From Vitrella brassicaformis CCMP3155 (taxonomy: Eukaryota > Protista > Chromerida), in the NCBI GenBank assembly GCA_001179505.1, contig CDMY01000526.1:1-57443 (forward strand): a stretch of DNA of 57,443 nt, written 5' to 3'. The translations under genes and the position numbers were made by a program. Each line of letters opens with the position of its first letter. Position 1 is the first letter of the stretch. The notes beneath the pieces were generated by a model. The model was not told the origin of the DNA. It made no database searches and was given only the letters and a program-made list of their open reading frames with translations. This document shows, piece by piece, positions 1 through 57,443 of this stretch.

Positions 1-270
1 GGGGGGGTTGGGTGTAGTCCGATACACGCTCCCTCATCCGAAAAGGAGGAGAAACAGCCGAGAAATAACCGACTCAATCATTGGGGGCGTATAGTGTCTT
101 CATCTCTGCTAGAACAGATCACCTAGGGAGATAAGATCGCAGGGCTGGGACGTTGACGATGGTCTCCTCCTCCCTTTCGTTTCGCACTCCAACCCTAACA
201 CAAAATCGTCCCGTGTTTTCTTCGTGTTGATTCAAACGTCAAAAAACACGAAAAGCTTCTCGTCATTGAA

Positions 271-1446
271 ATGGCTATCAATCCTGTTCTTGCCCTTGAC
301 CAATTCACACGTGAGCGACCAAAAGACAGATTTGAGGGACGTTGTCACTCACACTATCAGGTCAGTTGTTCCCGCTTGCGGAGCCTGGGGAGGTCTTCTT
401 TCTTCGGAGAGATGGCATACAGTTCAGAGCAGATGTCCCGGGGCCGAGAGGGTAGACTCGCAAACGAATGAGTGACCTTGTTCAACCAAGATGAGATGCG
501 TGGATTTAATGCTGCAGGAAGCAGAAGATGACGGGGAAGGGGGCGTTCTTTCTGACATCGTGAGTGAATGTGCGAACGGCCCTTTCCAAATGGACTGTTT
601 GGTGGTCGCCTCTCTGTGTCCGCCTCTGTAACGCAGGAACCGCGTGGTGTTTTTGAGGGAGGGGCGCGTGCCTGAAGGGGAATGGACTAGCTTCGACATA
701 CCACTGGTAAGCGGTGAATGGATAAAGTGCATGTAGTCGACGTCTGTCGTTTTCCGATGGTGCGTGGGCAGTCGTTGATGCAGAACCCTCATTTCAGGCA
801 GCCCATCTTCGGTGCGAACTACCTGGATGGACACGTTGCACCGGTCAGCCATCTACCTCGTCGTAATGACCCAAGGAGCTCCGATGACTCTTCGTTATGC
901 CTTTCTCCAGAAGGTGACAGCTCCGAATCCGATTGCGGGAACGGCGTATTGGTCACTGACCTTCAATAAAGGTGGGTCGGCGATAACAGATGGATGGAGC
1001 GGGCGGACGGATGTGAGCAAGTGTTGGATGCAGGCGGCTGCGGGACATTCCTTCCGATTTTCTACCGCATCCTTGGGGAGACCAATCAACCCGGAACACG
1101 TAGGCATGTGCAGAGAAGCGAGAAGGGACGAAAGCCGGAGGGCTTCGCTTGCTCATTCCTGTTTGGTCCCTCCCTCTCTCTGTCTTTGTCTGTGTACTTC
1201 AGAATCGCAGTTTATCCAAGGAGCACAAGCCGGCCAGCTGAGTCAGGTACCCATCCATTACTGTCCAGCCCACTCTGCTGTCCAGCGCATTTTGACGCAT
1301 CTGTCCGTACGTGTGCCTGTGTCTTTTAGATGGCCTACGTGGATCCAAACGACCCATCAGTGCTGTACATCACACAGCCTCAGCCGATCCCGCAACAGGC
1401 AATGATGGGATACCAAGGGACAGCGACAGCGCCGCCGCCTCCATAG
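271..1446 (+). CDS. WBP2: WW-domain-binding protein 2-like (GRAM/PH-like) protein, about 8 exons
   Basis: Manual GT-AG splicing gives MAINPVLALDQFT|RQLFPLAEPGEVFFLRRDGIQFRADVPGPRG|KQKMTGKGAFFLTS|NRVVFL...SFDIPL|SLMQNPHFRQPIFGANYLDGHVAP|...AGTAYWSLTFNKG|GCGTFLPIFYR...|AYVDPNDPSVLYITQP...PPPP*. The QPIFGANY, LTFxxGG and AYVDPNDP motifs match WBP2-family proteins as I recall them. Confidence 0.8.
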
Positions 1447-1668
1447 CTGTATTGACATGTGTCGTGAGGCGAGTGCTTGTATTGATATTCGTTGACATGT
1501 GTACATACATGATGACCTTGCTGACCATTCCCGTGCCGGCAAGACACAATGCAACTACCCGGGAACACATGCCATGCATCTGTACACTCCCTTCTCGGCA
1601 ACTCGCTTCTCTCTCGCAACACATGCCTCGGACACCAATAAAGACCTCAACTGGACCAAGGCGTAAAG

Positions 1669-4161
1669 TCAATCGATAAAGATATTCGCAAAGTGAATCG
1701 TGCCGAATTTTTGCATCTCATCTGCAATGCAAACACACGCGCATAAAAGCGAGGCAGTGGTGTACTTGATGCACCGGAGGCGCGTGCTACCTTGTGCCTT
1801 CGTGAAGGACAGGTTGGAGCCGTCAAGGGCGACAAAGAACTCCCTGCATGCATCACATCATCCATGGGCAGCACAAAGTATTCCTTTCGATATGGTCTCC
1901 AACTGAGAGCGTGATCTGACCTGTCGAGAGTGTTCTTGCCGCCAATCCAGCCGCTTCCTGATGATTTGAGCAGTATCTCACGACATTCCCTGAAGAAGTG
2001 TGAATGTACACGAAGGCAGTAGCAACCTCATCGCCACCCGAGGCTGCTTACGGGTCGGTGTCGGTGAATACTGCATGCATGTTCTGCACCACGTGGCTCT
2101 CATGGGGCAGCAGAGACGAAGAGCACTTCTCTTTCCCACTTGCAGTCGCACGGTTCGACCTGACCCGACTCACAGCACACAAGCTGTGCTGCGTTCGAAT
2201 CCTCCCGATTCCCATGCGCCTCACTTTCTCACTGCATGATTCGCAGCATTGAAGTACACAAAACGATACGAATCTTCTTGGCTGCACAAACAAACACTCG
2301 AGCGCACAAAATGTCGCTCGCTTACGTCCCTCCCTCCCATCCTCCCGTCTCCGCACGACAACAATTTGCGGGTACCTACCTCATGATGCGAGTGAATTGC
2401 TCGTGTACGGATGGGAGGAGATCTTTGAGCCCCCCCGGTGAATAGACGGCCGCCTCGTGCAGCGCTGGCACTTCACCAGGGTCGAACGCCAGCCGGGCTC
2501 TCCGATCGACACTGTCCCCCTCAAGCCCGCCGTGGAGCACCATCACAAGCATGATGCCCTGGTACTGAGTGCAGACAACACAATGACCCAAAGTGACGGA
2601 GCGGATCTCCGCGTGCATCGTGCATGCCGACCAGAAAGGCTAGTAGCTGCCCGGTTGATCCATTGTGAAGAGCAATGGGTGGCACAAACATCGAGGACGC
2701 CCCAGAGCCGGTAGGCACGCTGATGAGAAAAGCAAGCACACATCAACAGGCAAGCCACAAGCCATCGGCGCTTGCTCACTTCGACGGCCCGAATATGAAT
2801 CCATCCTCATTCCCTTCGAGCAGCTGTACGCGGCCGAAGCTCGATGACCCTCCACCAGGCTGCAGGGACACACATAAACACACACATACGTGCGTACACA
2901 GATTTGCACAACGTGTCGACATCCTTACCTGCGATGCTGCCGTCGGCATCCGCCCGAAAGGCCGTCGATTGAGCTTGTGATTTGATACGTTGCCGTTAGC
3001 GTAGGACACGAGATAGGAATACAGCAAGCGCATGTCGGCGGGTGGGAGACTGAACGGATGGCACACAAGAGCAACACTGCTTGCCGCCCTTCATGGCTGT
3101 GAATCAATCAATCAATCAATCAGTACTCCTCCCGTACCCGCTGTAGACGAGGTATGCATCATAAAGCAGGGCTGCGTAGCGAATCACGGGAAAGTTCCGC
3201 TGCAAAACGCTCAGAAACGACTGTGAGGAAGAAACCAGAGACAAGCAAACGATCTCTCCGGGCACAAAAAAGTCCTAGTGAGTGACGTTGTGCAGCCACC
3301 TGTATGGCCAAGTAGGTTCCCCTCTCAACTGGACCGAAGTGATAGCCATCCATCTCTGAAGCCGGTGAGTGGCGGCAACACATCACCTGACAAGGTACTT
3401 ACTGCTCACTCACCGTGCAGTATCGTCAGGTCGCTGCAGTCGATAGTGGCAATGTATGCGGGAATGAAGTCCTCAAAAAGGTCACACAGCCTGCTCTTCC
3501 GGTCACAGAATGACCGTATGCGGCCATGGAGAAGTGTGAAGACCTCGTGGCAGTTGCGAAGTAGCTGAGCAGGGCGAGAGGCAAGGAAACAACCCCCACA
3601 TAGATACAAGACCGATGTGCCTTCCTTTCCTGTCCACCCACCGCGAGAAGCACGGTGTCAGATACGTCATCGTCGTCCCAGTCTGTGGCGTCCGCACCGT
3701 CGAGTCCGCTGGTTGTTGAGTGAAGGAGCGCCTGCCATAATGGACAAGCCGGACATGGGCTGGCTTCCTTGCCGGTGTGCGAATGAATAGCTAACCTCAC
3801 CATTGCCATCCAGATGCTGGGTTCACACTCCCTGGCAACGATAAGATGCTGCTGGGTGCGCACTGCCCTGAACGCGGGAGAGCCCTCACTTTCCCTGAAC
3901 ATCCTGCAAGCAAGCAAACAAAATGAGATCATGTTGCTTCACGAGAATCATGCAGGAAGGATGGTGAGGATCCTCTGTGTGACCTGACCTTGTGAAGGAG
4001 ATAAGTCCTTCCACGAGTCCCACTTGCTGCCTCTTTTCCTCCGGGCTGGCGCCTGACGGGTGGTAGTAGATGATCTTGGCATCCTGCACATCCTCCTCTG
4101 TCGGCTTCTTTCGATGCGCCTTCCGGCTGGGATCAAACACCAACACCGAGGCAACGCTCAT
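1669..4161 (-). CDS. CCZ1: Vacuolar fusion protein CCZ1-like (longin domains; MON1-CCZ1 Rab7 GEF subunit), multi-exon
   Basis: The N-terminal exon MSVASVLVFDPSRK...KIIYYHPSGASPEEKRQQVGLVEGLISFTR matches the CCZ1/Intu first longin motif. Internal exons include AVRTQQHLIVARECEPSIWMAMV and NCHEVFTLLHGRIRSF. The C-terminal exons EILLKSSGSGWIGGKNTLDR|EFFVALD...|DEMQKFGTIHFANIFID* match the CCZ1 C-terminus. Confidence 0.8.
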
Positions 4162-4813
4162 TCTTCTCTGTGTGCTGCCGCACGCTCTGCACCTTTCATG
4201 GTTTAGGGCAAAGGAGGCGTAAACGACGAAACATTTTGACTCTGTGTCGCTCCCGCAGTCTCACGCCTGCATCCCTCCCTCCACCACACATGAAACACTC
4301 AGATGAACTGACCTGCCTGGGGCGCTCCCGGCACCTTCGGTGCCCCCCGCCAGGTCAACCAGTACAGAAGACAACTCGCCAGTCAAAAAGCCATCGCTTC
4401 ATTGCAAAAGGCCATACCACTGCAGAGACTCCCACGTCTACTGGTGGAATTTTCGAAAGTTGTGTATGATGAGGCGCAATCGACAGGCTGAGTCAAGGAG
4501 CGTCAGAGATATTCACAGCCATGAACTGAATGTTCTGCCGAGCCAGCCGCATGGCATTTGCCCCCCTTATGTTCGCACATAATGGGGAGAGAGTGAGGGG
4601 GGCGGGTGTGTTTGAGAGAAGAAACCGTCTGAATTGCCCGCATGTCTACGTGTCAAGCCTTTGTATCTCTTGCCGTTGTCTATCTGAGATGACTCAACGA
4701 TATCCACCGCGCAAACACACAAGCACATAAACACACAAACACAGAGACACACACCGCGTAGCCGTCTGTCTCATCGCCTGCCTCATCTCTTCTGCCCTGC
4801 GAAGCCGTATATA

Positions 4814-5770
4814 TCATCCTCGCATCTCTTGTACCCCGCCCGTATCCTCGTAGCCCTCGTAGCCCTCTAAGTGATAGAATGCGTCAAAGTCGTCACCTTT
4901 TCGCTTCCTCCCGATAGCCTCCACAAGGTAGTCCATAATGGCCTGCGGCTCGATCGGTAGCCAGAACATCCGCTCTGGCTCGAAGTAGAGTCTCTTCACC
5001 GTTTCGCGACTGCCATCCACCCACTCTGGGTCGAACCAGGCGATGTTGACCACAAGCCATGACACCCCATCCGTGATGAAGCCGTGCGTCAGCCCGTCAC
5101 CCATCAGCCCCTTCAGAAGCGCCTCTTCCTGCCGCCATCCATTCAGGGGCCCGGGCGTAACGATGATGAACAGGAGCCTCTTGCCTTCGCACTCCAAGAT
5201 CACGTCATGGACCTCCGAGATTGTCGACTTGACGTTCGGGTCGCGAAGGTTGTATGCATCAACGACTCTCCTGATGTGAAGGCCGGTCTTGCGGAGCAGC
5301 GTCAGTAAGGGTGCCACGAGGTTGCCATACAAGTTGGCCGTCAGCGAACGGCACGCACCGCAATAACGCTCGCGGTGTGAAAACTCATAACTGAGGTCTG
5401 AAAAAGAGGCAGATGAAAGTCTCGCATATGACTATCTCATCACGTGTATTTCACCACTCAGCGTCGCCTCGTCCACGACCACTCTGCGGGGCAGGTCGTC
5501 CTGATGCCTCTTCCCTACAGTCTACATACACAGACAGACAATCACAGTCAACACACGACTGTATCTGTGGAAGGTCTGTATCTGCCGCCTTACTGTCGTG
5601 GCATCATCTTCCGCCAGTGCTGCACGACGTCGTAATGGAGCAGATCTCCCTCTCAGTGAAAGCGGTGGAATGAACACGCTGAGACTGGGGATGGCTGCGT
5701 CACGAAGGGCATCGCCTAGCGGAATGGCAGAAAGGACGACCACCGCAACTGCGTGGAGGGAGCTCACCAT
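4814..5770 (-). CDS. Hypothetical protein with a degenerate PD-(D/E)XK / HsdR-N-like nuclease fold and a possible N-terminal targeting leader
   Basis: The large last exon (about 4814-5398) reads ...EVHDVILECEGKRLLFIIVT...Q...THGFITDGVSWLVV, which resembles the D...(E.K)...G[IF][LI]T[ND]G..W pattern. The putative first exon MVSSLHAVAVVVLSAIPLGDA...RGRSAPLRRRAALA is hydrophobic, then R/S-rich. The exon joins are not fully resolved. Confidence 0.45.
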
Positions 5771-6581
5771 CTTGCCTTTGAGCTCACCATTTGACGCCGT
5801 AGAGGCAGTTCAGGGCAACTGGTGGAAATCTGTTTCATTGGCCTTGCCCTACCTCATACTGCTCGTGTGGTGCCTGTAGCTCCATGACAGGAGACACTGA
5901 TGCACTCTCTGTAGGACAGGACAAATCAGCGCGTCACCGTCATGAATGCGTACTGACGGAATTCATGTAGTGAGTACTCGCACTTCTCCATTACAGTCAA
6001 GGATACACACACACTTAGCCATCAGTCAGTCTGTCTGTCTGTCTGTCCATAGGCAAGGCCGTCCCATGCACACAGCAGCAGAACAGGCAGGCAGGGAGTG
6101 TGCACGTACAAACATCTGCATCGACCCGGGCAAGAGAGAGAGAGAGAGAGAGAGGAGCGAACAACGAATTGACATACATACTGCAGAGAGGAGAGTCAGT
6201 CGCCAATCAGTCAGTCAGTCGATGGGTTCAAATCATTCATTCAATCAATCAATCAAAAAAGCCGCCTGCCTGCCTTCCTGCCTGCCTGCCTCCCTGGTGG
6301 CAGGCTGCACTGACTGCATCCCTCCCTTCTCCCATCCATCCACTCGTCCACCCACCCAACCCACCCACCCAACCCCGACTCACCCATCCACTCAGTCACC
6401 TCACCCACCCACACTCGTCACCCACCGCTCGCATAGCCGGGTCCTTTTTCCCCTCTGCCTCCCCTCCCTCCCTCCCTCCTAGTGTCCCTCCCCTCTAGCA
6501 GGCTATCCATGTGCGCCGATGCGCAGAGAGTCCACCGCATGCCATGCGAGCACTCCCTGAGTGAGTGAGTGAAGGGGTCGG

Positions 6582-9500
6582 TCAGGCCTCGTCTTGAGGG
6601 TTGGCATGAGCAGCCGCATGCTTCTCATCCTCTTCCTGCCGACACACACAGACAGACAGACAGATAGACAGGCAAATCACATACATACGCCCACACATTC
6701 CGTCATCTGCCTATGCGTGAGTGTGTACGTCAGAGCGTGAGAAGTCTTCCGGCGTCTGTATGGCGATGTCGGCCTTGGTGCTGTCTCCCTTGTTGGCCTT
6801 CCGCTGGTCGCCCTTGGCCGCACTGCTGCTGTCGCTCTTGGTCGACCCCTGCTGCTGCTGGGGGCACGCTGACGCCTTGTCCTGATCAGATAGATAGATG
6901 AGCCACACCAACACGTTTCCTCACGTATGGGCCAATGCATTCATTGGTGTGGGTGGATGGGTACGGATACGATGCGGTGCATGGGCGTTTGTTTACCTAC
7001 CTTGGCTGCTGGCAGTGTCTGAAGTGTTTCGATCGTCTGCGTTTGCTTGTTGTCGGTCAGCTTGGCCTGCAAACCGTACGTAGGTAGAGATGGATGAGCA
7101 TCAAATGGGTGCGGTGCAAACAGACGAGTGACTATAGGGTCCGTGCCGCATATATATAAATACCTTTCTGTCTCTATTCTTGCTGCTGGGTTCTGATGGC
7201 ACGGAGGCGGCGCACTCATCACAGATCTTGAGAAAGGATGCAATGGCGTTCTGGCGGGCCTTGCCACGGCCGTAGCCATGGAAGGCGTCACGAGACGCAG
7301 ACGACTTGTGCAGAATGAACGACTCCAGACCTGCATGCCATGCATGGATGGGCATCAGATACCACATACAGACAGACATGAGCATGCCCCCCGCGCACGC
7401 CACGCCCACGAGCTGCTCACGTTTCAGTTCTTCCTTGGTCTTGGCACGGTCGCACCGCCATCTGCATTGCATCAGCCAAGAGCAGCACGTGCAGACAGAC
7501 AGACAAACTGTGTGCTCGTCTGTCGGTCGCATGTTCAGCGCTGCGCCCACCTGAAGAGTGCCTGCGCTGCCTTCAGGCGCTCCGCAGTGGGCTGAGAGAG
7601 AGGTCAGGCATGCATGCAGGGTACGCAAGAGCATTTAGATTCTCCAATCAATGTGCCTGCCCCTTTTGTGTTGTGTTGTGGGTGGGTGGGAGGAGGATAT
7701 TAATTACCTGCTGGAGCAGGACGTGAAGCACTGAGATGTTCTCCTGCACAGACAGCCACAGAAGGAAGGCCCATTCATTGAGTTGAGAGAGAGAGAGACA
7801 GACAGACCAGATCAGCAACATAACATGCGTGAAGGAATCGATCGATGGCATGTAGCGTAAGGCGCGTACGCACCGCACCTGTTTGGTTTTGTATTCGACC
7901 TTGCCGCCCAGTTCGCACATTTTGAGGAGCACAGTGGCGAGCTTGTCGCCCTGGTGCTCCTTGCCTACACACGTGCACCATGCATACGCTCGTCATATAC
8001 CCACTCAACGTGTATGTGCACGGTGTGTGCAGTGCTCACCTGTGGCAGCGACCATGAGAGGCGTGTAGCCGTTGTGCTCCAGGGGACTGTTGACGTTCGC
8101 ACCCTTGCCCTGCAAATGTGTTCACGCAAGTGCACCAACGTCAATCAGCGCGTGGCCCACACGTACCGTAGCGAATTCGATCATTTCGACGTCTCCCTCG
8201 GCCGCCAGTGCGTGCAGGGGCGTCTTGGACAAATCCAGCTCGCTCAGCTGGCGATCCGTCAGCGAACTGCAGTGCATCGCATCCACACGACGCGCGCACA
8301 TGCACGTTGTTTCGTGCGATGGATGTGGCGACAGACATACAGACAGACATACAGACATACAGACATACCTGATGACGACTTTGCCGGTGGCCCCGTCCCC
8401 TCGGGAGAGAATGGACGAACTGCAGAAGATGGATGCGCCAAGTGCACACATACAAATGCAGACAATACTACCCAGCACACAAGGCATCTGTCTGTCTGTC
8501 TTTCCGGTTCTTACAGCGCTTCTGAGGGCGACAGGCGCGTGAGCAGCAGGCGGATCACCAACCTGTGACACACAAACGAATGTGCCGCGTGTGTAGGCAC
8601 CGGATGGATCGATGGATGGATGGATCGTCGTGCACGCACGCACGCACCCCATGGCGTTGTTGGCCTGTGCGGCTTTCTCGAGCAGCTGTATGCTGCTCTC
8701 GTCTGGGTTGGCTTGGAGCAACAGCAGAGTCAGCGGCTCGTTACCCTAATTGGAGACACAAACAAACGGGTGGACCCACAAATGTACTCGTCTGTCTGTC
8801 TGTCTGTCTCATTTCTTTCGTCAGTGAGTGTACGTACCATTTCTATGGCTGCTTCCACCACACTGACGTTGGCCATCGGACGACCCACACGCTTGCGCTG
8901 CACACACACGGACGGACGGACACAGAAGGTGGGCGGTAGTGACAGTGACGAGACGCCTTGGTGCATACGAAAATGTATGTATACCTTAAAATACCATCCG
9001 CTGTGAGCGGTGCAGTGCACGCGCATCTTGTCCAACATCCTGAACGAACATATTCATTCATCCACACGTAAGCAGACAGGCAAGTGCATGTCGATCGGTC
9101 GGTCTTTGCCCTTCTTTGTTGGTGTATGCGGTGAGTGAAGTGGGTGTGTATGTAAGTGCACGGACGGACCATTCGACGACTTCTAGGTGTTCGCTGAGTA
9201 CGGCTGCGACGAATGGGTGGATGCCCGGCCCCCCAGCCCCACTTTGACCCTTGGCCAACACGTCAATCTCGCCCATCGTCGTGTCTGCATTCATACACGC
9301 ATCGACGGACGGATGGAAGGACGGACGGATGGCTGTAATACTCATGTGCTCCCGTGTTTGTGGACCTACCTAGGTTGTCTTCCCACTCCTGTGAGTGCTC
9401 TTCGACGCACCTACAGTCAGTGATTCATGCAAGAATACAGCTCTGTGGCGCATTTCCGTACTCACCAGAAGAATCGGTCGAACACGGCTCTGGCAGTGGT

Positions 9501-12500
9501 GCAGAGGGCGCTGTCCACCTCACTCCAATCTGCACAAACAAACATGCATGCCATATATCACATCAGCAAGCATGATGGATGGCGCCAACAGTGTACGTAC
9601 ACTGCTTTGTAGTGTATATGGATGCATGTGTGTGTCTGTGTGCATGTGTACGTGTACCGCTGTCCGTCTCGTCCGCAGGCTCGTTGGTCAAGGCTGCAAC
9701 GCACAGACACACCAACACACAATCAGAGACAGACACACATACACACACGGGCAGGCAAACGGTGGGTTGGTGGGTGGAGATGGATACATGTATGGCATGC
9801 ATATGTGTGTAGTGAGTGAGTGGAGTGGAGTGGAGTGGAATCAATCCAATCAGTCGGGGAAAGACCCATCACATAAGGATGCGATGCAAGCAACTTATCA
9901 GTGGTAGTGACAAGTTTGGGAACGTCTTATAACCAATCATCATCATCACGGACCGACCTGCCGCGGGTGTACGTACTGTGTCTGTCAGTCCCCCCACCCA
10001 CCGTATCTGACGATCTTGGGGGCGGTGCACACTGTCAGGGCCACAATCAGCGGCGCGCGCGAAGGCGTGAACGTCCTGGACAATGAATAATGCATGGAGA
10101 CACCACCAACCACACACATCCATGCGAATGAGAGAGTCCCTGTCTGTCTGTCTGTCTGTCTGTGAGTGCAGTGTCTGTCTGTCGGTCAGAGTGCATCCAT
10201 CCATCCATCCCTACCCGACGCACGCGACGCCCGTCTTCTCCCACACGACTGAGGGCACCCACGAGGACCGACCAGACCGGAAGAATATGGCGAACTTCCA
10301 ACCTGCCGCACACACCACACCCAGCCGTACGTACGTACCATCGATGATGGATGCTTCCTGCCATGAGTGAGTCCCGAATGTGCGTGCGTGTTTGTACGCT
10401 CTTCCCTGCCCACCGTTGGCTTGTTTCTGGTATCCCGGCCAGTCGCCTTCGCTCTCACTCGAGAAGGTGCTCGTGTCCAGCGGGTCCCTACAGCACACGC
10501 ACAAGGGAGGAAAGACAAGTTAGTTTGGTCGGTGTGGAATTCTCTCTCTGTGTATGTACTTGGACTTGATGAGTTCGAGCATTCGTCTGTCGACGCGGGA
10601 CATCTTGGCCATCGAACGCCTGCACACACACAGATGGTAGTAATTTGTTTCCGGGCGAAGGAGTTGACGAGTGCGTCAGGTGTATGTCTTTGTTTACTTG
10701 ACCCCGCCCATCAGGCGCTGTGTGCGCTTCCTGCGGAGACGCTCCAATCGCTGACCGACAGACAACACAGACAGACAGACAGACAGGGACATAGATACCA
10801 TCCATCTCTGCCACCCGTGGTCTTGCAAGCCAAGCCGTTGTGGTGTGTACCTGTGCTTTCCGCGTGGCATCGTCGACCAACAGAGGCGCCTGTGATTGGA
10901 CGTGACGCACCCACAACAAACACGTGCATTTAGCAACCCCCATAACACGGATGTATTGATTTAGCTACCTGTCTGAGCATCCATTTCTCGTCCTCTGTGG
11001 TGACAATCAGCTCCTCTTCCTCCTGGGCACCATTGTTATTGTTGCTGGCAGTGTTGGTGGCGCTGTTGGTCGCAGGCTGGGGAGCGAGGGCGTCCTGACA
11101 TTCCCATGCATCACAAGGGGCCAACAAACGAATTCATGTGCCAGTCAGGTATGGGGTATGGATACGCATGTGTGTGAGGGAGTGATTGGGAGTGAAGCCA
11201 CGCACCGCACCTGCTGGTCTTTCTGCTTGTTGTTGGCTGCCGAGGTGGGCTTGTCGTCCTTGTTGCTGCTCGATGCCTGCGTGAGATCATTCATATACAT
11301 GGGTGACATGAGGTGCATGAGGTGCATCCATCCAGTGTCAGTCCAGTCACCTTGCCCAAGTCGTCCTTGTCAGGGGCGGCCGGTGGCAGTGCCTCGTTGA
11401 CAGACGTGCTGCAGGACGGACGCACAGATTGAAGGAAGCAGCCAAGCAACTTATGTGTCAATCATGCGTCATTCATTGTCTGCCTCCGATACTTATTTAC
11501 CTCTTTTGTGGCATGTATGGCAGCTGGCCCGTGTCATGGGTCACCTTCCACTCACCCTAGCCAACACACACACACACACACGTGGCGTGGCACCGATTGG
11601 TCGCTGTCTACATAGTAAGTATGTGTCTCCGCACGCACCTGGTGCCATCTGGCGGTGACCTCTCGTCTGAACTCGTGCATGTCGTCGAATGAGGGCAGCA
11701 AAGGAGGCAGAGACGACGAGCGGACGTGAGAAGGCGGGGGCAACTGACGGACAAACAGACAGACAGAGAACACATGACCCGAGCGCATGGATGTTCTGTG
11801 CTTGTGGGCATAGCAAAGTGGCATGTGTGTGGTGGTTCGGCATCAATCAGTACTGTACCTCCTCCCCGTCAGCGTCTGTGGCTCGTTTCGACCGAAACCG
11901 ATCCAACATGGGTATGTGGGCAAGGGTTGACAACACCTGCAGTGCACACACAGAGGGACGCACGGGCTTAGAGTGCTCACTTTGGTTGGTGTGGATTGTA
12001 TTGTATAGGAACGTACGTAGTGGTCGATGAGGTGCGTCATGTTGGCCATGGAGAGGGGCAAGGCAACGGGCACGTTCAGATCACCTGATGAATGGACGTG
12101 CGCACATTTATATATACAGTGTGCGCATCCACGGGTACGTCTGTGTCTGGAGGGGTGTGTGTGGGTGTATGTGTACCTTCTCCCACATGAGAGCCTCTCG
12201 CGGGCACAGACGCCGAACGGAGCGCAGCACTGCACACACACACGCGCAGACGCACATCCATCCATCCATCCATGCATGCAGACGTACCCGTCTTCTCTGT
12301 CTGCGGGGACGACAAAGGTGGCCACTTCGATGGATGTCTCCTGCTGCTGCTGTTGCTGCTCTTGGACGTGCGAGCACGGCCGCTGGCCACTGCTGCTGCC
12401 ACTGCCACTGCTGGGGACGGCGGCCTGCACTCACGAGTGCACGCAGAGGGACGACACCACAGCCATTTCTGACACGGAGGATTTTATTATTCCGCTTGTG

Positions 12501-15500
12501 TGGTGTATGTATGCACTTGCCTTGTGGTTATTGTCTGCTTTCTTTTTGCCGTTGGTGTCAGATTTCTTTTTGGCATTGTCGTTGAGGAAGCCCTTGCGGA
12601 AACCAAACGCCTGTATAGCATGGGCAGACAGCACAGCCACATCAGTCAGTACTGACTGACTCGTGTTCCGATGGATGGATGTGCGCATGGGTGTATGGGT
12701 GTATGGGTGTATGGATGCATGGATGCCTACGCTACCTACGCACGTGTGTCTCTGCAGGTGCACTTCGGGTAGACTCTGTGCGCGTGGCCGTGTGGGTGTC
12801 CGCGGCGGCGGCGGCAGCAGCAGCAGCGGAGCGGTCGACCGTCTTGCTCTTCTTGACCTCACCCTCCTTACGCTCGACAGCCTATATGTGTACGCAGCGC
12901 AGCAGGTGCGTATCCTTGGGGTCTTAGGTTAGGTGGTGTGCTGACTGACGCGCGAGACCACCCATAAATACCTTGTCGTCATGAGGGTGTTTGCTGCGTC
13001 GGTCCTTGTCGTCTTTGTTGTCCTTGTCCTGGTTGATGGCCATAGTGGTGGTGCCGCCCGTGGCCTCCTGCATCTGCTTCTCCCACTCCAACTCCCAGTC
13101 CTGGTGCACCACGCGTATTTATTATGCACACGTCATGTTTTGCACAGGAGTATCGTATGTGTTGGTGTTGGTTTGACCTTTTCGCCTCTGCCGATGCCGC
13201 CCAGCAGGTCGTCCGTGGCGTCAGTGGTGTCAGCCAACGGGGACAGATCCAAATCTGAACACACACATCCACACGTCCATCCATTCATCCATCCGTCCAT
13301 CCATCCATTCGACGGCGTTTGGGTCCGTGAGCACGTGTCTGACCGTCCTGTGCGTCCATGTCGTTTCCATTGCCTGCAGAGTGGTCATGTTGGTGTTCAA
13401 GAAGGTGTCTATGAGTCTGCAGACTACACGTACCTGTCCTGGCGAGTGCGCGTTCCGACTGCTGTATCTCGCGCATCAGCCGCTTCCACATCAAAAACAC
13501 CTGTGCGTCACGTCACCACACGGCCACACAGGACAGGCATGACGCGCCCATTGATGACGTAGGCAGGCAGAGGCATACATACGCCAGGTGGGGGGATGTG
13601 GGTGTACGTACCTGCTTCATTTTGCGCGTTTCGCCCTCCATCCACTCGAGCAGTTTGACGACGATCTCCTCGCTCAAAGCGGGGTCACCCTCGGGCACCT
13701 GCATTAAAGAGGATGGGATGGGGACCGTGCAACGTACACGCATCGGTCTGTCTGTATGTGCAGGTAATCAATTGCAATATCCGAAGCCCACATCGTCTTG
13801 GGTGTCATCTTCGATCGGGCCATCCTCCTCCTACGCACATACATACACATACATACAAGTACAGAAGGAAAGGCCCCATGGATGGATGCTTCACCACTTT
13901 CCCTACTCATTCACTCACTGACCAGTTCGTCTCGGCACCGCTTGCGCCCCCTCTCACGATTCGTGTCGTCCGTCTCATCCTGAATGGCACACACCATGTG
14001 AGGCCACGTCACGTCACGTCACCGTGTGGGGCTTTTGATGCGGATGCATCTCTGTCTGTCTGTCTGTCTGTCTGTTGGTACTTGCAAGAGTACGGGCGGC
14101 GGTGGCGGGACGAAGGGCAGGGGCGCCTGGGGGGACCCACGCTTCTTGCTGCACAGTTGAGATGCACACAGACACACACAGACAGACACCCACACATGGA
14201 TGGATTATGGATATTTCTGTCTGTCTATCTGTCTGTCTGTCTGTCTGTCTGTCTGTCATGCGTAGGGGCATACCGCGTGTTGGTGCTGGTGTTGCTTGCG
14301 CTCGTGGTGGTGGTGGTCTTGTCGTCTTCCTTGGCGCCCTCCTTATCCTTGCCCTCCTAAACACCGACACACCCACAGACACACAGACAGACAGACCAAT
14401 GGTCGCGAGGGCGTCTGCACACGCTCTGAAGGATGCATGTGCGCATATATGGGTGGGCGGACGGATAGATGCCGTACCTCCTTCCTCCTCTCGTCATCAT
14501 GGTGCTGCTTCTCCTGCACACGCGCAGCCATGTGCACAGACAGCAAACGGGTGCACTCGTTGGCAGGCATGGGCGCGCAGACAGTGTGCGTACCATTCTG
14601 AGTCGTTCGTGCAGGTGCTTCAAGAGGTCAAAGGTCTGGGAGAAGTTGCTACGCAGAGGCTGCACGTGACCTGCGCACGTGCCATAGATAGATAGACAGA
14701 TAGATGCACACCCATCCCACCCATGCCCCCACACAGCCCCGTGTCACTTGTTGCTTGCTACCCATGAGTTCTCGCAGGTCCCGTCGTGCGTTGAGTTTGA
14801 CGCAGAGCTTGCGGGCGTTCTTAATCAGACGCATCATGCTGTGCAGATTCTGCACACACACATACACACATTCAGCAATCACCAAACAGATCAGTGGGGG
14901 GAGGGTTGATGTCACGTCACCTGGTATGTGAGACAGAGGCCGTCCAGCAGGCGCTGCCAACAGCCGGGCACCGAATCCCTGTTCGTTCGAGTCAACACAG
15001 AAATTGGCACACTTGCAGGTGAGGTTCATTCTGTCCGTGTGGTGTGTACTGTACCTGGGTACGACTTCCCAGAGTGACGACTGCACCGCCCCGCCCTCGT
15101 CGTCGCCCACACTCGTGCTGAACCAATCACACCAACACCAACACGCACACAGCAATGAGCACTCGCGTGGGCACGCTGCACACATACCGTCACGTGGGCA
15201 CCTACCTGCTGGGCGTGTGCTTCTTTGGGGGGATGTGCGTGTCGGGCACCAGAGGCCTGCCTCGCGCAGACACAGAAAGAGCCGACAGACGCCAAAGGAC
15301 GTGTATTGATGGACATGGATGGCAATTGACGTACGTACCGTTTGTTGCCGTTGGTATTGGTGATGTTGACATTGCTGTCGGGTTTGTTGGCGCTGTCCCC
15401 GTGCCGCCGGGAGGCACCACGCATGGGCGGAGGCGTCGTCGACAGGGAACCTATGCGATGCGACAGACACGTGTCAAAGAATCACTCAGTCACGTGTGGG

Positions 15501-18500
15501 TTAGTGTCTCGTTGGTTGGGAGGGTGTACAGTACAGTGGGTAGGTGCGTCAGTCAGTGTCTCGCTCACCTGCCGCTGACGATGAAGCCGATGCTGATGCA
15601 GCTGCGGGCTGCTCGGCTGTTCGCGCGAGCTCCTCAACCTACACGCCCATCGATGGCACATGTAAATCGCAACACACGTACGTATGCGGTCCATGTGTTA
15701 TATGTGCGTATGTGGGTGCGTGTGTGCGTAGCTAGCTACCTGTTTGTTGAGTCTGTCGAGCTCCCGTGCCGTCCACTCCTGCTGGTCGTCATGCTGGGAC
15801 AGGCAGTCCAGGAACGCTGCACACAGCAAACCAAACACACATTTACGTGAATGAATGAATGGTATGGTATGGGTGCCTTTTGTTGTTCGCTGTACCCTCG
15901 TCGTCATGATCGTCGGCATGGTGCTGCTCCGCGACGGCAGGGGGGAAGGGATCCAGAGCAATCACTGCAGTGCACACCATACACTCAGACGTACAAACAT
16001 GACTGTGAACCGAACGAGAGAGCGCGTGTGTCACGTGGGTCCGTCCGCACCGTCCTCTGTGATGGCGTGTATGCCCTTCTTGGGGACCATTTGTGTGGCA
16101 CTTGGGATGGGCCCGATGGAACCGCCGCTCTTCCAGTAGATCACCCTGGTCAGTGGGTTGTCAGCGGGCACACAGAACAGAAGGAGCACCAACATGGACA
16201 AATGGTCTGTAGGGGGGTCACCTGAGGAAGTTGACGCTTTCGATGGGGTCTCTCAGCTCGACGCTGCGGTTGAAGCCGTCAATACTACATCGCATTACAG
16301 TGCATTCCACACGGACGTACGCATATGCGACACACATCGATAGATAAAGTATAAATGCATGAGATGAGTGCGCGGGCATTTATTCACTCACCCGGCGTCC
16401 ACATCATAGCAGAACATGGTGGTCATGGCACTGACGATAACCACACGGATAGATAGATAACCCACACACGACACGAAATGCATGCCCGTGCACTTCGCCC
16501 TTGTCTGTCTGTCTGTCTGTCTGTCTGTCGATTGCATTCCTTTGCCCGCCCACTGACCTGGCCATTCCGAGCATTCCGTAGCTGAGAGTCATTTTGAAAA
16601 GCGACGTGTGCAGCGACAGTGGCAGGTAGTAGTAGTACTGGCGCAGCCTCTGGCAGATGGGCAGGTCGCTTGCAAACACCTCTCGGTGGTTAGACAGCAC
16701 AGCAGACTGCACGCACACATAGACAGATAGATAACCACACACACTGGATGGTGAGATGTCTGTCTCTCTGTTGGGAACCACACCCACCCACCATGAAGAC
16801 GAGAAAGACGTGTCTGCAGTTGAGGCCGCTCATGTCGCGACGCACTCCAGTGAGGAAATCAGTCAACAGACGCGAACCTATAGCATCAATTAAGAGAGAG
16901 ATATCACATTTATCATCGCATTTATTTCTCATTTCCACGGTGCCCTGTGGGGGTGAGGGTACCGTACCGATCTTCATGCTCTTCTCGCATCGCTTGCGAT
17001 CCTTCTCCAGCTTGTCAGCTGCCTTGGCCAGCAGAGCTCGCACCTCTGCACACACAACACACACACATACACAAATACACACAAATGGACACGTAGACGT
17101 GTATGTATCTCTATGTATGGGTCGAGATGGCTTGCCTTTGGCCTGTGAGGTGTATGCGGGCATGAGTTCATGGATGTCGGGCGAGGGCGGAGACACAGAA
17201 GGCTGCACACATGGACGGACATTCGCATGCACAACCATAAACAAACGTGTTGTGTTGTGCGCCAACAGAAAGATCGACACGTACGGAGGGAGATACCTAC
17301 ATACATACCTACCTGCATCTGTGCGGCCTCCTCAGCTGCCTGCTGTGCGGCCTCCTCGAGCAACGACTGCCACACACAGGTATCGGTAATGTACACCGAG
17401 AGGAAAGAGACGCCCACACTGATCCCGTTGGTGCGGGTGCACTCCCATTCCAAGCTCCCATCCGCTGACCTCTTCCTGTTTTTTGTTTTTCTTTTTGCTG
17501 CGCTTCTTCTTCTTCCCGGCGGCGGTGCTGCTGGGGGCCGGCAGGGCGGCTTCTGGACGGACGGACGGATGAAGGGACGCACAGACAGGTGGGTACCAAA
17601 AGGTGCAAATAGGTGAACGGGTCGATGTGCACATGTACCGTTTGTTTCGTTTGCTGGCGTGCTGTTGTTGTCTTGCGGCGTGATGGACTCGTCGTCGCTC
17701 TGCTCGCCCTGCATCTGAACAAAGGTGAATGTGGGGACACCATTCTGTGGGAGTTGTCTGTGTAGGCCCCGCCCCGCCCCGCACATATGCTCGTGCGTGC
17801 GGGTACCTTACCTTTGCAAATGCGGATGGCGGAGTCATTGGGGAGCGATCCTGAACGCACAAATGCATGAGCTTTGATGAGGTGCAATGCATTCACGGAG
17901 GGCATGTGTGTATGTGGGCGGGCAGGTAGGTAGGCAGGGACCCACCTGTCTGAGTGCGGCGGTCTTGAGGGGTCCCTTCTTGCCCTTGACCTCAGTCCAC
18001 TCATCCTCAGACTCCACGTGGTCGTTGCCGTCATGGTCCTGGTCCTGGTCGTCATCCCGGCTGCAGCACAGAGGCAACCACACGTGTGTGGATTGGGGCA
18101 GGTACGGCAAGTTGTGTGGGCATGTATACGTACCTGGGTGATCCATCCATCTCATTCAGCACTGCGAAGGCGTTCTCGGTCGACCTCCCTCTGCTGGCGG
18201 TTTGTTCCTTTCTCTTGACATTCTTTCTGCTCGGACGCTCCTCGACGCGCGCCTGCAGGGGGCACACAGGTCTGGTGCCTCCGTCGGATGTATGGTATGG
18301 AGTGGATGTCTCGTGTGCGCCTGTCTGTCCGTGGTACCGTATCAGGCACGATGGGAGACACCGCCGCAGACGCCATCTGCACGGCAGACAGACAGATGTT
18401 TATAGGGAGGGAGGGAGGGAGGGGGGAAGACGTGTGCGTGTGGTCGTGTCCAGCCAGCCGCCCACCTTCTCTGCCTTCTTGTTGTCGTCTTTGTCTTTGT

Positions 18501-21182
18501 CTCTGTCCGTGTCCTTGTCTTTATCCTTGTCTTTCTCCTTGTCTTTGTCTTTGTCCTTGTCCTTGTCTTTGTCTCTGTCTCGTCTGCTGCCCCGGTCCCT
18601 CTGCCCTTCCCTCCTGCGGCCACTCGGCTGCCGAGGAGTCTGTCATACATCCATCCATCGATCCATCCGTAGTGTATGTATGGCAACAGAACGGGTGAGT
18701 CATTGCACTGCAGTACCTACTTACCTGTGTGTTGGTGTTGGTTTGTGGTGGTACTGGTGGGAGCGGGGGAGGCAGAGGGGGAGGAGGGGGCGGGGGCGGG
18801 GGAGGGGGCGCCTTTGGAACTGCACGCGGCGCACCACAACACAAGCACACGCGTACAGTGCCACGACAAAAGGATGATGGATGGATGGATGGATGGAATC
18901 GAATCGTGGACAAAACTTGTCCACACTCTGTGGGTGCGTGCAGTGTGGGCAGGTGGGTACATACAGTACCTGCTGTCAATGCGACAGGGGTGGACGCAGT
19001 GAGCAGACCCTCCGACCCTCTCGACCCCTGGGGCGACGGCAGAGTGGTCAGCGGCTCTGATCGATCGATCGACCCACCCATACATAGCACACATACATAG
19101 ATGGGCGGGCGTCCTCACCAACCAACCAGTAAGAACGCTTTTCGTGTCTGTTGACAAACTACCTGGTGCAGCCGGTTTCCGTGGCTCCTTCTCAGGCTGG
19201 GGCCCCGCAGACGACGGTACTGCACCAACAAACGTACAAACATCCATTCATCCATCCATCCATCGGTGGATGCAAGTAGATGTGGCTGCATTGGGGGTGG
19301 GGTGCCATTGGGTACCGTACCGTCCTTGTCTTCTGTGACGCCCCACAGCGGCTGGTCATCCTCGCGAGCAGGGGGAGGCCCTGCACACCATGAATGCAAT
19401 GCACGAAGGCCATCTCGATGGGCATCTGGGCGTCCATCTCTCTGTCTGTCTGTCTGTCTGTCTGCGCACCGCACCTAACGTACGTACCTGGTAGGGATGG
19501 GAACTCTTCTGTATCGTTGAGGGGCATCACGCGATTCCCTGCAAACACAACATGCACGTGTGCCTGTTCTTAGTGAGGCTCGGACGGTGCGGCGCATGTA
19601 GACCACGTTACGCATGCACACGTACCATGTCTGGCAGCACTGGCGGCACCCGGCGTCTGGGAACGACGCGCATCTGCACTCATTCACATACACACACACA
19701 CGTACATACACAGTGTCATGCCATAGGGTGGGTGGGTGGGTGTAATTGGGTTGTGGTCTCTTGTGGTAGGGTAGGGCGCATGTGTACCTTTCCTGACCCT
19801 GCCGCCTCCACCATGGCTCTCCAGATGCAATATCACCTGCAGCAATCAAATCAATACGTGCAGTGCATGTCCATCGCTGATGACCCCGTCTGTCTAGTTA
19901 TGCACCTTTTTGGTGCTGCCTGAGGGTCTCTTTGGCTGGGTGTCCTCCGGTACGTCGCTTGCCGCCGGCATGATCGACGACGAAGCGCTCGACGGCTGCT
20001 GCCCGTACTGCACCGCAAAGCAACAAGACAAGACAAGACAAGACCAAGAAATGAGTCAGGGGACCTCTACATGATTGATCGGGTGTGTCTTGAGCCTCAC
20101 CGATTCCTCAACGTCATGGTGCTGCATTTCTTCGCTCCCATGCTCACTGTTGGACACATCGCTCTCGTCCAGCAGACCGGTGATCCACGCAGGAGCTGTG
20201 AAAACAGCACAGTGGTAGGGTCTGTTGTCACATAGTCACCTGCACACCTGCTTCGTCTCTGTCGTACTTCTCCACCAAAGGCGTCTCGCGGCGCAGGCGA
20301 AGGTACGCATTGTATTGGGCAACTGCAGGAGGCCAGGCAACACATACCACCGCACCGCATGTGTGTCGAATGTGAATGTCTGTCGCTGCGTGGGGTGGCT
20401 GCGTCTACGGCCCAGACACGTGAGGACGGACGGACGGTACCTTCCTGCATGTCGGAGATGATTTCCTTGGAGCGCTCGCGCCAGTTGGGCCACTTCTCGG
20501 TCTGCAGCCAAGCAGCCCACAGACGTATGTGTCAGTGAACACGTTGGATGCGATGAAACGAGCGTTCCCCCTTCTGTCTGTCTGCCTGTGAATGCGGACC
20601 CATGTCTTCCAACAGGCAAACCCGAACATCTGCAGCCCCAGGCCGGAAACGCATTTCAACGTGTCATGTCACGTGTGTGTAAATCGTGTGCCGTTCGTGT
20701 GCCGCCGACCTTGTCCGCGCCATGGTAGCAATTGCAGGCCTTGTACTGCTCGCCAGGCACATTCGGATGCCGCTGACACTGCGCCGTCTTGTAGAGCTGA
20801 CAGACACACAGACACACAGACAGGCAGGCAGACAGACAGACAGACGGACCACACAGATACGCACATATCATCACACCATCGCTCCCCCTCAGCCCGCATC
20901 TATACTCTCGTGGAGCGCATCGCATCTGTCTGTCTTACCAACGGGTGGTACAAAATCTCATTGGGCGTGTGCGCCAGCGGGCAGTGCGTGTCAAAGTGCG
21001 CCTCTGTGCACTGATCAACACACGCCAGGCACGCGCACCATCTGCCATGAGCGAGACCAGGCCAGGTGATCTGCGCATCAGCGTACCTGGAAGGGCACGT
21101 AGAAGACCGTATAGGGCGACCGATCAGCTTGCAGCCCTGTGAACGGGTGAGCCTCGACGGGAGCTGAGAAGTTGTGGTCCAT
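6582..21182 (-). CDS. Very large multi-exon gene: N-terminal Unkempt-like CCCH motif, long low-complexity region, C-terminal ankyrin repeats (may be more than one gene)
   Basis: Dozens of short open exons flanked by minus-strand AG/GT sites run in an apparently unbroken chain. Examples: AMTTMFCYDVDAG|IDGFNRSVELRDPIESVNFLR|VIYWKSGG and GDLNVPVALPLSMANMTHLIDHY. The last exon is EEDEKHAAAHANPQDEA* (TGA at 6584-6582). The start is uncertain (21182, or upstream near 21469). Confidence 0.55.
7900..9345 (-). other. Ankyrin-repeat-coding exons
   Basis: LDLSKTPLHALAAEGDVEMIEFA...ALIDVGA and GIHPFVAAVLSEHLEVVEW match the ankyrin TPLHxAAxxGxxxxV consensus. Confidence 0.65.
18478..18580 (-). repeat. Coding (TTGTCT/TTGTCC)n hexamer repeat encoding a Lys-Asp (DKDKDK) tract
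   Basis: Direct hexamer repeats inside a minus-strand exon bounded by splice sites. It translates as a charged KD-rich linker. Confidence 0.7.
20710..21080 (-). other. Unkempt-like CCCH zinc-finger motif exons
   Basis: CTEAHFDTHCPLAHTPNEILYHPL|LYKTAQCQRHPNVPGEQYKACNCYHG resembles the CxxAHxxxExxYHPxxYKTxxC signature of Unkempt/TZF-type fingers. Confidence 0.5.
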
Positions 21183-21575
21183 CCTGGATCAACTACATAA
21201 CCGTCTGCACGTTTTCTCTTGAAATAACGCTCTTCACAACGCAGGCAGAGCCACTCCGCATCGGCACCCTTCGCTCCCCCAGATCTTGCGAGCTCGGAAA
21301 ATGGCGAGCTTGAAGGGTGGGAGTCCGAGGCCCAAGCGCTAAACACCATCCATCCACGAGTATAGATCATTGTAGATGATGCAGTACTTTCACTCGTTGA
21401 AGGTTCCTTGCTGTTCTTCTGTTTCTTCTCGTTCTTGACTTCAGGTACCTCCGCCACTTTGACACGCACACAGCTGATAGAACAACAGTTGGCACCGAGG
21501 AGCCCATACCTTCCCTTCCTCAGGCACAGCAGTCAACAGACGCGTTTGCTATTTCCCCGGGTCGGGGGGAAGGCC

Positions 21576-22293
21576 ATGATGGAGCCTCAGGCGGAGAACA
21601 ACATCCCACCACCATCCGAACACGTGAACAGACAGAGGACCCGCCGCAGCGACGCCCACGACGCGCACACAGCGTCTTTGTTGGTTGGTTGGTTTGTTTG
21701 TGCAGGCAGCGGGAGATCACCCCACGCCAAGCACACCTGCCAATTCGAGCCCCCCCTGTTTCTACCCAACGACACGGCACGTGATTGTGAGCGGACAAGT
21801 AGCTCATAAATAAATGCCAAGCCCGTGTGCTTACTATGCCAATGCCGTGTGCTTACTATGCCAATACCTGTCTTGATGCAGGTCGTGTCCAACCTACTTG
21901 GCGTCCTGCTTGGCGCTGGCGCAGGTATGAGAAGGTTGGGATGGAGCGCCTTATTACCTCCTAGATTGTGTGTATTGCATGTTGCTCACAGCTGCCGGCG
22001 GTCTGTACATCTGCTTGGTGTGCTTCGGGGGAGAGGACGACGGCCGTTTGTTCACCGGCAGCAAATGCACCATGACGCAGGAGATCGGAGGCCCGCTGTC
22101 TCTCGTCATGGGTACGCGTCGATGCCACTTCTATGAACGACTCTGCACGTATGTGGGCTCTGTTGTTGTCAGGGGTAGCCGCAATGGTCGTGAGCAGCGT
22201 GTTTCTCTACCAGGGGAGAAGGTGGTAGGTGGTGCTGGGCTGGCTTGCTCGTCTCCCTGCATGGTGCGAGGCGCGTCTTTCCGTGCCTCATGA
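21576..22293 (+). CDS. Small putative membrane protein, multi-exon (ends approximate)
   Basis: Plus-strand exons with GT-AG ends: VVSNLLGVLLGAGA|AAGGLYICLVCFGGEDDGRLF...GGPLSLVM|GVAAMVVSSVFLY. These give two to three hydrophobic segments. Confidence 0.3.
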
Positions 22294-22814
22294 TATGATG
22301 AGTGAATACCTAAAGGTACAGTGAAATCCAGAATGAGACGAAGAGGAAGGGAAAGGAGGGAATGCACGTGATCAACAGGCCTGTACAGACCGGTGCAGGT
22401 GGTAGTGAGGGTGAGGTGAGTCAGTTGATGGCCGTGATGGCATTTGTCGGTTGGTGGTTTGTGCGTACGTTGTGAAGCTTTTCTTCCCACCTTGTTGCTG
22501 CTGTACAGGCTGTGTCTGTGAGATGACTTTGCGCCCTTCGGAGGGGGGCACATAATTCATGGTGGTTGGTTGGGTGGTTGGATAAGTGGTTATTGTGTTG
22601 ACTCACGGAGGGATCCTGTCATGTCACCCACTAAACTAGCAACATGCATAGAGAGCTCTGCCCCTTCCCACTCAGCAGACTTCGGTTCCCATCGTAAAAG
22701 AGGATCGTTGAAATGAAAGGGGGACAACCAGACACCTGATCTACGAGTCCACGAGGCAACCAACATACGATCCCCATTCGCATAGTAAATTCAGGGTTCC
22801 CCGACATCGGTGAG

Positions 22815-23413
22815 ATGGCCAAGGACGCTGCCCGTTCGGATGTCTTCCGCAAACTACTGAAGGAGAGCAGAAAGCAGGCGGTACGCATTCATCCCGATAG
22901 CCGTCAGGACACACACCTGCAAACCGCATCACGACACAGCATGGAGGCTCATCGCCCGTCCCATTTAAAATTTCTGCAGATCAGGGAGACCCTTTTCATT
23001 GCTGAAGGCGAAAATGATTCTGCTGCGGTCTCTTACCTGAAGGACGCACTCAGCAAGACGGAAACGATGTTCGCGAGCAGGTACAATAGGGACGGGGTTA
23101 CCGCTCTACTATCAATCTGCCCGGTTTGTGGTGTGCATCATGCAGCCCCCTTGCTCAGGCACAACAGCACGCGCCAGCCCGCCCCGGCGTCGAGCAGAAG
23201 TGCGCAAGTTACTCAGATGGCGCCATTGGTGACGAGCCACAGGAGGGTGCCACGCACGCCGAGCAGCCCGATGACGAAGGCAAGACGGTGGAAAGTGCGG
23301 TAAACGTAGTAGGAGATGCCAGGCAGGCCGACTTCGAATCCCGTGTGGCTGTCATCCGAAGTCGGCTGAACGGCGTCATGAGCAGACTGGGGAAGGGGAA
23401 AGGCAGTGAATGA
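22815..23413 (+). CDS. Hypothetical protein, 3 exons
   Basis: MAKDAARSDVFRKLLKESRKQA|IRETLFIAEGEND...TMFAS|PLAQAQQHAP...FESRVAVIRSRLNGVMSRLGKGKGSE*, with canonical splice sites. Confidence 0.5.
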
Positions 23414-23798
23414 CGTGACGGACCTGTCTGTGTATGGCACAGAAGAATGCTTTCGCTGATCGTGTGGGTACGTACGTACGAGTAAGCGGCACAACATTGG
23501 CCGCGGTGTGCGCTGCGTCAAGATTCAACACATATGATCATGATCACAGGATACGTAAGCGTCTTTGCGGTTGCCATGCGTACGCTGTCGACGTGAATGC
23601 ATCGATGATGAGCCGTCACAGCCAGTCAGCTCATCGCATGATCCGACACTTCACATGGGTCCTCTATGACACTTAGGTCAACGCTTTACTAGTGAAATTG
23701 CCCATCCCTCCAAGTGCATCAGCCGAGTAGTGCCACTCAGCCAGTGAGAGAACATGAGAAACCACCCGGCTTTCCCAATCTATCGATTCACCTCTCAC

Positions 23799-26205
23799 TT
23801 ACGGCAGCGACTTCACGTAGTCGAGCAACCTCGCTTGCAGCTCGGCCTTTCTGCCCCCCACCAGTAGCCCCACCGCCCTGCAGCACTCCCTCAGCTCTTT
23901 CACACGCATCTTGTCTATCGTCTCAGGGGTCAGCCTTTGACCCGCAAAACAGCCGGAACAAGCGCTGGAACGCACAAAAGAACATGTTGTGTTTAGTGCC
24001 ACACCGAGCAATGCATCGAGATCATCCCGAGAGGGCACAATCCACGCAAGTCCATCCTCCTGCCTCCTCACAAATGCCTTTCTTTTCCGCCCTCCTCCGC
24101 CCCCTCGCAGCCACACTGACTTGATCCTTATCGACCGCACGTCGGGATCACTGAAGAGGTCGGCAGCGCCCGACAGCAGATTTTCGGGAAGTGGCGGCCA
24201 TACACGGTTTCTCTCCCATTGTTGCCGGCGCTGTGGATAGTCGAGGAAGGACCCGTCCTTCCCTGGTGGCAGCAAGTCTCCGCGAACACACTTGTAGCCC
24301 CACCCACACATCGATATCCGTCAGCTTGCCATGGCTGCCCACGACGAACAGAAAAAAGTCATAGATATCATCGAAGAGATGAGAGTCGGGCTGAAAAGAC
24401 GATCGGCTGCCGAACACAGCCTGGTTTCGCTGAGGGCAGAGATGCATATTTCTTGGCAAACGCCTTGACGACATCCTCAGTGTTGCTCCACTCAGAGCTG
24501 CTGAAGTACCCGCCAAATTTGCAGCCCATAGCCTGTTCGTCCCACTTCAACGGTACAATGAGAGAGTCGGGAAGGACGGTGCCGACCTGCGGCGGAATTT
24601 CGTTAAAATAGCCGACACCGACGTAGAGTAGGTGTTTCAATTCGCCTTGTAGCAATCGCATGAGCACCGCCGCTGTACAAGGCCCAGCCCACTGGTGTCC
24701 ATCCTCCGCATGATTGAGCATCCGCAAGCTGCTGGCAACAGCATTCAGCCCCTCACAAAACGACTCGTCGACTTTCTCCTTCAGAGCGTCCCATTGCGCC
24801 AGAGACGCGCACATACCGGCAAGGTAGCAAGGAGGCAATAAGTGACAGTAGTCATATCTCCGATTGTACGAAGTCCTTTCTTCGTCAAAGACATTTAACA
24901 GTGTCGACCAGTTCCCTATATGAGGTCTGGAATAACCACTGGCTCCCATTCCTTCCATAGCCGTCAGTACGACATCACATAACACCGCATCCGCTTCAAA
25001 TATTGTCGATTGATCGATAGAAGAGACCCTACCAACTCTGGCCTCCAGAGAGCCACCGTGCTGACACATCTCCCACACTAGTCCAGGGGATCTCCCGGCC
25101 CAGCAAATAGCTCCACGAGTCACATTCCACTTGAGAGCCTGCTCCAGGTCGTTCTCCTTGATGAAAGGCAGCTCTGGCCGGAGCAGGTGACGCTTCTGGA
25201 GCATTTCGAGGAGGGAACGACCGTCGCTGACAGTGGTCACATTGTTCGGCTCGGCGAAGACAATGTGCCGTTCAACCTCATTAAGGAACTCGCACCTGAG
25301 GTGTGCCCCCACTCTGTCCACCGCTTTAGAGCGCTCGCCGCGCTTCACAGTCGCAAAGCGGTTCAGATCGTCGATGAGCAGGACACACGGCTGGCGGTGG
25401 TACTTGAGGGTACGATTGTCCGTTACACACGGCTGGTGATTCAGCCACTCATACGCGGTCCGCTCGTTGATGGATGCGTGTTCGAGCCACATCGTAAAGT
25501 TGAGCTTGTCCACGTCAACATTCGCTGCCCGGGCGACCCTTGCTCGCGCATCGTCGGTCGCCGCCGCCCATGCCAGCCGCAGATTGAGTGAGTCGGCCAA
25601 CGGCGTAGAAGCGCCTTCGGTGTCGACGTCGTAATCGGTCTCGTCACCAAAAGAGATAAATATAGCAGGGATGCCCTCCTCTCGCAGCTTCTTAGACAGC
25701 TCCTTCAGCATCCTGCTCTTGCCAGCGCCTTGGAAGCCGACGAATGACATTGGCCTCACTCTCTTGCTCGACGAGTCCATCCTCCCGTACTCGGGCAGCA
25801 GCAGCGAATAGGCCTTGTCGACATAATCGCTCCCAATGAACACCTCAGGCTCTGTCGTCAAGTCCACTTGAGGCAGCGGCACGTCAGCCGTGGGCAACAG
25901 ATCATCCACTGTCAGCCTGACGCGACCTGCAGACGACCACACACACCAGAAACAAAATGAATGGTCCTCTCTACGTCAACACTGCGCGCAGTGGGTGAAT
26001 GTGGGTGATGCTCACCTGGGGGCCTTGAGTCATCATGCGAAGAAGACATCCCCGCGGCCTCGCAGGTTGCTGGCCGCGCAGAAACGAAGCGGACTCGGGT
26101 GCGCCGATCGTCCCGACAAGAAGACAAGAAAGCAGAGAGGCCATGAAGAGTATCTTGCACTCCCGGCAGCTCGAGGCTTTTGTCAGTGAAGAGGGTGTGA
26201 TGCAT
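23799..26205 (-). pseudogene. Crinkler (CR)-like P-loop NTPase + restriction-endonuclease-like domain + C-terminal SAP domain; two frameshifts
   Basis: The 524-aa ORF has Walker A GFQGAGKS (25715-25738), Walker B VLLIDD and a WAGRSPGL motif. After a +1 shift it reads FQPDSHLFDDIYDFFLFVV, and after a second shift GYKCVRG...IRIKSVWL. The terminus TIDKMRVKELRECCRAVGLLVGGRKAELQARLLDYV is a canonical SAP motif. A short first exon joins in phase at CCAG|gtgagc. Confidence 0.65.
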
Positions 26206-26529
26206 GGGGTAGGAGAGCTATCGCTGTCACACAAGGCGTCGTGTGTCGGTTGCCGGGTGGCCAGCATGTACATCTTGGATACACCTGCATACACGCACCA
26301 GACAGCATAAAGGGGCATGCAATATCGATTGGCTTTTTCTCTTCAGACAACCAAGAGATATGACTACGCTGCGTTTGTTGATCTGGGTTGATGCCTGAGA
26401 ATGAACAGCGGAGCATAGCGCTAGATCTCCATACCTCACGTGAGTAGAAAGTGCTTTCTACTCCGTGTGGCGTGTCTTGTTCAGATAGATCTGAGATGCG
26501 GCAAGTCGTCACTCATACTCTGTTCAGAT

Positions 26530-26602
26530 GGGGATGTGGCGAAATTGGTATCGCGTCCGCTTAGCATGCGGAAGGTACTGGGATCGAAGCCCAGCATCTC
26601 CA
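26530..26602 (+). tRNA. trnA-AGC: tRNA-Ala (anticodon AGC, 26563-26565)
   Basis: Complete cloverleaf: acceptor GGGGATG/CATCTCC with the G3:U70 alanine identity pair, D-stem GCGA/TCGC, anticodon stem TCCGC/GCGGA with loop TTAGCAT, T-stem CTGGG/CCCAG with loop ATCGAAG (A54 occurs in eukaryotic tRNA-Ala), discriminator A73. Confidence 0.95.
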
Positions 26603-28220
26603 CTTATGCCAACAGTGGTCAAATTTGAAACTTTGTTACGTTCGCCATGCTTGGATGCACTCACGGAAGGAAGGGAGACCAGAGATCAGATATAGAGTTT
26701 TCAGAGAAGCAAACTGAGCTCGCCATCCCAGCCACCCTCGATGGGGAAGAAGCAGGCAATACGACTTCAATCTTCTTGTCTCTCTCGTTCTCGAGGTGGG
26801 TGTCTGTGTGTTTGCTTCAGGGTGGTTGCCCGAGCAGGGGGTGATGCGAAGTGGACACCTCGCATCGTGTTGTGGATCTGTGTCGCGAGTCTCGTCTATC
26901 CCTCCGACAGGGTGCGTACGACAGGAAGGAAGAGCACACAGACAGGAGGACGTGTACATGGAATGTATGGATACGTATCGACCGTCTGCCGTACACACAA
27001 CCGATCCGTATGTGGGTGTTCCCGCATCCCCGTGACCACCGCCTCCGCATATGTGTGCAGCCGACATGTGTGTCTATTGTATGTCGGCCGTGCCCATGTG
27101 TATTCCGTGTGGTGAAGGACGGAGTGAGACAGAAATTCACACACGTCAAGGCGTCGTGGACGTATGGATGCATGTATCTGTGTCTGTGCGAGGTTGGAGT
27201 CGACAGTGGTGCCGTTCGGAAGAGACAGACAGACAGACATATAGACATACGGACAGACAGACAGACAGACAGGTGTAGGGTGTTTCGCGCATGTTTTCAG
27301 TCGTAAGGATTTCAACGGAAGGGGCGTTTCTGTGGATTGGTGATTCAGTATCTATCCATGACAATTTCCGTGGTCACCTTGTCCAATGCATAGACGTTCG
27401 TTCGCAAACTTTGTCAGATCCAATCCTCACGCACACAAATATGGCAAACAACGCACTGATGTGCCTCTGTCTGGACGCATAAAGTCAGATCTCCGATACT
27501 TACAGAGACGACGCAAGCCATTAACAGAGAGGCGCATGTGACAAAGAGACACACTGTAGAAGACCTATGCGACACATTGTGCGATAGACAGGCGTGGGCG
27601 ACAAATGTGGGAGTGGGCAATGTAGCCACATGACTGGACAAACCTATGAACAAAAGTCAGGGATACGCAAGTGCGACAAAATGGGCCAGACAGACAAGCC
27701 CTCACATGGCGTATGTATGCGTGGATGTATCCATCCATCCATCCATCTGTAAGCCAAACCACCACCCAATCCGTTATGCCGTGCACATGAATGACATACA
27801 TGGAGGGAAAGAAAATTCTCCGTCACGGGCATGAGCGGGAACGTGCAGCGCCTCCATCCATACAAGACCAGAGCATCGTACGCCATACACATGTGTGGTG
27901 CAATCAGGCAACCAGTCGGGCAGCCAGCCAGCCAGCCAGCCCGGCGCAGCACACACAGGCCAGCACAGAGCCACACACAGGTGGTCTCTCGCTGGCAGAA
28001 AACGCAAGTACAGATGTCAGCGCATGTAGGTAGCTGGAGTGTACCTACGTATGTGTATACATATGTATGAACAACCAGGACGGGCATGCACATATGGCGA
28101 CATACAGGGACAGGAAGAAAATTCGTCCACAGATGAGATGACATGCGTCACATCGCATCACATAGGCAGGCGCGAATGCGAACATCGACCATGCTGCTGG
28201 GCAACTCACTTCCGACAAAC

Positions 28221-29478
28221 TTAGTTGCCAGTCATGCGCACAGGGCACCTCTTGCTGACCACCTGGTCGCCTTTTCGGAACTTGAATAAGACAGGCACGA
28301 TGATCTTCTGCATACAAAAATCCACGCAACCAAATCGCTATGGCCTTTGATGATGTCGTTTCCTCCTTCTGTTTGTCACCTGTTTGTTGGCCTGTCCCAC
28401 ATGGTCGCGGACCATCTTGAGGGTCTGCGAGTTGAGGTCCTTCTTGATGGCCAGGCCCTTGTTGTTGCCTCTCTTGGGGCCGTGCAGCATCGCAAACTCA
28501 GTCGGGACCCCCACATACTACGCCCGCCAGCCATTCCCACCGCCCGCCACACGCGCGAACTCGCTACACACATGTGATAATGAAGCCAACCACGGACAGA
28601 TCGACCACTTTGTACGCATGCCTTCTTGCTAGCTCTCTGCCTTCCCCTCTTTTCTTCTCTCTTGCACCCCGATTACCTGATGGGCTTTTCCGAGCTGCTT
28701 TTGTCCAAGTGGCCGCCGAGGCACTTGACAGATGTGCCAGACTCCTCGGTGGCCGCAGCCCGGCAGATGACGGGCACCCTGCAGTCGACAGTGTCAACAA
28801 GTTCAACATCCTCTCCGTCGATTGTCACCCCGGTCGTCGTCGTAAACGTCACATTGAAGTTAACTATCTGTCACCATCAATCCAACCAGACAGCCCGCCC
28901 GCCCATTGCCTTGTCAATCCATACAGGTAGGATCCTATCTACCTGATCTAGCGGCGCGCCCTCTCTGCATAGAAAGGTACAATGCATAAAAAGTGAACTT
29001 GCAGGGTGAGTGACCGCTCGCTCGCTTCGCTCACAGGCAGGTGAGCTGCAGGGAGCTCTCGCCGATGATCCCGTCGAGCGAAAGACAAACTCACCCGTCG
29101 ACGGGGGCTCGGCGGGACCAATCTCAGCCGTTATGTTGGTCACCTCAATTGCATCGGAAACAATTGCAGCATCGGAAACATTCAGGTACGTCCTGCGTGC
29201 CAAATGAGAACCATTAGACACTCAAGACCGTGCAGTGTGTTGCTTGCAATCGACTGACCCGATTGGCTCTGTGGTGACATTGCAGATGTTCGTTGTGATG
29301 ATCTCGGGAGGCAACACGCAGCTGGCCTGCTTCTCTCCTGACAAAGAGCCATGACACAACAGAACACATCATTCGTTCAATCTTCCTTCCGATTGCTGCT
29401 CCTACGTGGGCCCCGTGCAGCCGCCAAACCGGCACCGCAGAACACAATGGCGACAGCGACAATGCCGAGGCGCATCAT
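28221..29478 (-). CDS. Hypothetical secreted protein, multi-exon
   Basis: It starts with a signal-peptide-like MMRLGIVAVAIVFCGAGLAAA. Further exons: YLNVSDAAIVSDAIEVTNITAEIG..., IVNFNVTFTTTTGVTIDGEDVELVDTVDCRVPVIC..., YVGVPTEFAMLHG..., KIIVPVLFKFRKGDQ...*. Several N-x-S/T sequons are present. Confidence 0.5.
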
Positions 29479-30443
29479 AGTCACGAATGAAGGGCGAGAG
29501 GAAACGAGGGGGAAGGCACACAGACAAGAGAGGGAGAGGAATGCACGAAAGCACGAACGAAGCCTTCGAGGAAGCGAAGCCTTTGAAAAGTCTGCCGTTG
29601 CTAACGGCTTCCGGTACTGCGGTTGCACCTGCGGTTGCACCTGTGGTTGCCCTCTTTTCGTTTTGGTAAACCCTAAACCCTGCCTGGCTGCATGTCGTGT
29701 TGTGCCAGCCTTGCTTGTTTACCAGCCGCCACCTTGACGCCACCAATGGGTACGAATCTGTGTGTGATTCTCTCTAATTCTCTCTCCCCCTCACGTGTGC
29801 ATGTCTTTCGGGTTTTTGCATTACATTGCAGGAGGCCATCCCGGAGGTCCTCGCGGCCTGGCAGCGACTGTGGCCGACACACCATGTGCCGCTGATGCAC
29901 AAGAAGACGAGACCACAAGTGACACGGCATCGCTGTCGCCCGTCAGCTCACGTCGATCCTGCATACTGCACCACCTTCCCTTCAGTCTCTGGGCCTCTCG
30001 CGTCAGCCGTGTCTTCCGCCTACCATCCATTCGTTGTGTGCTCCTCAGGATCATTCCTCTCGTTCGCGTACGTGGCACAGCCACCGTGGCACACACAAAC
30101 GCCTCACAGCTTATCCTGGCCTTTTTCGGCCGGATTTGTGTGTGCCTAATGGCGACTGATGCTGCCAGAACACCTCCCTCCCTTTAGCTGAGAGTCATTC
30201 CACTGATAACATAACTGAGAAGGAGCTGGAGACGGAATCAAATGGTGCGCGAATTCGGTCTTTCAGACCTCTCAAAATGCCACCTCGCAACGGTGTTCAA
30301 GGATACGTCTCTTTCCCGCAAGTACCGTCAGGACGGACCACAACGACTATGTGTCCGTCTGAGCCAGGTCTGAATACATCATGCAGCTCAATAAAGCCCC
30401 CCTGAGAAACACCGATGAAAGAAAGAGCTCCACGCACCGATCA

Positions 30444-31110
30444 CACAGCGATGGCATATACGAGCATGACACCCCTTCGAGCAACACGACACCCCCTCGT
30501 GTGCCCGACTGCCACGAAAAAATTCTGCGATCAGGCATTGCGATCAGGCGTTGAACGAACGGACGATCCGCACAGCAATCACAGTGATGGCATATACGAG
30601 CACGACACCCCTTCGAGCACGCGACACCCCCTCGAGCAGCACGCACGACACCATCGAGCACACGACACCCCCTCGTGTGCCCGACTGCCACTAGAAAACT
30701 GCGATCGGGCATTGCGATCAGGCGTTGATCCACACACCAATCACAGAGCGATGGCATATACGAGCACGACATCCCCTCGAGCAACACGACACCCCTTCGT
30801 GTGCCCGAGTGCCACTTAGAAATTCTGCGATTCACACACCAATCTCTCTCATAGGACCATCGAATCCTCACAGACCCACGCATGGACTCTCTTTGCCTGC
30901 CACAGAGCTGCGCGAAAAAAGCCCCATCGCCATCGCTTCAGTCAAGTCAACCCAAAACAACGCACCGCCACCAAAGCACCTCCATCAAAACGGGACAGCG
31001 CGAGAGCAAGGCCAAGAAACCAGTACGAAAAGAAGGCAGAGCGGTGGCATATATGAGACACACGACGCCCCTCGTGTACCCGATCCACACACCAAATCTC
31101 TCTCATAGGC
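30444..31110. repeat. Degenerate tandem repeat, unit about 135-165 bp, three copies plus one partial copy
   Basis: The anchor ATGGCATATACGAGCA recurs at about 30451, 30587 and 30751, and in degenerate form at about 31044. Each unit contains CACGACACCCC subrepeats; the first two also carry CTGCGATCRGGCATTGCGATCAGGCGTTGA. Confidence 0.8.
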
Positions 31111-31148
31111 CCATCAAGCTTTCAGCGACGGACCACTTGTGCGCATAC

Positions 31149-33578
31149 TTAGGCACCCTGTCGACCGCGAAGCGCACGCAGGCCGCCACCCACGACACCC
31201 AATTGCTCGATCATCTTCTCCAATTCCTGTAAGAAACAAGAGCACACACCGCACAGCGCATAAAGTTCCCTGTCACTAAGAGGGAAAAGACAACGCTGAC
31301 CTCAATGCGATCCTTGAGCTCTTGGATTTCCTGGTGGGCGCCCTTCTCGTCGGGCACCCACAGGACGCGCTCGGCCATCCTGTGTCGGTCACAAACAGAG
31401 GCCATGAAATGCGTGTTGGCGACACAGTAAGGGCTCGCGTGTCTCCTCCTTACTCGGGGATTCCTTCCACTTCGCGCACTTCTAGCGTCTCGGCATCGAT
31501 GATGGCCAGGCCGAAGGTGTTGAACTCACTGCATTCACACAAACACCGCACATGTGTACATCAGCACACCGACCACACCCGGTGGTGTCGGTGCGCCAGT
31601 ACAGCTATGGTGCGTTGCTTACTCGTCAGCAAGGGTTGTAGCAATCCACGGGCCACCGCGCTCCACAGCTCGGTACTGGTTGCCAGGGCCGAGCTCTGAG
31701 AGAAGAAGACAGACCAGAGAAATGAAAAGACCGGCAGGTGTCTCGGCTGAAGTTTCGCATGCACCCACCAAGGATCTCATAAGGGGACTCTTCACCGTCA
31801 ATCAGAGCGGTCATATCAAGCACAGCAATGCCCTCACGCTCAAGGCCCACAAACGCCTGTGTGTCATTTCGTCAAAAGCAATCGTCTGTGCCTGCCCTTG
31901 TTTGTAGTGCATGTGCATAGCACTTACCAGCCAGTGCGACACGTTCTGAGGGTCCGGGTGGGTGTTGTAGAATGCAACCTTCCAGGGCCTAAGTCACAAA
32001 ACCACGAGAGAGATCGAAAATGAGGCAGTCTTGGTGGCGTGAGAACAAGAGAAAGAGCTCATCACACAAGAGTCGTCGGGTGTCCTTACTCAGGCAGCGT
32101 CACCGAAAAGACCTCAGTCTCGGCATCGCGACTGGTCTTGCGAAGAATGTGAGTCTTGTTCTCACGGCGGTCCCCTACGAACACGAGGTCCCCGGCGTCA
32201 GGCACGGCGTAGGTCGCTCCGTTCATAGGCGCGTGACGGAACAACGGCTCGAGAGTTTCGGCATCCACCTCCCAAATAGCGCCTGAACAACCATTCCAAC
32301 CACACGGTTTCAGAGCTTCACTGGTGGCGTGTACATGTATGTCGAGGTGTGCTTACGCTCGTCAGCCGGTTTGGTGCACTCGACAACGAGGACGTTGGCG
32401 TCTTTGAAGACCGCAAGGTCGTGGGTTCCGAGACAGCCGACACCAGACTCGTCGATAGGGTCAGACATATTAATGAACCTGACGTAGTCTTTGTTCTCCA
32501 AATCCATCTCGTGGATGCCAGGGTCCACTGCAGTGACAAGCACGATAATGTGACCGTTGAGTGTCACATGCAGGAGCCTTACAGGACGTAGTGGCGAAGG
32601 CCATGGATCCCCACTGACAAAAAAAAAGGGAGTAGCCAGACACAAGTGAGCACATCGTACGAGGACAGGAACCTTTGTTAGTGATAGTGCTTGTGGATCC
32701 ACGTGTCAGGCATACCTCAGAGTCGAAGAGGAACTTTCCGTGGCTCGGGGTCTCATTGTACGCCTTCACTCCGGGGTAGTGCAGCTCAGTGAGATCCTGC
32801 GTGCAGGACAGAACGTAGCAAACTCGGCGTAACCGACGATCGAGGCCAACACACATCACATACCTGGAGGCTCAGGACGTCAAACTGGCCTTCATAGTCC
32901 GAATGCGACCAGACCTGTCATGCACCGCACCGCACATTGTATTGCATCGCACATATGACACCACACAACGAACGGGTGGACGTACCTCGCGGCGGAATGG
33001 GACGTAATAAATGTGGTATGGGCGCTCGCCAACCTACAAGCCACGAGCAAATCCTTGATATCGCAAGAAGGGTGTATCTTTCTCTGGAACGTACGAGCAT
33101 TCTAGAATGGATGGAAACCGGATCCGTGTTGAACACGTACAGCTCGCTGTCGCCCTCTTCGTTTCGCTCGGTGATCACGGGGTATCCGTCTGCGTACACG
33201 GGGTCGCTCCACAGCTCAGCATCGAGGGCAAGACGGTTCACAACTCTGAAAAGAGTCCATGTCACATCATTGTGAGGTGTGCTGAGTGACCTGTGCCAGC
33301 ATGGCCCTCTTGCCTGTCCTGGGTACTTGATACCTGGCGCTGACAGGGTCGACCACAACGAGAGTCTTGTTGCCCCAAACCCAGAAATGGCCTGCAGGAA
33401 GCGAAAGTGAGAGACAAGCAAGAGTGTGAGGCAAGCAAAATCTGAGCGACAAGGGGTCCTTCCCTCCCTCCCTCCCACCGTGCGGCTCCATCTGGCTGGC
33501 TTCGTCGCCATTGTATCCACCATGCGTTACAGTTGCCAACAGGATGAAGCAGAAGACTCGAGCGATCGATAGAGTCAT
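31149..33578 (-). CDS. Secreted beta-propeller-like (YVTN/YncE-like) protein with a C-terminal coiled coil, multi-exon
   Basis: Signal peptide MTLSIARVFCFILLATVTHG. Repeated short beta-strand units: FWVWGNKTLVVVDPVS, SELYVFNTDP, DAETLEPLFRH, GDLVFVGDRRENKTHIL, LAIIDAETLEVRE. The terminus is EIQELKDRIE|ELEKMIEQL...GRQGA*. Confidence 0.6.
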
Positions 33579-33740
33579 GGTGCCTTTGCTGTTTGCAGAG
33601 GGGACAAAGATCTTCCTGCCCTCAACAGTCGGACAACAGTCGGAGCGACGGACAGCTGGGAGCGACGGAGGGAAGGCCAGATATGCGGACAACAGCCTCC
33701 CGGAGGTGGATCCCAAAAGAGACGGGACAGGGGGCGGATC

Positions 33741-33779
33741 TCTAGGGTTTGGCTCTTTACGGTTTCATGGAACCCTAGA
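33741..33779. promoter_or_regulatory. Inverted telomere-repeat (telo-box)-like motifs TCTAGGGTT...AACCCTAGA between divergent genes
   Basis: A perfect 9-bp inverted repeat with a 21-nt spacer, located between the ATGs at 33578 (-) and 34038 (+). A regulatory role is inference. Confidence 0.35.
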
Positions 33780-34037
33780 CCTCCCTCATTGGTTGGTTGG
33801 TTAGTGTGTTTAACGAGACTCGTGTCTGTAACCCGGAGGAATCCTGTTGTCTCACGCACTAAACTAGCAGCATGTACATGCAAAGCATGCACACGGCCTG
33901 TCTACCCCTCCCTACACTGGCACCGGCGGACAAACAGATGGCAACAGAGAGCACTGGCTGCCTTGTAGAGCGTTGGCAAACACCGATTCCGGCTACATAC
34001 ACAAGAACGGGCGCTGTGGCCCAGCAAGAGCCATTGC

Positions 34038-34653
34038 ATGGGCAACGGATCTTCATCAAGGTTGCCACTTCGTTCCCCAGACAGTCATGTCAAGGTGTAT
34101 AAGCTGCGGGGACTATGGCCAGACAGCAAGCATGACGCCCAACTGACGATGCAGCCCGCAGTGGTGGACGAGTGTGGCCCGCCAGCCGACCTCAGGGACC
34201 TGCACGCAATGATGTTGAAGAGCATGAAGAGGATTTGGCCGTGGGTGGACGTCACGGCGGATGATCTGATGATCCAAGGGGTGACCGGGGTTGACGATGA
34301 TGAGTATCGGCAGAGAGGGAGGAGCGCTCAGGATCCTATCCTCGTCATCCTGCGCAGACGTATGTATGCATGTGAATCGGTCACCCCACACAACCACACG
34401 TCTGTGTCTGTCTATTGAATTGTGTGTTGTCTTTCAGCGGCCAGTCGGGGCACAGATCCAGAATGGGGTCAGCCGCAGACAGACATGGAATTGATTAATG
34501 ATCGCAATGGCTTCACTCACTCCCCCACAGTCCCTCCCTCCCTCACAGTCTGTCTGTCTGTGTTTTCTCTTGTTGTGTGCCTTGTGTTTGTCAGATACAG
34601 AACCGATTTGCGCAGATGCAGATGCGGAAAAGGAGAAGAAGAAGGAAGAGTGA
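34038..34653 (+). CDS. Small hypothetical protein with a possible N-myristoylation start (MGNGSS), 3 exons
   Basis: MGNGSSSRLPLRSPDSHVKVYKLRGLWP...IWPWVDVTADDLMIQG...ILRR|PASRGTDPEW|DTEPICADADAEKEKKKEE*, with phase-consistent GT-AG joins. Confidence 0.45.
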
Positions 34654-35207
34654 AGTTAGCCCAAATGCAGGCAGATTCGGCTCGGCATGCATTGCATGCG
34701 CACAAGTGGTGTCCATGGCTGTCTGAAGTGTCTGTCAGCAGAATGTGTGCTCGACGTTGATTGGTGTACAGTACTGCGTTGCTGGATGTGCATACAATCG
34801 CAAGGGATGGCGGACTCAACTATGTGATTTTCAGATGTTTTCGTTCAACAGCTGGCATGAGAGAGGCTCGTCCGCACACGCACATATGCCCACCTAAACG
34901 CAGCCTCTTGCGCGTGCATTGGTGCAGCAATATGTGCCTCACCCAGTCTGGGATGAGAGAGGTCCTGACCCTCTGCGACTACGCATCGCGTCCTCTCTTG
35001 TCCGCCTGTCTGTCTGTCTCCGTGCTGACCGACGGCGAGGTATGCACCGATACAGCCCTGACGACGAGTCGATTGCCCGGCCGTCGTTGGTGTGCAGATG
35101 CATACGTAAGAGGTCTATGGACATCCCGAAAATGAAAATCAGCCAAAGTCAATACATCGCCCCAAACAATGTAATGTGAGTCGAGTCAAACTGAGCTACA
35201 TGGTCGG

Positions 35208-38200
35208 TCAGAAATAGCAGACAGTGATCTTCACATCGGTGTCCTTGAAGATGTCTTTGATCATGCTGCTCACTGTCGGCCAATCCAGCTTATCGAGGCC
35301 GCAACCGATTTTGGGCATGCCCAACGCCCTCACCTGCACAACACTCGCAGACACCCATGGATCGACGCAACCATTTGGATCGATTTGTGTGCCTCCGCCC
35401 AGTGCATTGATCTGTCCGTCTATGCGCACATACGTTCTTGGAAACCACGTGTGCGAGCAGGTCACAGAGTGATGTCTCGAGGTCGTGGTAGGTGGGCTTC
35501 TCCCAATATTTGGCCTTACCATGCATAGTCTCTTCCCATCCATAGTGTCCTTCCTCCCTCCCTTCGTACCTTCGTGATGAGGTTATACAGGAAGGGCGGA
35601 CCTGCATTGCAATGCACGATGCACTCATTATCGTGTGTGCGCATGCCTGTCAGCCATGCCTGCCCACCGCTGTCGCCATCGTTTCTCGGAACGGCTATCG
35701 CCTTGCCCACCGACGGGTGCTGGTTCGCAACCTCACGCTGGATCGACTGTACACACAACAGCACACTTGCATGTCCATCATGTGTACTTCTGTTCAGAGG
35801 CAGACGCACCGGTTTGATCTTGGCGAAGTGCTGACAGATGCCCTTTGAGAAATTGTCGTTGACAGCGACGCAGTGAACTGACAGATATGATACCACAAAA
35901 TGCAGACCCACGTTCCGATGCGTGTGGACACTTTCGTTTCGTCTCACCGAGGGAATAGGTCTTGTCCAGAAGCTTGAACATGTCACCCTTTCTCTCCTCA
36001 TAGGAAAAGGCGGGCCCAGATGGCGAGGGCGTGCCCATGGGCTGCACCATGGTGCAGAGGTCGGTACGTTTTCTTTTGTGTGGGTGCATCGGTGTCCCTT
36101 ACCCGAGGTGCATCGATGCTGCCCTGTTTCTTCTGCTTGACCTTGGGCTCATCGCCGCTACCCTGACCACACCCATCCATGTATGTCCCCGCAGGTGGCT
36201 GTGTGTGCATTCCCACCTTGTTGGCCTGTTGGTCGACCTTCCATCGCCTCTTGCGCTGGCTCCCAGCCCCACCATCGCCTCCTGTGTCCTCGTCGTTGCC
36301 ACCTGTGTTGTGGATACATGTCACGGACGTACATGTGCCAGAGGGGAGTGTCCGCGTCGCATGCGTACCTCCGCCCCCCTCGCCACCCTGCCCGTCGGTC
36401 ATTTCGACGTCGTCATCCGCAGCACTTGCAGCGGAGACGTCGCCCTTCACGCACACAGTGATGCGCAGAGACAGGGATCCGAGAACTGCACAGAGAAGAG
36501 GGTTTGTGATGCCCACGAACAGCTTTCGACAGGTGAATGAATGCGTAGGTGTACCTTCTCGTATCATCTGTTTGACTTTCGGCCACTCTAGCTTGTCGAG
36601 TCCGCAGCCAATCAGCGGGAGACCTGCACAGCACAAAGACCCGCAGCCAGCTAGCCATGCATCACGTCCACGCCCCGCCCGCCACACATCCTTACCTAGT
36701 TTCTTGGTGTCATGCTGTATGAGGAGTCGCTTCAGGCTGACGAGTGAGTCCTTCAGTGTGTCGTACCTGACACATGTGTCCCGCTTTGCCATGTGCGCAG
36801 CTATACATGCAAGGCCCTCTTCTCTCTCCTGTCCTACGTCGGTTTTCCATGGTATTTCTCCTTGGTCACGAGATAATAGAGGAAGCGACCTGCATTGCAT
36901 TGCGTCCACCCAATACGTCCATCGGGTACAGGTGTGGATGCCCATGCGTTACCTTGATGGTGCAGCACAGCCACATCCCCCACACCCACGTCCTGACTCT
37001 TGAGCTCTTCCACACCCTGACCAAAAGGAGAGAGAAGCCAAGAACGTTGAAATGGGGTGGGTCCTCCTGGTGCATCGCTTACCCCGAACCGCTCTTTGAA
37101 CGTCTTGGCGATACCCTTCCCCATCTGCAGATCACGACTGACGCAATGGCCTGCCCGAAACCAATCCAAAGCCACGCAAGTAGGGCTGTCCGGCTATCCT
37201 TGATTCGTGTTGTTGTACCCAGTGCATATGTGGAATCCAGCTTGAAGAGGTCCCTTTGCACCTCCTCCAACACGAAGTCGTGGCCCGTGCCAGTCGCTGC
37301 ACACACAGAGTATATGCACACCCATTGCTCAATACCGAGCCCACGCGCAGGAATATCTGCGTGTACTCACCAGCAGCCGACTTGCCTTGAGGGCGGTAGG
37401 AAGGCGGAGAGGGAGCCTGCAACCATCCGCCAAAAAAGGGAGGAACTTTGTCCTTTGTTGGTGTCCATACATACCTTCTTGTCGTCCTTGCTGCTCTCGC
37501 CGTTTTCCTTCTGCTCACTCTGCCCAGCTGCTTTGTCTTCGCTAGCCTGCGTGCACGCACACATACTTACACTCCAGCAGACCAGACACAAGGGAGCCAG
37601 CGCATGAAACCTGTCGGTTCGTTGGCATCCCTGCTGCTGCTGCTGCGGCTTGCCCTTCCCCTGCACCGTCCCTGAGGGCGCTGCGGACCTCCATGAGCAG
37701 CACACCCAGCCTTGAGAAACGACGCATCAAAGCATACAGGTGAGTAGAAGCACCGGCAATCCTTCGATCTCTCGTCCTGGCTCACTTGTTCTCCCCTTGT
37801 CCGTTGCACACGCCCCAAAACCTGCAGATATGTGGCACCACGAAGCGATCCACCTTCTTACTTGGCACACACTCTCCTACGGCATGATGTCCGTATTGCG
37901 CTCTTACTTGTCATTCCACGTGTTGCCCTCCTCAAGATGACGGTCTCCAGTGGCCACCAGTCTGTCCGTCAGCTCCTTGTCAGATGTGAACTTGGCCATC
38001 AGAAGTTGTTTCATGATGTCGACGCGGGCCCTGAGTTTTGAGTACAACGAAAGCCACACCATCACCATCCCACATGGCCTGCTCATATGCAAATGTCAAC
38101 ATCGTGTTGGCTAGCTGGGCGTACGTTCCCCAGTCAGGTCTGAGCTGGACTTTCCTGGATAGAACGCATCCATACAAAGGAAGGGTGCATGGTCTTGGTC

Positions 38201-38704
38201 GTCACCCGTCATGACGTCGATTGCGTACTTGCCGGCGCGCTTCGCTTCTCTTGGTTCTTTGATGGACGCGATGTGTTCCCGGTCCTGCAGCCACAGGTCG
38301 AACGATGAGTGATCGCAGACAATGGGGGGACACGCAGGGTGTCCTGAATTACCTTACCCCCTCGTCCATGCTCTTGGCCGCCTGAAACGCACTGAGAGCC
38401 AACATCCGTATGAGCATCGGCCACGCATGGTGAGATCTCCGTATCTTACTGCTCTACGGATGGGTAGGTACGTTCTTCGAAGGTGACGGAACCTGCGAGA
38501 GGCAAGAGGAGAGGTCAGAGAATATCCCATCCATCCATTGGCTCCCCCACGTCACTTACATGGGTAGAAGTTCGATAGGTAGTCATGCAGACCTGCGTGC
38601 GGAAACACCGATAGAATCGCCTACTATAGATGCAAATGCCATCCTGTCGTCTGACCTTTGAAGCGTTTGATAGGTCCCGTTTCATCGCTCTCTTCTGTCG
38701 ACAT
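35208..38704 (-). CDS. NADAR (YbiA-family) + two tandem TARG1/DarG-type (Macro_Poa1p-like) macrodomains; predicted ADP-ribose hydrolase fusion, about 24 exons
   Basis: NADAR (about 37668-38704): MSTEESDETGPIKRFKG|LHDYLSNFYP|CSVTFEERTYPSVEH|AFQAAK...EPREAKRAGK|KVQLRPDWGT|ARVDIMKQLLMAKF...RLVATGDRHLEEGNTWNDK|FWGVCNGQGENK|LGVLLMEVRSAL. Macro 1 (about 36443-37283): RDLF...HCVSRDLQMGKGIAKTFKERFG...YYLVTKEKYHGKPTYDTL...LPLIGCGLDKLEW. Macro 2 (35208 to about 36008): KGDMF...HCVAVNDNFSKGIC...YNLITK|AKYWEKPTY...MPKIGCGLDKLDWPTVSSMIKDIF...ITVCYF*. The splice joins I checked within the domains are phase-consistent. Confidence 0.88.
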
Positions 38705-38890
38705 TGCGGACGGTGCGATGGCTTCTGACGCTTCTTGTGTTTGTCGAGACTCTCTGTGTGTGTGTCGCACAGATTCTTTCGGCCGTTGCCTTCGTGTTGG
38801 ACTCGTAGATCAGGTGTTTGGTCGCGCACGGATTGTTTTTAGGACATCTGCTCTAGCACTGCGCATTGACGGATTCCATTGCGAAGAAAG

Positions 38891-39677
38891 ATGGCATCAG
38901 GCACTCTCTCAGCTCCTGCCCCTCCCTTCGTGATGGGCGTTCCGTCTGCCGCGTGCAGTCGTGCGGATGAGGTCGGCACTGGCACCACCATCCTTGCAGT
39001 GAGCTACAAGGGCGGCGTTGTCCTGGCAGCGGACACGCGCACGTCGGCTGGAGCGTATGTGGTCAACCGAGCGTCCAGGAAGATATCCAAGGTAGGCAGA
39101 GGAATCAGACAGAATGCCGAGGAGCTTGGCAGAACGGCATCATATGTTTCGGTGGTTTTGTGTGTGGTTGCGTCTCGTCTTCCCTCAGGTGCACGACAAG
39201 ATCTACGTCTGTCGTTCGGGCAGTGCGGCCGACACGCAGGCCCTGACGCAGTTCGTCAAGTACTACCTGAACATCCACTCACTGGAGCTGGGCGAGCTGC
39301 CGAGTGTCAACACGGCGGCCACCCTGTTCCAGTCATTCCACTACGACTACAAGGACATGCTCATGTCGGGCCTCATCGTGGCGGGGTGGGACGGCAAGCG
39401 TGGCGGCCAGATATACTCGCTGCCCATCGGCGGGAGCAAGATCAAGGTCAACGTGACGGCTGGCGGGAGCGGGTCCGTGTACATCTCGGGCCTCATCGAC
39501 GCCCTCTACAAGGAGGACATGACCAAGGAGGAGGCCCAGCAGCTGGCCCTCAAGCTCCTCAGCCACGCCATGGCCAGGGACGCCAGCTCGGGCGGCATGG
39601 TGCGCATGACCACCATATCCGAAGACGGCGTCGAGGAGACCACGTTCGAGGGCGACAAGCTCCCGACACCAGCGTGA
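38891..39677 (+). CDS. PSMB6: 20S proteasome subunit beta-1 (beta type-6), 2 exons (38891-39091, 39189-39677)
   Basis: A propeptide followed by G|TTILAVSYKGGVVLAADTRTSAGAYVVNRASRKISK|VHDKIYVCRSGSAADTQ...GGSGSVYI...AMARDASSGG. The catalytic Thr1 and conserved Lys are present, and codon usage is strongly GC3-biased. Confidence 0.97.
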
Positions 39678-40129
39678 TCATGATCTTCACTTTTTGTCAA
39701 TTCGCCTGTGTTTTGAAGAAGCATTGGATGTGTGGGCGAAAGCTTCAGACAGAGAGAACACTCCCAGCCCCGTGTAGCACTATAGAAGACATATATGCTC
39801 AAAGACGGTGAAGTCTCGAGAAACTACTTGTATCTTGGCTCGCCCCTGTACTTGATCGCATGACGTGACATGACGTGCACTCCTCCCCTCTTAAACGTCA
39901 GGCGCCAGCCTTATAGACTGGGGCTCGTTCTTGTACACGAGAGAAGGGGAGACCTTTGCAAAGTGGAACGTTCCACGGCTCCACGCACCAACACATTGTA
40001 TTTGTCCACGGAGCACATGATAAACAAGACACGAAAAAGAAACACACACAACACTGGTGCGTCCGCCAACTCCAACACTCAACTCACTCATCTACGTCTA
40101 GCAGTCAGCCACGGGTGCACGTCGCTGCC

Positions 40130-42094
40130 TCATGCATCCAGCTCGATGAGGACGGTCTTCTTGGAGAAGACTTTAATGGCGCCCTCGATATCAGTCAGCT
40201 GCTGCTCGAGGGAAGCCTTTCGGAGAAACAGACACCAGAAATAAACAACACACATCCATGAGCTGAGTCGGCGCGGCGGATGCTGTCAGTGCACCTGGTA
40301 TCGTTTCTGCCTCTCCGTAACGATGCGAAGGGGCAGCTTGCTGTACGCCGCCTGCAGTGCATGTGTGTAAACAAGGAAAGGATCCATCCGCTCAAGTTGT
40401 GCATACCTCCAGCTGCATCTTCTTCTCCGTCAGCACGCGCAGGGTGTCGGACCTGGCACGCAGGAAGGACCGACAGTGCCATTCAATCGGAACAGTGCAT
40501 GGAGCAGCGGACCTTTCCTCATCGGGCATCATGCGGTAGCCGTGGGGGATGGCCGCGGCCTCCTTGGCAGCCACCTCAGCAGCGGCGGCGGCAGCACGCT
40601 CACTCTTGAAACGCTGAGAACCACCGACAACTGAGCACTTCCACGCTACCTTGTGCATGTATTCACGACCTGTATGTATTTGGGCACCTCCCCGTAGGAA
40701 TCGTTCAACGATTTGGCGTGCGACACCGCAGAGCACTCGCTACGACCACACGCAATATCAACCTGACCACACGAACCACGGCACCGACGACAGACAGACA
40801 GACAGACAGATTACCACAAGCCATTGATGACTGACTCTTATCTGTCTGTCTGTCTCGTGTTGCCCATCCATGTTTACCTCGCCCGGCCCCCCCTCCCCCT
40901 TCCCGTCCACGTGTGCCTCCTTGATGACCCTCAGTGCGTTCTCCAGCACGTAATCACGGGCAGCCTGCAGTGCCCCGCCGACCGTCCAGCCACAAGTACC
41001 ATGCTCCCTAGGCATCAACAATCGATCCATCCCTTGTACGCACCTCGTGTTTAGGAGGCGGGAGGGCGTCAGAGGCCAGGGGCACCTGAGAGGAGAGATA
41101 CCAGCAGACATGCCTGTATATGTGTGTGTCGCATAGATGCGGCCTCCTCCGAAGCTTGCCTTGGGTCGTGCATGGCTGAAGTCGACCACACGCGACGTGG
41201 ACGACGCAGTGTCCGGGCGGGAAGCAGCACGCGCAACGCCAGAAGCCTCAGCGGCAACCTCTGCACAGGACATTACATCCACACGTATGGCAGAGTCCCC
41301 ACGAACATTGTTTGTTGGGAGCATCAATCATTAATCAATCAGTCAATCACCCTGGATGCCCTCCCCCTTCTGCCCCTCCTCCCCCTCGACAGCAACTGCA
41401 TGCATGCATGCAGACAGACAGACAGACCACATGAGATGCCGTCCATGCATCGTGAATCCATGCGTCGACTCTGTCTGCAGAGTGTATGTGCGTATCGGTG
41501 TACCAGTGGTGTTGGTCTGGCTCATGCACGTCCTGCCAGTGCGGGCCTTCAGGTACTCATGAGAAGGACCGCCAGGCTACAAAGGAAACAGAGAGAGATA
41601 CGTCCGCAGTGAAAAGAGGGCGGTCCTTCCCCCCCGTACCGATTCAGTACCTTGGTGGCGAATACGATAGCCTTCGTATTTTTGAATCGACTCATCTTCC
41701 AGGGCTCAGGCTGGGGAGCCAACGCGCTCAGCTTCGCAGCCTTCACCTGGTCGATGACCAGATGACCACAATGTTCATCCACAGACAAACAGAAGCGTCG
41801 TCATATGCCAGAATGTTATTTTGTCATGACGACCTTAGCTTCCGTCTGGCGCATTTGCTTGACATTGATGATCTGGTGGTCCTTTGGCGTGAGCCCCTTC
41901 TTGAGCAGCAGACCTGCAGGCCAGGCAACGCATGTCAATGATGTCATGCATCGGTGCATGCAATGCACGCCGGTGTGTGCACGTCCTTTATGGTATGTGA
42001 AGTCACCTCGCGTGCCATCGACTGGCCTCAGGAGGGAGTCAACAGCGCGTCCCGTCCGCTGCCTGTGGGCGATGGCGGAAGCTATGCCATCCAT
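40130..42094 (-). CDS. ENKD1: Enkurin-domain-containing protein (ENKD1-like), multi-exon
   Basis: N-terminal KDHQIINVKQMRQTE and PEPWKMSRFKN motifs. The C-terminal enkurin domain reads IPHGYRMMPDEER...LTEKKMQLE...ASLEQQLTDIEGAIKVFSKKTVLIELDA*. Confidence 0.75.
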
Positions 42095-42456
42095 TTCATC
42101 ACGTCACGGGTCAAAGAGCCCGCGCCATCACACGGTTAAGGACAGATGAAAAATTCCCGCCTGAGTTTCGCCCCCTTTGATTAAGGGTTTGACGGCACCT
42201 CAGGCTGTCCTAAGCCAGCCAGCAGGAGGGAGAAGCATGGGGGACCCTCCTGATCTAGAGTCTGTATGGATTAAAGACACAGGCACTCGCAGAAACACAT
42301 GCGCACCATACGAACCCTTCTGAGCGATGATGTTATGGTTGTTGTTGCTCATCGTTCCGTCTGTGTGTCACGGCGAACAACGTGAGTGCAGTCTGATGGT
42401 TCACAGTCACACCGTTTCCCTCGGTTGACAATCTGCCTGCTTGTGCGTCCTTGCAG

Positions 42457-43408
42457 ATCATCAAGATCTCTCAGTTTTTGTACCTCCGCACCCGGTGGTC
42501 CACAAGAGCACCTCAGGTACGTACGGCTGTGGCAAGTCAGAGCTGCAGCCATCAGTCGAAGACGGGATCTGCAGACAGACTTCACACAGCGACACCATGC
42601 ACGAGCACCAGACGGCTGACAAATAACGTGCATTGTATGCGTGTGCGTCAAAGGTCCGCGACTGCGAGGTGTATCGACGTTCAAGCCGGCCGATGCGCTT
42701 ATGCCATATGCCACAGGTACCTAAGATAGATGGTATGTTTGACGCACTGCGCGCGCGAACGCTTCGTTTTGTCCCCTCTAGTATCACCGATTGTGCATCG
42801 GCACAAGGTATGTGATCCACGAAGCCACTTCCACGCGTGCATACTCTACGCGTGCCCGTGTACGTTTCAGGCGTCACCGTCTGCGTCGCTGGTGCCTCTC
42901 TTCTCAGAAGCGGAGGGCAAACCACAGGTATGTGCCTGACGTGGATGCCAACTCGCACCCCCAAATGCCCATGAAAGCACCTCTGGCTGTGATGTGTGTC
43001 TGTCGACCCATCTGTCCGCCAGGAGGGAAGCCCTCCCCCCGACGACAACACCACTCCTGCTCCTGCTGCAGGGAAGAAGCCTGATGTTGGTGAGGAGGGG
43101 GGAGGGATGGCAGGGCTCGCTCTCTGCATAATGTGTTCGGCCTGATTGGCTGTGTCGGTCGTCCTGTTTGCTCGCTACGTGCAGCTTCGGCCGATGTGGA
43201 CGCCTTATTCGCCCGTTTCGAGGAGTACATGAACAGGAAGATCGAGGAGGTGATCGAGAAGGAGCGGCAGGAGCTCGAGCAGGAGCTGGACAGCTTCAAG
43301 CAGCAGCAAAAGGAGGAGTGGTGGGAGTTGAAGGAGATGCTCGACGATAGTTTCACCTTTTCCATCGAAAACATCAAACGGAGGAGTGCAAGCCGGCCCT
43401 TTAAATAA
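42457..43408 (+). CDS. Hypothetical coiled-coil protein (start not located)
   Basis: Plus-strand exons with GT-AG ends. The last reads ASADVDALFARFEEYMNRKIEEVIEKERQELEQELDSFKQQQKEEWWELKEML...FK*, with GC3-rich codons. Confidence 0.45.
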
Positions 43409-43727
43409 GGTCCGAATTCTCAGAAGAGAGCTACAGTTTGTTTGATGCAGTGTGTATGCCTTTCTTTTCCTGCTTGATCAGGTCCCGATCCTGGCGGTCG
43501 GGCCGGTTTTTGTGTGCAACCCTGACATGTTTTTCAAGTTCTGGGACGTTGATGTGGGTGCTTTGCGTTCTGACACAGACCAGGAATACAATCACTTTTC
43601 CAGTTCCGAGTGGGACTGCGCTCTCGACGAGCTCGACAAGCTTTTTAACCAGGGTTTCTATCTGGGTAGAACAGACAAGCACCGAGACGACACCGGCCAT
43701 CCACCCCACACCCACCCACCCCACCCA

Positions 43728-46700
43728 CGACCAGCCAAGCGGCTAGTGGAGCTTGGGGAATTCACACGAGCGGCCAAGAAGCTGGACTTCACCCCACTCG
43801 CCCCAGCCACGGAGGAGACATACGCCAAGCTGCAAGCCCTCCACCCCTCACGCAACACGCCCGTCACCAAGCCGGCCGTCAACGTGGAGCCCGAGGCACT
43901 CGACGTCCCACCCAAGATGCTCGCGAAGGCACTCCGCTCCGCAGCAAAAGGCGCAGCACCAGGGCCGTCCGGCTGGCGCTTCGAGCATCTGTTGGGCTAC
44001 CTCAACTTGTCGAAGCAAGGGCTCTGGCAGGGAGAGGAGCGCATCCCCTTCCCCAAGATCATCAGACGGCTGCTGAGTGCGAAGCTCTCACAGCTTGTCA
44101 CCAAGCTGCTCGGCACCGCAAACCTGATGGCGCTGACGAAGGGGCCCGGCAAGGTGCGGCCGGTGGCGGTGGGGGACGCAGTGCGGCGATGGGTGACGAG
44201 AGCAGTGTGCATGCAGCACAAAAACAAGATGGCCGCCTACTTCGCCCCTCTCCAGTGCGCAGTCGGCACCCCAGCAGGCAACGAGAAGCTCTTCAAGGCC
44301 GCCGAGACCTTCATCCAGAGCCGGAGGGAGGGCGAGAAGCGACTGCTCACGACGCTGGATTGCACGAACGCCTTCAACGAGGTGGACCGTCAGGCGATCG
44401 TCAACGAGCTCGCCAGCCAGTTCCCTGAGCTCTTTCACTTTCTCTGGCAGTTCTATGGAGAGCCGGCGAAGCTGTGGTATCGACTCGCAGACGGCAGAGT
44501 GAGGACCATCCTGAGCCAGCAAGGCACTCAGCAAGGAGAGCCGGCCGGCCCCTTCCTCTTCTGTCTGGCCCTCCAGCCAGTACTCAAGGCCATCCAAGCC
44601 AGCTTTCCACGCGCCCTCATACAAGCCTTCATGAACGACATCACACCGGGGGCCGACAAGAGTAAGGCAGACGGGGTGGTGGACAAGGCAGAGGAAGAGC
44701 TGCAGACTATCAGCCTCAAGCTGGCCAGGAAGAAGAGCAAGGCGTACGGCCCCCACTGGACGGACAGAGAGCCACCACCGGACGACCTGCTGCCTGGCTT
44801 TGAGAGGGAGGGGCTCTCCAGTGAGGGCATTGACATCCTGGGCGGGGCAATATGGACGGACAGCTACGTCGCTAACAAGCTGCAGAGCGTCCTCGACTCC
44901 CACCGCCCCCTCATCGAACGACTCAAGGCGTTCGCAAACGAGCACCGGCAGGACTCATCGCTCCTCTTCCGCTCTTGCGCAGTCGCACGGCTGTATTACT
45001 GGCTTCGTCTCCTTCCCCAGCGCCCTTCAACCACCGAGGTCACGGCGCTGCTGAGGGATGAGGAGGTCATGAATGCAGCCATCGCCATCCACGGGCTGGG
45101 AGAGGAGGACACCACCGAGCCGCAGCGACGACAGATGGCCCTACCAGTGAGAGAGGGGGAAATGGGCATTACGGCGGCGAGCGCCATCCTGCCGGCGGCA
45201 TATCTCGGCTGCACCGCTGTGACGCTGCTATACGTGTGGAGACACTACCAGCTGGCGCCATGGATGCCACAGGGGGAGGGAGGGGGGGAGGGAGGGGAGG
45301 ACGGAGCGGCAGCACTACTGCAGCTGCCATGGCTACGGGCAGCGGAGTCGGCAAGAGAGAAGCTACTAGAGAAGCTGCCGGAGACGGAGGTGCTCACACT
45401 GGCCAAGCTGCTTGAGGGACGCACAAAGCCACGGCTACAACACGACCTGACGGCCGGCTTGATGCGCATCGANNNNNNNNNNNNNNNNNNNNNNNNNNNN
45501 NNNNNNNNNNNNNNNNNNNNNNNNNNNNNNNNNNNNNNNNNNNNNNNNNNNNNNNNNNNNNNNNNNNNNNNNNNNNNNNNNNNNNNNNNNNNNNNNNNNN
45601 NNNNNNNNNNNNNNNNNNNNNNNNNNNNNNNNNNNNNNNNNNNNNNNNNNNNNNNNNNNNNNNNNNNNNNNNNNNNNNNNNNNNNNNNNNNNNNNNNNNN
45701 NNNNNNNNNNNNNNNNNNNNNNNNNNNNNNNNNNNNNNNNNNNNNNNNNNNNNNNNNNNNNNNNNNNNNNNNACTCGCAGACGGCAGAGTGAGGACCATC
45801 CTGAGCCAGCAAGGCACTCAGCAAGGAGAGCCGGCCGGCCCCTTCCTCTTCTGTCTGGCCCTCCAGCCAGTACTCAAGGCCATCCAAGCCAGCTTTCCAC
45901 GCGCCCTCATACAAGCCTTCATGAACGACATCACACCGGGGGCCGACAAGAGTAAGGCAGACGGGGTGGTGGACAAGGCAGAGGAAGAGCTGCAGACTAT
46001 CAGCCTCAAGCTGGCCAGGAAGAAGAGCAAGGCGTACGGCCCCCACTGGACGGACAGAGAGCCACCACCGGACGACCTGCTGCCTGGCTTTGAGAGGGAG
46101 GGGCTCTCGGGTGAGGGCATTGACATCCTGGGCGGGGCAACAGGGACGGACGGCTACATCGCTAACAAGCTGCAGAGCGTCCTCGACTCCTACCGCCCCC
46201 TCATCGAACGACTCAAAGCGTTCGCACACGAGCAGTGGCAGGACTCATCGCTCCTCTTCCGCTCTTGCGCAGTCCCACGCCTGTATTACTGGCCTCGTCT
46301 TCTTTCCCAGCGCCCTTCAAGCAGCGAGGTCACGGCGCTACTGAGCGATGAGGAGATCATGAATGCAGCCATCGCCATCCACGGGCTGGGAGAGGAGGAC
46401 ACCGCCGAGCCGCATCGACGACAGATGGCGCTTCCAGTGAGAGAGGGGGAATGGGCATTACGGCGACGAGCGCCATTCTGCCTGCTGCATATCTCGGCTG
46501 CACCGCTGTGACGCTACCCTACATGTGGAGACACTACCAGCTGGCGCCATGGATGCCACAGGGGGAGGGAGGGGGGGAGGGAGGGGAGGACGGAGCGGCA
46601 GCACTACTGCAGCTGCCATGGCTACGGGCAGCGGAGTCGGCAAGAGAGAAGCTACTGGAGAAGCTGCCGGAGACGGAGGTGCTCACACTGGCCAAGCTGC

Positions 46701-49242
46701 TCGAGGGACGCACAAAGCTACGGCTACAACACGACCTGACGGCCAGCCTGATGCGAATCGAAGCAGATGCCCTGCTGGACGAGTTCGGCGAGGAGTCAAG
46801 AGATCGCGCACGGCTGAGGAGCTGTCGAGGCCCAGGAGCTAGCGGCTGGCTGACGACGGTCGCGGCGCATCCGGGCCTGCGCTTCACCAACAAGGATTTC
46901 GTCACCTGCTGCCGTCTGAGGATCGGCGCCACCCAACACCCTTCACTCGCATCGGACTTCTGCTCGTGCGGCACCCACCTGGACCCCTACGGCGACCACC
47001 TCCTCTGCTGCGGCACAGGCANNNNNNNNNNNNNNNNNNNNNNNNNNNNNNNNNNNNNNNNNNNNNNNNNNNNNNNNNNNNNNNNNNNNNNNNNNNNNNN
47101 NNNNNNNNNNNNNNNNNNNNNNNNNNNNNNNNNNNNNNNNNNNNNNNNNNNNNNNNNNNNNNNNNNNNNNNNNNNNNNNNNNNNNNNNNNNNNNNNNNNN
47201 NNNNNNNNNNNNNNNNNNNNNNNNNNNNNNNNNNNNNNNNNNNNNNNNNNNNNNNNNNNNNNNNNNNNNNNNNNNNNNNNNNNNNNNNNNNNNNNNNNNN
47301 NNNNNNNNNNNNNNNNNNNNNGGCCATCCAAGCCAGCTTTCCACGCGCCCTCATACAAGCCTTCATGGACGACATCACACTGGGGGCCGACGAGAGTGAG
47401 GCAGACGGGGTGGTGGACAAGGCGGAGGAAGAGCTGCAGACTATCAGCCTCAAGCTGGCCAGGAAGAAGAGCAAGGCGTACGGCCCCCACTGGACGGACA
47501 GCGAGCCACCACCGGACGACCTGCTGCTTGGCTTTAGGAGGGAGGGGCTCTCGGGTGAGGGCATTGACATCCTGGGCGGGGCAACAGGGACGGACGGCTA
47601 CGTCGCTAACAAGCTGCAGAGCGTCCTCGACTCCTACCGCCCCCTCATCGAACGACTCAAAGCGTTCGCACACGAGCAGCGGCAGGACTCATCGCTCCTC
47701 TTCCGCTCTTGCGCAGTCCCACGCCTGTATTACTGGCTTCGCCTTCTTTCCCAGCGCCCTTCAACCAGCGAGGTCACGGCGCTACTGAGCGATGAGGAGG
47801 TCATGAATGCAGCCATCGCCATCCACGGGCTGGGAGAGGAGGACACCACCGAGCCGCATCGACGACAAATGGCGCTTCCAGTGAGAGAGGGGGAATGGGC
47901 ATTACGGCGGCGAGCGCCATCCTGCCTGCTGCATATCTCGGCTGCACCGCTGTGACGCTACCCTACGTGTGGAGACACTACCAGCTGGCGCCATGGATGC
48001 CACAGGGGGAGGGAGGGGGGGAGGGAGCGGCAGCACTACTGCAGCTGCCATGGCTACGGGCAGCGGAGTCGGCAAGAGAGAAGCTACTGGAGAAGCTGCC
48101 GGAGACGGAGGTGCTCACACTGGCCAAGCTGCTCGAGGGACGCACAAAGCTACGGCTACAACACGACCTGACGGCCAGCCTGATGCGAATCGAAGCAGAC
48201 GCCCTGCTGGACGAGTTCGGCGAGGAGTCAAGAGACCGCGCACGGCTGAGGAGCTGTCGAGGCCCAGAAGCTAGCGGCTGGCTGACGACGGTCCCGGCGC
48301 ATCCGGGCCTGCGCTTCACCAACGAGGATTTCGTCACCTGCTGCCGTCTGAGGATCGGCGCCACCCAACACCCTTCACTCGCATCGGACTTTTGCTCGTG
48401 CGACACCGACCTGGACCCCTACGGCGACCACCTCCTCTGCTGCGGCACAGGCAAGGAGCGCATCTAGCGGCACGACCTGCTGTGCGAGGAGTGGCGACGC
48501 ATCATTAGGAGCGTCCAGATTGTCGTCGACCGAGAGGTCAACCTGACGCGCCTGGGCGCCTACCCGACCACCACCGATCCAAACGGCAAACGGATCGACC
48601 TCTACTGGGTGGAGGAGGGAAAAGGCATGCTCGGCGACGTCACCATCGCCCACCCCACACGCCCCGACCCCTTCACCAACAGACACCACGCGGCCACCAA
48701 CAGGCAGAACGGAGCAGAAGACGCCAAGGCGCTGCGCAACGCGGCCGACAGGAAGCACAGCAAATACGGCACCGAGGCGAGGACAAGCAACTTTACCATC
48801 GTCCCACTGTCGGCGGAGAGCTACGGACGGTGGGCGGATGAGGCGGCTGCCCTTGTCAACCGTATGGCCCGGCACATGCGGCCACCTGTCTATATGGAGG
48901 AGGGCGACGTGGAGTTTTTCCGTGAGACAGCAGTGGAGAGGTGGTGGGCTCGACTTAGTATGTTGCTGCAGAAAGGCAACGCACACATGGTGCGGAGCAG
49001 GGCGTGGCGGGCAAGCAGGTGGAATGGGCAGGAGAGGGCGGGCGTGCGTGGGTAGGTTGCTAGAGCGGGGGCCTTTCCACCCTCGTTGATTGCAGGGGGT
49101 GGGTGGGTGGGCGTGCATGGGTAGGTAGCGAATGCTTTGATCGTTGCTGTCAATAGTTTAGATGCGAACATGTAATCGACCGTCTCAGCGCATGGACACA
49201 CGGACAATCTTACCCTAACCACCACCACCACCACCACCACCA
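43728..49242 (+). mobile_element. CRE-like (restriction-like-endonuclease clade) non-LTR retrotransposon, 5'-truncated and degenerate, assembled as three overlapping segments
   Basis: RT motifs: AAPGPSGWRFEHL, VRPVAVGDAVRRW, LDCTNAFNEVDR, GTQQGEPAGPFLF, AFM(N/D)DI, ILGGA. C-terminal zinc knuckle CSCxxxLDPYGDHLLCC, then RHD, RIDL...GDVTIAHP, KHSKY and VPLSAESYGRW of the PD-(D/E)xK endonuclease. In-frame TAG at 48465-48467. It ends with CCCTAA(CCA)8. Confidence 0.9.
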
Positions 49243-49988
49243 AAGGTACACGCTAACTAATTAGCTCGCGTAGCTCGCACCGCTCGAACCCCTCTCTCCA
49301 GGCATCGTGTGAGGCGATTTGGCGGCCATTCCTGAAGACCTGGGGAAGCTGAATGAAGAGGTGCTTGCTCGTGAACGACGATGCTGGCCGAGAAACCAAA
49401 AATCGGCTGCACTTGTGTGTGACTGAAGAGAGGGCGCAGACACCAAAGGGAGGTGGCAATGCGGACGACGCAGTATCGCCCCCTCCCCCTTGAATGGGGG
49501 AGGGGGCTGCAAAAGGTCAGTATCTATGAGTCAGTAGTCACAGGCAGAATAGAGTGGGTCGACCACAGACTGATTGAAGATGATGATGGCCGTCATGTAG
49601 GATTCCGGCACACAGATCTACTCGTCTGAGCGCTCTTGTGTTTGCCTGGCAGGCGTGTTGGTGTTTCGTTTGGCCGCATTGCCGCCTTNNNNNNNNNNNN
49701 NNNNNNNNNNNNNNNNNNNNNNNNNNNNNNNNNNNNNNNNNNNNNNNNNNNNNNNNNNNNNNNNNNNNNNNNNNNNNNNNNNNNNNNNNNNNNNNNNNNN
49801 NNNNNNNNNNNNNNNNNNNNNNNNNNNNNNNNNNNNNNNNNNNNNNNNNNNNNNNNNNNNNNNNNNNNNNNNNNNNNNNNNNNNNNNNNNNNNNNNNNNN
49901 NNNNNNNNNNNNNNNNNNNNNNNNNNNNNNNNNNNNNNNNNNNNNNNNNNNNNNNNNNNNNNNNNNNNNNNNNNNNNNNNNNNNNNNN
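45473..49988. other. Three assembly gaps of exactly 300 N (45473-45772, 47022-47321, 49689-49988)
   Basis: Directly visible N runs. The identical length points to a fixed placeholder rather than a measured distance. Confidence 0.95.
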
Positions 49989-50653
49989 GCATGGGTAGGT
50001 AGCGAATGCTTTGATCGTTGCTGTCAATAGTTTAGATGCGAACATGTAATCGACCGTCTCAGCGCATGGACACACGGACAATCTTACCCTAACCACCACC
50101 ACCACCACCACCACCAAAGGTACACGCTAACTAATTAGCTCGCGTAGCTCGCACCGCTCGAACCCCTCTCTCCAGGCATCGTGTGAGGCGATTTGGCGGC
50201 CATTCCTGAAGACCTGGGGAAGCTGAATGAAGAGGTGCTTGCTCGTGAACGATCGAACCGCTCTCTCCGCATCGTGAGGCGATTTGGCGGCCATTCCTGA
50301 AGACCTGGGGAAGCTGAATGAAGAGGTGCTTGCTCGTGAACGACGATGCTGGCCGAGAAACCAAAAATCGGCTGCACTTGTGTGTGACTGAAGAGAGGGC
50401 GCAGACACCAAAGGGAGGTGGCAATGCGGACGACGCAGTATCGCCCCCTCCCCCTTGAATGGGGGAGGGGGCTGCAAAAGGTCAGTATCTATGAGTCAGT
50501 AGTCACAGGCAGAATAGAGTGGGTCGACCACAGACTGATTGAAGATGATGATGGCCGTCATGTAGGATTCCGGCACACAGATCTACTCGTCTGAGCGCTC
50601 CTGTGTTTGCCTGGCAGGTGTGTTGATGTTTCGTTTGGTCGCATTGCCGCCTT
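49989..50653. repeat. Near-identical duplicate of 49115-49688 (retroelement 3' end plus flank) with an extra internal duplication of about 91 bp
   Basis: The sequence from GCATGGGTAGGTAGCG to GCCGCCTT is the same on both sides of a gap. It differs by a few substitutions near the end and a repeated GAGGCGATTTGGCGGCC...CTCGTGAAC block. Confidence 0.9.
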
Positions 50654-52243
50654 CTTTCACCGTGCTGATGACCGCGACGCAGTATTTCAGCTTATACACA
50701 TATGCTCCCACATGTGTGCTCCGGTATGCGGGTCTCCCCGTTTTCATGTGTGTGCGCCATTGATCCGTGCATTCATAGCATCTGAACACAAAGCTTTTGT
50801 CGTGCCCATGCTGCGCGTGTCCTTGCGTGTTTTATCGTTAATTGATACGTCGACGGATGGGAATGCAGTGAGTGTCTATACAGCGTACAGGGCATGTTGA
50901 GCGGGCCAGCTAAATATGGGTCAGAAGGATAGTACCGATGGTGTAGAATTCATACTGTGTCTTTCTTGGCCGTTCCTCCCTCTATCCCAGTCTGTCTCCC
51001 TTCATGCTTCTCTTCACGCCTCCTTTCCAATCGCCTTTTCCTACCTGGCACGTCCTGTGCCTGCCTTCGTTTTTTTGGTGTCGCGCACGTCCCAAGTGAG
51101 GTCTTTTTTGCAGACCTATCCCTCTTACGATTAATGATGGGGTGGAGGGGGAAGATTGAGACAAACAGAAGCTCCCGTGTGTGAAAAAAATGAGAAACCC
51201 CATGCGTTTCTCCTCGATGGGCTCGCCTCCTGGCTGATCGCGCGCAGCAGAACCACAACTGCAACGGTATTAGTCTCGCGACATGCGGTGATACACAAGA
51301 CAGAAACAGAGAGAGCTGACTATCAAAAGAAAGGAGCACATTGCATCAGAAGTTCAACGCAGGAAGGAAAACGCCTCGCATTGACCTGCACATCACACCC
51401 CACATACACACCTGACTTATCTTCTTCAGGCGAACATCAGACGAGCAACCTCGAGCAACCTCACAAAAAAAAGGAAAACGACTGCCACGGTGCCGAACGA
51501 GTCAGTGTTAGGGTGTCCCCGTTACACAGGCTGAGTCGCATGACTGCATGCACCCTTTTCCCGTCGCCATAGCTCATCCCGCTCTCCCACTGCCCTCCTC
51601 CTCTCTCCCATTCCTCTCCGAAATCCCCTTCACCTCCGGAGAGATGCCTGCTGCATGGCCCTCCCTCTCCACCAACGTGCGTGCGCCACCTATGGCGCTG
51701 CTGGCCACGCCCCGCCCACTGTCTGAACACATACACACACGAGAGAGGAAGATGCGCTGCACATAGTGACGGCTAAGCCGTGCGCGTGCCCTCTTACCAT
51801 TCGGTGTTTGTGTGCCTGAACCACTCAGAGGCCCCGATGGCTCCCAGGAGCCGACGGCCGGCAAAACTGAGTGCGCCCACACAGAAGGCAAGAACCCGAC
51901 ACGAAAGGTGTCGGTGAGCCATTCTCTATACAAAGCATCCATGCCCGAGGGCGTATGCACACGAGATCTATCTGATCTGACGGCGCAGCCGTGCGCATTG
52001 GGCAGATCTCTATCTGTTTGTGCATGGATGCGGACAGTGAGTGGTCGGTCACCATCCCCGTGATGCGTACCTATGGGCGCTGCGGTGGTTTCGCTGCTGC
52101 CTCCACTCCTGCCATCTTTGGGCCCCTCGTCGCCCATGCACAGGCTGGAGGGGCGAGGCTGTGTCGGTAGCTGAGGATGCATATCAGTAGGCTAGAATTC
52201 AGTCAGCTGAAGATGTATAATAGCTCGGCTAGGCAGGATCTGT

Positions 52244-53588
52244 TGTAAGATGGGCGTCAAGACGAGCTCTGACGACGCCTGGCCGCCGAGCGTCTCGCCC
52301 GGCCAAGTTTCGCCCCCCAGCCGCCCATTTGCGCATGGCTAGCATTGCATGCGTCCAGATCGCTTCTTTTGTCTCATTGTCTCATCTTGCATCGTCTTCG
52401 TGGTTTTGGAGTGCTTTCGACGTTTTCATCGTTGTGGAAAGACCATCTCCCTTCGATTTAACGTTACCGTACGGCATTGACGTTTTCCGCCTTCCCCCCA
52501 CATGGCTTCGAGCCTGCCACTCTGAGCCCTGCCGGGCAGCAAGACGTCCACCCATTGCCGCAGGTAAGTTGCACGACAGCACCGCATGAAGGCAGGCGGG
52601 CAAGGCCCCTCGGCACGCATCCCGCGAAGGACTGGGGCTCTGTGTACTACGCCGGTGAAGGGTCGCTACTGCAGGGCGCCTGTGACAGTCTGGGGGTACG
52701 CATCCGCGCAGTGAAGGGGGCTCTCCCTGTCGAGATGGCTGAGTCCGCCGGGGTAGTTCCCCAGCTGGATTGCCCTGCTCGTCGTGCATCGCACCTTGGG
52801 CTCCCATCCATCCTCCCAGACCCAAGATCTATGTGTTTTCTGTCCATGATCTTCGTGTCTCCCCCTTCCTTGATGCAACCGACTCATGTGAGGCATGATT
52901 CTTCCCCTGTCGGCCCTGCTCTGCACCCTTCTCGGTGCTGCATGCAGGGAGACACAACTTCACCCAGCTGTGATGTGGGGATTCATGTGTTGCTGGCTGC
53001 ATTCAGAGCTGCAGGGCTTCGCCCAGCGCCTGTCTGCAGTTCGGCAGGTGATCTGCCCATCTGATGATGCCTCTCATGGTCGATTGCGGGGGCATGTTCG
53101 TACAAAGGTGGGGCTGGATGGACACGACTGACTGACCGATCAACTCCGCCCTCGCTGGCGAGTTGTGTCCTGTCCATCCACCCTGGTGCATGTTCCACGC
53201 TTGATGGACGATGGATGAGCCTGGGTGCATATGTGTGTGGACATTGGATGGTGCGGCCCGCCCACGATGGCGTTGAGCGCCCATCAACGAGCGTTTCATA
53301 TGCGCTGCAAATCTCGAGGCACACACGGCACACATTCACGGATGATCCCATGACACCACTAGACACATGGCTGTATTGTTGCTGCCTGCCCCTTTGGCGC
53401 ACACACACGGGTCCCCCATCCAGAGGTCTGAGGTCTTGAGTCTGTCTGACTCCCTCTGCGAGGACGCGCTGGCCGGCTTGACGGGATCACAGGCCCCCAG
53501 ACGCCCCCTCCTCACAGATTTGGTGCATCTGCCGTGAAGCACAATCCTTTGTCGTCTTTGTGTTGTCTGTGTTGCCTCTTGTGTTACA
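52244..53588 (+). repeat. Putative 5' LTR (about 1345 bp)
   Basis: It begins TGTAAGA, ends TGTTACA (5-bp terminal inverted repeat, TG...CA rule) and stops 19 bp before the gag ATG. The partner LTR is not in the window, so this is unconfirmed. Confidence 0.45.
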
Positions 53589-53607
53589 GGTGAGTGGCTG
53601 TGGGTGA

Positions 53608-55714
53608 ATGCGAAGGAGCTCTCGAGCTCGGCTTCGACAGCGAGCACGTTCTCAGCCTCGTGACCCTCAAGGACGCTTCCGCCCTTCGGGACGCGCTCGT
53701 CCTCGTGGTTCACGAGTTGCACATCTGGTTGGGAGGTTTGAGCACTTTGACATCCACACACCGGCTGTCTCTCGCTCATCCTCTGAGCCCCCACCGCACA
53801 TCTCGCCCATCACTGAAGAGCTCGGCGAAGGAGACGCTGCACAGCGGACGCCACGCCCGCCTTCGGTGAGGGAGGGGAGATCACCATCTCTAGGTCCTTC
53901 TCCTGCCCCTATCTCTGTTCGCTTCTGGCGGACACTTGCCTGTCGGGCTGAGTTCGGTGTGGCTACTCCAGTTGTGGCTGAGGACGCTGCATCGCAGACC
54001 TCTACCATGTACGGGTTTGGCGATAGAGTTGATGATGCCAGCCCTCACAACGCTGCTCCTGAGGAGCGCGGTGGGGATGACTGGCGTTACCGCGAGCAGC
54101 TGCGCGAAGCGCGAGCGCCGCAGAGAGAGACGTGAGGAGGAACGGGACCATCGCGCGCGCCAGAATGAGCTGCAGCGCGTTGCCCGTGAGCGCCGCGACA
54201 GCCTGAAAGCGCAGCTTGGCTCTCTGGACGATGAAGCCACGCGCCTTTTGGTGACCAAATGGCTGCTGCGATTCATCGATCGGTCCGCAGCCATCCCAGG
54301 CATCACGAGCCAAGACAAGTTCATGGTTCTGGGTGAGTGCCTTAAGGGCAAGCATGTGGTTGCCTACGACCAGTATGTGAGGAGTGCTGAGAATATTCCT
54401 CAGGAGGGCGACCCTGTGGATGAGGCTGAGGCCTGGTACGAGAGTGCTGTCCGCAACATCCTCAAGGATGTCCGTGGCCGCAGCGGTGTCAACGAGACAT
54501 ACGCGCGCCACGTTCGCACTGAGCGACTCGGCTGTCCCACCTATATGAGAGACAAGGTTGACCTGCGCGAGAAGCTGGCGGCATTTGATGACGACCTCGA
54601 GGTCGCTCAGATGCATGGCGGCGAGTTGGGTGAGACAGAGAAGGTGGACAAGTTGCTGAACCTCTTCCCTGAGGAGGCCAAGCAGTTTGTCACTCAGACT
54701 CTACTCCAGCGCTACCGGCAGGGGCAGACCGTGGCTGAGATGATGGGCTTGGAGCCCGAACATGTCGCCATGGAGAGGTTCTACACTCTAGCTGCTGCCA
54801 AGAAGTGCCTGGGGGATTTGGAGTACTCACTCAATGTGGTGCCTGAGGAGGAGGACCCCAAGGCTGCCCGCAAGGGCGCCACCATTACCACTGATGACCT
54901 AGCCGACGGTTTGGCGAAGAAGCTGTCGGTGCAGCTGCTGGACACCGCCAGAATCTCGTCTGTGCGCGCTGACGAACAGCAGCCAGGGACGAGAGGGCGG
55001 CCCCGGGCGCCTCGATCCCTCGATGAGGCGTTCGAGCGGCAGCGCAAGGGAGACGCCGACACCGGCAAGAAGAAGCGAGAGAAGAAAGGTCGTGATGGCT
55101 CAGATGAGGGAGACAGCGCCGAGGAGCTCAAGGAGCGACTGGCTCGTCTCGAGGAGGCGCTAACAAAGTTGGCGGCCACGCTAGCGCAGGCTGTCTCCTC
55201 TCGCTCAGACTGTCGGCCCGCCCGCCATGCAGTGACTGAGGATGAGAGAGCCAGCCAAGCGGCTGAGCCAGAGCTGTGGGAGGAGGGAGTCGGCGTAATG
55301 ATCTCGTCCATGACGGCAGAGGGTGTCCCGCCAGCCAAAGCTGCGCAACTCGCGCTGAGGTTCAATGGTGGCTACAACCGCTCTCATGGTGGCCAGCAGG
55401 GCCGCAGAGATGCGGATGGCAAGATATTCTGCTATGGCTGCCAGCAGTGGACTGACCACATCAGAGCCAACTGCCCCAACCCCATAATGACTAAGTCTGG
55501 TGTGCGCATGGAGCGCCGATGCATCAACTGTGGGAAGGAGAGTGTGTGGTTTGCCCAGTGTGACTCTGAGTTTTGCAAGGCCTGCAAGGCCGGTAAGATC
55601 CCTCTGCGTTTTGGAGGCGCTGCTGGTCCGACCACGACCACACCACCATCCCACGATACAGCTGCTCCAAGCGCGGCCGCCCCACCCAAGCCTGCCTCGC
55701 AGGGAAACTGCTGA
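53608..55714 (+). pseudogene. gag: gag-like gene with zinc knuckle; frameshift near 54100-54115
   Basis: ORF 53608-54135 (MRRSSRARLRQ...RDPQGRF...WRYREQLRE) continues in another frame as KRERRRERREEERDH...TKWLLRFIDRSAAIPG...KVDKLLNLFP. Knuckle CYGCQQWTDHIRANC at 55430-55474, followed by a second degenerate CINC...C motif. Confidence 0.75.
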
Positions 55715-55752
55715 GGCCAGATGGAGATGTGGGACGCGTCTCCGTCATGGCC
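55702..55752 (+). promoter_or_regulatory. -1 programmed ribosomal frameshift signal (G GGA AAC + 6-nt spacer + hairpin)
   Basis: The X XXY YYZ heptamer is in the correct gag phase (CAG GGA AAC TGC TGA). Hairpin GGCCA-GATGGAGA / TCTCCGTC-A-TGGCC at 55715-55752. The -1 frame is open from the slip site into ORF 55729-56982. Confidence 0.75.
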
Positions 55753-56982
55753 GCCAGTCGTGCCCGTCATATACCTGCTGATGATCGTAGCGATGTCTCA
55801 GACACCTGTTCCTCCCCGGCTGGCGAATTTGATTCGGCGGAGGACTGGTGGGAGAGGCTACGCTGGATGAGGCAGCTTGATCGATTCTCTAAGGGAGAGG
55901 AGACTGACGTGGCTATGGCTAGTCGAAGGGTTTGCTCCATGTCTCTGCCGCCAAGCATAGCAGCGCGGGCGCGGAGGTCTGGCATTTTCAGACACCGCAT
56001 TCATGCGCCGAGCCTGGAAGGCAAGCATTTGGTAGCTACTCATCTGGAGAGAGACGAGGTGCGGCACAGAGAGGATCATGCCCTCTGGTTCTGCCTGCAC
56101 CCGCCTCATGTCCCTCGTTATGGTCTCTATCAGATGCCGGACAGACAGCTGCATAGGCGTCTGTTTGGGCACACTCTTGGTGTTAATCGCCGTCTTGAAG
56201 CCATGCGCGAATTCAGAGACGTGCGCGAGCAGCCGGATGACAGAGACATGTTCGATTGGCGCATTGACGTCCGTCCCGCGACCCATCGAGCTGATGGCTA
56301 CTGCTCCGATGCACGCGACGGTGCCCTCTGGGACGAGGAGGTTGGTTCTGTCTCACCAAGCAGCGGAGACGAGATACAAAGCCAAGTGGACGCAGCAAGC
56401 CCTTGCCCCTCTCGGCTGACTCGGCGCCAGCGCCAGAGGCTGAGGGACAAGCGAGCAAAAGCTGCGCGCCACATGCGCAAGAGACATGACCTGGGGGTAG
56501 AGGAGATGGCAAGAGAGCTTGGCGACACCCGTGAGCTCACTAGCCTGACCTGCCACCGTACTGATCATGGCGAGCTCTCGACGCAATTTCCCGTTTGGGC
56601 TGGTGAGACGCCAACTGACGGACCATGGCCCTGTCAAACGGCGCAACCGAGACAGAGAGCAAAGAAGATCCCCTTTGGATATCAGCCCGACTATCGTCGA
56701 GGCAAGATGGACAAGGGAACGATCACGCGAGTGAGGGGCCTGACGAAGAAGGTCATGCTCTCCAGTCTGAGGATTGTCAACTGCGATGAGCCTGCAGAGG
56801 CCAGGAAGTTGAAACTTTCCTTCTGGAGCCTCGCACTCTGGACTTACTCCTTCTTTATATCCATCATCATGAGGATCGCTGAAGGGCTTGGCGGAGACAC
56901 CAAGTGGCAGAATACGCATCAGCCAAAGGCTGGGCGAGACACTGGTGTTGCCCGTATGCCGATTGACGCCGGGCCCGAATAA
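55702..56982 (+). CDS. ORF2 (transframe region, N-terminal part of pol), about 425 aa with no recognisable domain
   Basis: It is open in the -1 frame from the slippery site to TAA at 56980-56982. The same frame stays open after the TAA until about 57368. No D(T/S)G protease motif was recognised in it. Confidence 0.6.
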   Translation, partial: GKLLRPDGDVGRVSVMAASRARHIPADDRSDVSDTCSSPAGEFDSAEDWWERLRWMRQLDRFSKGEETDVAMASRRVCSMSLPPSIAARARRSGIFRHRIHAPSLEGKHLVATHLERDEVRHREDHALWFCLHPPHVPRYGLYQMPDRQLHRRLFGHTLGVNRRLEAMREFRDVREQPDDRDMFDWRIDVRPATHRADGYCSDARDGALWDEEVGSVSPSSGDEIQSQVDAASPCPSRLTRRQRQRLRDKRAKAARHMRKRHDLGVEEMARELGDTRELTSLTCHRTDHGELSTQFPVWAGETPTDGPWPCQTAQPRQRAKKIPFGYQPDYRRGKMDKGTITRVRGLTKKVMLSSLRIVNCDEPAEARKLKLSFWSLALWTYSFFISIIMRIAEGLGGDTKWQNTHQPKAGRDTGVARMPIDAGPE

Positions 56983-57443
56983 CAAGCCAGAGACCCATCA
57001 GCAGCACGTGCAGGTGGACCTGATAGTGCATGCCCGCTGCGCTGCATCGAGAGTGGTTCGCGCTCACGCACAGCCCCGCCAGGGTGTGAAGACTCTCACG
57101 CCCTCAGGGAGGGTGCTGCCTGGCAGCTGGTCCTCCACCTCGAGAGTGTCAGCATTTGGAAGGATGGTCATTGGTGGGTTGGGCCATCCAGTTGGCGGGG
57201 CGGAGAAAGGAGTTTTTTGTCGCGCAGACATGCCGCTGCCTATACATATATGTCATCATGGTTGGTCCCATTGTATCCACGCTTCGTTATGTTGGCGATT
57301 GGTGCGATGTTGGCCATGGCTCAGTGCAGTGGGCCGAGCTATTTGCTACCGGTTACACGGAGCTCGTAGCTCGCAGCCTTCGCATGACCATGGCGGACAG
57401 CTCACCATCGCCCTGGGCATCGTGCACCGTGACACAGGTACAT

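Follow-up and report, generated by a model that had tools for sequence, protein, structure and literature searches.

Vitrella brassicaformis is an alga-like alveolate, and the window analysed here is a 57,443-nucleotide stretch of DNA from V. brassicaformis CCMP3155. On the minus strand, positions 38704 to 35208 hold a gene for a protein of 588 amino acids in which a NADAR domain is followed by two macrodomains. In the exon model, the coding region is divided among 26 exons of just 10 to 41 codons each, separated by 25 introns of 54 to 100 nt, all with GT-AG boundaries. The 1767 nt of coding sequence comprise 588 codons and a TGA stop codon at 35208-35210, and the interval 35208-38704 proposed in an earlier sequence-only reading runs exactly from stop to start. 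Every motif quoted in that reading is present in the one open, spliced minus-strand frame. Besides the exon model, the structure is given by spliced contigs and by identity of the translation to the public protein P0186 (CEM20372.1 / A0A0G4FY59), which is deposited as uncharacterised. The genome annotation and MMETSP Transcript_11169 both yield this same 588-residue protein.

Because the exons are so short, the gene is easily missed by profile searches. Pfam, when applied to stop-free multi-exon stretches of the window, gave a weak match to NADAR and none to Macro, and six-frame scans of the whole genome with PF08719 and PF01661 missed the gene entirely, so that negatives from those scans are weak. 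P0186 was instead found by a search with a 119-residue read-through stretch of macrodomain 1, and later comparisons used P0186 and its shorter counterpart, P0001.

Contigs that cross the gene without introns occur in four public runs, from at most three studies. The missing introns imply cDNA, the RNA origin of the runs being otherwise a guess. A contig from run X8 (record 10) extends from 38760 to 35150, covers all exons and lacks all 25 introns; its span, 1881 nt, is exactly the spliced length of the model between those positions. Spliced contigs from X1 (record 3) and X7 (record 9) run from 38760 to 35948. A minor transcript form keeps intron 24 (35515..35569, minus strand), as seen by comparison of P0001 with P0186 and by unspliced 111-nt contigs in X1 and X7 that cover the intron (35488-35598). 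The retaining form, P0001, is 537 residues long, and its macrodomain 2 stops just past Lys520, without Asp561.

The deciding point between one gene and two is intron 9 (37547-37610, minus strand), a 64-nt, phase 0 intron with a CAG acceptor, the removal of which joins the last NADAR exon to a linker exon. Two neighbouring genes, one for NADAR and one for the paired macrodomains, might have been merged by an artefact of annotation or assembly, given that the donor of this intron is weak (GTTTCA) and that two contigs, in X7 and X8, stop short at 37415 and 37648. These two contig ends were rejected as separate transcripts: both run into locus C421 at 18-nt words that it shares with this gene, and are chimeras. 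Against the two-gene arrangement, contigs of each of the four runs carry the 37546/37611 joint in frame, and the MMETSP transcript is an independent assembly with the same ORF. A second gene would also lack a sensible start codon, since exons 10 and 11, in linker 1, contain no ATG, and the next in-frame methionine after Met163 is Met243, already inside macrodomain 1. A merger of two genes is therefore highly improbable, and it is confirmed that NADAR and the two macrodomains form a single expressed nuclear gene with one ORF, as had been proposed from the DNA alone.

The NADAR domain occupies residues 19-148, encoded by exons 2-9 (37671..38587, minus strand). It matches Pfam PF08719 with 97.0 bits against a cut-off of 35.1, across profile positions 10-163 of 163, and carries the motifs LSNFYP (22-27), SVEHAFQAAK (39-48), LRPDW (76-80), WNDKFWG (120-126) and GENKLGVLLMEVR (132-144). 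Among solved structures, the best sequence match is YbiA (2b3w, 1e-20), followed by a NADAR entry, 8bau (4e-14). The Phytophthora nicotianae NADAR, for which the reference residues include E43, K50, E125, D130 and W133, offers eleven ADP-ribose-contacting positions for comparison. Nine are identical in Vitrella (Glu41, Lys48, Lys68, Asp79, Trp80, Arg84, Glu116, Asp122 and Trp125), one is changed conservatively (R79 to K72) and one differs, with Tyr84, which stacks on adenine, replaced by Arg77. The key codons lie at 38452-38454 (E41), 38373-38375 (K48), 37928-37930 (E116) and 37910-37912 (D122) on the minus strand. The active site is intact. The last strand has a YbiA-type glutamate, Glu116, and not the DarG1-type aspartate, which places the domain with the YbiA/NADAR classes.

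Macrodomain 1 (residues 213-355, exons 12-18; 36445..37282, minus strand) aligns without gaps to human TARG1 across 134 residues, with a phmmer E-value of 6.5e-37. Macrodomain 2 (residues 439-588, exons 21-26; 35211..36014, minus strand) is a more divergent copy, with an E-value of 8.5e-27. DarG is the next macrodomain class, at 4e-6 and 5e-7 for the two copies. The earlier description of both domains as TARG1/DarG-type thus holds in its first half only: on these scores, both are of the TARG1 type and not the DarG type, the DarG matches being at about 1e-6, with no DarT-binding domain detected by Pfam in the 588-residue protein and no match to DarT found in the genome. The search for DarT-like transferases, which had been suggested as a check, is a weak negative, as control genomes were also silent and the exons are short.

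The TK lysine and IGCGLD aspartate are kept in both macrodomains, as had been claimed, within LVTK (284-287), LITK (517-520) and IGCGLD (323-328 and 556-561). They correspond to the catalytic Lys84/Asp125 dyad of TARG1 (PMC9411070) and are Lys287 (codon 36861-36863) with Asp328 (36595-36597) in the first copy and Lys520 (35570-35572) with Asp561 (35292-35294) in the second, all on the minus strand. The dyad positions carry Lys in 99% and Asp in 94% of 177 family members. Pfam Macro matches two stretches of the protein with 36.3 bits against a cut-off of 22, which, like the NADAR score, is far beyond chance. The fold of macrodomain 1 is accepted because of its gap-free alignment with the solved TARG1 structure. 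For macrodomain 2, an AF2 model (pLDDT 93, pTM 0.87) was compared by Foldseek, and the top matches are all TARG1, with TM scores of 0.88-0.93; the top-ranked one has a TM score of 0.92 and an rmsd of about 2 Å.

The two copies differ in the pocket. The near-invariant residues of the HCxSxD...GxGIA motif are all kept in macrodomain 1, but macrodomain 2 has four changes adjoining the ligand pocket: Ser to Ala465, Asp to Asn467, Gly to Ser471 and Ala to Cys475, the last at a position where each of the 177 other family members has Ala. Ser35 of TARG1 may matter for O-acyl-ADP-ribose deacylation; a literature search on the role of this residue gave no usable result. With these substitutions, the second copy may act as a reader or differ in specificity. 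If only NADAR and macrodomain 1 were enzymes, macrodomain 2 could serve as a reader, binding ADP-ribose without catalysis and bringing the protein to modified targets, a possibility to which its long branch (1.15, versus a median of 0.39 in a 179-domain tree) and its score by itself of 18.7 bits, below the Pfam cut-off of 22, also point. It nevertheless has an intact macrodomain fold and retains both catalytic residues together with the TK and GCGLD motifs around them. In addition, the positions that correspond to the RNA-docking residues K50, R86 and R126 of TARG1 (bioRxiv 10.64898/2026.03.31.715305) are basic at three of three sites in copy 2 and at two of three in copy 1. We hold the reader role to be doubtful, but to be taken seriously.

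Intron positions common to both macrodomains suggest an internal duplication. The 179-domain tree leaves the placement of the two copies without resolution, and an AU test does not reject them as sisters, a result that, with a poor free tree search, is compatible with duplication. The present architecture appears to have arisen by such a duplication and by addition of NADAR at the N-terminus. The domains are separated by long linkers that are predicted to be disordered, and the Atlas model of the protein has a pTM of 0.34. Linker 1 (residues 149-212; 37283..37670, minus strand) is rich in Ala, Gly and charged residues. Linker 2 (residues 356-438; 36015..36444, minus strand) is acidic and Gly-rich, followed by a basic, bipartite stretch (R397-K421, about 36127-36255, minus strand) that, as judged from sequence only, is a putative NLS.

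According to work from 2021-2026, ADP-ribosylation of bases in DNA and RNA can be undone, and the chemistry is divided between two unrelated classes of hydrolase: TARG1-like macrodomains cleave links to ring nitrogens, and NADARs cleave links to exocyclic amines. TARG1 removes T-ADPr (PMC8501950) and U-N3-ADPr (PMC13036486), and acts on G-N1-ADPr but not G-N2-ADPr, whereas NADAR does the reverse (bioRxiv 10.64898/2026.03.31.715305). C-ADPr is also removed by NADAR and YbiA-type enzymes (PMC12945103). The complementary specificities that the sequence-only reading had set out are thus supported by the literature. The same papers pose as questions the role of eukaryotic NADARs and whether endogenous G-N2 or C marks exist in eukaryotes.

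In light of this chemistry, we favor, with a probability of roughly 55%, the reading that the Vitrella protein, a TARG1 orthologue extended by a NADAR, is a broad eraser that takes base-linked ADP-ribose off DNA or RNA. The gene is most likely the TARG1 orthologue of Vitrella, because no TARG1-like macrodomains other than its two copies were detected in the genome. The Lys/Asp dyads of the macrodomains would remove ADP-ribose from base ring nitrogens (T-N3 in DNA; U-N3 and G-N1 in RNA), and would likewise act on nucleic-acid phosphate ends and on protein Glu/Asp. Glu41, Lys48 and Glu116 of NADAR would break the N-glycosidic bond at exocyclic amines (G-N2 and C), which is beyond the reach of the macrodomains. 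Tethered in this way, one enzyme could clear every known reversible base-linked ADP-ribose mark. Given the literature of 2025-2026, RNA would be as likely a substrate as DNA. The marks may be written by the PARPs of Vitrella, whose genome holds several PARP loci as possible writers along with PARG loci, or by foreign toxins. The gene structure, the spliced expression, the identity of the domains and the conserved catalytic residues are shown by the data, whereas substrates, nuclear location and biological role are what we infer.

Several features count against a broad eraser: the replacement of the adenine-stacking tyrosine by Arg77, the pocket substitutions of macrodomain 2, and a genome search that gave no DarT as a candidate writer of G-N2 or C marks, although that negative is weak. 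In addition, E. coli YbiA, the solved NADAR that matches best, has an established role in breaking down intermediates of the riboflavin pathway and hydrolyses G-ADPr less well than the DarG1-type NADARs do. The YbiA match and the YbiA-type Glu116 would fit a protein de-MARylase combined with metabolite repair. The macrodomains would then serve PARP signalling, in the classical manner of TARG1, with Glu/Asp-linked and phosphate-end ADP-ribose and O-acetyl-ADP-ribose as substrates. NADAR, as a YbiA-like N-glycosidase, would destroy reactive intermediates of the riboflavin pathway or derivatives of free ADP-ribose, and the two would be fused for the sake of co-regulation or of their shared product, ADP-ribose, and not for nucleic-acid repair. 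The genome, rich in PARP and PARG loci, suggests that protein ADP-ribosylation is active, and the earliest characterisation of TARG1 was on protein and small-molecule substrates (PMC9411070). However, G-ADPr on both DNA and RNA is a substrate of all four NADAR families tested to date, YbiA among them, and the basic RNA-docking residues of TARG1 are largely kept. Among eukaryotic proteins, those most closely related to the macrodomains are, moreover, repeatedly fused to DNA-end-processing enzymes; their partners include DNA ligase/LIG3-BRCT, FHA-PNKP, XPG/FEN1, TatD DNase and a retroelement integrase. No riboflavin-pathway domain is fused to the protein or adjacent in the upstream flank, where the neighbour is a proteasome subunit gene. 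This combination of protein and metabolite repair seems to us rather unlikely.

The nearest relatives of the NADAR by sequence are phage and bacterial proteins fused to NAD-metabolism domains, and a role on soluble ADP-ribose-derived signals or by-products has been proposed for viral NADAR-Macro tandems (PMC9503650). By analogy, the Vitrella protein might scavenge cyclic or variant ADP-ribose, or the ADP-ribose-1''-phosphate from tRNA splicing, in immune signalling or RNA repair. Its macrodomains, though, belong to the TARG1 lineage of eukaryotes, with 45-53% identity to eukaryotic homologues, and the known substrates of that lineage are macromolecular, and the NLS-like linker and the DNA-repair fusion partners of its relatives point to nucleic acids, which makes a scavenger of soluble compounds improbable.

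A stronger form of the broad-eraser reading would have the nucleic acids of Vitrella routinely carry both ring-nitrogen (T/U-N3, G-N1) and exocyclic-amine (G-N2, C) marks, with the protein as a dedicated universal eraser. Such marks could be made by an expanded set of PARPs in Vitrella itself, as a regulated modification of DNA or RNA, or come from bacterial or viral toxins in the coral-reef habitat, and the macrodomain copies might divide the substrates between them, such as DNA and RNA, or pyrimidines and G-N1. We consider this form unlikely, but, if true, it would be the first natural eukaryotic evidence of two eraser classes in one pathway. An intact NADAR fused to the only TARG1-type domains of an organism is in itself a Rosetta-stone hint that both activities belong to one eukaryotic pathway. 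The protein represents no new enzyme class and is already in the databases; it is of use as a starting point for biochemistry and not as a discovery in its own right, being compact and testable, with three domains for which catalytic mutants are clear.

Among known systems, human TARG1/OARD1 (C6orf130; PDB 4J5Q/4J5R/4J5S) is the closest to the macrodomains, as both copies align with the whole domain and keep the HC..., TK and GCGLD motifs. TARG1, however, is a single domain of 152 residues, whereas the Vitrella protein has two tandem copies behind NADAR, and copy 2 departs from the HCxSxD...GxGIA motif at its conserved Ser, Asp and Ala. The NADAR shares ADP-ribose-contacting residues with the P. 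nicotianae enzyme (8BAU) and the last-strand Glu with the class of E. coli YbiA (2B3W), but most NADARs are free-standing (PMC11543638). The last-strand Asp that marks the DarT1-associated antitoxin NADARs (DarG1 / BC4488 class) is absent, and so is their N-terminal extension for DNA binding. DarG of DarTG2 (PDB 5M31, 5M3I, 7OMU) belongs to the same ALC1/TARG1-like macrodomain class, has the equivalent catalytic Lys and removes thymidine-linked ADP-ribose, as TARG1 does. It is without the Asp of the dyad, which both Vitrella copies have, and it carries a C-terminal DarT-binding domain and is encoded alongside DarT2, neither of which was found in Vitrella. The Vitrella protein is not a DarG.

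The fusion is real and is unusual for a eukaryote. Searches found no orthologue with the same three-domain layout in any other eukaryote, and conservation therefore cannot show selection for the fusion. Tandem or fused TARG1-like proteins of the same macrodomain lineage do occur, such as Rhodelphis marinus P0003, the FHA-Macro-PNKP protein of Soliformovum (P0157) and Macro-DNA ligase/BRCT proteins, with 42-53% identity for those compared, but none has a NADAR. The combination itself is not new, in keeping with the earlier remark that such associations are known in general. In the viral NADAR-Macro tandems (PMC9503650), NADAR precedes the macrodomain in one polypeptide, as in Vitrella. The phage protein P0253, a NADAR joined to a TARG1-type macrodomain with the TK Lys and IGCGLD, aligns to Vitrella residues 14-352 with 33% identity (E about 1e-47 to 1e-57). 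It has a single macrodomain and no long linkers, and is encoded on an intron-less phage contig, adjoining terminase genes, in contrast to the 25 introns in Vitrella. Identity to P0253 is 44% for the NADAR and 37% for the macrodomain, versus 56% and 53% to unfused relatives of each, and the Vitrella macrodomains are 45-53% identical to eukaryotic TARG1-like homologues. That each domain is closer to unfused relatives than to P0253 suggests that the two fusions arose independently. NADAR has been joined repeatedly and independently to three macrodomain classes in phages and bacteria, P0253 included, and this recurrence strengthens the link between the two activities in one pathway.

The gene joining a NADAR domain to two macrodomains is encoded on the minus strand (start codon ATG at 38704, stop codon TGA at 35208-35210) in 26 exons separated by 25 introns of 54-100 nt, which were placed by hand on reading that strand and are GT-AG in 25/25 cases. 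The CDS of 1767 nt specifies 588 codons, and all of the motifs quoted in the sequence-only reading lie in one spliced minus-strand frame of this model. Reading of the minus strand between the upstream stop (~38773) and 38704 finds no in-frame ATG, and the gene is single copy at the DNA level in the genome. A gene for a proteasome beta-type subunit (38879-39677, plus strand; Pfam Proteasome, 118 bits) is arranged head to head with it. Given that the first ATG of the proteasome gene (~38891) is only ~190 bp from that at 38704, the two genes probably share a bidirectional promoter.

Contigs of four sequencing runs, from at most three studies, were placed on 35150-38760. None of the runs containing the locus is recorded as RNA; four matched only ~30% of sampled words, as exon-only sequence would. 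Intron-less contigs cover the locus in all four. Record 10 of run X8 (2644 nt) passes through all exons from 38760 to 35150, a spliced distance of 1881 nt that matches the 26-exon model exactly, and record 3 of run X1 and record 9 of run X7 (~1670 nt) extend from 38760 to 35948. Every listed contig joint is bounded by CT..AC as read on the plus strand, or GT..AG on the minus. The intron at 37547-37610 (minus strand), with its weak donor GTTTCA, is removed in 4/4 runs by a joint at 37545->37610 (cut +1), which connects the last NADAR exon with the linker exon in phase 0. The NADAR and the macrodomains belong to a single transcript, and the continuous, in-frame junction supposed by the sequence-only reading is borne out. 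There is no ATG in exons 10 and 11, and the in-frame Met following Met163 is Met243, within macrodomain 1; a separate macrodomain gene would therefore have no sensible start. Two contigs, from runs X7 and X8, depart from the gene at 37415 and 37648, and their loose parts map to contig C421 of the Vitrella genome. Alternative transcripts were ruled out, given that the breaks fall on 18-nt words common to the gene and C421: the purine-rich word GGAAGGCGGAGAGGGAG and a CAG repeat, at 37398-37415 and 37631-37648 of the window and at 39226-39255 and 42814-42843 of C421 (L011). Therefore, these jumps are interpreted as chimeras that arose in assembly or by template switching.

An exhaustive protein search, with the stop-free stretch carrying exons 13-15 as query, recovered P0001, a 537-aa MMETSP ORF (Transcript_11170). 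Its 90% cluster includes the 588-aa P0186 (CEM20372.1, UniRef A0A0G4FY59; also MMETSP Transcript_11169), recorded as a "Macro domain-containing protein" of Vitrella brassicaformis CCMP3155 and identical at every letter to the translated model. The protein is already in public databases, uncharacterised, and the literature searched makes no mention of Vitrella with these domains. P0001 is the same as the model through residue 520 and then reads through intron 24 (35515-35569, minus strand, 55 nt), which is kept in a minor transcript form; its stop falls 17 codons past Lys520, and the Asp561 half of macrodomain 2 is missing. Unspliced 111-nt contigs spanning 35488-35598 are present in runs X1 and X7.

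Pfam places the NADAR domain at residues 19-148 of P0186 (97 bits; cut-off 35.1), and by sequence it matches the solved structures of E. coli YbiA (1e-20) and the 8BAU NADAR (4e-14). ADP-ribose-contacting residues were taken from the P. nicotianae NADAR structure (PMC11543638) and mapped through the alignment behind these matches. P. nicotianae E43, K50, K75, D86, W89, R93, E125, D130 and W133 correspond to Vitrella E41, K48, K68, D79, W80, R84, E116, D122 and W125, all identical; the changes are R79 to K72, which is conservative, and Y84 to R77. Judged from sequence, Glu116 places the domain in the Glu-bearing (YbiA/NADAR) classes, outside both the Asp-bearing class of DarT1 antitoxins and the His-bearing phage class. 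Its closest relatives are metagenomic NADARs, unfused or otherwise fused, with 50-56% identity, and the few with a source name are bacterial; its ESM Atlas neighbours are phage NADAR clusters. Two or three NADAR domains in tandem occur in P0138, P0251 and P0252, from JGI, ENA and Logan assemblies, and each P0138 repeat is ~45% identical to the Vitrella domain. The other NADAR locus of the genome (C219:80183-82133; L001:1005-2955) reads SATHAILAVRF for SVEHAFQAAK, so that the catalytic Glu and Lys are missing. FHA and RRM exons follow it on the same strand, and the product may be a non-catalytic NADAR-FHA-RRM protein.

The macrodomains had been described as TARG1/DarG-type, and only the first half of that label holds. 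Pfam reports Macro in two stretches of P0186 (36.3 bits; cut-off 22). Compared with human TARG1/OARD1, macrodomain 1 (205-356) scores E 6.5e-37 with zero gaps across 134 residues and macrodomain 2 (430-588) scores 8.5e-27, whereas DarG macrodomains match the two at 4e-6 to 5e-7. The TARG1 catalytic dyad, Lys84/Asp125 (PMC9411070), is retained as K287/D328 in macrodomain 1 (copy 1) and K520/D561 in macrodomain 2 (copy 2), as first noticed. Given that DarG has the Lys only, with no dyad Asp, both copies are classed by sequence as TARG1-type, not DarG-type. Copy 1 retains all near-invariant columns of a 179-domain family alignment. A main rival explanation, that macrodomain 2 is non-catalytic, is to be weighed with the substitutions in copy 2 (A465, N467, F470, S471 and C475 for family S, D, M, G and A) and with its intact dyad and retained H-C, G, T-K, P, G-C-G-L-D and W columns. 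AlphaFold2 modelling of copy 2 alone, from a 48-sequence alignment, gave a confident model (pLDDT 93, pTM 0.87), with best structural matches all to TARG1 (TM 0.88-0.93, rmsd 1.7-2.3 A, 39% identity) and DarG next (0.83-0.85).

The two copies are 41% identical and share two introns at matching alignment column and phase (Gly234/Val461, phase 1; after Gly256/Pro483, phase 0). A third pair (Gly278/Gly510, phase 1) adjoins an indel, and the other introns differ. The copies as sisters are not rejected by the AU test (p 0.885), the constrained tree being better than a short free search, and the end branch of copy 2 is 1.15 against a median of 0.39. These features fit internal duplication of an intron-bearing unit, after which copy 2 would have changed faster. 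Given that macrodomain 1, used as query against all six frames of the whole genome, matched this gene only, the gene is most simply taken as the Vitrella TARG1 orthologue. TARG1-like macrodomains of other eukaryotes, most of them from marine metatranscriptomes, have as fusion partners DNA ligase with LIG3-BRCT, FHA-PNKP (Soliformovum), XPG/FEN1, TatD DNase and retrotransposon integrase/RT (P0157, P0166, P0188-P0218, P0196, P0213, P0024, P0214-P0224). The lineage is tied to DNA-end processing and mobile elements, a broad, little-described association.

TARG1 clears DNA of thymidine-N3-ADPr and relieves DarT toxicity (PMC8501950); it likewise clears RNA of uracil-N3-ADPr, a mark that NADAR does not act on (PMC13036486). 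Guanine-N1-ADPr is a substrate of TARG1 and not of NADAR, and guanine-N2-ADPr of NADAR and not of TARG1 (bioRxiv 10.64898/2026.03.31.715305). Removal of G-ADPr from DNA and RNA is common to all NADAR families, and the NADAR and YbiA families are also active on cytidine-ADPr (PMC11833690; PMC12945103). Since these published specificities are non-overlapping, the tethered domains could clear every known reversible base-linked ADP-ribose. We infer, at a probability of roughly 0.55, that the protein is an eraser of nucleic-acid base ADP-ribose. The DNA eraser proposed earlier is reasonable and better grounded in recent literature, still by inference, but DNA and RNA are equally likely substrates. 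The main rival to base erasure is a role on a protein or small-molecule substrate. A nucleic-acid substrate is favoured by the ligase, PNKP, FEN1, TatD and retroelement integrase fusions of the closest eukaryotic macrodomain relatives and by the equivalents of TARG1 RNA-docking K50/R86/R126, which are basic at 2/3 positions in copy 1 (E253/K289/K329) and 3/3 in copy 2 (K480/K522/K562). A putative bipartite NLS-like basic stretch in linker 2 points the same way, and the N-terminus appears to lack a targeting peptide. PARP catalytic domains occur at at least seven loci in the genome. The PARG genes are strikingly expanded, with PF05028 matches at 23 exon-level places in ~10 loci (contigs C718, C298, C406, C238, C424 and C385), six of them on C718 (53-241 kb). 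Endogenous writers are therefore plausible. The suggested search for DarT-like transferases detected no DarT in the Vitrella genome, a weak negative given that control genomes were also silent and exons are short.

Neither a second protein with NADAR and two TARG1-like macrodomains nor a further eukaryotic NADAR-macrodomain fusion was found by word-indexed search of 5.8 billion proteins or by hmmsearch/phmmer on 250 fetched proteins. The three-domain architecture is therefore unusual for a eukaryote, although tandem NADAR and Macro domains are known in several viruses (PMC9503650). ESM Atlas Macro+NADAR clusters have 81 and 57 members; P0256 and P0335 join NADAR to a macrodomain of another class, and P0331 combines a DprA/SLOG domain with a NADAR and a DarG-like macrodomain. 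P0253 (287 aa; L012:4001-4864, Logan SRR30832627 contig) has NADAR then a TARG1-type macrodomain, collinear with Vitrella residues 14-352 at 33% identity. It lies near large and small terminase genes, and is therefore from a phage. As a candidate counter-defence, this one protein could act against DarTG1 and DarTG2 alike. The P0253 macrodomain is 37% identical to those of Vitrella, whereas eukaryotic TARG1-like domains are closer (45-53%), and the P0253 NADAR is 44% identical, whereas unfused NADARs reach 56%. Given that both Vitrella domains are closer to other relatives, the Vitrella fusion looks like an independent case of a recurrent combination.
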